Shown: positions 1-64,000 of the stretch, piece by piece
How positions within the stretch are numbered: position 1 is the first letter of the stretch
Layout of the letters: every line of letters starts with the position of its first letter
Source: Candidatus Latescibacterota bacterium
GTDB lineage: Bacteria > Latescibacterota > UBA2968 > GCA-2709665
Length of the DNA: 64,000 nt
NCBI GenBank assembly: GCA_965219995.1
Contig: CBDCOX010000002.1
Span: 2,976,001-3,040,000, forward strand
Reading direction: 5' to 3'
Program-made: the position numbers and the translations under genes
The notes under the pieces: model-generated
What the model was told of the DNA's origin: nothing
The model's database searches: none
The model's input: only the letters and a program-made list of their open reading frames with translations

Positions 1-420
1 CTGGAGGTGTCACAACACCCTGAGAAGCGGGAATCGCAACGCGTGCTGGCCGAGGAGGTCACCACTCTGGTTCACGACAGCGCCGCCACCGGGCGCGCGC
101 ACAGGATTTCCGAGGCGTTGTTCTACGGTGATCTGCGCGATCTGAGTGCGAGAGAGATCGAGGAAGGGTTCAGCGACGTGCCGTCTCACGCGCTCAACGG
201 CGTGGTGGAAGCAGGTCTGGTCAAACTTCTGGTGGATGCGGGCATTTCATCTTCGATGCGCCAGGCCCGCGAAGACGTCAGGTCCGGCGCCGTATATCTC
301 AATGGACTGCGCTGCACCGATGTGGGCCGGACCCTCGCCCCTGACGACAGGCTCGCAGGCGGATACCTTATCGTACGACGTGGCAAACGCCGCTACTTTC
401 TCGTACGCTGGAACCTTTGA
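1..420 (+). CDS. tyrS: Tyrosyl-tRNA synthetase, C-terminal part (5' truncated by window edge)
   Basis: QRVLAEEVTTLVH helix and S4-like domain ending ...SSMRQAREDVRSGAVYLNG...IVRRGKRRYFLV. Confidence 0.9.
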   Translation: MEVSQHPEKRESQRVLAEEVTTLVHDSAATGRAHRISEALFYGDLRDLSAREIEEGFSDVPSHALNGVVEAGLVKLLVDAGISSSMRQAREDVRSGAVYLNGLRCTDVGRTLAPDDRLAGGYLIVRRGKRRYFLVRWNL

Positions 421-516
421 CGGGCGGTTTCGGGACCGCTCTTGTATATGGGTATAGTAATCAGGTTCAGGATATTCGGAACCCGGCAGGAAAAACAAAA
501 AGAGAGGATTCTTTCG

Positions 517-1494
517 ATGAAAGCACCGTGGATAACCTATCGGCCGGAACTGAAAGTACTCGATTGTACGATTCGTGACGGCGGATTGATGAACGACCAC
601 CAGTTCTCCGATGATTTCGTGAGGGCGGTTTATGAAACCTGCGTCGACGCGGGTGTCGACTATATGGAAATCGGTTACCGGAACTCCAAGGAGATGTTTC
701 CCAAAGACCAGTTCGGGGCTTTCCGACACAGCGACGAAGAAGATATCCGGAAGATTACAGGCGACCACGACCCGGAAACAACCGGCCTGAAGCTCGCCGT
801 TATGGCGGACGCGGGCAAGAGTGACTGGGCGGAAGACATCCTGCCGGCAAGCGACAGCGTCGTCAGTATGGTACGGGTCGCCTGTTACGTGGAGCAGATT
901 CCCGAGACCGTCGAAATGCTCTGCGACGCCCACGAAAAGGGATATGAGACCAGTTGCAATATTATGGCCGTCTCCACCGTGCAGGAGGTGGAGGTCGATC
1001 AGGCGCTGGAAGTCCTGATCGAGACGCCCGTCGGTACGATCTGCGTCGTTGACAGTTTTGGCGCATTGTACCGGGAGCAGGTGGATATGCTCATCCGGAA
1101 GTATATGGATGCCGTAAGCGGGACGGGGAAGGAAGTGGGTATTCACGCGCACAACAACCAGCAACTTGCATTTGCCAATACCATTGAAGCGCTCATACTC
1201 GGCGCAAACCGCGTGGATGCCACGGTGGACGGTCTTGGAAGGGGCGCGGGGAATTGCCCCCTGGAGCTGCTGCTGGGTTTCCTCCGCAATCCCAAATTCA
1301 AGATCCGGCCCGTCTACAAACTGCTGGAGGACCATTTTGTCAAATTGCGCGAAGAACTGACGTGGGGGCCTCTCGTTCCTTACAATATCACGGGGCAGCA
1401 CAATCAGCATCCACGCTCGGCAATGGCGCTGCTGGACGGGAAAGACCGCGATCGCTATCTGGCATTCTACGATCAGGTGATGAGGGACATCTGA
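517..1494 (+). CDS. DRE-TIM metallolyase (HMGL-like / 4-hydroxy-2-oxovalerate aldolase-like)
   Basis: LDCTIRDGG, VDSFG, GIHAHNN, GLGRGAGNCPLE motifs; ATG at 517 preceded by GAGG. Confidence 0.8.
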   Translation: MKAPWITYRPELKVLDCTIRDGGLMNDHQFSDDFVRAVYETCVDAGVDYMEIGYRNSKEMFPKDQFGAFRHSDEEDIRKITGDHDPETTGLKLAVMADAGKSDWAEDILPASDSVVSMVRVACYVEQIPETVEMLCDAHEKGYETSCNIMAVSTVQEVEVDQALEVLIETPVGTICVVDSFGALYREQVDMLIRKYMDAVSGTGKEVGIHAHNNQQLAFANTIEALILGANRVDATVDGLGRGAGNCPLELLLGFLRNPKFKIRPVYKLLEDHFVKLREELTWGPLVPYNITGQHNQHPRSAMALLDGKDRDRYLAFYDQVMRDI

Positions 1495-1592
1495 TCGGGT
1501 GGCCCCTGCGCCGGCAGCTGGAAAACGGACTGACGCCCGCCCCGGCGAGGGTTTGAACCCACGCTGGGACCCCATCTCTACAGGATAGAAAA

Positions 1593-2804
1593 ATGGCACT
1601 TCCGAGAGCAGATGAACCATCCGGCACATTGCCCGACTCCGGGGGGCATTTCGGTCCCTACGGCGGGCGATACGTGCCGGAGACGCTGATGCCGTTGCTG
1701 GAGGACCTGGAGGCGGCGTACCGGGATAGCAGGGACCGTCCGGATTTCGTGAGTGAGCTGAACGGGTATCTCAGGGAGTTTGTAGGAAGGCCGACGCCGC
1801 TCTACTTCGCGAAGCGCCTGACCGCGGAACTGGGCGGCGCCCGAATCTATCTGAAACGGGAGGACCTCGCGCACACCGGCGCGCACAAGATCAACAACAC
1901 GATGGGGCAGATACTGCTTGCCAGACGGATGGGCAAGACGCGGATCATCGCGGAAACCGGCGCGGGCCAGCACGGCGTGGCAACAGCAACCGTGGCTGCG
2001 ATGTTCGGAATGGACTGCGAGATTTACATGGGCACGGAAGACATGGAGCGGCAGGCGCTGAATGTGTTTCGGATGCGGCTCCTCGGCGCAAGGGTGACGG
2101 GAGTGGATTCGGGCAGCAGGACCCTGAAGGATGCGATTAACGAAGCCATCCGCGATTGGGTGACGAACGTGGACGATACGTTCTACATTTTCGGATCCGT
2201 CCTGGGACCTCATCCGTATCCGATGATCGTTCGTGATTTTCAGCGCGTCATCGGAGTGGAGGCTCGAGAGCAGATCCTGCGGGCCGAGGGCCGGCTGCCG
2301 GAATGTCTTATCGCGTGCGTCGGCGGCGGCAGCAATTCCATCGGTCTGTTTCACGCATTTCTCGAGGACGCGGACGTACGGATGATCGGTGTCGAAGCGG
2401 GCGGGCATGGAATTGCCTCGGGCGATCACGCGGCGCGCTTTCAGGCTGGGGATCTGGGCGTGCTGCACGGGGCCAGGATATACCTCCTGCAGGACGAGGA
2501 CGGGCAGATCGCGCTGACCCATTCCGTTTCCGCCGGTCTGGACTATTCCGGAGTCGGTCCTGAACACTGCCATCTGCGAGACGCGGGACGGATCGAATAC
2601 GCGTACGCAACCGACGACGAGGCACTGAAGGCCTTTCAGCTGCTGAGCCGTACGGAGGGGATCATCCCCGCCCTGGAAAGCGCGCATGCGATCGCGTACG
2701 TGACAAGAGCCGCGCCTGAAATGGGCAGGGATGCCGTTGTCGTCGCGAATCTTTCAGGGAGGGGCGACAAAGACGTGCAGCAGGCGGCGAAGTTCCTCGA
2801 CTGA
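1593..2804 (+). CDS. trpB: Tryptophan synthase beta chain
   Basis: [28 protein letters not shown] (PLP Lys), [15 protein letters not shown]. Confidence 0.98.
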
Positions 2805-2857
2805 GTGGAATCGTACCGCTCGTTCCAGGGCTGGAATCGACACACGGGATTGTTCGG

Positions 2858-3670
2858 ATGACAAGAATCGGAAAGCGGTTCGCATGGTTGAAGAAGACGC
2901 GAAGGACCGGATTCGTCGCATATATCACCGCGGGAGATCCGGACCTGGCAACCACCCGTAAACTGGCGCCGGAGCTTGAACGGCGCGGGGTGGACATTCT
3001 CGAGCTGGGTGTGCCTTTCTCCGATCCGCTCGCGGACGGACCGGAGATCCAGCGGGCGTCACAGCGGGCCCTGCGGCATCGGGTGTCGATCGGCGACGTG
3101 CTGGATCTGGTGTCGGACCTGCGGCGCGAGACGGAAATACCCATTGTGCTCTTTACGTATTTCAATCCTATGCATCGGTTCGGTCTTGAACGGCTCGTCG
3201 ACAGGGCGGCCGAAGCGGGGGTAGACGGCATTCTTGCGCTGGATCTTCCGCCCGAAGAAGCGGCCGAGTACAAGCGTCTGATGGGTAAACGGGGATTGGA
3301 CACGGTTTTTCTGATCGCGCCGACGAGCCGCGAGGATCGCATCCGTCGGATCGCTTCATCTACCAGCGGCTTTGTGTATTACGTGTCGCGCACGGGCGTT
3401 ACGGGGGAGCGGGACAGCCTGGAGGAGACACTCGGCGCAAGGGTGGCGACCATCAGACGACATACCTCGCTGCCGGTTGCGGTGGGATTCGGTATTTCAA
3501 CCCCCGAACAGTCCAGGGAGGTTGCGGGATACGCGGATGCCGTGGTCGTCGGCAGCGCAATCGTCCGACGAATCGCCGAGCGGCAGACGGACCCGGACCT
3601 CGTTCCCCACATCGGGGCATTCGTGGAAGAACTGGTGCAACCCCTGAAGGGAGCATCCAATGGACCTTGA
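2858..3670 (+). CDS. trpA: Tryptophan synthase alpha chain
   Basis: YITAGDP, ELGVPFSDPLADGPEIQ, VSRTGVTG, VGFGIS, VVVGSA. Confidence 0.98.
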   Translation: MTRIGKRFAWLKKTRRTGFVAYITAGDPDLATTRKLAPELERRGVDILELGVPFSDPLADGPEIQRASQRALRHRVSIGDVLDLVSDLRRETEIPIVLFTYFNPMHRFGLERLVDRAAEAGVDGILALDLPPEEAAEYKRLMGKRGLDTVFLIAPTSREDRIRRIASSTSGFVYYVSRTGVTGERDSLEETLGARVATIRRHTSLPVAVGFGISTPEQSREVAGYADAVVVGSAIVRRIAERQTDPDLVPHIGAFVEELVQPLKGASNGP

Positions 3671-3953
3671 AGACTGGCGGAAGGAAATCGACGCCCTGGA
3701 TCGACAGCTCCTGGCGCTACTGAAACGACGCGCCGAATGTGCGCTTCAAATCGGCATGATCAAACAGACGATCGAACAGCCGATCTACGCGCCGGAACGC
3801 GAGACATCGATCCTCAACCGAATTCGCGAACTGAACGCCGGACCCCTGACCGACGAAGCGGTGCAACGAATATTTCAGCAGATTATCGATGAGTCCAGGC
3901 GGCTCGAACAGGAGCACGGCGAACGGCAGTCCGGAGACGTGAAACATCCCTGA
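3660..3953 (+). CDS. Chorismate mutase (AroQ/CM_2, standalone)
   Basis: LEDWRKEIDALDRQLLALLKRR...IGMIK...YAPERE; overlaps trpA stop. Confidence 0.9.
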   Translation: MDLEDWRKEIDALDRQLLALLKRRAECALQIGMIKQTIEQPIYAPERETSILNRIRELNAGPLTDEAVQRIFQQIIDESRRLEQEHGERQSGDVKHP

Positions 3954-3967
3954 TTCATCAATGGAGC

Positions 3968-5005
3968 ATGCAGCGCATGGCGTTTACGAAAAACATGAAG
4001 ATTCCCACACCGGAAGCCGTGCTGGAGGAAATGCCGCTTCCGAAGAAACTGAAGGACGTAAAGGAGCAGCGGGATGCGGAGATCAGGGACATCTTCGCGC
4101 GCAGGAGCCGTAAATTTCTGCTGGTGATCGGCCCCTGTTCAGCGCACGATGAAGATGCAGTGTGCGAATACGTTTCCAGGCTGGCGAAACTGCAGGAGGC
4201 CGTCCGTGAAACGCTGGTTCTGGTGCCTCGCATCTATACCAACAAACCCCGCACGACCGGCGAGGGGTACAAGGGCATGGGGCATCAGCCGGACCCCCGA
4301 AAGGCGCCGGACCTGTCCGAAGGCATCTACGCGGTTCGTCAGATGCACATCCGCGCAGCCGAGGAGTCCCACCTGACGGCGGCCGACGAAATGCTGTATC
4401 CGGGCAATCTGCCTTATGTCGAGGACTTGCTGAGCTATATAGCCGTGGGTGCGCGGTCGGTGGAAAACCAACAGCACCGATTGACCTGCAGCGGCGTCGA
4501 CGTGCCCGTTGGAATGAAGAACCCGACGGCGGGCGATCTGTCTGTGATGTTGAATGCGATTCAGGCCTCTCAGATCCCACACGTCTTCATCTATAACGGA
4601 TGGGAAGTCAGCACCAGCGGCAATTCCCTGACACACGCCGTGCTTCGCGGCGCCGTGGACGTTAACGGGCGCAGTATGCCGAACTATCATTTCGAAGACC
4701 TGATGTACGCGGCGGCACTCTATGGTCAACGGCAGCTTGCCAACCCCACGATCGTCGTGGATACGAATCACAACAATTCCGGCAAGCAGTTCAGTGAACA
4801 ACCCAGGATCGGATTGGATGTGATCCGCAGCCGACGGAATTCAACAATACTGTGCGAAATGATCCGCGGGTTGATGGTTGAGAGCTATCTGGAAGAAGGC
4901 TCCCAGAACGTCAATGAAGGCGTGTTCGGCAGATCCATTACCGATCCGTGCCTGGGGTGGGAAGATACCGAGGCGTTCGTTAAGGAACTGGCGGAGGGGA
5001 TATGA
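3968..5005 (+). CDS. DAHP synthase, class I-alpha (start uncertain among several Met)
   Basis: IGPCSAHD, KPRTT, VGARSVENQQHR, VGMKNP, SITDPCLGWE. Confidence 0.95.
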   Translation: MQRMAFTKNMKIPTPEAVLEEMPLPKKLKDVKEQRDAEIRDIFARRSRKFLLVIGPCSAHDEDAVCEYVSRLAKLQEAVRETLVLVPRIYTNKPRTTGEGYKGMGHQPDPRKAPDLSEGIYAVRQMHIRAAEESHLTAADEMLYPGNLPYVEDLLSYIAVGARSVENQQHRLTCSGVDVPVGMKNPTAGDLSVMLNAIQASQIPHVFIYNGWEVSTSGNSLTHAVLRGAVDVNGRSMPNYHFEDLMYAAALYGQRQLANPTIVVDTNHNNSGKQFSEQPRIGLDVIRSRRNSTILCEMIRGLMVESYLEEGSQNVNEGVFGRSITDPCLGWEDTEAFVKELAEGI

Positions 5006-5083
5006 TAGCGAACGGGATCGGAAGACAGGAACGGAGCCGGACGTTCCGCAGGCGCCCCGGCCGCCGTTTCCGGGGATAACCGC

Positions 5084-6196
5084 ATGGCCAACGATCCTCC
5101 GTTTGCACGTGAGACCATTGCGATTGTGGGTGTCGGGCTGATTGGCGGTTCTCTTGGCGTGGGGTTCAAGAGTCTGGGCATCGGACGACGCATCGTCGGC
5201 ATCGGCAGGCGTGAGACGCTGGATGCGGCACGCAATCTGAACGTCATCGACGCGGGCTATCCTTACGAGGAACTCGCCGCCGGTATTCGCGAAGCGGCGC
5301 TCGTTTTCCTGTGCACCCCCATTGTACGTATTCTCGACCTGCTGCCGGAGGTGCTGGCGGCGGCGCGCCAGAATGCGGTCGTGACCGACGTTGGCAGCAC
5401 CAAGCACGCGGTTGTTTCCGCCGCGGCGGCCCATCGACGGGGCGGCGTGCATTTCGTGGGCGGGCACCCGATGGCGGGTTCCGAGCACCGCGGGGTTGGC
5501 GCGGCGGATCCGTTCCTGTTTCAGAATGCGATCTACGTACTGACACCCTCGCCGGACACGCCCGATTTCGTGGTCGATAAGCTCTCACGCCTCGTCAGGA
5601 CGCTCGGGGCGAGACCGATGAGGATGACGCCACGGGAACACGACCGGGCGGCGGCGGCGGTAAGTCACCTGCCGCAGATGATGGCCACAAGCCTCGTATC
5701 CATGATCGGACGGATGACCGAAGCCGAAGGGCTGCCGATCCGGATGGCGGCGGGCGGGTTTCGGGATCTCACGCGCATTGCTTCCAGCCCGTATGAGATG
5801 TGGCGGGATATCTGCCGAACAAACGCGTCCCAGATCCGTGAGATGATCGATCGGTATATCGAGTCGCTGGCGGCGCTTCGCGGGGCCGTGGACGGAGAAC
5901 GGCTGGAGCAGTCGTTTGCCTTTGCGAACCGGGTACGCGGTCAGATCCCGAAGGACTCCAAGGGGTTCTTGCATCCGCTGCACGAAATACTCCTGGTGGC
6001 GGAAGACAGGCCCGGCGTGATCGCCGACGTCGCCCGGACGCTGGCCGCGGCGAGAATCAACATCAACGACATCGAGGTGTTGAACGTCCGTGAGGGAGAA
6101 GGGGGCACCATCCGGATGGGTTTCGATTCGCGTCCATGCGCGGAACGGGCCGTGGACTTGCTGGGGAAGGCGGGATACAGCGTCAGATTGAGGTAA
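5084..6196 (+). CDS. tyrA: Prephenate/arogenate dehydrogenase with C-terminal ACT domain
   Basis: GVGLIGGS Rossmann motif, DVGSTK, GGHPMAGSE, SHLP, GFRDLTRIA; ACT motif EDRPGVIA. Confidence 0.95.
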   Translation: MANDPPFARETIAIVGVGLIGGSLGVGFKSLGIGRRIVGIGRRETLDAARNLNVIDAGYPYEELAAGIREAALVFLCTPIVRILDLLPEVLAAARQNAVVTDVGSTKHAVVSAAAAHRRGGVHFVGGHPMAGSEHRGVGAADPFLFQNAIYVLTPSPDTPDFVVDKLSRLVRTLGARPMRMTPREHDRAAAAVSHLPQMMATSLVSMIGRMTEAEGLPIRMAAGGFRDLTRIASSPYEMWRDICRTNASQIREMIDRYIESLAALRGAVDGERLEQSFAFANRVRGQIPKDSKGFLHPLHEILLVAEDRPGVIADVARTLAAARININDIEVLNVREGEGGTIRMGFDSRPCAERAVDLLGKAGYSVRLR

Positions 6197-6277
6197 ATGG
6201 ATGCATCCGGAACGGGAGACGATCGAGCGGAATCCATGTCCGTCCTGTAATGAATCCATTTTGAAAGTGGGGCGGTT

Positions 6278-7585
6278 TTGGAATTCACGGCCTTATTGAT
6301 TGCCGAAGGCGCGATCACGCCTTCATCCGGGCTGGTGGGGACGTGCGACCTCCCCGGCGATGCCGACGTGTCGATCATGGCCCTGGCGCTATCGTCCAAG
6401 GCCGATGGCGTCTCCCGGATTCACCGGTGTTCGCGAAAACCCGACGTCGAGCGTGCTGCGGGATTGCTGACGGCGCTTGGGATTTCGGTTGCGTGGGACG
6501 CCGAGACCGCGACGGTGACCGGCGGCCGCGTCCGGGCGCCCGCCGACGTACTGCATGTGGGTGGGTCCCTGGTTCTGTTCTCCTGTCTGGCGGGATTGCT
6601 GTCAAATGCGCCGTTTGTCACCAGACTGTCCGGGGCTTCGGCGGACGCCGGCGTCGACCGGTTATTCGAGGCGCTCCGCAGCCTGGGCGCCACCCCGGAG
6701 ATATCCCACGAGGACGGGATATCGGCGAGTGTCGGATTGGACAGGTTAACACCCGGATCCTACCGCGCGGGGCTTCCCGAACCGGCGGTGAAGTGCGGCA
6801 TGTTGATGGCCGGTGTAGGTGTGGACGGAATCGTCGAACTGGTGCAGGACAGCGGCGGAGATGACGATCTGGAAGTGTTGCTGCAAGCAGCGGGATGCGG
6901 TCTGAAAAAGGGGCGGATAAAGGGCGCCAGAGGTCGTCGGCTGACGTTGGAAGGCCCCGCACGGCTCCGCGGCGTGACTCACGTGTTGCCGGGCGGTTCG
7001 GATGCAGCGCTTGTTCTTTCGCTCGCGGCGGCGATGTTGAGCCGCTCCGAATTGACGGTAACTCATTTCGGACTGGATTCGAAGAGCCGCAGCATCGTGG
7101 ACCTGCTGCGCCGAATGAACGTGTCAATGGATATGGAGCAAACCCGGACTGAGTCCGGCTTTCCCGTACGACGCGTCCGGATCTGGTCGTCGGACTTGCG
7201 TGGCATAAAGATCGCCGGCGCGGCTGCCGGGCGCCTTTTGGACGAGCTCCCCATCCTGGCGGCCGCGGGCGCGGTTTCCAGGGGCGAAACGATCATTCGG
7301 AATGCCGAGGCATTGAGGGACGGCGAGGTAGACTGCATTTCAGTACTGGTGGAAAACCTGAGAAAGATGCAGGTTCAGGTCGGGGAGATGCCGGACGGAC
7401 TGGTTGTAAAGGGCGGTCAACCGCAGGGCGCCGAACTGGATGCCGCCGGCGACGCCCGCGTGACATTGGCGCTCACACTGGCTGCGCTTGCGAGCGAAGG
7501 GGAGACCCGTCTGAAGAACCCCGGCCCGGTGGACCGGATGTATCCCGGGATCATGGATAGATTGGCTTCGGTTTTGGACCGATAG
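6278..7585 (+). CDS. EPSP synthase (AroA)-fold protein with degenerate active site; probable pseudoenzyme
   Basis: Collinear with class II AroA over 435 aa (LPGD, LDELPIL, GET.I..AE.LR, DGLVV.G, GD.R, YP), but the KSISHR, GNSGT, RP, SAQ, RDH, KE.NR and DHR residues are replaced. Confidence 0.85.
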   Translation: MEFTALLIAEGAITPSSGLVGTCDLPGDADVSIMALALSSKADGVSRIHRCSRKPDVERAAGLLTALGISVAWDAETATVTGGRVRAPADVLHVGGSLVLFSCLAGLLSNAPFVTRLSGASADAGVDRLFEALRSLGATPEISHEDGISASVGLDRLTPGSYRAGLPEPAVKCGMLMAGVGVDGIVELVQDSGGDDDLEVLLQAAGCGLKKGRIKGARGRRLTLEGPARLRGVTHVLPGGSDAALVLSLAAAMLSRSELTVTHFGLDSKSRSIVDLLRRMNVSMDMEQTRTESGFPVRRVRIWSSDLRGIKIAGAAAGRLLDELPILAAAGAVSRGETIIRNAEALRDGEVDCISVLVENLRKMQVQVGEMPDGLVVKGGQPQGAELDAAGDARVTLALTLAALASEGETRLKNPGPVDRMYPGIMDRLASVLDR

Positions 7586-7669
7586 GCCGCGCAGGTCGTT
7601 CAAATGCCCGCCATGGATCGTCGCGGCACGATACGGTGTGGGTTAATCATCTGTACGAGGAGACTCCTT

Positions 7670-7810
7670 ATGAGACTGGTTGTCAGGTTGTTCCTCTTGG
7701 CGTTGCTCGTGTTTATGGGTGGTGTTGTTTTCATTCGGTACACCTACAAATGTTCCTGGAAAGAGAGTTTCGCAATTGCCGACCAGTTTGTGTCTGACCT
7801 GACCAGTTGA
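7670..7810 (+). CDS. Small (46 aa) single-pass membrane protein
   Basis: GAGGAG RBS before ATG at 7670; hydrophobic LFLLALLVFMGGVVFI. Confidence 0.6.
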   Translation: MRLVVRLFLLALLVFMGGVVFIRYTYKCSWKESFAIADQFVSDLTS

Positions 7811-7876
7811 ACGAGTGTCAGGACTTCGGCTGGCGGGACGCAGCCACAATAGAGTCCAAGTTTTGCGGGGCCCGTT

Positions 7877-8743
7877 TTGGGTATTGTCTCAACCACGCGG
7901 CTGCTGGGAGTGATTGGCGACCCGATTGCCCATTCGCTATCGCCGGACATGCACAATGCGGCCATCAGCGCTCTCGAAATGGACTACTGTTACGTGGCAT
8001 TCCACGTTTTGCCGGACGGGGTTGAACCGGCGCTCCGGGGAATGCGTGCATTGCAGATCCGGGGATTGAACGTAACCCTTCCCCACAAGACCGCGGTGAT
8101 TGGGCACCTCGATCAGACTTCGGAAGAAGCACTGGCCGTAGGTGCGGTGAATACGATCTCTTTCGAGGAGGGCGATCTCGTCGGCCACAATACCGATGTG
8201 TACGGGCTGGCCACCGCGCTGGAGCGGACGGCGGGCCTCGCGGTATTGCCGGAGCACTGCGTGATTCTCGGCGCGGGCGGCGTCGCGAGGGCCGCCGTTT
8301 ACGCGCTGGCAACGAATGACGACGTGCGCCGCGTGAGCATACTCAATCGGACCGTTGCCCGGGCGGAAGCGCTTGCGCATGACATGGAAAGGATCACGGG
8401 TAAGACGATAGACGCAGGCGACCTGACGGCAGACACCCAGTTGAGCGTGTTCGCGGATGCCGGCCTGGTTGTAAACGGGACGTCGCTGGGGATGGTTCCG
8501 GACGTGGAGCGGACGCCGCTGGCCGACACCTCTGCGATTCACTCTGAACTCGTTCTGTACGATACGGTTTTCAACCCGCTCGATACGCTGCTGATGCGGC
8601 AGTTCCGGTCCGCGGGCGCGCCGGCGTTTGGAGGACTTGACATGCTCGTGCACCAGGGTGCGCGTTCGTTTGCCATCTGGACGGGTGTCGAACCGCCCGT
8701 CGACGTCATGAAACAGGCGATTATCGGACGGTTTCGGGCATAG
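7877..8743 (+). CDS. aroE: Shikimate dehydrogenase
   Basis: GDPIAHSLSP.MHN, GLNVTLPHK, GAVNT, GHNTD, LGAGG, NRT, MLVHQG. Confidence 0.97.
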   Translation: MGIVSTTRLLGVIGDPIAHSLSPDMHNAAISALEMDYCYVAFHVLPDGVEPALRGMRALQIRGLNVTLPHKTAVIGHLDQTSEEALAVGAVNTISFEEGDLVGHNTDVYGLATALERTAGLAVLPEHCVILGAGGVARAAVYALATNDDVRRVSILNRTVARAEALAHDMERITGKTIDAGDLTADTQLSVFADAGLVVNGTSLGMVPDVERTPLADTSAIHSELVLYDTVFNPLDTLLMRQFRSAGAPAFGGLDMLVHQGARSFAIWTGVEPPVDVMKQAIIGRFRA

Positions 8744-8745
8744 CG

Positions 8746-9471
8746 GTGGCGAGTTCCCATCTTCAGGAACGCAATGCCAGGCGGACATTCGTGCGTCAGA
8801 TGTTCGACGGCATCGCCGGCACGTACGATCTGCTGAACCACCTGTTGAGCGCCGGCGTGGATATTCTCTGGCGGCGATGGACCATCGACGCCCTCGAATT
8901 GAAAGCCGGCTGGTGGATCCTGGACCTTGCAACCGGAACGGGCGATCTGGGTCTCGAAGCGGCTGCCCGCGATTCGGGGGTGCGGGTTGTGGGTGCGGAC
9001 CTTTCCCGGCCGATGCTGCGGCTGGGAACCAGGAAAAAGGAGAAAAGACCCGGCCAGCTCTTTTTTCTGTGTGGAGACGCGGAGCGGCTTCCGTTCCCCG
9101 ATGCGCGGTTTCAGGCCCTGACCATTGGTTTCGGGGTACGGAACTTTTCGGACCTGGCGACTGGATTGCGGGAAATGCACCGGGTCCTCCGCCCCGGCGG
9201 CCGGCTGGCAATTCTGGAATTCTCCCGGCCCAGAGCGTTTCTTCTGCGCAGGGTCTACTTCTTTTATTTCAAATGCATCCTGCCCGGGATCGGCCGGCTT
9301 GTATCCCGGAATCCCCGGGCATATCGGTACCTTTACGAATCTGTAATGGGTTTTCCTGAAGGGGACGCATTCCTGAGACGTCTGGCGCGGGCCGGTTTTG
9401 TGGAACCTGAGGAACGCCGGTTCTCCTTTGGCATCGCCACACTCTACATGGCAAGGAAGAATGAAGAATGA
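8746..9471 (+). CDS. menG: Demethylmenaquinone methyltransferase (UbiE/MenG)
   Basis: MFDGIAGTYDLLNHLLSAG, LDLATGTGD, GDAERLPF, FGVRN, AYRYLYES. Confidence 0.93.
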   Translation: MASSHLQERNARRTFVRQMFDGIAGTYDLLNHLLSAGVDILWRRWTIDALELKAGWWILDLATGTGDLGLEAAARDSGVRVVGADLSRPMLRLGTRKKEKRPGQLFFLCGDAERLPFPDARFQALTIGFGVRNFSDLATGLREMHRVLRPGGRLAILEFSRPRAFLLRRVYFFYFKCILPGIGRLVSRNPRAYRYLYESVMGFPEGDAFLRRLARAGFVEPEERRFSFGIATLYMARKNEE

Positions 9472-9763
9472 AGAAGGAGGAATGGTTGGGTCCTCCTGAG
9501 GTTTATCCATAAGTATTCTGAAAGGTGACCTGCCGGCGGACGAACATCTGACAGCCAATCGCTGTCCTCGTCATTCAGACGCCAATCGGTCTACAATAGT
9601 ATTTCCTGATCGGAGGTCTCCCAGAGCAGAGCGCGCTGATCAGTCCAGCAACGCGGATTGTTGTTCTTCCGAGGATGTCAGGGCAGAGGATCCTGTGCAT
9701 CCTGTGAGGGGATTCGCGCGGTGCATATGGCAGGCCCCGCGCCCAGCGGCGACTATTCTAGAT

Positions 9764-9915
9764 GCGGTAAGAGGGTAGCCGTGAGACGGTAGAGGATAGC
9801 GTTACCACAGTGTTTTCACGCTAACCGTGCCTGTTTCCCTACCGTTATCGTAACAACAAGAAATACGACAAGGCACTGAAACCATCTCCCGTCTCCCGTC
9901 TTACGTCTCCCCGCC
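9764..9915. repeat. Family A palindromic intergenic element (heptamer arms plus core 1)
   Basis: Left arm gcggtaagagggtagccgtgagacggtagagga and right arm catctcccgtctcccgtcttacgtctccccgcc; the ~85 bp core is nearly identical to the core at 58637-58720. Confidence 0.85.
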
Positions 9916-9977
9916 TTTAGGGAATTTGGGGAGATGTGGACATTGAATTTGAACTTGATCTTCGTCTCTTGCTTCAA

Positions 9978-10012
9978 GCTGACTGCTGATTGCTGACCGC
10001 TGATAGCTGTTT
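9978..10012. repeat. Heptamer tandem repeat (GCTGAYN)x4-5
   Basis: gctgact gctgatt gctgacc gctgata gctgttt; same unit at 34504-34524. Confidence 0.8.
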
Positions 10013-10040
10013 CCGCTGCCGCGAGAAGAGGTACTCCTGA

Positions 10041-11741
10041 ATGGACAATCCGTTCATTGATGAAATCGTATCGCAGGTCTCAAGAGCGACTGACACGCGT
10101 CCCGATGAGGTGAGGCCGCTGATCGAAGTCCCTCCCAAACCCGAGATGGGGGATTACGCGCTGCCGTGTTTCGGCCTTGCAAGAACGCTTCGGAAGGCGC
10201 CGAATCAGATCGCGAGGGACCTTGAGGCGCGAGTGCGCACGAGCGCGCGCATTGCCCGGGTGAGCGCCATGGGCCCGTATCTCAATATCTTCCTGAGCCA
10301 GACCGAATTCGTCCGGGAAACGCTTTCGCAGATTCTCGCTGCGGGCAGGCAATACGGACACAGCAGCGAGGGCGCCGGGAAGACGGTCGTGATCGATTTC
10401 TCGTCACCGAATATCTCCAAGCCGTTCACGATCGCCCACATCCGTTCGACGGCGATCGGGAATTCGCTCTGCAGGATCTACGGGTCGCTCGGCTGGAACG
10501 TGATCGGCATCAATCACCTCGGCGACTGGGGGGCCCCGCACGGGATGAATATCGCGGCGTACAAGCGCTGGGGAGATGCGAACGCGGTCCGCAGGAATCC
10601 TCCCTTCGAGCTGTTCAATCTGTACGTGAAGTTCAATGCCGAGTTGGAAAGGGATCCGTCTCTCGGTGACGACGTCAAGCTCTGGACCAGGAAACTGGAG
10701 GCCGGCGATGCCGAGGCGCTGCGGCTGTGGAAATGGTTCCGGGAAGAGACCATAAGCGATTTCAAGCGAATTTACGAATTGCTGGACGTGACATTTACCG
10801 AATACACGGGTGAAAGTTTCTTTCATGACAAGGTGGGGCCGGTTGTCGACGAATTGAAGGGAAAAGGGCTTGCCGTCGAGAGCGAAGGCGCCCTCGTTGT
10901 CATGCTGGACGACGACATGCCGCCGGCCATCATCCAGACGGGGCACGATACCAGCGTCTATCTCACGCGGGACCTGGCCGCTGCGATTTACCGTAAAGAG
11001 ACCTACGACTTCGATAAGTTGATTTATGCGACCGACGCCGGGCAGTCCCTGCATTTCCGGCAGCTTTTCAAGGTGCTGGAACGGATGGGCTATGAATGGG
11101 CGAAAGACTGCGTTCACGTCCCGTTCGGCATTATCTCCTTTAAAGAGGGCAGGATGTCGAGCCGAAAGGGCAACGTGATTTTCCTGGAGGACGTGCTGAA
11201 CCGCGCTGTTGAGTTGACACGGGAAATCGTTGAGAACAAGAATCCGGATCTTCCGGACAAAGACGCGATCGCCCGGGACGTGGGCATCGGTGCGGTGGTC
11301 TACGCCGACCTGGATTCGCGCCGGACGCGGGACGTGGTATTCGACTGGGATGAGATCCTGAATTTCAATGGCGAGACCGGCCCCTACGTTCAATATACCC
11401 ATGCCCGCTATTGCAGTGTGCTGCGCAGGTACGGCGGCGCGGCGGCTCCGGCCGGGGCGGACCTTTCTCTGTTGACCGAAACCGAGGCCGTGGCCGTGGT
11501 CAAGTGCCTGGAGCGGTTTCCGCAGCGTATCCGGAACGCGGCCGAGGCCTGTGAACCGTCTCTGATTGCCGGGTACCTGATCGAACTCTGTGCAGAGGCG
11601 AACCGGTTTTACAACGCCCACCGGGTCATCTCAGAAGACGCGACCCTGACACGGGCGCGTATCGCCCTCGTTTATTCGATCACCGCCGTGCTGGCAGCCG
11701 GACTCCATCTGCTGGGCCTGAAGGCGCCGGAGGAAATGTGA
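10041..11741 (+). CDS. argS: Arginyl-tRNA synthetase
   Basis: IDFSSPNISKPFTIAHIRS (HIGH variant), NHLGDWG, MSSRKG, GETGPYVQYTHAR, C-terminal APEEM. Confidence 0.97.
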   Translation: MDNPFIDEIVSQVSRATDTRPDEVRPLIEVPPKPEMGDYALPCFGLARTLRKAPNQIARDLEARVRTSARIARVSAMGPYLNIFLSQTEFVRETLSQILAAGRQYGHSSEGAGKTVVIDFSSPNISKPFTIAHIRSTAIGNSLCRIYGSLGWNVIGINHLGDWGAPHGMNIAAYKRWGDANAVRRNPPFELFNLYVKFNAELERDPSLGDDVKLWTRKLEAGDAEALRLWKWFREETISDFKRIYELLDVTFTEYTGESFFHDKVGPVVDELKGKGLAVESEGALVVMLDDDMPPAIIQTGHDTSVYLTRDLAAAIYRKETYDFDKLIYATDAGQSLHFRQLFKVLERMGYEWAKDCVHVPFGIISFKEGRMSSRKGNVIFLEDVLNRAVELTREIVENKNPDLPDKDAIARDVGIGAVVYADLDSRRTRDVVFDWDEILNFNGETGPYVQYTHARYCSVLRRYGGAAAPAGADLSLLTETEAVAVVKCLERFPQRIRNAAEACEPSLIAGYLIELCAEANRFYNAHRVISEDATLTRARIALVYSITAVLAAGLHLLGLKAPEEM

Positions 11742-12301
11742 GTCAGACCGCGCATGGTTCTCTGCTGCGGGGCAGGCAGATCTTCCTGACCGGTTTCATG
11801 GCGACCGGAAAGAGCAAGGTCGGCCCGATTCTGGCGCGGCGCCTGGATCGGCGATTCGTGGATACGGATGAGTTGATCGTGGAGACGGCCGGGAAGTCGA
11901 TCCCCCGGATCTTTGCGGAAGACGGAGAAGCCGCATTCCGTCGTATCGAACGCGGATGCGTGGCGCGTGCGGCCGGGATGCCCGATGCTGTCATCGCTCT
12001 GGGTGGCGGCGCCGTTACGCAGGAGGGCAACTGGGATACGATTCGCGCATCCGGAATCTGCCTGTGTCTGCGGGCATCGGCGGAGACCGTTTTCAAGCGC
12101 CTGCGAAGGACAGAGGGAGAACGGCCGCTGATGGCCGGTTTGACCGATGAAGGCCGGATGGCGAAGATCCGGTCGATGCTGGCGGCCCGGGCGCCGTTTT
12201 ACGACCGTGCGGACGCATTCGTGGAGTCGACGGAGTATCGCGCGCCGGAAGAGACGGTTCAACTGGCGGTGTCGGCATTGGAAGGCCTGCAATCGCGATA
12301 G
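11738..12301 (+). CDS. aroK: Shikimate kinase
   Basis: LTGFMATGKS, FVDTD, GE.AFR..E, ALGGG, ERPL; GTGA overlap with argS. Confidence 0.96.
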   Translation: MSQTAHGSLLRGRQIFLTGFMATGKSKVGPILARRLDRRFVDTDELIVETAGKSIPRIFAEDGEAAFRRIERGCVARAAGMPDAVIALGGGAVTQEGNWDTIRASGICLCLRASAETVFKRLRRTEGERPLMAGLTDEGRMAKIRSMLAARAPFYDRADAFVESTEYRAPEETVQLAVSALEGLQSR

Positions 12302-12322
12302 GGTGCTGGAAGGCCGCTGCTT

Positions 12323-13459
12323 ATGGAATCTGAAGGCGAACTGAGCGGAATGGAGACCGTACAGGTCGATCTCGGCAGTCGGAGTTATCCGATCCTGATT
12401 GGACACGGGACACTGTCCGATTTCGGCAGGTCGTACGCGGCGAAGGGGCTCGGGTCGGCCGCGGCGGTCGTGACCAACCATACCGTGGCGCCGCTCTACC
12501 TGGATCCGGTGAGGGCCGGTCTCGAGGCTCAGGGTGTGGCGGTAACGGTGGTTGAGGTCCCCGATGGAGAAGAATACAAGACACTGGGGACGGCCGGCCG
12601 GATATACGGCGAATTGATACAGGCGGGCCTGGACCGGCGCAGTTGCATCGTCACCCTTGGGGGCGGCGTCGTGGGCGACACGGCCGGATTCGTGGCGGCC
12701 ACGTATCTGCGCGGCATCGATTTCGTGCAGGTGCCCACCACCCTCGAGGCGCAGGTCGACGCCAGCGTGGGCGGAAAGACCGGGGTCGACCATCCGCTCG
12801 GCAAGAATATGATCGGAGCGTTCCATCAGCCGAAGCTGGTTTATATCGACACGGAAACGCTGATGACCCTGCCCCGGCGGGAGGTGGTTGCCGGGATGGC
12901 GGAGGTGATCAAGCACGGATTGATCCGTGATGGAGACCTCGTGCGATTCCTGGAGCGCGAGATCGAAAGCGTGGCGGACCTGGCGGTTGAACCGGAAAAG
13001 CTGGTGGGTCTGATCGCTCGAAATTGCCGAATCAAAGCGGACGTCGTGGCGGCGGACGAGACCGAAGCGGGATTGAGGGAGATTCTGAACTACGGCCACA
13101 CCGTTGGACACGCCATTGAGGCGGTGACGAATTACACGGATTACAAACACGGCGAGGCCGTTATGCTGGGCATGCTGGCCGCCGGCAGAATCGGCGTCAT
13201 CAAGGGGTTCTGGAAACCGTCGGAGCTGGAACGGCAGAACGCGCTGATCGAACGACTCGGGATCCCGTCCGGCGCCCGCGCACTTGAAGCGGACGAACTG
13301 ATCGGACGTATGGCGAGCGACAAGAAAGCGCGGGATGGGGTGATCCGGTTTGTGCTGCCGGAGGCGATCGGCCATGCCACGTCGTGCGACACCGTGACGC
13401 GGGAAGAGATCGGAGAGGGTATCCGGTATATGCAGAAACGCTCACCCGAATCGGCATGA
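12323..13459 (+). CDS. aroB: 3-dehydroquinate synthase (alternative start 12350)
   Basis: DGEEYK, LGGGVVGD, VPTTL.AQVDASVGGKTG, KNMIGAFHQP, LNYGHTVGHAIE, HGEAV. Confidence 0.98.
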   Translation: MESEGELSGMETVQVDLGSRSYPILIGHGTLSDFGRSYAAKGLGSAAAVVTNHTVAPLYLDPVRAGLEAQGVAVTVVEVPDGEEYKTLGTAGRIYGELIQAGLDRRSCIVTLGGGVVGDTAGFVAATYLRGIDFVQVPTTLEAQVDASVGGKTGVDHPLGKNMIGAFHQPKLVYIDTETLMTLPRREVVAGMAEVIKHGLIRDGDLVRFLEREIESVADLAVEPEKLVGLIARNCRIKADVVAADETEAGLREILNYGHTVGHAIEAVTNYTDYKHGEAVMLGMLAAGRIGVIKGFWKPSELERQNALIERLGIPSGARALEADELIGRMASDKKARDGVIRFVLPEAIGHATSCDTVTREEIGEGIRYMQKRSPESA

Positions 13460-13495
13460 AGAATGAAGCTCGCGGCAGCCGCGGGGCCTCCGGCC

Positions 13496-13999
13496 TCAGC
13501 GCGTCAGCCGCTCGATGACGGCGCTGTGTTCGGGAAAGCTCAGGATGAGGTCGGCCCGATTCGCCAGCTCGAAGTCTTCGAATTCGAATCCGGGAGCGAC
13601 CGTACCGCCCACAAGGGCGTATGAGTCGTAATCGTTCACCGTAGCGCCGTACCAGCAGCCGGCGTTGATGACAGTTGCGAACGATTCGTTGTTGTCGGGA
13701 TTGTTGCCGAGCACGATCCGGTCGTATGCGCCGTTGTGGTCGATCGTATGGACGGTGACGGACGATCCGGCATAGAAGTGCCAGACTTCGTCGGACTGAA
13801 TGCGGTGCAGGGCGGAAAAGTCGTTGCCCTCAAGCAGGAAGTAGATCGCCGTTGAGAATGTCCGTGGGCCGGGGAACCGCTTTGGGAGGGCCTGGCCCGC
13901 GACGGTCTCCTCCGAGCGGTATATTTCCCGATAGTAGCCGCCTTCGGGATGCGCCCTGAGATTCAGCCTTGAGATCCAGTAATCGGCATTCCGGTTCAT
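13496..13999 (-). CDS. Cupin_5 (DUF985) family protein
   Basis: HPEGGYYRE, TAIYFLL, HRIQSDEVWHFYAG, VAPGFEFEDFEL. Confidence 0.92.
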   Translation of the reverse strand: MNRNADYWISRLNLRAHPEGGYYREIYRSEETVAGQALPKRFPGPRTFSTAIYFLLEGNDFSALHRIQSDEVWHFYAGSSVTVHTIDHNGAYDRIVLGNNPDNNESFATVINAGCWYGATVNDYDSYALVGGTVAPGFEFEDFELANRADLILSFPEHSAVIERLTR

Positions 14000-14019
14000 G
14001 GCAATTGAAAGACCCTGCG

Positions 14020-14057
14020 GAACAGGGGCGAGAAAACCTCGCCCCTGTTCTTTTTTT
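14020..14057 (+). terminator. Intrinsic terminator on + strand
   Basis: gaacaggggcgag-aaaac-ctcgcccctgttc perfect 13-bp stem followed by T7. Confidence 0.75.
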
Positions 14058-14083
14058 CGTGACCGCGCGCTTCCGGGTTCAGG

Positions 14084-15181
14084 TCAGGAAACGGGAACGA
14101 TACGCCGCGAATTCGCCTGCGCAATAACACCGCCCCCCAGACAGGTCTCGCCGTCGTAGAAGACGGCCGATTGTCCTGGAGCCACGCCCGGGTCCGCTTC
14201 CGCCATCTGCACGGACAGGCCGTTCTTCCCGGCGGACGCGATGCGGCACCGGACGAGATGCGGGCCGTGTCGGATCTTGACCTGAACGTCGTGCCGATCG
14301 GGGACGCCGGAGATCCAGTTCGGGTTTGACACCGTGAAACGACTCAACGCCCGTTCGTCCCGGTGGGTCTTGTGGGACACGTAGATCGTGTTGCCGCAGA
14401 TGTCTTTCCCGACCACGTACCAGGGGCCCGCGGCCAGGCCCAGCCCTTCGCGCTGTCCGATGGTGTGGAACCAGTAGCCCCGGTGGCGGCCGAGCCGGGC
14501 GCCGGTCTCCAGTTCGACGATGTCGCCGGGCTGTTCTCCCAGGTGCGCCCTGACGAAATCGGGGTAGCTGATCTTGCCCAGAAAACAGATGCCCTGGCTG
14601 TCTTTGCGGTCCCGGTTCGGCAGGCCGAAGCTCCGGGCGTATTCCCGGACCTGCTTTTTGGTGAGATGCCCCACGGGAAAACGCGCGCGTTGGAGCTGAG
14701 CCTGGCTGAGTCCGGAAAGAAAGTAGGTCTGGTCCTTGACGGGGTCCGGCGCACGCTTCAAATAGCAGGTACCGCCGATTTCCGCGATCCGGGCATAGTG
14801 CCCGGAAGCGATCCTGTCGAAGCTGCTGCCGATCCGGGCGGCGAACTCGCCGAATTTGATGTGCCGGTTGCAGACAATGTCCGGGCTGGGAGTACGTCCC
14901 GCTCTGAGTTCGGACACGGCGTGCGAGACCACCCGTTCCAGGTATTCCGCCTGCAGGGGGACGATTTGAAGCGGTACCCCCGCCTGTTCGCAGACGGCGC
15001 GTGCGTACTTGAGGTCCTCCTCCCAGGGGCAGTCGCCCAAAAACGCAAGTTCGTCTTCAAGCCAGACCTTGAGATAGAAGGCCGTGATTTCGTGCCGCTT
15101 TTCCCCGCACAGCAGATGAAGGGCAGCGGAACTGTCGACGCCTCCGGAGAGCAGAAGGGCGATTTTCATGGCTCGCATCAA
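14084..15181 (-). CDS. mnmA: tRNA 2-thiouridylase
   Basis: LSGGVDSS, TPSPDIVCN..IKF, ASGHYA, KDQTYFL, KDSQGICF, TIGQR.GL, APGQ. Confidence 0.97.
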   Translation of the reverse strand: MMRAMKIALLLSGGVDSSAALHLLCGEKRHEITAFYLKVWLEDELAFLGDCPWEEDLKYARAVCEQAGVPLQIVPLQAEYLERVVSHAVSELRAGRTPSPDIVCNRHIKFGEFAARIGSSFDRIASGHYARIAEIGGTCYLKRAPDPVKDQTYFLSGLSQAQLQRARFPVGHLTKKQVREYARSFGLPNRDRKDSQGICFLGKISYPDFVRAHLGEQPGDIVELETGARLGRHRGYWFHTIGQREGLGLAAGPWYVVGKDICGNTIYVSHKTHRDERALSRFTVSNPNWISGVPDRHDVQVKIRHGPHLVRCRIASAGKNGLSVQMAEADPGVAPGQSAVFYDGETCLGGGVIAQANSRRIVPVS

Positions 15182-16548
15182 GTGTGATTACGGCACCGCT
15201 GCCGCGGCGACCCGCCGACGCATTCAAAGCCCGCCAGGCATTCGGCCAGCGGTTCGACTGTCTTCAGATTGGCGCAGCCCAGCACGGTCTCGACCAGATG
15301 CTCCGCATGGGATCTGTGCGCGACAGGATCGATGAGGCAACGGGATTTCGAGACGAGGTCGTCGAAGGTGATGCCGCTGCCCGGGTCTCCCGGGGCGGGT
15401 AGCGGTCCGATGGTATGTGTCCGCCCGTACCTGGTTGTGATGATTACCCTCGCCAGCGTTTCATCGGGAAAACGGGCCTCGATGGCGGGGTCGACGGACA
15501 TCTCAACGCGGTCCGACAGGGCGAGCACCGCCTGATTCTTCAGGCCGGGGCCGGCGATTTCGGACACGCCAACCCGGCCGTGAACGAGGGCGCAGGCCAC
15601 CGGATACGGCAGACTGTACTGAGCCTCTTCGGTGTTGGCGGGCCGGCGCGTTCCCAGGTGGGTCGCCGCCTCGAAGGTTTCGATCCTGACTGCGGCAATG
15701 TCTTCAGGACTCAGGCTGTGGGTCGTGCGCAACGCGAACGCTCCGGCGACGGCCGGCTGCGCCCAGCGGCAACACGGATGGAATTTGTAATAGACTCTTT
15801 CGATCCACCAGTCGGCGCCAAGGGTCCGCATCGACTCGCGGTACTCGTCAGTGCAGGGCGTCGCGGGCATGCCCGTGAATCCGCGCGCCGCCAGCTGAGT
15901 GGCGGTGACGCCCACAAATGCGCCCCAGTGGATACCGTCTTTCACCATGGCCGGATGTCGCACGCAGTCCATAATGGGCGCGAGGGGTGCGTGGTATTCG
16001 GCAATGGCGAGCGCGTGTTCCTGCTCCGGAGGCCCCAGTTTCAGCAGACGGGCACAGGCGGCCGCAGCGCCGATGCTGCCCCAGGATCCGGAACCGTGGT
16101 AACTGGGTCCCCTGTGGGGATGGTCGTGCCAGATCGTACCTGCGCGCATGCCGACTTCGTAACCGACGGCCACCGCCTCGAGGAAATCACGCCCCGAAGC
16201 TCTTTCGGCCTGGGCCATCGCCAGCGCCGCGGGAATGACGACGGCGCCGGGATGGCCTTTCGCCGGCCGGTACCCGTCGTCGACGTCCAGCGCATTTGCG
16301 GCGCAGGCGTTTGCCAGGGCGGCCCCCGGTGCGCTGCCGATCTTCCCTTTGCCCGCGATCGTGGATTCCTTGCCCGGAAACGCCGTTGCAGCGAAGTCCG
16401 CCATGATGCCCGCGGCAGGCGTGGCCAGGCCGGCGATGGTCGCGGTGAAGAGATCCAGAAGGTTCTTGCTCAGCTGCGTTTGGACGGATTCCGGAAAATC
16501 GCCGTATCGGGCGTGCGCAATGAATCCGTTGATATCACTTGTTGCCAT
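15178..16548 (-). CDS. MmgE/PrpD family protein
   Basis: ANALDVDDG...GHPG, VGYEVG, YYKFHPCCR, EAQYSLPY. Confidence 0.9.
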   Translation of the reverse strand: MATSDINGFIAHARYGDFPESVQTQLSKNLLDLFTATIAGLATPAAGIMADFAATAFPGKESTIAGKGKIGSAPGAALANACAANALDVDDGYRPAKGHPGAVVIPAALAMAQAERASGRDFLEAVAVGYEVGMRAGTIWHDHPHRGPSYHGSGSWGSIGAAAACARLLKLGPPEQEHALAIAEYHAPLAPIMDCVRHPAMVKDGIHWGAFVGVTATQLAARGFTGMPATPCTDEYRESMRTLGADWWIERVYYKFHPCCRWAQPAVAGAFALRTTHSLSPEDIAAVRIETFEAATHLGTRRPANTEEAQYSLPYPVACALVHGRVGVSEIAGPGLKNQAVLALSDRVEMSVDPAIEARFPDETLARVIITTRYGRTHTIGPLPAPGDPGSGITFDDLVSKSRCLIDPVAHRSHAEHLVETVLGCANLKTVEPLAECLAGFECVGGSPRQRCRNHT

Positions 16549-16568
16549 ATGGATCCGTGCCGCCCGAA

Positions 16569-17483
16569 CTATGACCTCAGGATCTGACTTTCGACGTCCA
16601 GCCCCACCCGGTTGCTCCAGGCCGTGATAATCTCTCTGAATAGCGGGCCGGGTTCACCGCTGCCAACGGGAATGTTGTTGAACTTCGTACAGGGCGCGAT
16701 GCAATAGGGCGTGGTGGTCAGCCAGGCTTCGGCGGCATTCGCGACGTCGTATGGCTGAAGGTCCTTTTCAGTCCAGCCGAGACCGAGTTCCGCCGCAAGT
16801 TCCTTCACCGTGAGGAGGCTGACGCCCTGGAGAATGTTGCGCGTGGTGGGTGAGTAGACGGTTCGGTCCGAAACGATGACAAAGTTGGAACCCGCGCATT
16901 CCGTGATGTTTCCATCGAGGTCGAGAAGCAGCGTGATCGCTTCCGGGTCGACCGTGTGGGTCTGCTGGTCCGCCAGCCACCAGTGCAGGCGGGACCGGTT
17001 CTTGGATTTCGGATCCAGACACTGGGGCGGGACGTGGCGCACGGCCGGCGTGACCACGTGGGCGCCGGCCTCGAAGAGATGACGCCAGACGCGGAAGGGA
17101 AGCGGAAAGGAGTGGATACAGACGGTTGGCGTGAGGCGTACGCCGGCGGCGGCGCTGCCGGCGTAGATTTCGTTTTCACCCGGGGTGATGAAGTGAACGA
17201 TGCCAAGTTCGGCTTCGGGTTCGATCAGTTCCCGGTTCGCCTGTATGAGTTCGTGCGTCCTGTCCCGCATCTCGTCGCGCGTGAGTCCGGGATGAATGCC
17301 GGCGTACCTGCACGATCTGTAGAGCCGGTCCAGGTGATCGTCCAGGCGAAACGGCGCATGGGCGAAGGTGCGTGTCATCTCGGTGAGGGTGGCGCCCAGA
17401 ATGATGCCCAGATCGTAGATCCTGATCGCGGCCTGAGACGCGGGCACGAAATCTCCGTTCAGGTAGACGACAGGTTCCTTCAT
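16569..17483 (-). CDS. PLP fold-type IV aminotransferase (IlvE/PabC/Dat family)
   Basis: VYLNGDFV, D.G...G...E..RT, HLDRL, DPKSKNRS, GNITECAGSNF, ILQGVS. Confidence 0.9.
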   Translation of the reverse strand: MKEPVVYLNGDFVPASQAAIRIYDLGIILGATLTEMTRTFAHAPFRLDDHLDRLYRSCRYAGIHPGLTRDEMRDRTHELIQANRELIEPEAELGIVHFITPGENEIYAGSAAAGVRLTPTVCIHSFPLPFRVWRHLFEAGAHVVTPAVRHVPPQCLDPKSKNRSRLHWWLADQQTHTVDPEAITLLLDLDGNITECAGSNFVIVSDRTVYSPTTRNILQGVSLLTVKELAAELGLGWTEKDLQPYDVANAAEAWLTTTPYCIAPCTKFNNIPVGSGEPGPLFREIITAWSNRVGLDVESQILRS

Positions 17484-17745
17484 AGACTCGCTCCAACCTT
17501 CGGATTACCGGAGTGACGTCGAAATGGGGTGACAGCTCGTCCATAATATAGCGGCTGGGTGACGTCAGGACAAACGGAAAGGGATTTTTCTGGGCTGCTT
17601 GAGAAAGGCACGCTCATGGGTGAAGGGCTCGTTTGCCTTCCACGCGGATAGATACACTACTCTCCGCAAGAAAGATGCCTCAGCGTTAAATGGACGAAAG
17701 GCCTGAGGCATCGATGGACAAAAACTATGATTGCGGAGGACGATC

Positions 17746-18156
17746 TCATTTCTGTCCACCTTCCGCGTCTTTCAGCATTTCGGCAATCTTCTCCCTTCGG
17801 GCTTTTTCTTCCTTTTGGTTTTTCTCCAATTCCTCCACGAGTGCGCTCAATCTTTCTTCGCGCATTCTGCTGGAAGCTTCCAACTCCCTTAAAGCCTTAA
17901 TTGCTCTTGCTCTCGTTTTTGCTTCGCTCTCCGTGATCCACTTATCGGCAAGCTTCATCATTGCACCCATGAAGTCGACTCCTTCTATGATGAAAAAGGA
18001 TAGCGTTACGGAGAAAATACCCGCCTCATACAGATTCTCGACCAGGTCTCTTTCAGGTGGCCTATATCGATCAGTCAGGGTGAACAGGAAAATGAGCAAG
18101 TTCAGCGCCCCAAAAAGAGCGCGGTCACTTACGCTCCAAATGGGCTCTCGTTCCAT
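17746..18156 (-). CDS. Hypothetical membrane-anchored coiled-coil protein (lower GC)
   Basis: Two hydrophobic segments followed by an E/K/R-rich helix; upstream sigma70-like promoter. Confidence 0.6.
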   Translation of the reverse strand: MEREPIWSVSDRALFGALNLLIFLFTLTDRYRPPERDLVENLYEAGIFSVTLSFFIIEGVDFMGAMMKLADKWITESEAKTRARAIKALRELEASSRMREERLSALVEELEKNQKEEKARREKIAEMLKDAEGGQK

Positions 18157-18204
18157 TAATTCGTCATTTTCGTTCGGGGGTCCATCTTGTGGTGTATACG
18201 AAAA

Positions 18205-18233
18205 ATTAAATGCATATGCAAAAATAAAGTCAA
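18205..18233 (-). promoter_or_regulatory. Sigma70-like promoter with palindrome in spacer
   Basis: Minus strand TTGACT-17nt-TTTAAT; spacer contains TGCATATGCA. Confidence 0.55.
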
Positions 18234-18412
18234 GCGTTTTCTATACGAAACGAAGGACCATGTGATAGCCGGTATTTCGAGGATTGCCGGCCTGAATTCG
18301 CTGGGCTATGGGGTGCCCGCCCCTTCGCGGATTGCAGGTATTCATGACAACTGAACAACGAGGAACTGGAGTGAGGGGTTTGTACGTACATCTACACGGC
18401 CCTCGACGGACG

Positions 18413-19948
18413 TTACATCCAGAGATTCCGGTCGAGGCTGCGGTACTGAATGGCCTCTCCAACGTGCTGAGGTTTGATTTCAGGCTCTTCTTCCAGGTCG
18501 GCGATGGTGCGGCTGACTTTCAGGATACGGTCGTAGGCGCGCGCGGAAAGGCCGAGTTTCGTGATGGCCATCTTGAGAAGCTCCTCGCTTTTGCCGTCGA
18601 TTCGGCAATATTCCCGGATTTCCGCGGTGCCCATGTGCGCATTGCAGAACAGGTGCTTTTTTTCGCTGAAGCGACGAAGTTGCACCGCCCGGGCCGCATT
18701 GACCCCTTCGCGGATGGCATCGGACGATTCTCCCCCGGGATCATCGGCAAGCTCCGTGTAGTCGACCCCGGGTACTTCGATGTGAATGTCGATGCGATCC
18801 AGGAGCGGCCCGGAAATACGGGCCATATACCGCTGGATGATGGGCGGGGAACACGTGCATTCATTCCTGGAGTCGCCGAAATAGCCGCAGGGGCACGGGT
18901 TCAGGGCGCAGGCCAGCATGAACTGGGCGGGATAGGTCAGAGAGACCATGGCACGGGCAATGGTGACAAATCCGTCCTCGACCGGTTGGCGCAAGACTTC
19001 GAGAACGTGCTTTTTGAATTCGGGCAGTTCATCCAGGAAGAGAACGCCGTGGTGCGCGAGAGAGACTTCGCCCGGGCGCGGATGGGGGCCGCCGCCGATC
19101 AGACCTGCGTCGGAAATGGTGTGGTGAGGGGAGCGAAAGGGCCGGATCGCCACCAGTGTGGTATCCGGGGGCAGCAGTCCCGCCACGGAGTGAATCTTGG
19201 TGGCTTCGATCGCTTCATCGAGGGTCAGGTCGGGCAGGATGGTGGGCAGGCGGCGCGTGAGCATGGTCTTGCCCGAGCCTGGCGGGCCGATCATGATGAT
19301 GTTGTGGCCGCCGCTGGCGGCCACCTCCAGCGCACGCTTGGCGTGTACCTGGCCCCGGACGTCGCGGAAGTCAATCCGGTAGTCCAGGGCCTGACTGAAT
19401 ATCCGGTCGACGTCCACCTGGAGCGCCGGCACCGCCCGATAGCCTTCCAGGAAGTCCAGTGTCTCCATCAGGTCTTCGACCGGATGGACGTCGATACCGC
19501 CCGCAATGGCGGCTTCGCGCGCATTCTCCCGGGGGAGAATCATGCCCTTGAGACCTGCCTGACGGGTCTCCACGGCCATCGGCAGGACGCCGCGGACGGG
19601 CCGGACGGCGCCGTCGAGAGCGAGTTCGCCGAGAATCGCGTATTGGGAAAGGATTTCAGGCGAAATGTCACCCGCCGCCGCAAGAATCCCAACCGCAATG
19701 GGCAGGTCGAAGGCTGAGCCTTCCTTGCGGATATCCGCGGGAGCGAGATTGACGGTGACGCGCCGAACCGGAAAGGGTCGGCCGGTGTTTTTTATGGCGG
19801 CGGTCACCCGGTCCCGGCTTTCCTTGACGGCGTTGTCCGGCAGACCCACCACGGAAAACGCGGGAAGCTGGTAGTCCAGGTCGGTCTCGATGCGTACGAT
19901 ATAGGCGTCAATGCCCTGGGTGGCGCAGCTCAACACGCGGGACATCAT
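18413..19948 (-). CDS. comM: YifB/ComM Mg-chelatase-like AAA+ ATPase
   Basis: VGLPD.AVKESRDRV, NLAPADIRKEG..FDLPIA, GPPGSGKT, RPFRSPHHT, FLDELPEF, NPCPCG, SARAYDRILKV; AAGGAGG RBS. Confidence 0.95.
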   Translation of the reverse strand: MMSRVLSCATQGIDAYIVRIETDLDYQLPAFSVVGLPDNAVKESRDRVTAAIKNTGRPFPVRRVTVNLAPADIRKEGSAFDLPIAVGILAAAGDISPEILSQYAILGELALDGAVRPVRGVLPMAVETRQAGLKGMILPRENAREAAIAGGIDVHPVEDLMETLDFLEGYRAVPALQVDVDRIFSQALDYRIDFRDVRGQVHAKRALEVAASGGHNIIMIGPPGSGKTMLTRRLPTILPDLTLDEAIEATKIHSVAGLLPPDTTLVAIRPFRSPHHTISDAGLIGGGPHPRPGEVSLAHHGVLFLDELPEFKKHVLEVLRQPVEDGFVTIARAMVSLTYPAQFMLACALNPCPCGYFGDSRNECTCSPPIIQRYMARISGPLLDRIDIHIEVPGVDYTELADDPGGESSDAIREGVNAARAVQLRRFSEKKHLFCNAHMGTAEIREYCRIDGKSEELLKMAITKLGLSARAYDRILKVSRTIADLEEEPEIKPQHVGEAIQYRSLDRNLWM

Positions 19949-20197
19949 ACAGGCCTCCTTAGCGTCTGCCGGGAACGCGTCTGAACTCCGCGGAAGCATG
20001 ACGTACTGCAGGGAGTCCGGTGTTGACAAAGCAAGTCCCCGACAGGCCCTCAGACGGCAAAGGGCGTGCCAGAGATATGGGAAAACCCTAACCTGCTGTC
20101 CGGAAAAGGGATGGGGCTGCCGGAAGGAAGATTGGAGCAGACGTCGGGAAAGGGATGTTCAATATTGGAGGAGCGGATTGAACAATTCGTCGATAAA

Positions 20198-21376
20198 CTA
20201 AAGGGGTTGGTCCGGGTCTACGTCGGCCGCATAGTCGACTGCCGGAAGTCCGAAGCCGAACAGTTTGAGGAATTCTGCGCGATAGTTCTGAAGGCCCGCT
20301 GTCGCTTCCAGGTTTTCGGTCGTTACGGATTCCCACAGGGATGCGATGCGTGACTGCACGTCTTCCCTGAGTTCGAGGTCGTCGACGCGGATCCGTCCCG
20401 CTTCGTCCGTGGGAACCCGCGTTCCCGTATAGATGCGATCCTTCAGGAGCCGGTACATCTGTTGGATACAGCCCTCATGAAGGTTCATTTCCGTCATGAC
20501 TTTGTAGAGCGTGGAAATATAGAGTGGTACGACGGGGATAGCCGCGCTGGATTGGGTGACCACGGCCTTGTTTACGGAGACGTGAGCGCTTCCGTTCTTC
20601 TCTTTCAGCCGGGCGTCCAACTCCCTGGCCGTGGCCTCAAGGTGCATTTTCGCTTTCCCGATGGTGCCCTCTCTGTAGAGCGGCCGGGTCAACTCCGGGC
20701 CTAAATATGTGAAGGCGACCGTTCGCACGCCCTCCGAGAGCACGTCGGCCGCTTCAAGGGCCCGAATCCACAGCTCCCAGTCTTCGCCTCCCATTACGGC
20801 CACGGTATTGTCGATCTCGTCTGCATTGGCCGGCTCGATGGCAACCTCCGAGACGACACCCGTGCGGACGTCGACCGTTTTGCCCGTGTAGGGTTCTCCC
20901 ACGGGTTTCAGTACGGACGTGTGTTGCGCTCCTGTATGGGGGTGCGTGCGCCGCGGCGATGCCAGGCTGTATATCACGAGGTCGACCTCGCCCAGGTCTT
21001 CCTTGATGGCGGAGATGGTCTGTTCCTTGATTTCATCGGAAAACGCGTCTCCGTTGATGCTCTTCGAATATTTCCCCGCGCCTCTTGCGGCGCTTTCGAA
21101 GGCGACCGAATTGTACCATCCTGCCGAGGCCGTGCGATTCCTCAAGGCCGGCCTTTCAAAGAATACGCCCACGGTACCGGCGTTCCCGCCAAAGCCGGCG
21201 GCAATCCGGGAGGCCAGGCCGTAACCGGTCGACGCGCCGACAACCAGGACGTTCCGGATGCCTTCCACGGGAGGCTGCCGCCCGACCCAGTCGATCTGTT
21301 CCTGGACATGCCGCGCGCATCCGACCGGGTGGGCGGTCGTGCAGATAAAGCCTCGAATCCTGGGTTTGATGACCAT
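20198..21376 (-). CDS. fabV: Enoyl-ACP reductase FabV / trans-2-enoyl-CoA reductase
   Basis: IKPRIRGFICTTAHP.GC, GASTGYGLASRI, GDAFS, YSLASPRR, VMGGEDW, HEGCI.Q. Confidence 0.96.
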   Translation of the reverse strand: MVIKPRIRGFICTTAHPVGCARHVQEQIDWVGRQPPVEGIRNVLVVGASTGYGLASRIAAGFGGNAGTVGVFFERPALRNRTASAGWYNSVAFESAARGAGKYSKSINGDAFSDEIKEQTISAIKEDLGEVDLVIYSLASPRRTHPHTGAQHTSVLKPVGEPYTGKTVDVRTGVVSEVAIEPANADEIDNTVAVMGGEDWELWIRALEAADVLSEGVRTVAFTYLGPELTRPLYREGTIGKAKMHLEATARELDARLKEKNGSAHVSVNKAVVTQSSAAIPVVPLYISTLYKVMTEMNLHEGCIQQMYRLLKDRIYTGTRVPTDEAGRIRVDDLELREDVQSRIASLWESVTTENLEATAGLQNYRAEFLKLFGFGLPAVDYAADVDPDQPL

Positions 21377-21405
21377 GGAACCGTCCTTTTTCGTCTGTCA
21401 GGTTG

Positions 21406-22806
21406 TTATGTGGCGGGTCGTGACTCTGTCCACGGAGCGATCGACTCAAAGGCGGCCGATGCGCGCAGCACCCCCGCGTCGTCACGCCAGCGCCCGACGA
21501 TTTGCAGTCCAACCGGAAGCCCGTCGCCCGCAAAGCCGGCCGGAACGGTGGCCGCCGGCTGGCCGGTGACGTTGAACGGATAGGTGAAAGCCGTCCAGCC
21601 GAGATAGCTGGTCGGATGCCCCGCGACGTCACCGGGATGGTCTTCACCCGCGGAAAAGGCTGTGACGGGAAGCGTGGGGCTGAGAAACAGGTCATAGGAC
21701 TTCATGAATTCACGCCAGCCGTGGTAGTAGTCGTTGCGACGCGCGTACGCGGTTGCCAACTCGGCGCCGGAGACGCCCCGGCCTCTTTCGATCACGGCGA
21801 CGAGGCCGCGATCCAGAAGGTCGCGGACTTCGTTCAGGTTGTCCTTGAATACGCCGGCGAACGAGGCGGCCCAGACCGTGTCCGCGATATCCCAGGGGTC
21901 GGGCAGACCGGGATGGTCCTCTTCGACGTTGCAGCCCAGTTCCTGAAACCGGGCCGCCGCTGCCGTCGCGACCTTCTGAACGTCGGGGTCGATCCGGGCG
22001 TACCCGAGATCGGGAGACCACGCGATGCGCAGGCCGCCGATATCGCCGTCCATTTCGCTGAGATAATCGGTCGCATCCGGCAGTGACAGGCGGTCCATTG
22101 GGTGGGCGCCGGCCATGGCCGTGAGCATCATCGCGGCATCCTTCACGGTGCGGGTAATCGGACCCGCGTGGGAAAGCAATTCGACCACGCTGGCAGGGTA
22201 TTGTGGAATACGGCCCCAGGACGGTTTGAGACCGTAGAGACCGCAAAAGGCGCACGGGATGCGGATGGAGCCGGCGCCGTCCGTTCCCTGTGCGATCGGA
22301 CCCAACCCCAGGGCGACGGCTGCCGCCGCGCCGCCGCTGGACCCGCCGGCCGTACGGCCGTGCATCCAGGGATTGTGCACCGGACCGTTCACGCGGTTTC
22401 CGGAATCTCCCTTCCAGCCCAGTTCGGGAGTGGTGGTCTTGCCAAGAAGGACCATCCCGGCATCGTCCAGGCGTTCCGCAAGCGGCGCGTCGTAATCCGG
22501 CACCCAGTTCCTGTAGAGCAGGGACCCCCGGGCGGTGAGGATGCCTTTTGTGGGCGTGAGATCCTTGAGCGATCCGGGGATGCCCGCCAGAGTCCCGGCG
22601 TTTCCGTCCATATATGCGCGTTCGGCGCAGATTGCCTGTGCCAGGGCACGCTCGTGAGTCACGGTGACGTAGGGATTGAAGACGGGATTGACCCGTTCAA
22701 TCCGGTGCAGCAGCGCTTTCGTGACGTCGACGGGCGAGAGTTCCCGCGTCAGATACAGTTTGCGCAGTTCGAGTGCCGAAAGAAAGCAGAGATTGTCTGA
22801 ATTCAT
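21406..22806 (-). CDS. Amidase signature family protein
   Basis: SLKDL, GKTTTPE, TAGGSSGG, GTDGAGSIRIP, GLKPS, GLPVGLQIVG. Confidence 0.93.
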   Translation of the reverse strand: MNSDNLCFLSALELRKLYLTRELSPVDVTKALLHRIERVNPVFNPYVTVTHERALAQAICAERAYMDGNAGTLAGIPGSLKDLTPTKGILTARGSLLYRNWVPDYDAPLAERLDDAGMVLLGKTTTPELGWKGDSGNRVNGPVHNPWMHGRTAGGSSGGAAAAVALGLGPIAQGTDGAGSIRIPCAFCGLYGLKPSWGRIPQYPASVVELLSHAGPITRTVKDAAMMLTAMAGAHPMDRLSLPDATDYLSEMDGDIGGLRIAWSPDLGYARIDPDVQKVATAAAARFQELGCNVEEDHPGLPDPWDIADTVWAASFAGVFKDNLNEVRDLLDRGLVAVIERGRGVSGAELATAYARRNDYYHGWREFMKSYDLFLSPTLPVTAFSAGEDHPGDVAGHPTSYLGWTAFTYPFNVTGQPAATVPAGFAGDGLPVGLQIVGRWRDDAGVLRASAAFESIAPWTESRPAT

Positions 22807-23432
22807 CCTGCCGCTCCGGGTTCTCTACAACGTGTGTCCGGGGTTGTCGGCGTTGGAGAGAACGGGTTTCCCGCAAGTGCAAGCAATTGCGCGACCAGGC
22901 GGTACGAAATGCCCCAGAGGATACGCCGGCCGGGACCCGGCAGATCGATGGTGGAAAAGCGGCGTTCCGCGTTGTCGATCCGGAAGCGGCGCTTATGGTG
23001 TCGTCTGGCGTCTGCGAGTTCGCTCAGACGGACCCAGAAGGCCTCTTTCACTTCGTCGTTCGGATGAAGGCGGCCGGCGGATCCGACATTGTAGACGAAA
23101 CACGATACGAGCACGGGGAGGGTGGCGCCGGTGACGTCGTCCAGGCGTCCGAGGTACTCGGCGCAACCGAGATCCAGGCCGACTTCCTCCCGTGTCTCGC
23201 GCTCGGCGGCAAGTCGCGTACTCCCGTCGAGGCGGTCGACCCTGCCGCCGGGGAACGCGACGTGGCCCGACCACGGATCGTCATCGCGCTGCGACCGCTC
23301 GATAAAGAGCAGTTGAACCGCTTCCTCCTGTTGATGCAGTACCATTGCGACGGCGGCGCGGGTCGCGTCTCGTGAGGCCAGACACGGCTTGTGACCCGCC
23401 AGAACCCGGCGGATGTCCTCGATCGAAGTCAT
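22803..23432 (-). CDS. Nudix hydrolase, CoA pyrophosphatase (NudL-like)
   Basis: AAVA, WSGHVAFPGG, AAERETREEVGL Nudix box, ILWGIS. Confidence 0.9.
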   Translation of the reverse strand: MTSIEDIRRVLAGHKPCLASRDATRAAVAMVLHQQEEAVQLLFIERSQRDDDPWSGHVAFPGGRVDRLDGSTRLAAERETREEVGLDLGCAEYLGRLDDVTGATLPVLVSCFVYNVGSAGRLHPNDEVKEAFWVRLSELADARRHHKRRFRIDNAERRFSTIDLPGPGRRILWGISYRLVAQLLALAGNPFSPTPTTPDTRCREPGAAG

Positions 23433-23863
23433 GAGGGCCTGTACTTCCGGTATAGGTTGTATATGAGAAATCCAATACCAAGACCCGCATTGACCAGCAC
23501 CGGGATGCGGTAAATGCTCACCACGTCATACCTGAACACGGCTCCGGATGCGCCCGCGGAGACGATCAGAAACGAGAGGACGATCAGGGGCTTGCAGATT
23601 GCCGGCGGTACAAACGCCGCCGTTACGATAGAAATGAGGGCCGAGTGGAAGATAAAGAACCCGGCGTAGCCGTTTCGGACCGCCATCGCGATCTGCCAGT
23701 CGTACCGATATGCCCAGACCAGGGTCACGTGGGCTACGGCAACCAGCGCAACCAGGGCGATGGCAGGGCGGTTGCAGGTACCTCTGGCGACGAGTACCAG
23801 ATTCACCGATAGGCCGAGATACCCGAGAAAAGCGAGAAGAAACGTGAAGTTTTCGAGCGTCAA
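23429..23863 (-). CDS. Hypothetical multi-pass membrane protein
   Basis: About five hydrophobic segments; ATGA overlap with the Nudix gene. Confidence 0.65.
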   Translation of the reverse strand: MTLENFTFLLAFLGYLGLSVNLVLVARGTCNRPAIALVALVAVAHVTLVWAYRYDWQIAMAVRNGYAGFFIFHSALISIVTAAFVPPAICKPLIVLSFLIVSAGASGAVFRYDVVSIYRIPVLVNAGLGIGFLIYNLYRKYRPS

Positions 23864-24000
23864 GATGAGGTCTTTGCCGGGAACGGTGAGGCAGGGCGCA
23901 GAACCCCGGACCGGTGGAGAGCGGGCCGGATGGTGCGCGGAAACCGTGAAAGGATATCGTACACCGGGACGGTTTGGCCGGGGGTACGGGAAGGCCGCCA

Positions 24001-24021
24001 GGAATTTTAAAACAGCTTCTC
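24001..24021. repeat. Isolated Family C terminal repeat
   Basis: ggaattttaaaacagcttctc matches 25506-25524 and the reverse complement of 40200-40218. Confidence 0.6.
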
Positions 24022-24092
24022 AGGGAATGGGATTGAATCCGGGGGCGCGCCGGCGCAGGGAGATTCCCCGCCGGGTCTCTCGCTTCGTGCTG

Positions 24093-25307
24093 TTATTCTC
24101 CGGTATCGACCGGGTTCTTGATCCGGTCGATCTTGTCCTCGCAGTACTTTTTGAATTTTCGATCTCTCAGACCCCTCTGGTAGGCCTGTATCGCCTTGTC
24201 CTTCCAGCCCTGGGGCCGCCAGGCGTCGTAAACATCGCCGATAATGACATATGCCGGCACGCCGAATCTTCTGCTCGATGTGGCTCTCCGGGCGTTGTTC
24301 AGTGCATTCTGGTACTGTTTGAGTTCGAAGTAAGCCACCGCCGCCCGGTACTGGGCCTCGCTGTCTCTGGAATTCAGCGCGAGCGCCTGCCCATAGGCCG
24401 AGACCGCACTCTTGTAGTTCTTCCCCAATGCGTGGGAGTAGCCCAGCGCCGTGTAAATTCTGACTTTGTCTCTATTGGTGGGCGCCACCGCAACCGCTTT
24501 TCTCAGCGTCGTGACCGCTCTTGAATGTTGTTTTGTCGTATTGTATACGACCGCCAGGCTGCGATAGGCGTTGATGTTCTTCCTGTCTTTGCAGTTCGGA
24601 TCGCTGTCGATCGCCCGGCTGTAACTCCGGATTGCCCTGCTGTTTCTCTTGGTGAGACGAAACAGATCCCCAAGCTGCCTGTGGGCTTTGGCGTATTGGG
24701 GGTTGAGTTCGACGGCCGTTGAAAAAGCGTTCTCAGCCTGTTTGATCTTGCGCGCGTTTCTGGCGGCCAGCCCCAGATTGTAGTAATTGGTGGCGTCCGT
24801 CGGATCGAGTTGCGTGGCGTTTTCGTACTCCTCGATGGCCTTCCGGTAATTCTTGCGGAGGAGAAACTCCCTGCCCCGCCGCGCATACGCCGCTTTCAGA
24901 AGTTGCCGGGCGCGGCCGTCCTGAAAATTGCCGTCCAGCTTCACGACCGCTTTAAACGCCGCCTGCGCTTCCTTATATTTTTTCAGGTTGTAATAAAGGT
25001 TGCCCAATTCATAATGGGCTTCCACGTAATCCGGCTTTACCGAAGTCGCCATCCTGAAATTGCTGACGGCCTTGTCGGTATCCTTCAGCTTCTGGTAGGT
25101 CTTGGCGATGCCGCGATAGGCCTGGGCGTTGTTGCCGTCGAGTTTGACGGCATCTTCGAATGCCTGAAGGGCCTGCTGATATCGCCTCTTTTCGAAGAGG
25201 GCCTGACCGGCGTTGTATTTTTCCGCCGATTCGGGAGCCACCTGAGCCCACGCCGGCTGGCAGAACAGGAGACACAGAAGCAAGGGTAGACGCTGTCGAC
25301 AACGCAT
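24093..25307 (-). CDS. Secreted tetratricopeptide repeat protein
   Basis: Signal peptide (AWA cleavage site) and many TPR units (AYRGIA, AHYELG, YYNLGLA). Confidence 0.9.
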   Translation of the reverse strand: MRCRQRLPLLLCLLFCQPAWAQVAPESAEKYNAGQALFEKRRYQQALQAFEDAVKLDGNNAQAYRGIAKTYQKLKDTDKAVSNFRMATSVKPDYVEAHYELGNLYYNLKKYKEAQAAFKAVVKLDGNFQDGRARQLLKAAYARRGREFLLRKNYRKAIEEYENATQLDPTDATNYYNLGLAARNARKIKQAENAFSTAVELNPQYAKAHRQLGDLFRLTKRNSRAIRSYSRAIDSDPNCKDRKNINAYRSLAVVYNTTKQHSRAVTTLRKAVAVAPTNRDKVRIYTALGYSHALGKNYKSAVSAYGQALALNSRDSEAQYRAAVAYFELKQYQNALNNARRATSSRRFGVPAYVIIGDVYDAWRPQGWKDKAIQAYQRGLRDRKFKKYCEDKIDRIKNPVDTGE

Positions 25308-25337
25308 ATCCGGTGATCCTCTCGATAGTGCTGGTTA

Positions 25338-25525
25338 AGAAACTGCCTTAAAATCCCCAGCGGTCTTCGCGCGGCTGCAAAAGCGCCGGTCGGCGTTGGT
25401 CAAACCCACCCGTATTGAAAGGTCGAGGCTGCGCTCGCTCGCCTCTCTTAGGCGGATTCTCCCGCCTTGACCGCCACTTTTTCGCTCGCGCTCCGGAACT
25501 CACCGGGAATTTTAAAACAGCTTCA
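25338..25525. mobile_element. Family C MITE-like element (~190 bp) with imperfect terminal inverted repeats
   Basis: agaaactgccttaaaatcccc ... gggaattttaaaacagcttca; right half homologous to 40199-40283. Confidence 0.7.
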
Positions 25526-25551
25526 AACGAGAAAGCGAATTGCAGACGGGT

Positions 25552-25580
25552 AATATTGCCAATTACAGTGTTGATGTCAA
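25552..25580 (-). promoter_or_regulatory. Putative sigma70 promoter of the TPR gene
   Basis: Minus strand TTGACA-17nt-AATATT. Confidence 0.45.
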
Positions 25581-25656
25581 CCGAATTGGACATGCGGAAA
25601 GGCCACCACCGGTTGTGTGATGGCCTCCGCGGAACTGAAAGCTGCTTGAGTCGAGA

Positions 25657-26328
25657 TCAATCGTGCAGCTTGAATCGGATGCGTTGGGTCATCCAGACAT
25701 TGACGGGCTTGTCGTTCTGGATGGCCGGCTTGAAAACGAACTGTCTGACCGCATCGATGGCCGCCTGTCTGAATATTTCCTGGCCCTTCAATACCGAGAC
25801 CCTGTCCGTGCGACCGTCTTTGCGCACCATGAACTTGACGAATACATTGCCTTCCAACCCCGCTTTTCGCGCTATCTCGGGGTATTTGGGGCTGACCGCC
25901 CTGATCTGCTCCGGCTTCTCCTCCACGCTCCAGAACTCCATCACTTCTTCTTCCATCGGCGCTTCGGTAGCGCCCGGCGGCGGGGGCGGAAGGTCGACCG
26001 GGGCCTGATCCAGATCGAGGTCGGTCGTTTCGATGGTCACGTCGTCCGGTACGTCTTCGCTCTCGGTTTCAATCGGCATGGCCGGCCGCGGCGGCGGCGG
26101 CGGGCGCTGGATCTGCCGTGTCTCCGGAATTTCTTCCATCTGGATGATGATCTGGTCTTTCTTCCCCGCCGAGGCCCGTATATCGAACGTCGGGAAAAGG
26201 ATAGCCATAAACAGGTGCAGGGCGCAGGAAATGCCGACCGACGTCCAGAAGACCTTCGGATAACGCCGTCGGAGGTCGTGCTCCGGGTATTTCCTGCGGA
26301 CGATATCCTTTCCTTTGATATAGGCCAT
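25657..26328 (-). CDS. tonB: Energy transducer TonB
   Basis: N-terminal TM helix with S...H, Pro-rich linker, YPEIARKAGLEG.VFVKF, FKPA.QN.KPV. Confidence 0.93.
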   Translation of the reverse strand: MAYIKGKDIVRRKYPEHDLRRRYPKVFWTSVGISCALHLFMAILFPTFDIRASAGKKDQIIIQMEEIPETRQIQRPPPPPRPAMPIETESEDVPDDVTIETTDLDLDQAPVDLPPPPPGATEAPMEEEVMEFWSVEEKPEQIRAVSPKYPEIARKAGLEGNVFVKFMVRKDGRTDRVSVLKGQEIFRQAAIDAVRQFVFKPAIQNDKPVNVWMTQRIRFKLHD

Positions 26329-26333
26329 ATACG

Positions 26334-26744
26334 TTACCTCTCTCGATCCGTGGCGAAGTTGACGCGCAGGGCGTCCGCCTTGCGGAGTTCCTCGATCACT
26401 TCGGACACCAGCCCGTAGGGCGCCCGGGTATCGCATTTCAGGGAGACGATAAGACGCGGGTTCTGCACCCGGCGTTCGTAGAAAATGGGCGCAACCTGGT
26501 TTACCTGGGCGATTTTGTCGTCGATGTAGACTTTCCGGTCCGCGGAAATCCAGACGTAGGAAACGTGCCGGCGCGTCTTGATTTCCTCGACCTTTTCAGC
26601 CCTGGGCAGCACGATACCGGTGACCCGATAGCGGACGAATACCGTCGTGACCATGAAAAAGATCAGGAGGAGAAAGGCAATATCTGCCATTGAACCGGTC
26701 GGAATGGACGAATGCACCCCGGATTTTTTCGAAAAATCAGCCAT
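26334..26744 (-). CDS. exbD: Biopolymer transporter ExbD
   Basis: IPTGSMADIAFLLLIFFMVTT. Confidence 0.92.
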   Translation of the reverse strand: MADFSKKSGVHSSIPTGSMADIAFLLLIFFMVTTVFVRYRVTGIVLPRAEKVEEIKTRRHVSYVWISADRKVYIDDKIAQVNQVAPIFYERRVQNPRLIVSLKCDTRAPYGLVSEVIEELRKADALRVNFATDRER

Positions 26745-26772
26745 GCTGAAGGTCTCCTGTTGCCGGACGGGC

Positions 26773-27189
26773 CTACTTTTCCGGGGATGCTAGAGAGATC
26801 CGCGTTGCGCCGGAAAGCTTGATCTCATCCAGGACGTCTATGAACGCATTGTAGGGCGTTTCCTCGTCGGCCTTGAGTGAAACGATCAGCTTGTCGTTTT
26901 CGCTCAGGCGCCGCTCGATGTCGGCGCGGAGCTGGCTCAGAGGCATTTCCTGTTCCAGGTTGATCAGGATATCGCCGGCGGCATTCACCCAGACGTTGCA
27001 TATATTCTTCTTCTGGATCTTCTTGTTTTCTCCGGCGGGCGGAAGCTGCATCCCGATGCCCTTGTCCTGGTTCATCGTGGTGGTCACCAGGAAGAAGACG
27101 ATCAGCAGAAACGCAATGTCCGCCATGGACGAAGTCGGGATGTCAGGGTTGGACTTGTTCCGTCTTGCCAATACTGGCTTGCCTGCCAT
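26773..27189 (-). CDS. exbD: Biopolymer transporter ExbD
   Basis: IPTSSMADIAFLLIVFFLVTT; KADEETPY..FIDVLDE. Confidence 0.92.
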   Translation of the reverse strand: MAGKPVLARRNKSNPDIPTSSMADIAFLLIVFFLVTTTMNQDKGIGMQLPPAGENKKIQKKNICNVWVNAAGDILINLEQEMPLSQLRADIERRLSENDKLIVSLKADEETPYNAFIDVLDEIKLSGATRISLASPEK

Positions 27190-27192
27190 GGC

Positions 27193-27819
27193 TTATTCTC
27201 CCGCGGGCGTATCGTAGCCGGCCTGGATCAGTTCGTCGATGAACTGAGAGGAACTTTCCTGCATATCGATGATGATCTTATCGATCTTGGAGACGAAGAG
27301 GTTGTGGAGTGCCTGGATCGGAATGGCGATAACCAGACCGGAAGCCGTGGTGATGAGCGCTTCGGAAATACCCGCGGCCACAATACTGGGCTCGACGTCG
27401 CCGGCTTTTGCGATGGCGTCGAAGGCGCTGATCATACCGCTCACCGTCCCGAGGAATCCGAGCAGCGGCGCGATATTGGCTACGGTAGACAACCAGACCA
27501 TGCCTTTTTCCAGGAATGCCATTTCGATGGCGCCGGACTCTTCAATGGCCTTCTCGACGTGTTCGATCCCCCGATCGAGGCGAAGAAGCCCGGCGTGGAG
27601 AACCGAGGCGACCGGGCCGCGGTGACTCGCGCAAACCTCGGCGACGCCCTCGGGCCCCCGTTGTTTAAGCGCTTCCTGAATCGCGGTGAAAAACTCCCGG
27701 GTGTCGATTGACGAACGCCACAGCGACCAGAATCGTTCAATACTTACCGCGATACCGAAAAGCAACATCAGCAGAAGCGGGTGCATAAAGGGCCCGCCAT
27801 TGACATAAAGTTCAACCAT
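27193..27819 (-). CDS. exbB: MotA/TolQ/ExbB proton channel protein
   Basis: APLLGFLGTVSGMI.AF, VAAGISEALITTASGL.IAIP. Confidence 0.94.
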   Translation of the reverse strand: MVELYVNGGPFMHPLLLMLLFGIAVSIERFWSLWRSSIDTREFFTAIQEALKQRGPEGVAEVCASHRGPVASVLHAGLLRLDRGIEHVEKAIEESGAIEMAFLEKGMVWLSTVANIAPLLGFLGTVSGMISAFDAIAKAGDVEPSIVAAGISEALITTASGLVIAIPIQALHNLFVSKIDKIIIDMQESSSQFIDELIQAGYDTPAGE

Positions 27820-28006
27820 GCTTCAATCCCCCAGTTGATGATGTGAATGCTCGCTGCGGTGGAAAAATGTGCGCCGGAAGCGCAGGCCCGGACAACTGTC
27901 TCGCGGTTCCGAGATGGATTGAGGTTCGTCGGAAGGCGTGGGTTTTCTTCGTTCTGCCGCGACGGAAGAAAGGAAAAAACGTCGCATATCCAGAGACCAG
28001 CTCCCC

Positions 28007-29209
28007 TTACTTTTTCCCTTCGATATCTACCTCCTCCTCTTTCTTCTTTTTGAAGAACTCCAGTCTCTTTTTCTCCTCTTCTGACATCGGCGGGTCGATT
28101 TCGTCGATCATCCGCTTGGCGTTTCCGGCCCAGAGTGGATCTTTCCCGGCCTTCTTGAACCATCTCAGCGCGCTGACGGAATCCCGGGCGGCATTGGACT
28201 TCTTCCACCTCTTGTAATGGTACTCTCCCCGCATGTAGTTGCATTTCCCGTTACCCGGGTCCAGCCTGAGGCACCTGTCGATCAGATTAATGTCACCTGT
28301 CATATCGACCAGTTGCTCGACGACGCTCAGGTTGTCGGGCTGCTGCCTGATCATCTTTCTCAGCAGGCCGATCTGAAACCGCCTGGATTTGCCGAGCTGT
28401 TTACCCAGCGTAAGCATCTGGTCCAGATAGAGAAAATCCTCCGGGTTATGGGCGTGGAGTTTCTCGTATGCGCTGAACGCCTTCCGGTCCATGCCCAGCC
28501 GGCTGTACATCCTGGCGAGATTGTCCAGGGTATTGAAATCGTCGGGGTTAATTTCGAGGAGGCGCTCCATCTCTTTCAGGGCTTCGTCTTCGTCGCCCAT
28601 GTGCAGGGTCAGCTTGGCGATCGCATCCTGGACGTCGGGATTATTCGGTTCCAGTACGCCCCAGCTGCGCGTGTGCTTCAACGCTGATTCGTAATCCTCT
28701 ATTTCAATATACAGCGCGACCAGCTGATGCAGGTATTGAATCTTCTGTTCCGGTTTCTTGGCAATGGCCAGAAGCTTTTCGTAGACCTCGATGGCCAACT
28801 CGGGCATCTGTTCCAATACGTAAAGCTGGCCGAGGTAATAGAGCGCGTTTCGCGCATTGGGGCCCATTGGATTCAGTTCGATCGCTTTCTTGAACCAGTC
28901 GATGGCGTCCCGGGGCTTTTCCGTCTCGTTGTACAACTTGCCCAGATAGTACGCGGTCTGGGCGTTCCGGGTATTGAAGTCCCAGGATTTCGTCAGCTGA
29001 ACGAGCGCGTCTTCGTATTGTTTGTTGTCCAGATACCGCTTGCCGAAGTAAACGTGTTTCCGCGACATCGCCGCCGAGTCGACGGGCGCTTCCCGTGGTT
29101 TGTGCTTGTCCTTCTTCGACTTTCTTCTGGCCTCCACCGGCGACAGCAGACCCAGTATCAGGAAGCCGCAGAGAAAAATGGTGACGCCGTCCGAAAGCCT
29201 GAATTTCAT
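28007..29209 (-). CDS. Secreted tetratricopeptide repeat protein
   Basis: Signal peptide (VEA site) and TPR repeats (AYYLGKLY, ALYYLGQLY); GAGGAG RBS. Confidence 0.85.
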   Translation of the reverse strand: MKFRLSDGVTIFLCGFLILGLLSPVEARRKSKKDKHKPREAPVDSAAMSRKHVYFGKRYLDNKQYEDALVQLTKSWDFNTRNAQTAYYLGKLYNETEKPRDAIDWFKKAIELNPMGPNARNALYYLGQLYVLEQMPELAIEVYEKLLAIAKKPEQKIQYLHQLVALYIEIEDYESALKHTRSWGVLEPNNPDVQDAIAKLTLHMGDEDEALKEMERLLEINPDDFNTLDNLARMYSRLGMDRKAFSAYEKLHAHNPEDFLYLDQMLTLGKQLGKSRRFQIGLLRKMIRQQPDNLSVVEQLVDMTGDINLIDRCLRLDPGNGKCNYMRGEYHYKRWKKSNAARDSVSALRWFKKAGKDPLWAGNAKRMIDEIDPPMSEEEKKRLEFFKKKKEEEVDIEGKK

Positions 29210-29309
29210 GACAACCACTCCTCGGCGGGGCAGTCGCGCCATTCCGCCGATTCCACGTAAATCGCTGGCATCAAGACGTATAGACATCTGTAACACTTAG
29301 AAACATAGA

Positions 29310-29338
29310 AATCTAACGAATAGGAATTTGGATGTCAA
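29310..29338 (-). promoter_or_regulatory. Sigma70 promoter for the TPR-exbBDD-tonB operon
   Basis: Minus strand TTGACA-17nt-TAGATT. Confidence 0.6.
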
Positions 29339-29467
29339 GGCAAAATCCATACCCGGTTGTTGCGATTCTGTTACGAATTGAAGACGGGACGCGGCAGGGA
29401 ATTTCACCCGCGCCAGGACGGTGGACGGGCCGACGGCCGCTTGCCGGCAATGGACTCCAGATGCCTG

Positions 29468-29496
29468 TTGACACAACCCGGCGAATCCGGTATATT
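29468..29496 (+). promoter_or_regulatory. Sigma70 promoter upstream of guaB
   Basis: TTGACA-17nt-TATATT. Confidence 0.65.
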
Positions 29497-29662
29497 CGGA
29501 TACTCTCGAACGCGAGGTGTTGCAACCCAGGCATTCACACCCGGGAAACCCACATGCGCAAGAGAATCAGGGCGTTGGGCCCTGCCATTAAGGACAGGTC
29601 TTCTCCGCCCCTGGTCGCCTGCACGCGGAGGAGGCGTCCGGCCTTGTAACGGGCGGTTGTGC

Positions 29663-29692
29663 AAACCCCTTGACACGTGTGTCAAGGGGTTT
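29663..29692. other. Perfect 14-bp inverted repeat
   Basis: AAACCCCTTGACAC-gt-GTGTCAAGGGGTTT. Confidence 0.8.
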
Positions 29693-29732
29693 CCTGTATC
29701 CGGATACGTAGCGAAGGAAGCGAGCACATACA

Positions 29733-29846
29733 AGGAAAACCCTGCAGGGTCGCTGAGTTACGACACACGCCGTTTCGCATCGAACCCTTTTGTGCTTTTT
29801 GTGCTTTTTGTGGCCAATTCAGCGGTTATCTTTTATCCAATTTAAG
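29733..29846. repeat. Family B element, right-hand module
   Basis: Homologous to 41286-41401 (cctgcagggtc...ttacgacacacgccgtttcg...tttgtgctttttgtggccaatt). Confidence 0.8.
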
Positions 29847-29869
29847 AATATTAAATCGGGGAGCCATCT

Positions 29870-31342
29870 ATGGACAGATCCACGGAAAAAATCGCCAAAG
29901 AGGGACTCACGTATGACGATGTGTTGCTGATTCCCGGAAAATCCGAGGTATTGCCCGGCCAGGTGGATCTGACCACGCAACTCACCCGCGGGATCAGGCT
30001 GAATATTCCTCTGGTCAGCGCCGCAATGGATACCGTTACCGAAGCCCGGCTCGCAATCGCACTCGCCCAGGAGGGCGGTATCGGAATCGTCCATCGGAAT
30101 CTGTCCGTGGAAGAGCAGGCCGAAGAGGTGGCCAAGGTAAAACGGTCGGAAAGCGGAATGATCGTCGATCCGCTGACGCTTTCGCCGGACAATTATATCC
30201 GGGAAGCGCTGGAGATGATGTCCAAGTATCGAATTTCCGGCGTGCCGATCGTCGACGGGAGCAGGAGGCTGGTGGGCATCCTGACCAACCGGGACCTCAG
30301 ATTCGAGAAAAACGTACACCGCAAGGTGTCCGAGGTGATGACACACAAGGGGCTGGTGACGGCCCGGCTGGGAATCTCTCTTGAGGAAGCACAGGAAATC
30401 CTGCAGGAGCATCGCATCGAAAAGCTTCCCGTCGTTGACGATAAGGGCGTGCTGAAGGGCCTGATCACCGTGAAGGACATCGAGAAGAAAATCCAGTATC
30501 CGCACGCGTGCAAAGACGGGCTGGGAAGGCTCCGCGTCGGCGCCGCCGTAGGGGTCGGGAACGATCTGGAAGCCCGTGTCGGGACGCTGGTCGACAGGGA
30601 CGTGGACGTGATGGTCGTGGATACGGCGCACGGCCATTCGCGGGGCGTTCTCCAAGCGGTCGAACGGATCAAGAATGCCTTTCCCGAAACGGAAGTGATT
30701 GCCGGCAACATCGTAACCGCCGAAGCGGCGCGGGACCTGATTCTGGCCGGGGCGGATGCCGTCAAGGTGGGTATGGGCCCGTCGGCGAGCTGCACCACCC
30801 GGGTAATCGCCGGAGCCGGCGTACCCCAGATATCCGCGATTATGGACTGCGCGGACGTTGCGGAGAAGGCAGGCGTCCCCGCGATTGCCGACGGAGGAAT
30901 CACCCAGTCGGGTGATATCACCAAAGCCCTCGCGGCGGGCGCGAATTCCGTGATGATCGGCTTCCTGTTCGCAGGGACGGACGAGAGTCCCGGAGAAACG
31001 GTCATCTACCAGGGACGGACGTTCAAGGTGTATCGAGGTATGGGTTCGCTGGGGGCGATGCAGCGCGGCAGCAGGGACAGATATTTCCAGGGTGGCGTTG
31101 AAGCCAATAAGCTGGTCCCCGAAGGAATCGAAGGGCAGGTGCCATACAAGGGATCGATCTCGGGGTTCATCTATCAGCTCATTGGCGGTCTGAGGGCGGG
31201 CATGGGCTATTGCGGGACGAGAACCATCGCGGAGCTCCGGAGGAACGGTCGATTCGTGAAGGTGTCGTCCGCGGGTTTCAGGGAGAGCCACGCGCACGAC
31301 GTTTCGGTGACGAAAGAAGCGCCAAACTACCGGCTCGAGTAG
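29870..31342 (+). CDS. guaB: IMP dehydrogenase (with CBS pair)
   Basis: [57 protein letters not shown]. Confidence 0.95.
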
Positions 31343-31419
31343 AACGCCGATCCCCGAAAGGCACACGGCAGATGGTAATCTACATCTGCCGTTTCTCATG
31401 CATTTCCGGGGCCAGGGAG

Positions 31420-32553
31420 ATGAGCGTGCAGTTCGATATCGAGGACATCCGGGCTCGGTTTCCGGTGACGCGGAACTGGATTTACATGAACCACGCCGGA
31501 ATCGCGCCCATCTCTCAGTGCGTCTACCAGGCAATGGACGGCATGCTGCGGGACCTGACCCGCAACGGCATGGCGAACCTCCCGGAATGGGACGACGTTT
31601 GTATGCGGACGCGGGCATCGGCCGCCCGCCTGGTTGGCGCGAACGCGGCGGATATCGCCTTCGTCAAGAATACGTCTGAAGGTATCCTCACGGTCGCCAA
31701 CGGATTGGCGTGGCGGGAGGGCGACAACGTCGTGATCCCCGACCGGGGATTTCCAGCCAACGTCTACCCGTGGATCAATCTGGGTTCATTGGGCGTTGAG
31801 GTCAGGCGCGTTCCCGAGGTCGACGGCCGAATCCCGCTGGAGGGCCTGTTGAACGCCGTCGACGCCCGGACACGCGTGCTGTCGGTGAGTTCGGTTGAAT
31901 TCGCGAGCGGATTCCGTCACGACCTCCGGGAAATCGGCAGATTCTGTAAGGCGCGGGGCGTTCTCTTTTTTGTGGATGTCATTCAGAGCCTGGGCGTGCT
32001 GTCCCTGGACGTGGCGGACGCCGAGATCGATTTTCTTTCGGCCGACGCCCACAAATGGCTTCTGGGTCCGGAGGGAATCGGCGTCTTCTATTGCTCTTCC
32101 CGCGCAAGGCAGCACCTGCGAGTGATGAATCTGGGCTGGGCGAACGTCGTGGATCCCAGGGACTTTCTGTCGTACGACGCCACGCTGTTGCCCGACGCCC
32201 GTCGGTTTGAATGCGGCACGTTGAATACGGTTGGCATCCATGGGCTCGGCGCCGGTCTCGAACTCCTTCATCGCGTCGGCATCGAACGGATCGAAGCGAG
32301 AGTGCTTTCGCTGACCGATCGGCTTTGTGCCGGCCTCGAGGAAAGAGGCTATGGCGTGCTCAGTTCCAGAGCATGCGGCGAAAAATCGGGCATCGTCGTC
32401 TTCCGCCACCCCCGCATCGACACGGAAGCGGTTTTTCAGACGCTGTCCGACGCGCGGGTCGTTTGCGCGATCCGTGGGGGTCGCATCCGGCTGTCGCCGC
32501 ATTTCTATAATACGGAAGAAGAAGCCGATCGCGTGCTGGATGCGATTCCGTGA
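31420..32553 (+). CDS. Aminotransferase class V (cysteine desulfurase/selenocysteine lyase-like)
   Basis: YMNHAG, VDVIQSLG, ADAHKWLLGPEG, RFECGT, IRLSPHFYN. Confidence 0.9.
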   Translation: MSVQFDIEDIRARFPVTRNWIYMNHAGIAPISQCVYQAMDGMLRDLTRNGMANLPEWDDVCMRTRASAARLVGANAADIAFVKNTSEGILTVANGLAWREGDNVVIPDRGFPANVYPWINLGSLGVEVRRVPEVDGRIPLEGLLNAVDARTRVLSVSSVEFASGFRHDLREIGRFCKARGVLFFVDVIQSLGVLSLDVADAEIDFLSADAHKWLLGPEGIGVFYCSSRARQHLRVMNLGWANVVDPRDFLSYDATLLPDARRFECGTLNTVGIHGLGAGLELLHRVGIERIEARVLSLTDRLCAGLEERGYGVLSSRACGEKSGIVVFRHPRIDTEAVFQTLSDARVVCAIRGGRIRLSPHFYNTEEEADRVLDAIP

Positions 32554-32560
32554 AGGGGGA

Positions 32561-32798
32561 AAGGCGGGGAGACGTTAGACGTAAGAGGGGAGATGATATG
32601 AGTGCCCGTTCGGTATCATTTCTTGCCAGAGGCATAAAGGAGCAACCAATCGGGCAAAGATGTCATCTACCGTCTAACGTCTCCCGTCTCACCGGTTTTA
32701 TTGCCCCGTGTGGTTTCATTTCTTGCCGGAGGCATAAAGATAGAACCAATCGGGCAAAGACGTCATCTACCGTCTTGCGTCTCACGTCTCACCGCCTT
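32561..32798. repeat. Family A element with core 2; core plus right arm tandemly duplicated
   Basis: Left arm ggcggggagacgttagacgtaagaggggagatga; two copies of tcatttcttgccRgaggcataaag...aaccaatcgggcaaagaYgtcatctaccgtct...gtctcaccg. Confidence 0.85.
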
Positions 32799-32842
32799 TG
32801 GCTGATCGCTGCTTTTCCTGGTGATTGGGGAGACTGGAGAGT

Positions 32843-33262
32843 ATGACGGGGAATGTCGCCGAAGGGGTCGAGGATGTTCTGGACGCATTGGAAAACGCCG
32901 TGATCGACGGGGATTCCGATGCATTGGGAGAAATCCTGGATGAGGACGTCTGCGCGTTTTTTTCGGGTGGAGGTGCGCCGGTACGCGGACGGCAGGCCGT
33001 CCTTGCGACCTGGATACGACACTTCAGGCGCTGGTCTGACGTACGAATCCTGCGCAGGAAGACGGTGACGGAGACCCGAGGCACGGTGGCCTGGGGAGAC
33101 TTCCTGTGGGACGGCGAGGGCAGGATGAGCGGGCAACGCTACAGGCTTGAAGGCGAGCGGTGGACGGTGGTTCTGCGATGCGAGGACGGTTCCTGGCGGT
33201 TTGTACAGATGCATTCATCCATGCCATACAGGAATTGGGAAGCGCACCGGGTCAGCGGATGA
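32843..33262 (+). CDS. SnoaL/NTF2-like protein
   Basis: GD.DAL..IL.ED, VRGRQAV, RWTVVL...DGSWRFVQMHSS. Confidence 0.8.
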   Translation: MTGNVAEGVEDVLDALENAVIDGDSDALGEILDEDVCAFFSGGGAPVRGRQAVLATWIRHFRRWSDVRILRRKTVTETRGTVAWGDFLWDGEGRMSGQRYRLEGERWTVVLRCEDGSWRFVQMHSSMPYRNWEAHRVSG

Positions 33263-33339
33263 AAAAGCAGTAGATAGTGGTCAGTGGTCGGTGGATCGCG
33301 TCCGGCGTCGTCGAAGACGGATGATGAAAGAGGGCCTCT

Positions 33340-34458
33340 GTGGAGGAATTGCCGGAGACGATTCTGCAATTTGGCGGAGGCGGCTTTCTCCGGGCGTTCG
33401 CCGATGTCTTCGTACATGAAGCGAATGCCGGCGGTGAGGCCGTGGGGCGGATTGTGGTGGTTCAGTCCACCGCGGGCAACCGCGCCGCGCTGCTGAACGC
33501 GCAGGGCGGGCGCTACCACGTCGTTGTGAGGGGGTTGGCGGGCGGGGTCGAAATCGACAATACGCTCGCGGTTCGGAGTATCAGCAGGGCGCTGCTGGCG
33601 AAACGCGAATGGGACCGGGTGATCGAGGTCGCCCGGACGCCGTCCCTGCGCATGGTGATCTCCAATACGACGGAAGCGGGATATTCGCTGGTCGCCAACG
33701 ATGGACCCGAAACGCCCCACTCGTTCCCCGCCCGGCTGCTCTGCGTTCTTCATGCGCGGTACAGGGCCGGCCTGCCGGGACTGGCGGTGCTTCCCTGCGA
33801 GCTGGTGGCTCCGAACGGCGAACTGCTTCGGGACCTGGTGCTTTCCCAGGCCGACACCTGGCGTCTGGATGCGGGGCTTAAGGACTGGATCCGACGGGAC
33901 GTGCGATGGGTGAACACGCTGGTGGATCGAATCGTCAGCGGCAGGCCGGAAGCGCATCCGCTCCTGGAATCAGACGGTTTGCTGACGGCAGCGGAGCCGT
34001 ATGCGCTATGGGCGGTCGAGGCGGAACCGGGCGATCTCTTTCCGCATCCCTGTGTCCGGTTCGTCCGGGACGTGCGACCGTTTGCATTGCGGAAGGTGCG
34101 CATCCTGAACGGCGCGCATACGGCGCTGGTGTGCAGGGCGCTGCCGGAGGGATTGCGGACGGTCCGGGAGGCGGTCGGGAATCCGGTGGTCGGGCGGTGG
34201 CTGAAGCGCCTGGTTTTCGAGGAAATCGTACCCACGCTTCAGGACGTGGTGGAAGATGCGGGCGGGTTTGCCGAACAGGTGATGGAGCGATTCGCCAATC
34301 CCTTCCTGGACCACCGGCTCGAGGATATCGCGCTGCACCATGAAAAGAAGGTACGCGTCCGCCTGACGCCGACCTATAAGGCGTTTCTGAAGGCATTCGG
34401 GCGGCCGCCGGAGTTGCTGGAAAATATCCTTGCCCCGTTCATGAACACAAGGCGATGA
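33340..34458 (+). CDS. uxaB: Altronate dehydrogenase (tagaturonate reductase, UxaB-like; mannitol dehydrogenase family)
   Basis: ILQFG.G.FLR.F, ISNTTEAG, SFPARL, PCEL...NG, NTLVDRIV, KVRILNGAHT, ERFANPF. Confidence 0.85.
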   Translation: MEELPETILQFGGGGFLRAFADVFVHEANAGGEAVGRIVVVQSTAGNRAALLNAQGGRYHVVVRGLAGGVEIDNTLAVRSISRALLAKREWDRVIEVARTPSLRMVISNTTEAGYSLVANDGPETPHSFPARLLCVLHARYRAGLPGLAVLPCELVAPNGELLRDLVLSQADTWRLDAGLKDWIRRDVRWVNTLVDRIVSGRPEAHPLLESDGLLTAAEPYALWAVEAEPGDLFPHPCVRFVRDVRPFALRKVRILNGAHTALVCRALPEGLRTVREAVGNPVVGRWLKRLVFEEIVPTLQDVVEDAGGFAEQVMERFANPFLDHRLEDIALHHEKKVRVRLTPTYKAFLKAFGRPPELLENILAPFMNTRR

Positions 34459-34503
34459 TAGAGAGGAATTGGTATCGCCAGGCCGTATCGTTATCCCGGT
34501 TTA

Positions 34504-34524
34504 GCTGACGGCTGATTGCTGACA
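34504..34524. repeat. Heptamer repeat (GCTGAYN)x3
   Basis: gctgacg gctgatt gctgaca. Confidence 0.65.
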
Positions 34525-34557
34525 GCTTGACTCTGGATCAAGTCAAAGGAGGTGTTA

Positions 34558-35787
34558 ATGGATAACGCGGCACTCCTGGGCGGAACCCCCGTCCGGTCCG
34601 AACCGTTTCCGTCCTGGCCGCAGTCGGACGGACGCGACCTGGATCATTTGCGCGAGGTCCTGAAAACCAGCCTCTGGGGAGGCACGATTCATGGTCCGAG
34701 GGTGACGGCGTTCTGCGATGCTTTCGCAGAGTATTCGGATGCACGGCGCGGCGTGGGGATGGGCAGCTGTACGGCCGGGCTGGAGTTGTCCCTCCGGGCA
34801 TTCGGCGTCGGACCGGGTGACGAAGTCATCGTCCCGGCCTACACATTCATCGCAACGGCGCTGGCACCGCTGGCAGCGGGAGCGGACGTCGTCTTCGTGG
34901 ATATCGATCCCCGGACGCTCTGCGCAACGCCGGAGACCATCGAAAGCGCGATTTCCTCCCGCACCAAAGCGGTGATTCCCGTTCATTTCGCCGGTCACGC
35001 CGCGGACGTGGAAGGCATTCGGGCACTGGCCGACAGGCACGGGCTGAAGGTCGTATGGGACGCGGCCCATGCCCACACATCCGGATGGCGGGGCCGGATG
35101 CTGGGCGGTCCGGGCGACGTGGCGGTTTACAGTTTCAATCACGCCAAGAACCTGACGTGCGGCGAGGGAGGGATTGTGACCACCGACGACGAAGCGCTCG
35201 CGGACTTCCTGAAATTCACGCTTTCGACGTTTGGAAGGAAGAAAGGCCGGCCCTGGTACGAGCATCACCATCTGGGATTTTCCGATCCGCTGACCGAGTT
35301 TCAGGGCGCGATTCTGCAGGCGCAGTTCGAACGGCTGGATGAGCAGAGTCTCAAGCGCGAGGAGAATGCGAGGCTGCTGATCCGGGGACTGGCGGAGGTT
35401 GACGGCATCGAACCGCCATACGTTGCTCCGGACGTCACCCGCCACGGCTGGCACGTGTTTGTGATGCGGTATGACGCAGACGCCTTTGGGGGGCTTCCGA
35501 AGGAGACCTTTCGCAGCGCGCTCGAAGCGGAGGGCATCCCGAACGGCGGGTATACGTATCCGTTGTACGACAACCCCATGTTCAACCTGGAAACGGGCGA
35601 GGTCGCCGGCGCACAGGGCAGGTGCCGCGCGATGCCCTGTCCGGTGAGTGAATGGGCGTGCCGGGACGGCGTTTTCAATATCGCGCAATCGGTGTTGCTG
35701 GATGATCCCGACGGCATGAACGATATCGTGGCCGCCATCGAAAAGGTGAAAGCCAATGCCGACGCCCTTGTGGACTGGAAGGAGTGA
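34558..35787 (+). CDS. DegT/DnrJ/EryC1/StrS sugar aminotransferase (RifK-like)
   Basis: VGPGDEVIVPAYTFIATA, IPVHFAG, DAAHAH, SFNHAKNLTCGEGG; AAGGAGG RBS. Confidence 0.92.
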   Translation: MDNAALLGGTPVRSEPFPSWPQSDGRDLDHLREVLKTSLWGGTIHGPRVTAFCDAFAEYSDARRGVGMGSCTAGLELSLRAFGVGPGDEVIVPAYTFIATALAPLAAGADVVFVDIDPRTLCATPETIESAISSRTKAVIPVHFAGHAADVEGIRALADRHGLKVVWDAAHAHTSGWRGRMLGGPGDVAVYSFNHAKNLTCGEGGIVTTDDEALADFLKFTLSTFGRKKGRPWYEHHHLGFSDPLTEFQGAILQAQFERLDEQSLKREENARLLIRGLAEVDGIEPPYVAPDVTRHGWHVFVMRYDADAFGGLPKETFRSALEAEGIPNGGYTYPLYDNPMFNLETGEVAGAQGRCRAMPCPVSEWACRDGVFNIAQSVLLDDPDGMNDIVAAIEKVKANADALVDWKE

Positions 35788-35790
35788 ACG

Positions 35791-36606
35791 ATGGCGGAGA
35801 AGGTTGCTCTGACGTTATCCCAGCGCTTTCATTTCGACACGTACGGATACGTCCTGCTCGAAGACGCGTTGACCGCGAACGAGGTGGAACGGTTGAGAGC
35901 GGCGCTGTACCGCCTGAAAGCCAACCCCGCGGCCGCACCGCAGGTTTATACTCGACCGAGGGGCGACCACCACGTGCTGTTTGGAAATCTGGTGGAGTTC
36001 GACCCCGCCCTGCTGGCATATGCGGCCCATCCCGGGCTGGTTCCCCTGGTGGAAGAGGTGGTGGGCGGCGCCGTGCGGCTGGAGGAGACGGAGGCGATCA
36101 TCAACCGGCGGGACCCGAACGCGGATCTGGACCAACTTCGGAAACGCAGGACCAACCCCACGGGTTTCCACAGGGGAACGACGGCGACCTGGGGCTGCTA
36201 TACGGAGCAGGACCGGTACCACTGTGTCTTTGTGAAGACGCTTGCGTACCTGACGGACGTGGGGCCGGATGACGGCGGCACCTGTCTGATTCCCGGCAGC
36301 CACCGGCTGACGTGGCCTCGTGAGGAAATGGTCCTGGCGGCCATGGACGACGAGCGGCTGATCCATCAGGTCGAGGCCAGGGCCGGATCGGTGCTCCTGT
36401 TCGGCGAGTCGTTGATTCACAGCACCACCGCGATTCGGAGCGATAAGGAACGGGTGATTCTGGTCGCGGGGTACACGCCGCCCATGCTCCGGGAGTGGAT
36501 GGGCAACGAAGTGAGTCCCGAATTCGTCGCGAGCCTGCCCGAATCCATACGCCCGCTGATTTCGGGCAGCGACAGCTGGAACTGGCGGCGGAACTACAAA
36601 CACTGA
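35791..36606 (+). CDS. PhyH-family Fe(II)/2-oxoglutarate oxygenase with HxG motif
   Basis: FDTYGY, GFHRG, YLTDV..DDGGT.LIPGSH, AGSVLLF, LIHS, ER. Confidence 0.85.
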   Translation: MAEKVALTLSQRFHFDTYGYVLLEDALTANEVERLRAALYRLKANPAAAPQVYTRPRGDHHVLFGNLVEFDPALLAYAAHPGLVPLVEEVVGGAVRLEETEAIINRRDPNADLDQLRKRRTNPTGFHRGTTATWGCYTEQDRYHCVFVKTLAYLTDVGPDDGGTCLIPGSHRLTWPREEMVLAAMDDERLIHQVEARAGSVLLFGESLIHSTTAIRSDKERVILVAGYTPPMLREWMGNEVSPEFVASLPESIRPLISGSDSWNWRRNYKH

Positions 36607-36633
36607 TATCAATTCTTGCGAGGAGTTCTCACC

Positions 36634-37377
36634 ATGGCGGACGAGCGCGTATTCGTGGGGGATTTGACCCGGACGGAATTTCGAGAGCGGATGGAATCGG
36701 GAACGATTGAAGCGGCGATCGTCCCGACCGGCGCCACCGAGCAGCACAACGAACACCTGGAGATGATTCACGACGCGTTCCATGTGACCCACGTCGCGGA
36801 ACAGGCCGCCAGGCGGCTTCATCCCCGGGTTGTGGTGGCGTCACCCGTCAGCATTGGCGTATCGGAGCAGTGGATGGCGCACATCGGGACGCTGACGGTT
36901 CGGCCCGAAATCTTCTGCGAGTACGTTTACGACGTGTGCGATTCACTCCGGCGGGCGGGGATTCGGAACATTCTGATTCTGAACGGCCACGGGGGCAACG
37001 TGAAACCGATCATGCGCCGCATCGACGAGTACAGGGAGCGGCTGGGTGTGAATCTCCGGTTTCAGTCGTACTGGGACGTGTACGATCCCGCGCTGGTCTT
37101 TTCGACCATGGAGACCAGACGCCTTCCCGGACACGCATGTGAATACGAAACGTCGACGATGTTGGCGCTGGCGCCCGAACGGGTGCACGAGGCGGATATG
37201 GTCAATGAGGCTGCGGGGATGGCAACGAAGGAGAAAGGAGAGCGGCTGCTCGGTCCGGCGGTTGAGGGTGTTGCGGACGTGCTGAGCCGCATGATTGCGG
37301 GAAAGGCGGTGAACAGGCCACCGGTCACGTACGTGGACGGGCAGCGCATTCACATGGTAACCGGCGAACCGGTCTAG
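36634..37377 (+). CDS. Creatininase family amidohydrolase
   Basis: PTGATEQHNEHL...D, LNGHGGN, GHACEYETS. Confidence 0.92.
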   Translation: MADERVFVGDLTRTEFRERMESGTIEAAIVPTGATEQHNEHLEMIHDAFHVTHVAEQAARRLHPRVVVASPVSIGVSEQWMAHIGTLTVRPEIFCEYVYDVCDSLRRAGIRNILILNGHGGNVKPIMRRIDEYRERLGVNLRFQSYWDVYDPALVFSTMETRRLPGHACEYETSTMLALAPERVHEADMVNEAAGMATKEKGERLLGPAVEGVADVLSRMIAGKAVNRPPVTYVDGQRIHMVTGEPV

Positions 37378-37448
37378 TGTCCCATGGCGTTGCGCGGCAC
37401 GCCTGCACGCCTTGCCGACAGCGCGGTGGCGTGCGGGTATCCAAAAAA

Positions 37449-37523
37449 TGGAGCCGCCCGGGGGGTTCGAACCCCCGACCTACGGATTACAAATCCGTTG
37501 CTCTACCACTGAGCTAGGGCGGC
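37449..37523 (-). tRNA. tRNA-Thr(TGT)
   Basis: Reverse complement gccgccctagctcagtggtagagcaacggatttgtaatccgtaggtcgggggttcgaaccccccgggcggctcca folds as a cloverleaf with anticodon TGT and encoded CCA. Confidence 0.97.
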
Positions 37524-37608
37524 TTGAACTGACGACCTGTTTCGGCACATCTAAGCATTTAATGTGAGCGCCAGGCGGGGATACGGCCCGGACGACGCAC
37601 GCGATCCG

Positions 37609-39021
37609 TCATGAACGCTTCCAGACCGTCCCCTCCGGTGTGTCCTCCAGCGTGTAGCCCATTTCGGTGAACCGGTCCCGAATCTCGTCCGCCCGAGCCC
37701 AATTCCTCTCCTTCCTCGCGTGGTCGCGTTCCGCGATCAGCACCGCAAGGTCCTCCGGAAGTTCCTCTTCCCGGACATCGTCTGCAGCCCGGTCGAAAAC
37801 CCCCAGGACCTGATCGATTTCATCCAGAAAGCCGTCGACCAGGTCGGCGCCGTCCCGGTCCACTTGTCCCGCACGGAGCTGATCCTCCACCGCATTCACC
37901 ATCTCGAATACGGCGCTCATCGCACGCGGCGTGTTCAGATCGTCGTCCATAAACCTGACGAACCCCTCGCGAGCCGCGTCGACCTGCGACGTCACGTCCT
38001 CCCCCCCGCCCGTCCGGGTGACTTCGCTCAGCCTGCGCCTGAAGTTGTCCAACCTGCGCATGGTGCGCCGCGCGGCGTCAAGGACTTCCGCGGAGAAATT
38101 GAACGCGGTACGATAATGATTGCTCACCACCAGGTACCGGAACGCCCGCGCGTCATTGGGCGTATTCACGATATCCCGCACAGTCAGGAAATTGCCCAGG
38201 CTCTTGGACATCTTTTCGTCGTCGACGTTGATATGCGCGCCGTGCAGCCAGTAATTGACGAAGCGTTTTCCCGTGAACGCCTCGCTCTGCGCGATCTCGT
38301 TCTCATGGTGAGGAAAAATCAGGTCCACCGCCCCCGCGTGGATGTCGATGGTTTCCCCGAGATATCTGATGGACATGCACGAGCACTCCATGTGCCAGCC
38401 CGGCCTTCCCTTGCCCAGGTCCGTTTTCCAGAACACTTCTCCGTCTTCCGGTTTCCACGCCTTCCACAGCACGAAATCCCGCGCGTCTTCCTTGTTGTAT
38501 TTGTCCGTATCCACGCCGCTGGCCCCGGTCTGCAATCCTGAAACGTCCAGTTGCGCCAGTTTGCCGTACGAAGGAAAGCGCCGGATTGAAAAATACACGG
38601 ACCCGTTGTGTACGTATGCATAACCGTCTTCGATCATCCGCGAGATCATTTCCACCATTTCGGGTATGTGGTCCGTGGCCCGCGGCGTGTGGTCGGCCGG
38701 GAGGATGTTCAACGTCTCCATATCCTCGAAGAACGCGGCCGCGTATCGATCCGTGAGCGCCTTCAACGTAGTCTTTTCGTCGCGCACTTTACCGATAATA
38801 TTGTCGTCCACGTCCGTAATATTCATCACGTGGCAAACCCGATACCCCCGATAGGTCAGATAGCGCTTGATCAGGTCGAAAACGATGAATGTCTTGAAGT
38901 TCCCGATGTGGGAATAATCGTGAACCGTCGGCCCGCAACTGTAGAACGTGACCCTGCCCGGCCGGATCTCCTTGAACTCCTCTTTTTTCCGGGACAGACT
39001 GTTGAATAGTCGAACGGCCAT
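37609..39021 (-). CDS. cysS: Cysteinyl-tRNA synthetase
   Basis: CGPTV...HIGN, DFVLWK, GRPGWHMECS, FPHHENEIAQ, KMSKS, DDLNT. Confidence 0.98.
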   Translation of the reverse strand: MAVRLFNSLSRKKEEFKEIRPGRVTFYSCGPTVHDYSHIGNFKTFIVFDLIKRYLTYRGYRVCHVMNITDVDDNIIGKVRDEKTTLKALTDRYAAAFFEDMETLNILPADHTPRATDHIPEMVEMISRMIEDGYAYVHNGSVYFSIRRFPSYGKLAQLDVSGLQTGASGVDTDKYNKEDARDFVLWKAWKPEDGEVFWKTDLGKGRPGWHMECSCMSIRYLGETIDIHAGAVDLIFPHHENEIAQSEAFTGKRFVNYWLHGAHINVDDEKMSKSLGNFLTVRDIVNTPNDARAFRYLVVSNHYRTAFNFSAEVLDAARRTMRRLDNFRRRLSEVTRTGGGEDVTSQVDAAREGFVRFMDDDLNTPRAMSAVFEMVNAVEDQLRAGQVDRDGADLVDGFLDEIDQVLGVFDRAADDVREEELPEDLAVLIAERDHARKERNWARADEIRDRFTEMGYTLEDTPEGTVWKRS

Positions 39022-39065
39022 TGACCTTCCCTCGTCCTTTCGTCCCGGAACCTTGTCGCACACGG

Positions 39066-40169
<1,104 letters not shown>

Positions 40170-40198
40170 CGACGAAACCCCGGATGACAATAGATTCT

Positions 40199-40283
40199 TG
40201 AGAAGCTGTTTTTAAATTAACGGCGAGTTATCGAGCGCGAACGAAAAAGCGGCGGTTGTAGGGCGCGAGAGACGCGCTCGGTC
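40199..40283. repeat. Family C element half (between dedA and ddl)
   Basis: Reverse complement aligns to ~25470-25524 (ccgccRctttttcgYtcgcgctc...aactc.ccg..aattt.aaaacagcttc). Confidence 0.7.
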
Positions 40284-40284
40284 A

Positions 40285-40971
40285 TCAGGATCTGTCGGAT
40301 CCGGATTGTGTCGGCTCCCCGGGATCCTCTGGCGCTGCCCCGCGCTTCTTCCTTCGCCACAGCCAATACCCGATCCCGCCCGCAACCATCAGCACGAGAA
40401 TCACACGGTTATAGGCCCGCAGCACGTCGACCACGAGCCCCCAGTTTTCGCCCACCTTCAGTCCGAAATACACCAGCAGGCTGTTCCAGAGCAGTGTGCT
40501 GAGAACGACGTATACGGACATTCGAACCGGATGGATCCGGCTGATGCCGGCAACGATTCCGATAAATGCCCGTACGGTCGGCAAAAACCGGTTGAAGATC
40601 ACAATCCGATCGCCGTACCGCGAAAACCCCGCCTCCACCCGGGCCAGGTTCTTTTCCGTGAGAATCCGGGACTTGAAGCCCAGTAAAAACGCGCGTCCCT
40701 TCCAGTACGCCACCGCGTATACCAGCAGGCACCCCAATGTGCTGCCCAACCACATCGCCAGATACGCCGGCACCAGCCGGACAATACCCATACCGGCCAG
40801 ATACGCGCCGAATACGATCAGGGTATCTCCGGGAATCGGCGGGATCAGATTTTCCAGGAAAGCGCCGAGGAACAAGACAAAATAGATCAATTCCGGGGAC
40901 TGATCGTTCAGGAACGCCAGAAACTGTTCCCATACCTGCGAAAGGAAAGCAAGATCGAACGAAAAATCCAA
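40285..40971 (-). CDS. DedA family membrane protein
   Basis: FLEN..PPIPGD, GS.LG...Y, RYG, RFLPTVR, AG; TTG start with AAGGAG RBS. Confidence 0.9.
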   Translation of the reverse strand: MDFSFDLAFLSQVWEQFLAFLNDQSPELIYFVLFLGAFLENLIPPIPGDTLIVFGAYLAGMGIVRLVPAYLAMWLGSTLGCLLVYAVAYWKGRAFLLGFKSRILTEKNLARVEAGFSRYGDRIVIFNRFLPTVRAFIGIVAGISRIHPVRMSVYVVLSTLLWNSLLVYFGLKVGENWGLVVDVLRAYNRVILVLMVAGGIGYWLWRRKKRGAAPEDPGEPTQSGSDRS

Positions 40972-40994
40972 CCGACGCTCCTTGGAAGCTACTT

Positions 40995-41401
40995 GGCCTG
41001 AATCATTCACTGAACATGAACTTACATGGATGGACAGGATGAACAGGATAAAGACCAAGAGCAGGACAAATGCTCACGATTCCGAGCCAAACCGATAGAT
41101 CCTTACCTTGGTGGGCTACGAAACATCACCGTGACCAATCAACTTCGTAATTCATGAAATGCCGTCGCATAATACTTCGCTGAATTTATTGAAAAACAAC
41201 CCGTTATACATCAAAACCGTGGGTTTTCGTGAAGAATTCACCTTAGCCCATTTAATTCAAAAAACGGAACTTACTATGGATGAACAGGAAATACCTGCAG
41301 GGTCACGCTGTTACGACACACGCCGTTTCGGTCCCATACCCTTTGTGTCTTTTGTGCTTTTTGTGGCCAATTTAACGGTTGCTTTTTTCGAATTGAGGTT
41401 A
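40995..41401. mobile_element. Family B composite MITE-like element (two units in tandem: ~40995-41246 and ~41244-41401)
   Basis: First unit aligns with reverse complement of 60593-60845; second unit aligns with 29733-29846 and 56153-56218; contains 9-nt periodic modules. Confidence 0.75.
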
Positions 41402-42604
41402 ACAGTCCGTTGACAGAGTTGCTGGGGAGGTCCCGGCGCCAGGCGAGACCAGCGCGACCGCCTGAGCGGCGATTCCCTCTTCTGCGCCCGCGAATCCAAG
41501 GCCTTCCGTCGTCGTTGCCTTCACCGACACGCGTTCCACCGGGATGCCGAGTGCACCGGCCATCTTCTTCCGCATGTCGATGATGTACGGAGCGAGCTTC
41601 GGGCGCTGCGCGATTATGGTAGCATCCACATTGACAATCTCGGCTCCGGCGTCGCTGACCAGGCCCGACACCCGCTTCAGGAGAACCAGACTCGAAATTC
41701 CGGCATACGCAGGGTCGGAGTCGGGGAAATGACCGCCGATATCGCCCAGACCCATCGCACCGAGAATTGCATCCGCAACCGCGTGAGAGATCACGTCGGC
41801 GTCGGAGTGCCCCTGAAGTCCCCGGTCGAACGGGACCCTCACCCCGCCCAGAATCAACGGCCGGCCGGCCGTCAGCCGATGGACGTCGTAACCCTGCCCC
41901 GCCCGCAGGTTCACGTTCGCGCTCCCGGCCCGGGATCTCAGGATCGATTCGGCCAACGCCAGATCCTCCTGCGCCGTAATTTTCAGATTGTCTTCCCGGC
42001 CGGTCACCACGTGTACCGGGGCATTCACCCGTTCGACGAGCGACGTGTCGTCCGTACCCACGTATCCCGATCGGGCCGCCGCATCGTGCGCCCGCCGCAA
42101 AATTGACGCGCGAAACGCCTGGGGCGTCTGTACCCGCCACATCCGCGACCGGTCCAGCGTCTGAAGCACGCGCCCGTTTTCGACCTCCTTGACGGTATCC
42201 GTTACGGGCGCGCCCAGCACCGCCGAGCCTTTGTCGCGCGCAAGATCGATGACAGCGTCGATCTGTCCGGGCAGTATCAGCGGCCTCGCGCCGTCGTGGA
42301 CCGCAATGACGCTCGCGTCGTCCGGCACCGCGCCGAGTCCCTGCGCAACGGAATCCTGGCGCTGGGCCCCGCCCTTCACGACGGCGGTGACCTTCCGGAT
42401 GCCCCAGCGGCGGACCATCTCGCGGCATCGGTCCACACGATCCGGCAGCGAGACAAGCACTACGCGGTCGACCTGACGCGCACGCTCGAATGCCGCCAGG
42501 GCATGGACGAGCACCGGACGCCCGGCCAGGCTCAGGAACTGCTTGGGCAGGACGTCCCCCATCCGGCGACCTGAGCCCGCGGCAAGCAGGATTGCGTAGA
42601 CCAT
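41399..42604 (-). CDS. ispDF: Bifunctional IspD/IspF
   Basis: LAAGSGRRM...PKQF, GG..RQDSV, HDGARP, QTPQAF, TDD, KIT; then GQGYDVH, GHSDADV..HA..DA, GDIG.HFPD, KATTTEGLG. Confidence 0.96.
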   Translation of the reverse strand: MVYAILLAAGSGRRMGDVLPKQFLSLAGRPVLVHALAAFERARQVDRVVLVSLPDRVDRCREMVRRWGIRKVTAVVKGGAQRQDSVAQGLGAVPDDASVIAVHDGARPLILPGQIDAVIDLARDKGSAVLGAPVTDTVKEVENGRVLQTLDRSRMWRVQTPQAFRASILRRAHDAAARSGYVGTDDTSLVERVNAPVHVVTGREDNLKITAQEDLALAESILRSRAGSANVNLRAGQGYDVHRLTAGRPLILGGVRVPFDRGLQGHSDADVISHAVADAILGAMGLGDIGGHFPDSDPAYAGISSLVLLKRVSGLVSDAGAEIVNVDATIIAQRPKLAPYIIDMRKKMAGALGIPVERVSVKATTTEGLGFAGAEEGIAAQAVALVSPGAGTSPATLSTDC

Positions 42605-42630
42605 AATGACCGACGATTCTTGATCGCACC

Positions 42631-43668
42631 TTATAGAATCAGCATCGCGTCGCCGTAGCTGTAAAACCGATATCGCTTCCGCACCGCTTCTTCGTAGGCC
42701 TGCAATATGAACCCCCGTTCCGCAAATGCTGAAACCAGCATGAGCAGGGTTGAACGGGGCAGATGAAAATTGGTGACCAGCGCATCAACAAGCTTGAACC
42801 GGTACGGAGGATGGACAAATAACCGGGTCCAGCCGGTTCCCGGATTCAGGGTCCAGCTATCGCGGGCACGCGACGCCGACCATTCGAGCGCGCGTACGGT
42901 CGTCGTGCCCACCGCCACAACGCGCCCTCCATTCCCCCGGCACGCGTTCACCTTCGCTGCGGTTTCCGAGCCGATCTCGAAGTACTCCGCGTCCATTTCG
43001 TGGCGCCGGGGATCTCGCACTTCCACGGGTTTGAACGTGCCGGGACCCACGTGAAGCAGCAGGGGAACGATTTCGATGCCGGACGACCGGATCCGGTCCA
43101 GGAGGTCGGTCGTAAAGTGCAGTCCCGCGGTAGGCGCCGCCACGGCTCCGGGGGTTCGCGCGTACACCGACTGATATCGTTCCCGGTCCGTCGGGTCCGC
43201 TTCCCGTCTGATATACGGCGGCAGCGGGATGCGCCCCAGGCTATCCAGAACCCTTTCCAGTGAGGGTTCGCCCTTGAACCGGACCATCCGTCGGCCGGAG
43301 GGCAGAACCTCCGTCACTTCCGCAACAAGGTCCGCGCCCTGAAAGGCCACTTCCGCGCCCTCCCGTAGACGACGGCCCGGACGCGCGAGAACTTCCCAGC
43401 AATCTCCGTTGCAACGAACCAGCAAAAGCTCCACGGCCCCGCCGGAGCCCGGTCGGTACCCGTTCAGGCGCGCCGGAAAAACCCGCGTTTCATTGACGAC
43501 CAGACAGTCTCCGGGACGCAGAAAGTCCGGAATCGACCTGAACACCGCATGGTCAATCCGCCCGGCACTCCGATCCAGCACCATCAAACGGGCGCCGTCC
43601 CGCTCCGAGGCCGGGTACTGGGCGATCAGTTCCTCAGGAAGCTCGTAATCGTAGTCGGCGAGGTTCAT
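42631..43668 (-). CDS. queA: SAM:tRNA ribosyltransferase-isomerase
   Basis: DYELPEELIAQ.P, PLPPYIRR, AVAAPTAGLHF, LHVG.GTF, VGTT, TNFHLP.STL, YRFYSYGDAM. Confidence 0.98.
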   Translation of the reverse strand: MNLADYDYELPEELIAQYPASERDGARLMVLDRSAGRIDHAVFRSIPDFLRPGDCLVVNETRVFPARLNGYRPGSGGAVELLLVRCNGDCWEVLARPGRRLREGAEVAFQGADLVAEVTEVLPSGRRMVRFKGEPSLERVLDSLGRIPLPPYIRREADPTDRERYQSVYARTPGAVAAPTAGLHFTTDLLDRIRSSGIEIVPLLLHVGPGTFKPVEVRDPRRHEMDAEYFEIGSETAAKVNACRGNGGRVVAVGTTTVRALEWSASRARDSWTLNPGTGWTRLFVHPPYRFKLVDALVTNFHLPRSTLLMLVSAFAERGFILQAYEEAVRKRYRFYSYGDAMLIL

Positions 43669-43683
43669 GCAACCCGATTGGAT

Positions 43684-43908
43684 TCAGCGGCGGGAAATGA
43701 GGTTCAGGACCACGGTCAGGACGATACTGACCGCAATACACGTCACGATGGGGAAATAGAAGCTGAACCCCTCCCGACGAACGACGATATCTCCCGGAAG
43801 CCGCCAGGGAAAGGTGATCCGGTTCCCGATCCACAGCAGGAAGCCGACCGCAAACACCAGAATCCCCAGAATCATCAGGATCCTGCCAAAGCCGGAAAAC
43901 TCGCTCAT
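43684..43908 (-). CDS. DUF2905 family membrane protein
   Basis: RLPGDI......FYFPIVTC; typical neighbour of queA. Confidence 0.88.
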   Translation of the reverse strand: MSEFSGFGRILMILGILVFAVGFLLWIGNRITFPWRLPGDIVVRREGFSFYFPIVTCIAVSIVLTVVLNLISRR

Positions 43909-44099
43909 GGCGACGACCCTTCAGAGAAGCCAAAACTTACAGAATTCTCTGCCCGGCGTCAACAGTCCCCTGGCAAAGTCGCTCTGCAGGCGATGCCGAA
44001 GACAAGGCGCGCGACCGACACACAATAAATAAAGACGTGAAACACGCCGCACCGCAGCGGTGGGCCGTTTCACGTCCGGCGTTCGGCTCGCGGCGATAT

Positions 44100-45134
44100 T
44101 CAAGGCGTGAAAACGACCTTCAACGCCTCCATATTTTCCGCTGCGGCAAATCCCTTTTCCCATTCTGAAAGCGGCAGCCGATGCGTAATGATGGGATCCA
44201 CGTCAATCTTTCCGTCGGCAATCATCCAGATGGTCTTGTCCCAGCTTGCATATTCCGTCGACATGTTGAAATAGAGCGTGACGACCTTGGTCATTGCCGC
44301 GTCCCAGTCCAGTTGCACGGGCCGCTTGCCGGTAAGGCCGATCGCGCAGATCCGGCCCCACTTGCACACAAGATCGACGGCCTGGGCGATGGCAGGCGGC
44401 GCGCCCGAGCACTCGATGACCAGATCGGCCCCTTTTCCATCGGTCAACGCCAGGCAACGCTCCACCGGGTCCGCCTCCGCGAAATTCACCACGTGGTCGA
44501 CGCCCAGCCTGCGCGCCGTGGCCAGGCGCAATTCCTCGTCTGCCGGCGCACCCACCATCATCACCTCCCTGGCGCCCGCGACCCGGGCGACCTGCGCGGC
44601 CAGCAATCCGATCGGCCCCGGACCCAGAACCACCACGAAATCGCCCACCTCAATCGCCTGCCGATCGATAATATCCGTAACCGTATTGGCCGCCGGTTCA
44701 ACCAGCGCGCCCTGCTCGAAACTCATGTGATCCGGTATGCGATGCAGCAGGTTCGTGGGATATTTCATATATTTCGTGAAAGCGCCGTCTATCCCCCACC
44801 CGGGGGATCTCTTCTCCAGGCAGTTCTGAATATGCCCTTTCCGGCAAAGGAAACACTTGCCGCAGTGCAGCGTATGCGGCTCTCCGACCACACGGTCTCC
44901 CGCTTTCCAATCCGTTACCGCCCGTCCGACTTCGACGATTTCACCTGAAAACTCATGACCCAGGACAACAGGCGGCCAATAAGGAAACGTGTCGTGTTTC
45001 ACGTGCACGTCCGTGCCGCAGATGCCCGCCGCCCTGATCTCGATCAGGACCTCCTCGTCCGTAATCTCGGGCTCCGGCACGTCGCGCAATTCCAGAAATC
45101 CGACGCCTCGTTCGGTCTTGACAACCGCATCCAT
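44100..45134 (-). CDS. Zn-dependent MDR dehydrogenase (sorbitol/threonine dehydrogenase-like)
   Basis: GICGTD, LGHEFSG, C..C..C.......C structural Zn site, GPGPIG. Confidence 0.92.
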   Translation of the reverse strand: MDAVVKTERGVGFLELRDVPEPEITDEEVLIEIRAAGICGTDVHVKHDTFPYWPPVVLGHEFSGEIVEVGRAVTDWKAGDRVVGEPHTLHCGKCFLCRKGHIQNCLEKRSPGWGIDGAFTKYMKYPTNLLHRIPDHMSFEQGALVEPAANTVTDIIDRQAIEVGDFVVVLGPGPIGLLAAQVARVAGAREVMMVGAPADEELRLATARRLGVDHVVNFAEADPVERCLALTDGKGADLVIECSGAPPAIAQAVDLVCKWGRICAIGLTGKRPVQLDWDAAMTKVVTLYFNMSTEYASWDKTIWMIADGKIDVDPIITHRLPLSEWEKGFAAAENMEALKVVFTP

Positions 45135-45290
45135 AATCCGCTCCTTTTCCAGGTTCAACTCCGCTCCGGACAGCGGTTTGAACGCAACCGTGGCACTGCG
45201 AAACGAATACCCAGGGACGGCGGGTTCTCACCTGAACCCTTCACATTGCAAAATCCCGCGAAAAGCACCCGTCCGTGACACGGATTCCCC

Positions 45291-45319
45291 TTGAATTTCG
45301 GGGTTCTATACTGTATAAT
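45291..45319 (+). promoter_or_regulatory. Near-consensus sigma70 promoter facing dinG
   Basis: TTGAAT-17nt-TATAAT. Confidence 0.6.
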
Positions 45320-45330
45320 CCACAATCGAA

Positions 45331-45522
45331 TCAGCCGCAATCCAGACAACGAATCTCGTCAAAGATCCGATCCTGCTCATCCGGTTCGTCGATTGAAAAA
45401 TTCACGAGGCACCTTACGGCCTTGGAAGCGTCTTCCAGACGGTATCGGGCGGCGACCTCTTCCAGAAACGCCATCTGGTGTGTTTCCAGCAAGATTTCGA
45501 ACGTCTTCTTTTCCTTGAACAC
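45331..45522 (-). CDS. Small (63 aa) protein, ribbon-helix-helix-like with C-terminal CxxC
   Basis: GGAGG RBS before GTG; KTFEILL strand, two helices (SKAVRCLV), ends IRCLDCG. Confidence 0.65.
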   Translation of the reverse strand: MFKEKKTFEILLETHQMAFLEEVAARYRLEDASKAVRCLVNFSIDEPDEQDRIFDEIRCLDCG

Positions 45523-45742
45523 GCCAGGACCTCCATGCAGTTTCGGGCTCGCCTGCGGAGCGACTCTTCGACGGACTGTTGAGGACCGCAATATTCCCGC
45601 TTTTTCGACAATTCATGATAGGATTTCCGCAGCGCATTGTCAATGGAGATTCAACTTCCGGCGCCCGCTTTGTCAGGAACGGCCCGTACCCGACGCGACA
45701 ACTCGAAATCGAATCGACTGTTGATCGCCGCCTCCCGAATTC

Positions 45743-48601
45743 ATGTCTATCCTCAAATCCTTTATCGCGGTTGACCTCGAAACCACCGGGCTCGAACCAC
45801 CCGCTGCCGAAATCCTGGAAATCGGCGCGGTGCGGGTGGATAACGGTCTGATCGTCGATCGTTTCCAGACGTATGTCCAACCCATGGGCGTCATCCCGGA
45901 AGAAACGACGCGGCTCACGGGGATCACGGCGGCCACGGTCCGGGATGCGCAGCGGATCGACACCGCTTTCGAGAAATTCCGGAGTTTCGCCGCCGAACTG
46001 CCCCTCATTGCCCACCACGGACGCTTTGAGTCCCGTTTTCTAAACGCCCCGGACCGTATCCCCGTTGAGAATTCGGTACACAGCGTGCGCGATCTAGCCC
46101 GCGCCGCGGTGCCCACCCTCCACGATCACCGCGTTGAGACCCTCTCCGAAACCTTCTCGGTTCAGTGCGACACACCCTTTAAGGCACTTTCCGACGCGGA
46201 AACACTGGCGGGAATTTACCTCAATTTGATTGAACGGCTCCGATCCGTTTCTCTGGAACTCAAGCAACAGATGCTTCGATTGGTGCAGGGCTCGCAGTCG
46301 GGCCTGCTTCCCATCCTGGTCGAGTTGGCCGACGAAGGCGTGAAAAAGGAATTCCTGGCTCCCAAGCCGGGCGGGGGGCTGCCGGACGCCCCGTTGTTCA
46401 ACGCAGGCGGGGAGACGCCCAGGATTCATGGCGAGCCCTCCGACCATCCGCTTGACGTCAAGGCGGTCTGCGACATGCTCGAACCCGGCGGCTGCTTCGA
46501 GGAGGGGGTCCCCGGGTACGAATACCGTCCCCAGCAGGTCGAAATGGCAAAGGCCGTAACCGAAGCCATCAACAACGGGCGGCACCTGGCCGTGGAAGCC
46601 GGCACGGGCGTGGGCAAGTCGATCGCCTACCTCGCGCCGGCCATTCTGTATGCAATGAAAAACAGCGTAAGATTCATCGTGTCGACCAACACCAAGAACC
46701 TCCAGGAGCAGCTTTTCTATAAGGACCTGCCCGCGCTGGCGGCGATTCTGGACGTGCCCTTCCGTTATGCCCTGCTCAAGGGTCGCAACAATTACATTTG
46801 CCTGAACAGGTGGGCGTCCGTTCTGGACAATCCGGACGCCGCCCTCACGCCGAACGAACGCATCGGCGCGCTGCCGCTGGTGCTTTGGGCGGAAACCACC
46901 AAAACAGGGGACATCACCGAGAATACGGGTTTCAACCCGCAGCGGCTTGCAAGCCTGTGGACGAAAATCTGCTCCGACTCGGGCTTCTGCCGAAGCCAGC
47001 GTTGCCGCAACAACGGCCGGTGTTTTGCCAACAACATCCGCAGGACCTCCGCAAAAGCGCACCTGGTGGTGATCAACCATTCATTGCTCTTCTCCGATCT
47101 GGTCACCGAAAACGCCATCCTCGGCGAGTACTCCCACCTTGTCCTGGATGAAGCCCACAACCTGGAGAAGGTTGCCGCGCACTATCTGGGAACGGAGCTG
47201 AGTGTATGGCGGGTGAAGAACCTTACCGATCAGCTGTGCGGACCGGGTTCGTCGGATGCGGGGACTCTGCCTGCCCTGAAACACTGGATCGCCGCTGCGG
47301 ATCCGGAACCGGCAACGGTGAAAGCCTTTGACGCCGGCATCAAATCCGCGACGATTTCGGTTCAGGAACTCTGGCTCAGGGCGCGGACCTTTTTTGAGGA
47401 CCTCACCCAACACCTCCTTAAACAGGCCGGCGCGCCGGGAAGCGCGCACAGGGAGAAGATCCGCTATCGACCGGGGGAGTCCGCCTTCGAGGCCGTGGCC
47501 GAATCGCTGAACCCGTTTTCGCTCGCTCTGGGTGAGTTGTGCAGCCGCCTCAAGGACCTTTCGGACTGGCTTCGAGACCTGCCCGGGCACACCTTTATCA
47601 ACCCGGACGAGATCACTAACGAACTGGATGGGTGCATCGAGAACGCCCGGACCATTCTGGACGATCTGAACGACCTCGTTGCGGCAAACGATGAGAACGC
47701 CGTCTACTGGCTGGAATTGCCGGGGAAGGAAGGGAGCGCCGACACCCGCCTCTTTTCCGCTCCTCTGGATGTATCGGAGATGTTGAGCGGCGGGCTGTAC
47801 GAAGGCAAATCAACAATCGTCTTTACGTCCGCCACGCTGGGAATACGCGGCAAACTCACCTACTTCCTCCGGCGCATGGGCCTCGAAACCATGCCCGGAA
47901 CCCGCCTCCGGACCCTCTGTCTGGGCTCCCCGTTCGACTACGGGAGACAGGCTCTGGTGTGCACCCCGCGCTTTATGCCCTCGCCCAAATCGGCCGATTA
48001 TCAGCAGGCGGTGGACACGCTGCTGCACGAGCTTATGCTCAGGACGAAACGGGGCACGCTGGCCCTCTTCACCTCGTACAGGATGTTGAACCGCACCTAC
48101 GATACCATCAAGCCCGACCTGCACACCAACGGCGTACTCGTGCTGGGACAGGGTATTGACGGATCCCGCACGAATATCACCGACCGGTTCAAACTCGAAA
48201 AAACCGCCATGCTGCTGGGTACCGACAGTTTCTGGGAAGGTATCGACGTACCCGGCAACGCGCTTCAGGTTCTGGGCATCGTACGTCTGCCGTTCGCCGT
48301 GCCGTCCGAACCTCTTGTAGCCGCCCATATCGAGGAACTTGAAAAGCAGGGCAAGAACGCGTTCCTGAATTACTCCGTACCCGAAGCCATCCTGAAATTC
48401 CGGCAGGGTTTCGGTCGACTCATCCGCAACAGGACCGACCGGGGCGCGGTCGTCGTGCTGGACAGCCGGGTACTCAGCACCCGATACGGCCGGGCGTTTC
48501 TGGAAGCCCTTCCCGTGGGGCATCGTACTTTCGACACCAGGGAAGAGATGATCGGCGCCATCGCCGCCTGGTTTGACGAACCAAACGGAACAGACCATTG
48601 A
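45743..48601 (+). CDS. dinG: DinG family Fe-S helicase fused to N-terminal DnaQ-like exonuclease domain
   Basis: VDLETTG; YRPQQ, EAGTGVGKS, Fe-S cysteines, LDEAH, TSATL, FWEGID, QGFGRLIR. Confidence 0.93.
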   Translation: MSILKSFIAVDLETTGLEPPAAEILEIGAVRVDNGLIVDRFQTYVQPMGVIPEETTRLTGITAATVRDAQRIDTAFEKFRSFAAELPLIAHHGRFESRFLNAPDRIPVENSVHSVRDLARAAVPTLHDHRVETLSETFSVQCDTPFKALSDAETLAGIYLNLIERLRSVSLELKQQMLRLVQGSQSGLLPILVELADEGVKKEFLAPKPGGGLPDAPLFNAGGETPRIHGEPSDHPLDVKAVCDMLEPGGCFEEGVPGYEYRPQQVEMAKAVTEAINNGRHLAVEAGTGVGKSIAYLAPAILYAMKNSVRFIVSTNTKNLQEQLFYKDLPALAAILDVPFRYALLKGRNNYICLNRWASVLDNPDAALTPNERIGALPLVLWAETTKTGDITENTGFNPQRLASLWTKICSDSGFCRSQRCRNNGRCFANNIRRTSAKAHLVVINHSLLFSDLVTENAILGEYSHLVLDEAHNLEKVAAHYLGTELSVWRVKNLTDQLCGPGSSDAGTLPALKHWIAAADPEPATVKAFDAGIKSATISVQELWLRARTFFEDLTQHLLKQAGAPGSAHREKIRYRPGESAFEAVAESLNPFSLALGELCSRLKDLSDWLRDLPGHTFINPDEITNELDGCIENARTILDDLNDLVAANDENAVYWLELPGKEGSADTRLFSAPLDVSEMLSGGLYEGKSTIVFTSATLGIRGKLTYFLRRMGLETMPGTRLRTLCLGSPFDYGRQALVCTPRFMPSPKSADYQQAVDTLLHELMLRTKRGTLALFTSYRMLNRTYDTIKPDLHTNGVLVLGQGIDGSRTNITDRFKLEKTAMLLGTDSFWEGIDVPGNALQVLGIVRLPFAVPSEPLVAAHIEELEKQGKNAFLNYSVPEAILKFRQGFGRLIRNRTDRGAVVVLDSRVLSTRYGRAFLEALPVGHRTFDTREEMIGAIAAWFDEPNGTDH

Positions 48602-50070
48602 ATCCACAGGGCGTGACATCCATCAAGGAGCCCCTGGAGAAGCTGCTCGCACAGGTGCCCCAGATTAACCACCCGCTGATCGGCCATGCGTATCACCTCG
48701 CAAACGCAAGCCACGAAGGACAGCACCGCGACGAGGGGCAGCCGTTTATCACCCATCCCATTGCCGTGGCGCTCATTCTGGCATCCGAACTCGGCTTCGC
48801 CAGAGACACGGACATGATTTCCGCCGCGCTGCTCCACGACGCAGCGGAAGACTCCGTGCTCACCCCGGACGAGGACATCCTGCCCACGTTCGGCGCGCGG
48901 GTCACCGAACTGGTAAAGGGCGTAACCAAAGTTGACGAACCCGGCACACGCAGCCGATCCGCGCGCCGTTCCGCTACGCTCCAGCGTCTCTTCACCGCCG
49001 CGCACCGCGATCCGCGAGTACTCATCCTGAAACTCGCGGACCGGGTACACAACATGCGCAGCATCACGGGGATCAAGGACACCAAACGACAGCATCGAAT
49101 CGCGCAGGAGACCATCGACGTCTACGCGCCGCTGTCCCGTCTGCTGGGCATGGACCGTATACGCAGGGAACTGGAAGACCGCAGCTTCGGCTGCCTGCAC
49201 CCCAGGGTCTACGACCAGCTTGTCCGGCTTACGCAAGGCGGCCCGCCGCAATCCTATCTCGACTTTCAGACCGAGATGCGCGATATTGTAACGAACAACG
49301 GTATCCGCACCCGCATCCGCCTTCAAATGAAGAGCCTGAGCAGCATCTACGGCAAGGCCATCGGCGCCCGAACGGACGAGTCGCCGCTTCCGGTAGACAA
49401 CGTCCATGACCGGTACGCCGTTATTGTGATCACATCCAGTCGTTACACCTGCTATCGAACGCTCGGAGTCATCCATCACAGGTTCAACCCCTTGATGGAC
49501 GGGATAAAGGACTTTATCGCCTTGCCGAAACGGAACGGCTACCAGGCGCTGCAGACAACCGTCATCCACAGAGGGCAGCGTTTTGAAGTGGCGATCCAGA
49601 CCCCTTCCATGTACAGAATGGGCGAACTGGGCGTCGCGACACTTCGCGGAGGGGAACTCCAGGAAGAGCGGCGGACCCGGTGGCTTCAGGAACTGGCCGA
49701 ATGGCACGAACACGGCGGTTCCGGCGTTCATTTCCTGGACGAAGTCAAACGTATGCTCTTTGTCCACGAAATGGCCGTTTTCACGCCGAACGGCGATCCG
49801 ATTATCCTGCCGGAGGGCGCCACCCTCGCGGATTTTGCGTTTGCCGTCCATACGGACCTGGGCCTTCACTGCATCGGCGGGCGCGTCAACGGCAAACCCG
49901 CGTCTCGCTTTTCGGTTTTGAACTGGGGCGATACGATTGAAATCGATACCACGCCCCACCAGCAGCTGAAACGCAGCTGGCTGCGATATGTGAAGACCTA
50001 CCGCGCACGCCGCCTGATCCGCCGTTACATCGCCCGTGCGGAGTCATCCGGCGAACAGATCATCGAGTAG
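48598..50070 (+). CDS. RelA/SpoT homologue: intact HD hydrolase, degenerate synthetase, TGS; no ZFD/ACT
   Basis: HEGQHR, THP, LLHDAAED, KLADRVHNMR; synthetase region GYQALQT/EVAIQT; TGS DFAFAVHT; TTGA overlap with dinG. Confidence 0.9.
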   Translation: MNPQGVTSIKEPLEKLLAQVPQINHPLIGHAYHLANASHEGQHRDEGQPFITHPIAVALILASELGFARDTDMISAALLHDAAEDSVLTPDEDILPTFGARVTELVKGVTKVDEPGTRSRSARRSATLQRLFTAAHRDPRVLILKLADRVHNMRSITGIKDTKRQHRIAQETIDVYAPLSRLLGMDRIRRELEDRSFGCLHPRVYDQLVRLTQGGPPQSYLDFQTEMRDIVTNNGIRTRIRLQMKSLSSIYGKAIGARTDESPLPVDNVHDRYAVIVITSSRYTCYRTLGVIHHRFNPLMDGIKDFIALPKRNGYQALQTTVIHRGQRFEVAIQTPSMYRMGELGVATLRGGELQEERRTRWLQELAEWHEHGGSGVHFLDEVKRMLFVHEMAVFTPNGDPIILPEGATLADFAFAVHTDLGLHCIGGRVNGKPASRFSVLNWGDTIEIDTTPHQQLKRSWLRYVKTYRARRLIRRYIARAESSGEQIIE

Positions 50071-50170
50071 CCGGAAATTCGCTTCCGTACGAATTGTACT
50101 CCGTCCGGCTCGCCGACTTCGTTCGAGCGTCCTTCTTTCATGTTGACCTGAATGCCCTGGGAGTCATGCC

Positions 50171-50512
50171 GTGAACTTCCGCCTCTTCCTCGTCGCTGCG
50201 CTGGTCGCCCTCACCGCCTGCGGCCGCGACGCCGAACGCCTGCAGACTGAGATCGCCGGGCAGAAAAAGAAAATCGTCGAGGCAAGGACCGTCTTTCAAC
50301 TCGAACAAAAGCGCATGGGCGAGTTACGTGACAGCCTCGAAATCAACATCCGGCGGAATGTCGAGCTGAAGTTGGACTCGACCACTGCCGCGTCGATCGA
50401 AAAGGAACGCCTGAAACTCCAGGGGACGATTGTCGAAGCGGCGAAACGCAACCTGCGCAGTCAGCAGGAATTCCTGGCCCTCCTGAAGAAACATCTCCAG
50501 GACCACCGATAA
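50171..50512 (+). CDS. Coiled-coil lipoprotein
   Basis: Lipobox LTA-C at residue 17 followed by helical heptads. Confidence 0.75.
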   Translation: MNFRLFLVAALVALTACGRDAERLQTEIAGQKKKIVEARTVFQLEQKRMGELRDSLEINIRRNVELKLDSTTAASIEKERLKLQGTIVEAAKRNLRSQQEFLALLKKHLQDHR

Positions 50513-50637
50513 TCCCGTCAGTCCGCGCGACGGTTGTTCCCTATATCGTCGCGCACGCCGCAACGGCGCAATCTGCTTTTGCGTAGCCGCCGTCCTTCAC
50601 TCCACGGTGTGGAATCGATCTTCGTTCGAGGTCCAAT

Positions 50638-52881
50638 ATGAAAATCCCGATCAAGGAAATCACGGTTGCGAACCGGTTCATCTATTATTACGCCAATTTC
50701 AAGGAACGCTTCTACGGCTACGTCCTCCGCCGGGACGGCCGCAACGTCCCGGACGAGCACTACGCGGGGCGCTTCAAGGAATCCGGGGTATCGACGCGTT
50801 CTCACCCCGGCAAAGTGTCATCCCGTCCCGGTACCCGACGCAGGTGGCGGGAACTTCGCCCTCCGCTGCCGCCGGAAGGACGGGAGTCCCTTGAGGAAAC
50901 CGAACCCGGAGAAATCGTGCTCTTTCTGTATCGCAAGCGCTTGATGCTGGGGGCGTTTTCTCATCGGGTCTGGGGAACACGGATCTGTATTGCCGCGGAG
51001 GACGGGAGGCGCCTGATTATTCGAAGAAACTCCCTGGTCTATCTTTCAGGCGTCGGCGTTACGGACAATCCCGATTTTCTGCGATCCTACGGGGCGTCGG
51101 TACGGGCGTTGGCAACACATATCGACCTCGGGGAGATCTGGAACGCGTTCAAAGACGACCAACCCGTTATTGAAATCTCTGACATCGGCGCGCTGTATTG
51201 GGGCGACGACCCCGACCCCTCACGCTGGCTTGCCCTCTTCATTCACCTGGAATCCGATTGCCCTTATTTCGTACGGACCAGACTGTACACGTATCGTCCG
51301 CTCGAAACGCATGAAGTCAAGAACCGGATCGACCTCCTTGCCGGCAAGGAGACGCTGACTCACGAACTGCAGGAATTCCTCCACTGGCTCGAAGAGGACG
51401 AGGAGGTTTACGATCCGAAGACGCTGACCGGAAGGCAGCGCAATTGGCTCGAACAGATCAGACAATACGCGCTGTGGGGGCCCGAGTCGGAAAGCGCCGG
51501 GAACGCGCGGAAGATGCTCCGCCGGATTTCCTTCGTGAAGGGTGACGTTCAGCGGCACGCGTTCGAATTGATGGTCAGGAAACGCATCTGGCGTCCGGAT
51601 GAGAACCTGGATCTCCTCCGGTCGGACCTCTCACCCGACTTTCCGTCCGATGTCCTGAAAGAGGCCGAGGCTGTCGACCTGTCGCGAATCCTGAGAGGCA
51701 GGCGAAGACTCCGCCGCGCGTTTTTCTGCCTGCAGACAGGCTCCGGGGACGATCCCGAACTCGCCTTTTCGCTCAGGCGCCGGTGGCGTGGCGGATACGA
51801 ACTCGGAATCCACGTTCCCGATATTGCCGCCTGCGTACCCGCCGGTTCCGCGCTGGACCGGTCGGCGTCGGACCGGCTGGCGACGCTCCGGCTACCCGAC
51901 CTCACGATACCCATGCTGCCGACGCGTATCGCCGACGAAGTCGGCCGGTTCGGTGTGAAGCGGCGTCGACCCGCGCTAAGCCTGTTCTGGAAGCTGGATC
52001 GAAATCTGAATTTCGGAGACATGAGGATCGTCCTCTCGTCGATCAGAATCCGAACCCGTCTTTCCGCGGATGAAGTCGAAAACATCGATGCGGGGGAACG
52101 CCATCCGCTGGCCGGCCGCCTGCGGATCCTGAGCCGCCTGACCGACTCCCTCCGTGAACAGCGTCTGCGCCGCGGCGCATTCGAAGACTTCGACCGCGCC
52201 CGGGTCGAGGCCGAAAGCGAAGAGGCTCCCATCGACAAGACGGACCCCGCCGACCTTGCATACAGAATTCACCGCGAACTGACCCTTCTTGCGGCGGCTG
52301 AAGTGGGGAAGTGGTGCGTTCGTCACGACGTACCGGCCATTTACATTGCCCAGGACGGCGTCGAAAACCGCCGCGAACTGGACGGAATCAGCCATCCGAT
52401 CGTACGCCGCCACGAAATCCGCCGCCAGTGCCCTTACCCGAAGTTCAGCGCCGAACCCGCCGCCCATTACGGCTACGGGATTCGAGCGTGCTGCGCGGCC
52501 GTCTCACCCGGCGATCGCTATCCGGACCTGATGGTCCAACGGCAGATCGTCCATCATCTGAAGATCGGGGGCCCGCTCTACACGGTCGATGAGCTCAACC
52601 TCGTCCGGTACCGGGCACAGGAAGAGCACGCGCGCCATGTCAGCCTTCGCTCCCGCCACGAACGTCGTCTTATCCTGAACCGGCTTGCGGCATCCGCGGA
52701 CCGCACGCTCTCGGCTGTCGTGCTCCATCCCCGGCGCGACGGGACGCTGGTTGAACTTACGGAATATCCTGTCAAAACCCTGGTCCAGGCGTCGAGACCT
52801 CTGAATCCGGGCGACGTCCTTCAGCTTCGGGTCAACGGCATCGACCGCTGGCGCTGTAACCCGCACTTTCTCGTATTGTAG
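50638..52881 (+). CDS. RNase II/R (RNB)-like protein with degenerate catalytic motifs
   Basis: AFSL, LGIHVPD, LD..A..R..T..LP...IPMLP, RPALS, HYG.G, SP..RYPDL..QRQI, C-terminal S1-like domain. Confidence 0.8.
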   Translation: MKIPIKEITVANRFIYYYANFKERFYGYVLRRDGRNVPDEHYAGRFKESGVSTRSHPGKVSSRPGTRRRWRELRPPLPPEGRESLEETEPGEIVLFLYRKRLMLGAFSHRVWGTRICIAAEDGRRLIIRRNSLVYLSGVGVTDNPDFLRSYGASVRALATHIDLGEIWNAFKDDQPVIEISDIGALYWGDDPDPSRWLALFIHLESDCPYFVRTRLYTYRPLETHEVKNRIDLLAGKETLTHELQEFLHWLEEDEEVYDPKTLTGRQRNWLEQIRQYALWGPESESAGNARKMLRRISFVKGDVQRHAFELMVRKRIWRPDENLDLLRSDLSPDFPSDVLKEAEAVDLSRILRGRRRLRRAFFCLQTGSGDDPELAFSLRRRWRGGYELGIHVPDIAACVPAGSALDRSASDRLATLRLPDLTIPMLPTRIADEVGRFGVKRRRPALSLFWKLDRNLNFGDMRIVLSSIRIRTRLSADEVENIDAGERHPLAGRLRILSRLTDSLREQRLRRGAFEDFDRARVEAESEEAPIDKTDPADLAYRIHRELTLLAAAEVGKWCVRHDVPAIYIAQDGVENRRELDGISHPIVRRHEIRRQCPYPKFSAEPAAHYGYGIRACCAAVSPGDRYPDLMVQRQIVHHLKIGGPLYTVDELNLVRYRAQEEHARHVSLRSRHERRLILNRLAASADRTLSAVVLHPRRDGTLVELTEYPVKTLVQASRPLNPGDVLQLRVNGIDRWRCNPHFLVL

Positions 52882-52920
52882 TCGGCACGGGCAGCGCGCC
52901 GCCATGGGAGAGGAAATAAA

Positions 52921-54486
52921 ATGAACGAAGACTCAGCATTGATCGCACATTGGAGACTGGACGGAGACTGCCGGGACCATGCAGGCGCCAACCACGGCGA
53001 GAGTCACGGCGTGACGTTTTCCCCTGACGGCGCCGGGTTCAACGGCCGGGGCGCCCACGTCCTGGTGCCCACCGGTCGATCGCTGGAACTCGGCGACGGG
53101 GACTTTTCCATATCGGTACACGCGCATACCGACGAAATCCTCGACGATGTGCCGGGAGACATCCTGAGCAAATACGACCCGGACACACGGACGGGCTTCA
53201 ACTTCGGGCTCGCGAACAACGCGGGCGTCACCGCGGCCCAGGCAAACTATCGCCACCTTCATTTCGGGATCGACTGCGGCCACGTCGGCGAATGGATCGA
53301 CTGCGGGCGCCCCGGCAACAACCTGCGCGTCTACTCCCTGTGCGTATATGATGGCGATCTGTACGCAGGTACGTTCGAAACCGGCGCGGACGAGTCGGGA
53401 GGCGTCTACCGGTACGACGGAGACGCGGGATGGATCGACTGCGGGCACCCCGACAGGTGCAACACCATGGCGTCGCTGTGCGTATTCAACGGAACCCTCT
53501 ACGCGGGTTCCTCCCGATACAAGGCCGGCGGGTCCGCCCTTCCGGAGTCCGAGAACCTGAACCCGGGGGGAAATATGTTCAGGTACGAGGGCGGCTCCGA
53601 GTGGACGCCCATCGGCCGCATGGAAGGCGCGGATTCCTGTGCCGGCATGGCCGTTTACCGGGGCGAACTCTATGCCATCCCCCTCTACAGCCAGGGCGTA
53701 TTCCGGTACGAAGGCGATGACATCTGGAGCCACTGCGGCACACCCGGACGGCGGATGATGTCCCTGGCGGTGTTCAACGGCGACTTATACGGGGCCGGGA
53801 ACGAAGGAGGAGGGGCCGGCGGCGTCTTCCGCTACGACGGCGGAACAGGTTGGGCGCACGCCGGCGGTCAGGAGGGCGTGACCCAGGTCTATTCCTTCGC
53901 CGCCCACAACGGAAGACTCCACGTGGGCACCTGGCCGGAGGGCAAGGTCTTCAGGGACGACGGCAACGATCCCTGGACGTGCGCCGGGCGCCTCGGCGAG
54001 GAAATGGAAGTCATGGCGATGGCCGTGTACAACGGCAAACTCTACGCCGGCACCCTGCCTCTGGGCCAGGTGTATCGTTACGACGGAGGCGACACGTGGA
54101 CCCTGACGGGCCAGCTCGACACGACTCCGGACGTCAAATACCGGCGCGTCTGGTCCATGGCCGTTTACCGGGGAAAGCTGTTCGGAGGCACCCTGCCCTC
54201 CGGCCGCGTCTACGCGCTAGAGGCCGGCGCGAACCTGAGCTACGATCACGAACTGGCGGCCGGATGGCGGCATCTCGCGGCCGTCCGGCAAGGCGGCCGC
54301 CTCCTCCTGTACGTGGACGGAGAGCAGGTCTCCAACTCGTCGACCTTCGACCCCTCGCAATTCGACCTTGCAAACGACGAGCCGTTGAAGATCGGCGCCG
54401 GCGCCGGCGACACCTTCAATGGACGGCTCAAGGACCTTCGTCTCTATGGCCGCGCGCTCAGTGCGGCGGAGATCGCGAATCTGTAA
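52921..54486 (+). CDS. LamG-like domain split by an inserted beta-propeller
   Basis: N-terminal AHWRLDG and GDFSIS; C-terminal WRHLAAVR..LYVDG and F.G.LKDLRLY.RALS; internal repeated (S)LAVYNG.LYAGT / YRYDG blades. Confidence 0.75.
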   Translation: MNEDSALIAHWRLDGDCRDHAGANHGESHGVTFSPDGAGFNGRGAHVLVPTGRSLELGDGDFSISVHAHTDEILDDVPGDILSKYDPDTRTGFNFGLANNAGVTAAQANYRHLHFGIDCGHVGEWIDCGRPGNNLRVYSLCVYDGDLYAGTFETGADESGGVYRYDGDAGWIDCGHPDRCNTMASLCVFNGTLYAGSSRYKAGGSALPESENLNPGGNMFRYEGGSEWTPIGRMEGADSCAGMAVYRGELYAIPLYSQGVFRYEGDDIWSHCGTPGRRMMSLAVFNGDLYGAGNEGGGAGGVFRYDGGTGWAHAGGQEGVTQVYSFAAHNGRLHVGTWPEGKVFRDDGNDPWTCAGRLGEEMEVMAMAVYNGKLYAGTLPLGQVYRYDGGDTWTLTGQLDTTPDVKYRRVWSMAVYRGKLFGGTLPSGRVYALEAGANLSYDHELAAGWRHLAAVRQGGRLLLYVDGEQVSNSSTFDPSQFDLANDEPLKIGAGAGDTFNGRLKDLRLYGRALSAAEIANL

Positions 54487-54582
54487 AACCCACGGTTGGA
54501 AGTTGCGGCCGGCATTCGTCCGTTCCGCCGCGGGGACAGGAGAGAAACCCGCGTACCAGCCGACACCTCCGGGAGAACCGCG

Positions 54583-55908
54583 ATGTTAAAGGCAGGCGCA
54601 TCCAGGGTCAACATTACCCCGTTTCTGGGTGGACCGATGGCGGGGTACGGGGCGCGCGACCGCGGCAGCGAGAGCATCCACGACGAACTTCACGCGAAGG
54701 CCCTGGTACTGGACGACGGAAGTACCGAAGTCGCGTTGATTACCACCGACCTCATCGGCATCGATCGGGAGTTCGCGGAAGAGGTCCGCGGCCTGGTGGA
54801 AGCGCGGGTGGGCATTCCTCCGGACCGGGTGTGGATGTGCGGTTCCCACACCCATTTCGGGCCGGCCGTCGGCTCGCGCCGGAAGGACGGGGACGATGCG
54901 GACGCTTATGACAGGTCGTACGCGGAGGTATTGGCCGCGAAACTGTCCACGGCCGTTAAAGTCGCGCACGACCGCCTTCGCCCCGCCCGGCTCGGCGCCG
55001 GCGCCGCCCGCGCCGAAGGCATCAGCTACAACCGGCGGCTCATCCGGCACGACGGCAAGGTGGAAATGAGCCTCACCCTGCCGCCGCCTTACGAGGGTCT
55101 GAAGTTCGGTCCCGTGGACCCGGAAGCGGGCCTGTTGAAAATAGAAGGCAACGACGACGGCGAGTCCATCGCATCGCTCGTCAACTTCGCCTGCCATCCC
55201 GTCTCCAGCACGGACCGTATGTATGAATTCACCGCCGATTATCCTGGTTACGCCATGGACCTGATCGAATCGGTGGAAGGCGGCATCTGTCTCTTTGCCC
55301 TCGGCTGCGCGGGCAATATCGTTCCCATCCAGCGGCGGGGCCGGTCCAAACGCCAGGTCGGCCTGTCGCTCGGCGGTTGCGCGCTGAACGCGCTCCAGTG
55401 GATACGGACGACCGACCAGATCCGCATCCGTGCCGCCAGAAAGTCGATCGAATTGCCCCTGCGCAGATTTCCGACACCCGCGCGAATGGAGCGGCAGATT
55501 GCCGAAGCGGAAGCCGCGCTCGCCAGTGCGCGCGAACGGAAAGCGCCGTCGCGTGAGATCACTGAATGCAGGGAGGCCCTGGGCCTTGCCAGAAGTCTGC
55601 CCCACTGGGCCGAACGATTCGACAGGCGGAAGACGCGTTCCACGGAAATCCAGGTGTTCTGGCTTGGCGACGTTCCGATGATCGGGCTGCCGGGCGAAGT
55701 CTTCGTCGAACTCGGACTCCGGATCAAGAAAGCCCTGGATGCCAATCCGGTCCTGGTTGTGAGTCTCAGCAACGACAGCGCCGGTTACATTCCGGTCCGG
55801 CGGGCGTACCGGGAAGGCGGCTACGAATCCAACGTATCGGCGTTCGCCCCCGGGTGCGGCGAACACCTCGTGAGGGAAGCGCTGGCCCTGGCCGAATCGA
55901 TTCGGTAG
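54583..55908 (+). CDS. Neutral/alkaline ceramidase-like hydrolase
   Basis: LKAG..R.NITP, HD.L.AKAL, SHTHFGP, NRR, GPVDP, NFACHP, ADYPG, PGEVF, GGYE. Confidence 0.85.
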   Translation: MLKAGASRVNITPFLGGPMAGYGARDRGSESIHDELHAKALVLDDGSTEVALITTDLIGIDREFAEEVRGLVEARVGIPPDRVWMCGSHTHFGPAVGSRRKDGDDADAYDRSYAEVLAAKLSTAVKVAHDRLRPARLGAGAARAEGISYNRRLIRHDGKVEMSLTLPPPYEGLKFGPVDPEAGLLKIEGNDDGESIASLVNFACHPVSSTDRMYEFTADYPGYAMDLIESVEGGICLFALGCAGNIVPIQRRGRSKRQVGLSLGGCALNALQWIRTTDQIRIRAARKSIELPLRRFPTPARMERQIAEAEAALASARERKAPSREITECREALGLARSLPHWAERFDRRKTRSTEIQVFWLGDVPMIGLPGEVFVELGLRIKKALDANPVLVVSLSNDSAGYIPVRRAYREGGYESNVSAFAPGCGEHLVREALALAESIR

Positions 55909-55928
55909 CTTTTCTGTTTCATGCGAAA

Positions 55929-56218
55929 TTTACATGGATGGACAGGATGCACAGGATAAGAACCCGGAGGCCGGATGGGATTTATCAGCCGGTTGTTAGC
56001 CTTGATTCGTAGTTCTTCGGGAACGTTAATTCGAAATAACGCGTGTGAATAAAGGCGATTTGACGCCGGATTTCCACGATACTTCAGGTCACTGGACGTG
56101 AACGGAATAAACGTCCTTCCGGACGACCTTTTCGGTCCGTTTTGCAGCGATACCCTTTGTGCCTCTTTGTGCTTTTTGTGGCCGATTAAACGGTTGTCTT
56201 TTTTCGAATTGAGGTTAG
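55929..56218. mobile_element. Family B MITE-like element
   Basis: Left module ttacatggatggacaggatgcacaggataagaacc; right module ccctttgtgcctctttgtgctttttgtggcc...ttttttcgaattgaggtta; interior differs from the other copies. Confidence 0.75.
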
Positions 56219-56234
56219 TGACAGGACAACGCTT

Positions 56235-57548
56235 ATGTCGATCATCACATTTCTGTTTCTCTTCGTAGTCGTCCTGATCGTAACGAGAACACGTGCGGCC
56301 GCCGCCGAAGTGTCCCTTTCGGCAGGCGCGGCCCGGACCGATATCACGCCCGACCCCGCGATGCCGAACTGGGTGGACGGCAGACCCTATGACGGCGTTC
56401 TGGATCCGTTGACGCTGCGCGGGCTCGTTCTTTCGGACGGGAAGACCGAGTTCGCCCTGATCTGCTGGGACCTCATCGACGTGACGGAGGAATGCGCCGC
56501 CAGCGTGCGCCGGGCCGTCCACGGCGCAACGGGCATCCCGGAAGCGCACGTCCTGATGGCCGCCTCGCACACCCACTCGTCGCCCCGGTCTCCATATGCC
56601 GCGTCCACGTTTCCCGGCCGCAAGAGCGAGCGTCTCCGGGGTATTCTGGACGATCCCGTATTCCGGGCATGGAGCGAACGCCTGCCGGGACAATGCGCCG
56701 ACGTCCTCAAACGGGCTCAGGGCCGCCGCCAGCCCGTCACTTTGAACATCGGACGCGCGAACGCCTCGGAATGGCTGTTCAACCGGCGCCCCCTCGATCC
56801 TGACGGCAACGTCGTTACCATGTTTCGTCCCAAAGATCCGCACACGTTGCCGGACGGCCTGCGATTCGGACCTCTGGACCCCACCCTGACCGTTCTCACC
56901 CTTCGGAACGCCGCCGGCGCGAACGTCGCCACCCTGTACAGCGTTCCCTGCCACCCCGTCTCCATCTATCCCCACCACCGCGGCGTGTCCGCGGACTGGC
57001 CCGGGCCGGCCAACGAGCGGGTCTCGGAAGTCCTGGGCGGCGAGACTTTCTTCCTGCAGGGCTGCGCGGGGGACATCGTCCCCGCAAGGCGAGGGGAAGA
57101 AGCGCGCGCGAAAATGGCCCGTTTCTTCGCGAAACGGACCATCGCGGCGGCCCGGAGTTCCCACTCCCTGCCGTCGTCGCCCCTGAGAATCGCAACCCGG
57201 GTCGCCGGCCTGCCGCTCGTATCCGACGCGCGAAAGCTGGCGGGCGCCGACGTCCGGCCGGTCGAACTCCAGGCGGTGGTGTGCGGACCCTTCGGCCTCG
57301 CCGTGATTCCCGGAGAACCCCTGAACGGGCTCGCGCGTGAGATTCAGGCTCGTTCACCCCTGCCCCACACGCTTGTCATCGGATATGCCAATGGCCGCGG
57401 GGTGAGTTACGTCGGCCTTCCCGGAGAAAAAGCCAGGGGCGGATACGAGGCAGGCGCCGGCCAGGGTACCGAAGAAGCCGGCGACTTCATCGTCCAGACG
57501 GCCGTTCGGCTTCTGCAGGAAACGGTTGACGGCACTTCAGAGGGTTAA
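56235..57548 (+). CDS. Secreted neutral/alkaline ceramidase-like hydrolase
   Basis: Signal peptide; DITP, SHTHSSP, FNRR, FGPLDP, PCHP, SADWPG, PGEP, GGYE. Confidence 0.82.
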   Translation: MSIITFLFLFVVVLIVTRTRAAAAEVSLSAGAARTDITPDPAMPNWVDGRPYDGVLDPLTLRGLVLSDGKTEFALICWDLIDVTEECAASVRRAVHGATGIPEAHVLMAASHTHSSPRSPYAASTFPGRKSERLRGILDDPVFRAWSERLPGQCADVLKRAQGRRQPVTLNIGRANASEWLFNRRPLDPDGNVVTMFRPKDPHTLPDGLRFGPLDPTLTVLTLRNAAGANVATLYSVPCHPVSIYPHHRGVSADWPGPANERVSEVLGGETFFLQGCAGDIVPARRGEEARAKMARFFAKRTIAAARSSHSLPSSPLRIATRVAGLPLVSDARKLAGADVRPVELQAVVCGPFGLAVIPGEPLNGLAREIQARSPLPHTLVIGYANGRGVSYVGLPGEKARGGYEAGAGQGTEEAGDFIVQTAVRLLQETVDGTSEG

Positions 57549-58500
57549 ACGACGAACTCCCAGAGATGGCGTCGATCATCTCCATCGTCTTCACCGCGTC
57601 GTCCATACTGCAGGCCGGGAACGGAAGTGCGCCTCCATTCCCGACCCATCTCAAGAACGTGCGATCCTGCTGATAGAATCCTGGCTTGTACCGGCGATCA
57701 AAGTCATCCCCTTCGACGTTCTCAGGCTGTACATCCCTGCGTTTGATCGTTGCGGACTGCCCCGGAGCGGACGTGAAGGTTACCCCGTTGCCGCGCACTT
57801 CCACACGGTGCCCTCCCGGAGCGAACCAGTCCATAGAGGCACGCCCGACAGCCCCGCCCGCGAAGGTCAACAGCGCCGAACAGCAGTCCGGCATGGGACC
57901 TTCCACCGTGTGGTGCATCGGCTGGACGCTCGCCACGTCACCTCCGAAGAATCGCAACAGGTCCAGGGCGTGGATGCCGTTTGCTACGCTCCAGCGTTTC
58001 AGGACCTCTTCCGGAAATTTCGGGTTTACCCGGACCCGCTGGATATCTTCGTGGGCGTCAACAGTGACACTCTGAACCGGCCCGGATTCGAGGATCAGCT
58101 CCCTGCCCTTGAGAAGCGTGGAATAGAACCGGCGATTTACACCCACCATCGCCGGTGTACCCGCCGCTCGCGCCAGATCGGCCAACGCACGGGTCTGGGA
58201 CGTATAGAGGCCGGGAGGCTTTTCCAGAAAGGTCGGGATACCGGACCGAATGAAGTCTGCGGCGACCGCCGCGACCTGGAGAACACTCACGAGAACGAAG
58301 ACGGCGTCGGGCCGATCCCCTTCCAGAAGGCTCTCGTGCGAGTTCAGGCGATTCGGCACGCCGAACCGCGCTCCAGTCTCTTCCAGAACGCGGAGGTTGG
58401 TGTCCACAAGCGTCGTTACACGCCCCTCGCGAAGGTCGGTGAGTACTTCCAGGTGCCTCCGGGCGATGTTTCCCGCTCCGATGACCGCAATGTTCAGCAT
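57487..58500 (-). CDS. Gfo/Idh/MocA oxidoreductase
   Basis: IAVIGAGNIA, FLEKP, GVNRRF, GIHALDLLRF. Confidence 0.9.
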   Translation of the reverse strand: MLNIAVIGAGNIARRHLEVLTDLREGRVTTLVDTNLRVLEETGARFGVPNRLNSHESLLEGDRPDAVFVLVSVLQVAAVAADFIRSGIPTFLEKPPGLYTSQTRALADLARAAGTPAMVGVNRRFYSTLLKGRELILESGPVQSVTVDAHEDIQRVRVNPKFPEEVLKRWSVANGIHALDLLRFFGGDVASVQPMHHTVEGPMPDCCSALLTFAGGAVGRASMDWFAPGGHRVEVRGNGVTFTSAPGQSATIKRRDVQPENVEGDDFDRRYKPGFYQQDRTFLRWVGNGGALPFPACSMDDAVKTMEMIDAISGSSSFNPLKCRQPFPAEAERPSGR

Positions 58501-58567
58501 CTCGTCCCGTTTCCTGTTAGCATTGCATTCTATGATGCACTGTTTAGGTGACCACCGGTCGCTTTGA

Positions 58568-58807
58568 GGCGGTGAGAAGGGAGAGGGGAGACGGTAGATG
58601 AAGGCGGTGAGACGTAAGAGGTTAGACGGTAGATGATAACGTTACCACAGTGTTTTTCACGCTAACCGTGCTTGTTTCTCTACCGTTATCGTAACAATCA
58701 AGAAAAACCATAGGGCACTGATGTCATCTCCCGTCTACCCTCTACCCTCTCCCCGCTCTTCAGGCACTGATATCATCTCACGTCTCACGTCTTACGTCTA
58801 CCCGCTT
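58568..58807. repeat. Family A element, core 1 with doubled (nested) arms
   Basis: Two left arms GGCGGTGAGA...ACGGTAGATGA, core shared with 9797-9878, two right arms GGCACTGAT.TCATCTC...CCCGC. Confidence 0.88.
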
Positions 58808-58831
58808 CTGAGGGGTTGGGGGTGCGGCCGC

Positions 58832-58984
58832 TTATTCATCCTCAATTCGATGCTGGCGGTCGATGGAATCGAAGAGGGATCTGACGTCGAAGAACCCGCC
58901 GATGCCCACGACAACGGTGACCACCGCGAAGATGAGCAATCCGAGAAGGAGCACGGCCCCCCAGAAAGGAATCCAGAATGCCAT
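58832..58984 (-). CDS. Small membrane protein (50 aa), likely partner of the SSS transporter; not in the ORF track
   Basis: MAFWIPFWGAVLLLGLLIFAVVTVVVGIGGFFDVRSLFDSIDRQHRIEDE; GGAGG RBS; starts 4 nt after the transporter stop. Confidence 0.7.
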   Translation of the reverse strand: MAFWIPFWGAVLLLGLLIFAVVTVVVGIGGFFDVRSLFDSIDRQHRIEDE

Positions 58985-58987
58985 GGA

Positions 58988-60535
58988 TCAGGCCTCCTCT
59001 TCGCGGCGTGCGGTGTCGGGGAACAGGAGGGAACCGAGAACCATCAGGACCAGCGCCAGCACGGTCGCGCCGAGGCCGATGTGCGCGCCGGTGAACGCGT
59101 CCAGCCCCAGTGCCCTCTTGACGGGCGTCAGGCCGGCGACGGCGGCGGCGCCCGCGACAAGCGCGAGGTATGCGCCGGCGGTGCTGGCGCGTTTCCAGTA
59201 GATCCCCGTGAGGAGCAGGGCGAACGCGCCGGTGAAGTAGATCGCGCCGCTCACCAGCATATAGTCCCAGAGATCCTGCCCAAGCTCGTACCACAGCCCC
59301 CACACGAGCAGAAAAGCGCCGATGACAAAGATGAAGATCCGGGACAGCGTCAGTCGGGCGCGGGTGGAAAGGGTATCGCCGGTGGCGGGGGCGACCACGT
59401 CGTGGGTAAGGACCGACGACCAGCAAAGCAGATAGCTGTCGTGGGTGGACATGAAGGCCGCCAGCAGTCCCGCCCCGATGAGGCCGATAAGACCGGCGGG
59501 GAGGATCTGGCTGAGGAAGACGGGCATGGCCAGAAGGGTGAGGTCCGCATTCCCCGTGGGGCCGCCGCCCGGAGAGAAGAAAACCCCGCGGGTCACCTCG
59601 TCCTGGTAGAGATAGACAAAAGCGCAGATGCCCAGAAACTGGGGCACCATGAACCGTACCAGAAAACCGATGGAGGACCAGGCGTAGAGTTTCTTCACCA
59701 CGGACGCGCTCTCAGCGGCGCAGGCCCTCATCACGGCGGTCTGCCACACGGCGCAGGAGACGATCCCGGCGGTGAAGATCATCCAGACGACGTACGACGG
59801 ACCGAATCCTCCCCCCTCGTGAAGCGGATTGAACCCGGGCTCTCCGTGTATCGCCGCGACGGTATCGACGATTGCCGACCATCCGAGCCTGTCCACGGCG
59901 ATCCCGCAGGTGAGGATAACACCCACGGATAGCACGATAAACTGGACGTAATCGGTGATGACGACCGAAACCATGCCCCCGAGTATGGTATAGCACAGAA
60001 CCAGCAGGAGCATCACGGTCATGATCAGGGCGACGGACGTGGGATTCGTGATCCCGGTCAGGCCGGCGACGAAGATCGCGCCCGCCTTGAGGAACAGGCC
60101 CATGTTGAGGATGCCGGAAAGGGCGAGCAGCAGGCCGCCGAAGATACGGACGCCGCGGCTGAATCGTCTTTCGTAGAACTCGGGAATCGTCATCACGCCC
60201 AGCTCGCGCAGCGGGACCACGATAAATCCGGTGAGGCCGATGATCAGGGTAACGATGCCGGCGATCAGGCCGATGTGAAAGGCCGCAAACCCGCCGGTGA
60301 ATCCCTTCTGGGCGGAATACATGACGGTCACGAGCCCGAGTTCGCTGCCGATCATCGTGGCGACGGCCAGGTACGGTTTCAGCGAACGGCCGGCGACAAT
60401 ATAGTCGCTCATGTTGCGGATGTACCGGTTGGCATACAGGCCGATGGCGACGGTGCCGAGCATGTACAGGGCGACAATCGCCCAATCGACCGTGCCGAAA
60501 TTGGAACTGACGCCGGTCAGGAGATCGGATGACAT
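58988..60535 (-). CDS. Sodium:solute symporter family transporter
   Basis: DY.VAGRSL, TIPEF.ERRF, YT..GGM.SV..TD..QF, AAFMST; 13-14 TM helices. Confidence 0.93.
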   Translation of the reverse strand: MSSDLLTGVSSNFGTVDWAIVALYMLGTVAIGLYANRYIRNMSDYIVAGRSLKPYLAVATMIGSELGLVTVMYSAQKGFTGGFAAFHIGLIAGIVTLIIGLTGFIVVPLRELGVMTIPEFYERRFSRGVRIFGGLLLALSGILNMGLFLKAGAIFVAGLTGITNPTSVALIMTVMLLLVLCYTILGGMVSVVITDYVQFIVLSVGVILTCGIAVDRLGWSAIVDTVAAIHGEPGFNPLHEGGGFGPSYVVWMIFTAGIVSCAVWQTAVMRACAAESASVVKKLYAWSSIGFLVRFMVPQFLGICAFVYLYQDEVTRGVFFSPGGGPTGNADLTLLAMPVFLSQILPAGLIGLIGAGLLAAFMSTHDSYLLCWSSVLTHDVVAPATGDTLSTRARLTLSRIFIFVIGAFLLVWGLWYELGQDLWDYMLVSGAIYFTGAFALLLTGIYWKRASTAGAYLALVAGAAAVAGLTPVKRALGLDAFTGAHIGLGATVLALVLMVLGSLLFPDTARREEEA

Positions 60536-60592
60536 AAGCAATACTCAGGGGTAGCCGGAAGAGTACACCGCCCTGGGGCGCTCTTCTTACAC

Positions 60593-60845
60593 CCAGGGTG
60601 GAGGATTCACGCAAACCCGCGGTTCTGTCGTATAACCGGTTGTATTTCCATAAGTTCAGCGAAGTATTATACGACAGCATTTAAAGAAATACGGGTTCTG
60701 ACTTGTCACGATGAAATTGCGTGGTTAGAAGGGATTCGGAGTCGTCGTCTTAGCGCGGTAGAGTGAGCATTTGTCCTGCCTTTGGTTCTTATCCTGTCTA
60801 TCCTGTCCATCCATGTGAGTTTGGGCCTTTGAATTAGAGAGGCTA
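60593..60845 (-). mobile_element. Family B MITE-like element
   Basis: Reverse complement aligns over ~230 bp with 41019-41246. Confidence 0.78.
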
Positions 60846-61460
60846 AGGCCAGGTGGGGCGTTCCATTGAGAAAGAACCGTCGACGCAAACGTAGTCCAGG
60901 TACCCGAGACGCCCAACGGGTCTCAATGCCACGGTGTCGACGTGGCCATCCTTTATTGCCCAATCGGCTATGTGAATGCCGATCACCTGACCGAAAACGA
61001 CCGTGTTCGGATCGTCCTGAACGTCGGTCGGCAGGTCCACGGTCCGGGTGTGAATACACTCCAGATGGACCGGGCTTTCGGCCACGCGGGGAGGGTTTAC
61101 GAGTTCTGACGGCGCCCGCGTGACGCCCGCGTACTCGAATTCGTCGACGTGTCGGGGCGCGGGCACGGCAGTGGCGTTCATCTGGGTGCGAAGCGCCCAG
61201 GTGGCGAGGTTGACCACGAATTCGCCGGTTTCCCGGGCGTTCCTTATCGAATCCTTCAGCCCGCCATGGGAGTGCGTGGTCGTTGCGGCGAACATGACCT
61301 GTGGGGGCCTGTAGGCCACCGCGTTGAAAAACGAGTACGGGGCCAGGTTGACCGTACCCCGCGCGTCGATGGATGAAATCCATCCGATCGGTCGCGGCAC
61401 GACGATGGCGTTGAAGGGATCACGGGGCAGGCCGTGGTCTTCAGACGTCCTGTAAAACAT
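60843..61460 (-). CDS. Flavin reductase family (DIM6/NTAB) protein
   Basis: VVPRPIGWISS, NLAPYSFFN, KDS..N...TGEFVVN, PPRVAESP.HLEC, GRLGY. Confidence 0.93.
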   Translation of the reverse strand: MFYRTSEDHGLPRDPFNAIVVPRPIGWISSIDARGTVNLAPYSFFNAVAYRPPQVMFAATTTHSHGGLKDSIRNARETGEFVVNLATWALRTQMNATAVPAPRHVDEFEYAGVTRAPSELVNPPRVAESPVHLECIHTRTVDLPTDVQDDPNTVVFGQVIGIHIADWAIKDGHVDTVALRPVGRLGYLDYVCVDGSFSMERPTWP

Positions 61461-61473
61461 GCCCGGGATCTCC

Positions 61474-62475
61474 CTATTTCCATCTGAAAACGACGCCCAA
61501 TGCATCTCCGGGATCGTCGGCGAGCATGGTGTAGACTTCCTGGCACTGTTCCGGATCCGCGACGTGGGTGATCAGGTCTTCCACGGGCAACCTGCCCTCT
61601 CCCATCAGGCGCATCACCAGCGCCCGGTCCCGTTCCTTCGCCCACCGGTAGTAGATGTGATCGGCCTCCGGCGTTTTGGGCTGGTGGGCGCCCAGGATGC
61701 TGACTTCCCTCAGGTGTACGTCGGCCAGAAAATCCATGTCGACGGTACCGCGCGGGGAACCCAGTGCGACCACACGCCCTGCCGTGCACGCAAGCCGGAC
61801 GGCGGTGGGATAGACCGCGGGTTTTCCAGTCGCTTCGATCACGACGTTGGCGCCGTCTTCCACGCAGTGTCCGCCGACCGCGTCCCTGACGTCGTCCACG
61901 TCTCCGGGATTGATGCAGAACCCGGTACCGCGGCGACGGGCAACGTCCAGGCGGAAGCCGTCCAGGTCGACGGCGATGACCGGGAGGGCGCCGGAGAGCC
62001 GCGCGAGGGTCGCGGCGAGCTGACCGACAATTCCCAGGCCGATGACGACCACCACCTCGCCCAGTTCGATGCGCGCCACGCGGATTCCGTGGATGGCGAT
62101 TGCGCCCATGACCATAAAGGCGGCGGCCTGGGACGACACGGCGTCCGGGACTTTCCGATGGAACGACCTGGCGCCCGAGATGACGGAATGGCTCGCGTGG
62201 TTCCCCTGTCCGGCAACGCGGTCGCCGGGGCGGATGCCCTCAACCTCCCTGCCGACTTCCAGGACCGTGCCGACGTTGCAATAGCCGGTGCCGCGGGGGA
62301 AACGGACCGGGTTACCGGGTTCGCCTCCATGCGTCCAGCCGTGGATCTCCGTTCCGACGCTGACGGCGGTGTACTCGTTTTCTATGAGGATACCGTCATC
62401 CGGTACAGGCCCCGTTTCGAAGGATGCGACTTCCATCCGGCGAATGCCGGGAATGAGAAGACGTCTGGCTTTCAT
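61474..62475 (-). CDS. MDR-superfamily dehydrogenase (YcjQ-like, no structural Zn loop)
   Basis: AVSVGTE, GYCNVG, IGLGIVGQ, IEATG. Confidence 0.85.
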   Translation of the reverse strand: MKARRLLIPGIRRMEVASFETGPVPDDGILIENEYTAVSVGTEIHGWTHGGEPGNPVRFPRGTGYCNVGTVLEVGREVEGIRPGDRVAGQGNHASHSVISGARSFHRKVPDAVSSQAAAFMVMGAIAIHGIRVARIELGEVVVVIGLGIVGQLAATLARLSGALPVIAVDLDGFRLDVARRRGTGFCINPGDVDDVRDAVGGHCVEDGANVVIEATGKPAVYPTAVRLACTAGRVVALGSPRGTVDMDFLADVHLREVSILGAHQPKTPEADHIYYRWAKERDRALVMRLMGEGRLPVEDLITHVADPEQCQEVYTMLADDPGDALGVVFRWK

Positions 62476-62561
62476 CTGCAAGTCCTTTCCTGTTGCTCGA
62501 CCGCGGACGCGACGGGAACCCGTGACGGGCGCAGGACCCCGCCGGGCGGCGGGCGCGGTTT

Positions 62562-63599
62562 CTACGCCTGCCCGCGGTCCAGGGTCTCGCGGAAGAGTCG
62601 GAGGAAGTTGCCGCCCCAGACCTTGCGGATTTCGTTTTCCGAGAGGCCGCGGGCGAGCATGGCGCGGGTGAGCCGCACGAGCTTTGAGACGTCTCCGAAA
62701 ACCGGAGTGGCCGAACCCATGCCGTCGTAATCGGAGCCGATGGCAACGTGGTCGATGCCCACCAGGTCCGCCACGTAACAGATATGGTCGACCATTCGAT
62801 CCGCGGAAGGGTTTTCCGGATCGATAAAGCCCGGGAGAAACGCAATGCCCATCACCCCGCCGGCCCCGGCCAGCGCCCTGAGTTGATCGTCGGTCAGGCA
62901 GCGCCAGTGGTTGCAGACGGAGAAGGCCGCGGTGTGGGTCATCGTTGCCGGGAGCGAAGACCGCTCCAGAACCTGGTAGAAAGCCCTGTCGTTAATATGG
63001 GCCAGGTCCGTGATGATGCCCAGCCGGTTGCTCTCCTCAAGTACGGCTCTGCCGAAGTCCGTCAACCCGACGGCGCTTCCGCGTTCCCGATCGCGGTCTT
63101 CAGGCGAGCACGGCCCGAACGGACTTCTGCTGCCCTGCAGGAGGGACGGGTCGTCACCGCCTTCGCCGTGGGTGATTCCGATGCAGCGAACCCCCAGGCG
63201 GTAATAAAGACGCAATGCGTCCATCTCTCCTTCCAGCCAGCGTCCGGCGCCTTCGATCGTGAGCAGGATGCCGATCTTGCCGGTTTCTTTCGCCCGTTCA
63301 ACATCCCGTGACGAGAACACCAGCATCAGGTCGTCGGGATAAAGCTCCACCGACGCAAGGGTTTGCTCCAGGGTAACCCGGACGTTTGCCGTGGGGCCGT
63401 TGCCGATCACGAAGAAGCCTGCGTCGAACCCGCCCTCCTTCATCCGGGGAATGTCCATATGGTAGGCATCGTCCGGTTTTTTCAGGTCCATCGGACGTTC
63501 GCCCCGGTGCACGCGCTCCACGGGCGTGTCGTTGTGGCCGTCGACGATCAGGCACCTGTCGTGGACCGCCTGCGCTTCTTCAAGGGTGATTTCCGGCAT
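62562..63599 (-). CDS. Membrane dipeptidase (peptidase M19) family
   Basis: DGHND, IEG, DLAH, TH, DDQ...LA..GGV, HI, IGSDYDG, WGGNFLR. Confidence 0.92.
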   Translation of the reverse strand: MPEITLEEAQAVHDRCLIVDGHNDTPVERVHRGERPMDLKKPDDAYHMDIPRMKEGGFDAGFFVIGNGPTANVRVTLEQTLASVELYPDDLMLVFSSRDVERAKETGKIGILLTIEGAGRWLEGEMDALRLYYRLGVRCIGITHGEGGDDPSLLQGSRSPFGPCSPEDRDRERGSAVGLTDFGRAVLEESNRLGIITDLAHINDRAFYQVLERSSLPATMTHTAAFSVCNHWRCLTDDQLRALAGAGGVMGIAFLPGFIDPENPSADRMVDHICYVADLVGIDHVAIGSDYDGMGSATPVFGDVSKLVRLTRAMLARGLSENEIRKVWGGNFLRLFRETLDRGQA

Positions 63600-63669
63600 G
63601 ACGATTTTCCTCTGCTGAACGTGAACGGTGAGGTTCCGGCGGGTGGGTCATGCGCCGCTGCAGTACGGA

Positions 63670-64000
63670 CTACGGCGGATCGACGGGCACTTTCTGACGC
63701 TTGCGGACCAGCGGATCGTACGTGAACCCGTCAGAGCGTTTTTCGAACTCCGCGCGCGCCTTCTTCAGGAGATCCGGATTTCCGCAGAGATCGATCGCGC
63801 TTCCGGCAAAAACCTTGGCGGTCTGCCGGACCGCGCGCTCGGCGAAAGGCAGGGCGGCCTGCGCGGCCATGTCCCGGTGGTGTCCGGGCGTACCCTTTGC
63901 GTAACAGACCATCTCGAAGCGACCCAGGGGCGCCAGCCATGAAACATTGTCTTCGTCGGTCGACCCCCTGCCCTGAGAGCCGCTGCCCTTGCCGATCTTC
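63670..64000 (-). CDS. M20 amidohydrolase, AbgB-like, C-terminal part (truncated by window edge)
   Basis: GSTDEDNVSW..P, GTPGH, AKV.A..AIDL...PDLL.KARAEF. Confidence 0.75.
   Translation of the reverse strand, partial: KIGKGSGSQGRGSTDEDNVSWLAPLGRFEMVCYAKGTPGHHRDMAAQAALPFAERAVRQTAKVFAGSAIDLCGNPDLLKKARAEFEKRSDGFTYDPLVRKRQKVPVDPP

Follow-up and report, generated by a model that had tools for sequence, protein, structure and literature searches.

EPSP synthase is the target of glyphosate and a textbook single-function enzyme. Class II EPSP synthases (solved structures 3RMT, 1RF4 and 3ROI/3SLH; intact enzymes of other Latescibacterota classes at loci L063, L064, L065, L071, L076 and L077) share with the gene described here, named X, the full-length fold and the slot between tyrA and aroE. 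Different from these enzymes, X has nearly all of its polar substrate-binding and catalytic residues replaced, sits at the end of a long branch in the tree and is accompanied in its genome by a working aroA.

An enzyme fold can also serve without the activity of its parent. Rcl1, the RNA 3'-phosphate cyclase-like protein of the small-subunit processome, is such a fold member, acting as a structural or binding factor. Like the half-size forms of X described below, Rcl1 (4CLQ, 5OQL chain Y, 7MQ8 chain SH) has a three-fold β-α-β-α-β-β architecture (Z 11.1–12.7); different from them, it is eukaryotic and works in ribosome biogenesis. With 7–12% identity it is a distant fold relative, and no transfer of function is intended.

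No paper describing a dead EPSP synthase that stands alone came up in literature searches, whose coverage did not extend to subscription journals; closest among published cases is the TyrA-AroF fusion of Pseudomonas syringae (Song, Bonner, Wolinsky, Jensen 2005, BMC Biol 3:13, PMC1173090). According to the sections of that paper on the fusion, ∼200 N-terminal residues of the AroF (EPSP synthase) domain were lost and a stand-alone aroF was acquired; the authors suggest that the remnant could become a regulatory domain, and they describe TyrA-AroA fusions as existing in nature. The paper is inconsistent about the deletion, which is N-terminal in section 23 and Table 5 and C-terminal in section 30. 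Like X, the EPSP synthase beside tyrA in P. syringae lost its function with a separate aroA of another lineage present, and what is left of it is a C-terminal remnant (PMC1173090). Different from X, the remnant is fused to TyrA, is described for one species and is drawn as a pseudogene in the paper; X stands alone, is of full length in the window, is conserved at the level of a class and is under measurable purifying selection.

Locus, reading frame and fold of X

The window, which means the whole 64,000-nucleotide stretch of DNA analysed here, comes from a Candidatus Latescibacterota genome, and its relevant features are listed in Table 1. A sequence-only reading of the window had described an intact 435-residue frame without frameshifts in a shikimate/aromatic cluster. 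This description is borne out: all 435 codons are open, PF00275 (EPSP synthase) spans X from end to end (residues 14–429, 157 bits), and the neighbours are identified as trpB, trpA, chorismate mutase (CM), DAHP synthase (DAHPS) and tyrA-ACT on one side and aroE, ubiE, argS and aroK on the other. The TTG start is common to all 14 sequences of the genus, the one of the window included.

X scores 144 bits against the aroA equivalog model TIGR01356, below the cut-off of 287.25; among NCBIfam models it matches best the TyrA-AroA fusion model (NF011381), in the AroA half of that model. Assignment to MurA was rejected, with 50 bits against TIGR01072 versus a cut-off of 392.7 and with the murA of the genome at C2:192407-193621. 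In the AlphaFold prediction, full-length X has a pLDDT of 92.0 and a pTM of 0.91, and the closest structural matches of the model are solved EPSP synthases (TM 0.72–0.80, Foldseek E 8.8e-37).

The product of the small ORF downstream of X contains one hydrophobic helix at the N-terminus, followed by the motif SW.ES..IADQF..DL. Searches against Pfam and NCBIfam placed it in no family; the sole hit, Apq12 at E 0.41, is noise. An Rfam scan of window positions 1-12000 (E <= 0.1) found nothing.

Table 1. Features of the X locus, in window coordinates
Feature	Position	Strand	Description
X	6278..7585	+	EPSP-synthase-fold gene, very probably catalytically dead, 435 aa, TTG start; positional orthologue of the ancestral class II aroA
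X residues 1-25	6278..6352	+	N-terminal strand, structurally in the C-terminal domain according to alignments and the half-form model; retained in the half-size forms of relatives
X residues 26-236	6353..6985	+	N-terminal (presumably S3P-binding) domain; motifs replaced; dN/dS 0.33; in-frame excision in two related lineages
X residues 237-435	6986..7582	+	Most of the C-terminal domain; best conserved part; dN/dS 0.22
tyrA	5084..6196	+	Prephenate dehydrogenase with C-terminal ACT domain; upstream neighbour of X
small ORF	7670..7810	+	Conserved, 46 aa; always between X or aroA and aroE
aroE	7877..8743	+	Shikimate dehydrogenase; conserved neighbour downstream of X
aroK	11798-12280		After argS in the window

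Active-site residues, the second aroA and the descent of X

Residue-level alignment to the solved class II enzymes 3RMT and 1RF4 placed the motif replacements of X at PGDADVSIM (residues 26–34, numbering of P0001), GGSLVL (95–100), DAGV (123–126), EPAVKC (168–173), GDDDLE (194–199), PGGSDA (238–243), ALRDGEVDC (345–353) and GDAR (391–394). Each of the S3P/PEP motif substitutions proposed in the sequence-only reading is thus present. That reading had also held that only the DE.P aspartate and one arginine were kept. In X itself this stands, as LLDELP (320–325) and R394 are retained; in the orthologues the first half of it fails, the sequences there being RDVLP, LNELP and LKEVP. Because the D-E of LLDELP is not conserved, the position of the catalytic aspartate is also unconstrained in the orthologues of X.

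Residues were also compared independently of published motifs. Eight canonical AroAs, six of them class II enzymes from the phylum and two of the other type, have 51 invariant alignment columns in common, and these served as the reference. The polar invariant columns K29, S30, R34, N96, G98, T99, S173, T198, S242, K349 and H393 (P0001) are lost in 8–9 of the 9 full-length orthologues; E350, T351 and R353 are kept in 3/9, 4/9 and 1/9, respectively. The scaffold columns of Gly, Leu, Pro and Asp are mostly kept. In every degenerate form aligned, the Lys of LRxKETDR is Gly. R394, the Arg of GDHR, is invariant in family f1 and in the sister family f2, where it is the only conserved member of the canonical set of S3P-binding, PEP-binding and catalytic residues. 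Of the properties of a functional AroA that we tested, X shows the full-length fold, and it lacks both a TIGR01356 score above the cut-off and the conserved S3P-binding, PEP-binding and catalytic residues. Like other pseudoenzymes, it combines homology to an enzyme with a loss of catalytic residues common to its orthologues, an intact frame and purifying selection.

The genome of the window (5.44 Mb, 2 contigs) has three PF00275 matches, namely a canonical aroA, murA and X. The canonical aroA, at G000:C2:4370382-4371608, scores 461 bits against TIGR01356 and stands alone beside peptidase genes; it carries the motifs PGSKSYTNR, LRIKETDR and DDHRMAM, which we take to be E. coli-type, and lies far from the class II group in the tree. 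aroC was found elsewhere in the genome. A match above the aroA cut-off is present in 137 of the 151 genomes of the phylum sample and, the genome of the window set aside, in 47 of 48 f1 and f2 genomes, the exception being G005 (320 contigs). The sequence-only reading had argued that a non-canonical EPSP synthase step would be implied if the genome had no other aroA; since a second, canonical aroA is present, no such step is implied.

All genomes compared are MAGs of uncultured bacteria. Relatives, at up to 93% identity, are records of uncultured Candidatus Latescibacterota MAGs, together with a few sponge bins labelled Gemmatimonadota. The stretch is also present in sequencing runs labelled sponge, coral and marine metagenome. 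Full-length X was found in 13 of the 14 other genomes of the genus (68–93% identity). Other genera of the family have it at about 50% identity, and in the sister family, the genus g6 set aside, 10 of 10 genomes from five genera carry it (40–46%). The sister family, and genomes beyond it, retain the order trpB-trpA-CM-DAHPS-tyrA-X-aroE-ubiE-argS, and at nearly all of the class-level loci examined tyrA lies immediately upstream of X: the two genes abut or overlap in f3, are ∼11 bases apart in g6 and 82 bases apart in the window, and are separated by ∼1.3 kb at locus L070. X was not found in G114 (family f4, 590 contigs).

In other classes of the phylum (L063, L064, L065), the gene found between tyrA and aroE is an aroA in which none of the class II motifs is damaged. 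No catalytically intact enzymes are closer to X than these class II AroAs of the phylum, with 31–32% identity, highest in the C-terminal domain. In f3, which belongs to a second order of the same class, a degenerate copy of 26–32% identity to X occupies the slot at all 7 loci examined; its lost positions carry residues other than those of X, while the K-to-G change in LRxKETDR is the same. In the maximum-likelihood tree, the degenerate forms of f1/f2 and f3 fall into one clade (support 100/98), where the stems are long (0.7 and 0.99); branches are short for the intact class II enzymes of the phylum. An intact aroA in the same slot of other classes and a single dead clade show X to be orthologous by position to the ancestral class II aroA; the gene died only once, at an early point in a class-level lineage whose genomes carry a different aroA at another place. 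The earlier idea of a repurposed AroA paralogue is therefore replaced: X is not a spare paralogue, but the original gene in its place, displaced by an aroA of different type elsewhere.

A profile search over 1.84 billion representatives returned, among its best 150 hits, 15 more class II-like sequences; 12 of them have none of the four motifs searched as regular expressions, and 3 keep one. They are nearest to class II enzymes or to f3 forms in a FastTree tree without support values, from a library without taxonomy, and are a lead only.

Selection, half-size forms and losses

We calculated dN/dS by the Nei-Gojobori method over 91 pairs within the genus and, for the neighbouring genes, by the same method in the same genomes. 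The value for X is 0.27 overall, higher in the N-terminal domain and lower in the C-terminal domain (Table 1). The neighbouring genes gave 0.21 for CM, 0.15 for ubiE, 0.13 for both tyrA and aroE, 0.11 for both trpA and argS and 0.10 for DAHPS; the constraint on X is thus looser than that on most of them (0.27 versus 0.10–0.15). The dS of the C-terminal domain is not reduced, so it is the protein that is constrained, and not DNA signals embedded in the gene. With a neutral divergence of 0.6, ∼23 nonsense hits would be expected in the frame of X, and the probability of its staying open is about 1e-10.

A decaying pseudogene was rejected as an assignment, as no orthologue extracted contains a stop and dN/dS lies at 0.15–0.27, not near 1. 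The sequence-only reading had seen selection for the fold and not decay, and had proposed to look for shared motif loss and a dN/dS below 1 among the orthologues. Both were found: motif loss is common to all orthologues examined and dN/dS is 0.27, or 0.145 in the half-size forms; with a predicted fold of pLDDT 92, selection for the fold holds up.

RNA-library contigs of two studies match X at 90–98% identity; one spans the tyrA-X border (5639-6338, starting in tyrA) and another extends beyond X into the small ORF (7321-7819). DNA carry-over is possible, so these contigs are a weak sign of expression. In some runs, some stretches of the examined region have no RNA contigs.

In g6, a genus of the sister family, the gene is ∼216 codons in length. 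About the first dozen residues align to the N-terminus of X and lead straight into a PGDPD motif, with which the C-terminal half begins; X residues ∼26–236 are absent and the reading frame is preserved. This half-size form is intact in 20 of 20 genomes with a conserved ATG start, and its dN/dS of 0.145 (190 pairs) is as low as that of the adjacent enzymes. The excision junction lies in a PG(D/N)P(D/E) motif, of which each of the two domain borders has a copy. The nearest full-length relative shows at these borders the near-identical stretches GGGAATCCCGAT and GGTGATCCCGAT, which suggests that the N-terminal domain was lost by deletion between internal repeats. A second half-size form with another junction was found at L070, in family f4, outside the order; because the full-length form is kept in between, the g6 and f4 excisions are independent.

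The half-size form is predicted by AlphaFold as one compact domain (pLDDT 94.1, pTM 0.90). Residues 1–215 of the model align with two parts of EPSP synthases, their N-terminus and their C-terminal half (Z 27.3, rmsd 2.5 Å over 215 residues). Judged by this match, the excision took out the N-terminal domain and nothing else, and the discontinuous C-terminal domain is still whole. The N-terminal domain of EPSP synthase is presumably the S3P-binding one, as the title of entry 1P89 also has it. Within the C-terminal domain, the residues invariant over all forms are the arginines of LLRRM, IRDA, LR and NLR, together with GE..DG, and the intact class II enzymes have the same residues; the residues lost from it are the catalytic Lys, Glu, Arg and His. 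No new conserved motif was found in this domain across the aligned forms, and its net charge and pI show no consistent shift.

Half-size forms in other phyla were considered and set aside. The ESM Atlas contains clusters of 211–225-residue EPSP-synthase-domain proteins from other phyla; in a database search with the half-size form, matches outside the family lie mostly on contigs of 1–3 kb and are probably fragments of ordinary aroA, so we make no claim of half-size forms in other phyla.

Two relatives show that X can also be lost. G016 has only a 160-codon remnant, which starts at an internal Met and is without one of the three units of the C-terminal domain. In G001, a close relative whose TyrA is 93% identical, the segment corresponding to window positions 6209-7575 is replaced by ∼90 bases; on its two sides the sequence aligns with that of the window at 94% and 90% identity, and neither the small ORF nor aroE has moved. 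X is dispensable in this one close relative. The series of full-length gene, half-size form, 160-residue remnant and clean deletion also reads as stepwise erosion.

Possible roles of X

Taken together, these observations lead us to the following reading, to which we give a probability of roughly 0.65: X is the displaced original aroA, with a dead site, a selected C-terminal domain, a non-enzymatic role and a possible link to TyrA. The ancestor of Latescibacterota would have carried a class II aroA in a tyrA-aroA-aroE operon, from which X descends in place. In the ancestor of one class, an aroA of different type elsewhere in the genome would have taken over EPSP synthesis, and the displaced old copy would then have lost its S3P-binding, PEP-binding and catalytic residues. 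Purifying selection keeps the folded protein, and the part that it needs would be the C-terminal domain (residues 1–25 and 237–435). That X is a selected, non-catalytic protein is very likely. Its role may be one of binding, assembly or regulation, and the C-terminal domain of the ancestor probably had it as a side property, given that the conserved residues of this domain are ancestral and no new motif is present; retention of such a property fits better than invention of a new site.

The partner would most likely be a product of the same operon. TyrA is the first candidate, because tyrA precedes X at nearly all loci examined, TyrA-AroA fusions exist and P. syringae offers a parallel; a role linked to TyrA is a tentative suggestion. 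Complex prediction for TyrA and X gave a score of 0.00, which is no verdict for or against binding. More speculatively, and with considerable doubt on our part, the C-terminal domain of EPSP synthase could be an autonomous module with an old second job, tuning or binding TyrA or another operon product such as the 46-residue membrane micro-protein.

Three other explanations were weighed. X could be a functionless relic that is slowly eroding, its frame staying open only since truncations that disturb the downstream small ORF and aroE, or that misfold, are selected against. The graded series from the full-length gene through the C-terminal domain alone (g6, f4) and the G016 remnant to the G001 deletion is what such a relic would leave; a dN/dS about twice that of most neighbouring genes and the absence of a new motif agree with it. 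However, X has been retained over the whole class-level clade. Given the bias of bacteria towards deletion, a 1.3-kb gene of no use should have disappeared long since. Nor do polar effects explain its retention well, since the deletion in G001 leaves the operon intact and was mechanically easy. Moreover, the excisions took exactly one structural domain, the remaining unit is predicted to fold, and after its excision the half-size form of g6 is constrained like true enzymes (0.145, 20/20 genomes). We regard the relic as unlikely.

As a ligand sensor, a role already named in the sequence-only reading, X would bind a new small molecule or cation in a remodelled, more acidic cleft between its domains and signal to the pathway. 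In f1/f2, the N-terminal domain does have motifs of its own, with G(D/E)(D/E)(D/N)LE in place of SRDHTE and a nearly invariant R50-C51-S52; it is under purifying selection in the genus (0.33), and its net charge is 0 to -13 in the X forms versus -4 to +10 in canonical class II relatives. But two lineages discarded the whole N-terminal domain, and hence the cleft, while the remainder came under stronger constraint, and the f3 subfamily has quite different residues at the positions in question. A sensor therefore fits poorly and is improbable, while the motifs specific to f1/f2 leave some room for a cleft-based role in those lineages. Still less likely is that X remains an enzyme, whether as an EPSP synthase whose site is unorthodox or as a transferase, of enolpyruvyl or another group, that has taken on a new substrate. 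In its favour, X has kept both domains of the fold (pLDDT 92; EPSP synthases are the top matches, TM 0.72–0.80), R394 is invariant in f1 and f2, and there are enolpyruvyl transferases that use other substrates, such as NikO (4FQD, Z 21.2). Against this, the eleven polar invariant columns are lost in 8–9 of 9 orthologues with no single conserved replacement across the subfamilies, close orthologues differ from one another at the catalytic Asp and Glu positions, the half-size forms cannot form a cleft, and a canonical aroA is present; we hold an enzymatic X to be highly improbable.

Returning to the displaced aroA with a selected C-terminal domain, a conserved pseudoenzyme is in itself of a known kind, and the repeated, domain-exact reduction is the most interesting feature of X. 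Some pipelines call members of the X family 3-phosphoshikimate 1-carboxyvinyltransferase (JGI names: P0030, P0032, P0068, P0072); because dead members carry this label, metabolic reconstructions and glyphosate-sensitivity surveys that count PF00275 hits will miscount in Latescibacterota. A dead copy that is conserved over a bacterial class, and was twice cut to one domain under enzyme-like constraint, points to an unrecognised non-catalytic role of that domain, and the 216-residue form offers a tractable case for asking why dead enzymes persist. If the C-terminal domain did have an old second job, this would explain why it survives whenever a foreign aroA displaces the resident one, as seen twice in Latescibacterota and in the TyrA-AroF remnant of P. 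syringae.

Loss of the dead EPSP synthase gene and retention of its neighbours

In G001, a close relative of the genome of the window, the entire X gene, which encodes the catalytically dead protein of EPSP-synthase fold, was cleanly deleted; tyrA, one small ORF and aroE are still in place, and TyrA is 93% identical to that of the window. In all the loci with a tblastn match (38/38), the small ORF separates X (or the intact aroA) from aroE; these loci include some from other classes of the phylum and the one of G001, which lacks X. Its product contains one hydrophobic helix at the N-terminus and one conserved SW.ES..IADQF..DL motif at the C-terminus; searches of Pfam and NCBIfam identified no family match for it. 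The within-genus identity of the small ORF is 89–96%, far above that of X.

Features of the window and the compared loci
Feature	Position	Strand	Details
HMGL-like ORF	window 442-1494	+	upstream of trpB
X deletion site in G001	locus L079 5660-5751		corresponds to window 6209-7575
Small ORF	window 7670-7810	+	46 codons; GAGGAG ribosome-binding site
aroK (shikimate kinase)	window 11798-12280	+	PF01202, 135 bits; ORF 11738-12301
Working aroA	G000:C2:4370382-4371608		locus L001 1465-2751

Other genes in or next to the aromatic cluster

aroK lies directly 3′ of argS, therefore one aminoacyl-tRNA synthetase gene is placed inside the aromatic gene string. The HMGL-like ORF resembles 4-hydroxy-2-oxovalerate aldolase; its score of 125 bits is well below the curated cut-offs (229 bits).

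Motif-poor relatives and the working aroA

Twelve further class II-like AroA relatives, all metagenome representatives (P0176, P0179, P0181, P0182, P0185, P0186, P0194, P0198, P0200, P0211, P0225 and P0248), share 28–47% identity with the intact enzymes of the phylum. Some or all of four catalytic motifs are absent in these proteins; for example, the Lys of PGDKS is changed to Arg, Asn or Thr, and LRxKE to LRxG. In a FastTree phylogeny, shown without support values, seven of them group with the clade of degenerate AroA forms that includes X.

The working aroA of the window's own genome (G000) is flanked by M48 peptidase and LD-carboxypeptidase genes, with no aromatic-pathway context. It belongs to another sequence type than the class II aroA of the phylum; a replacement by transfer would fit this difference.
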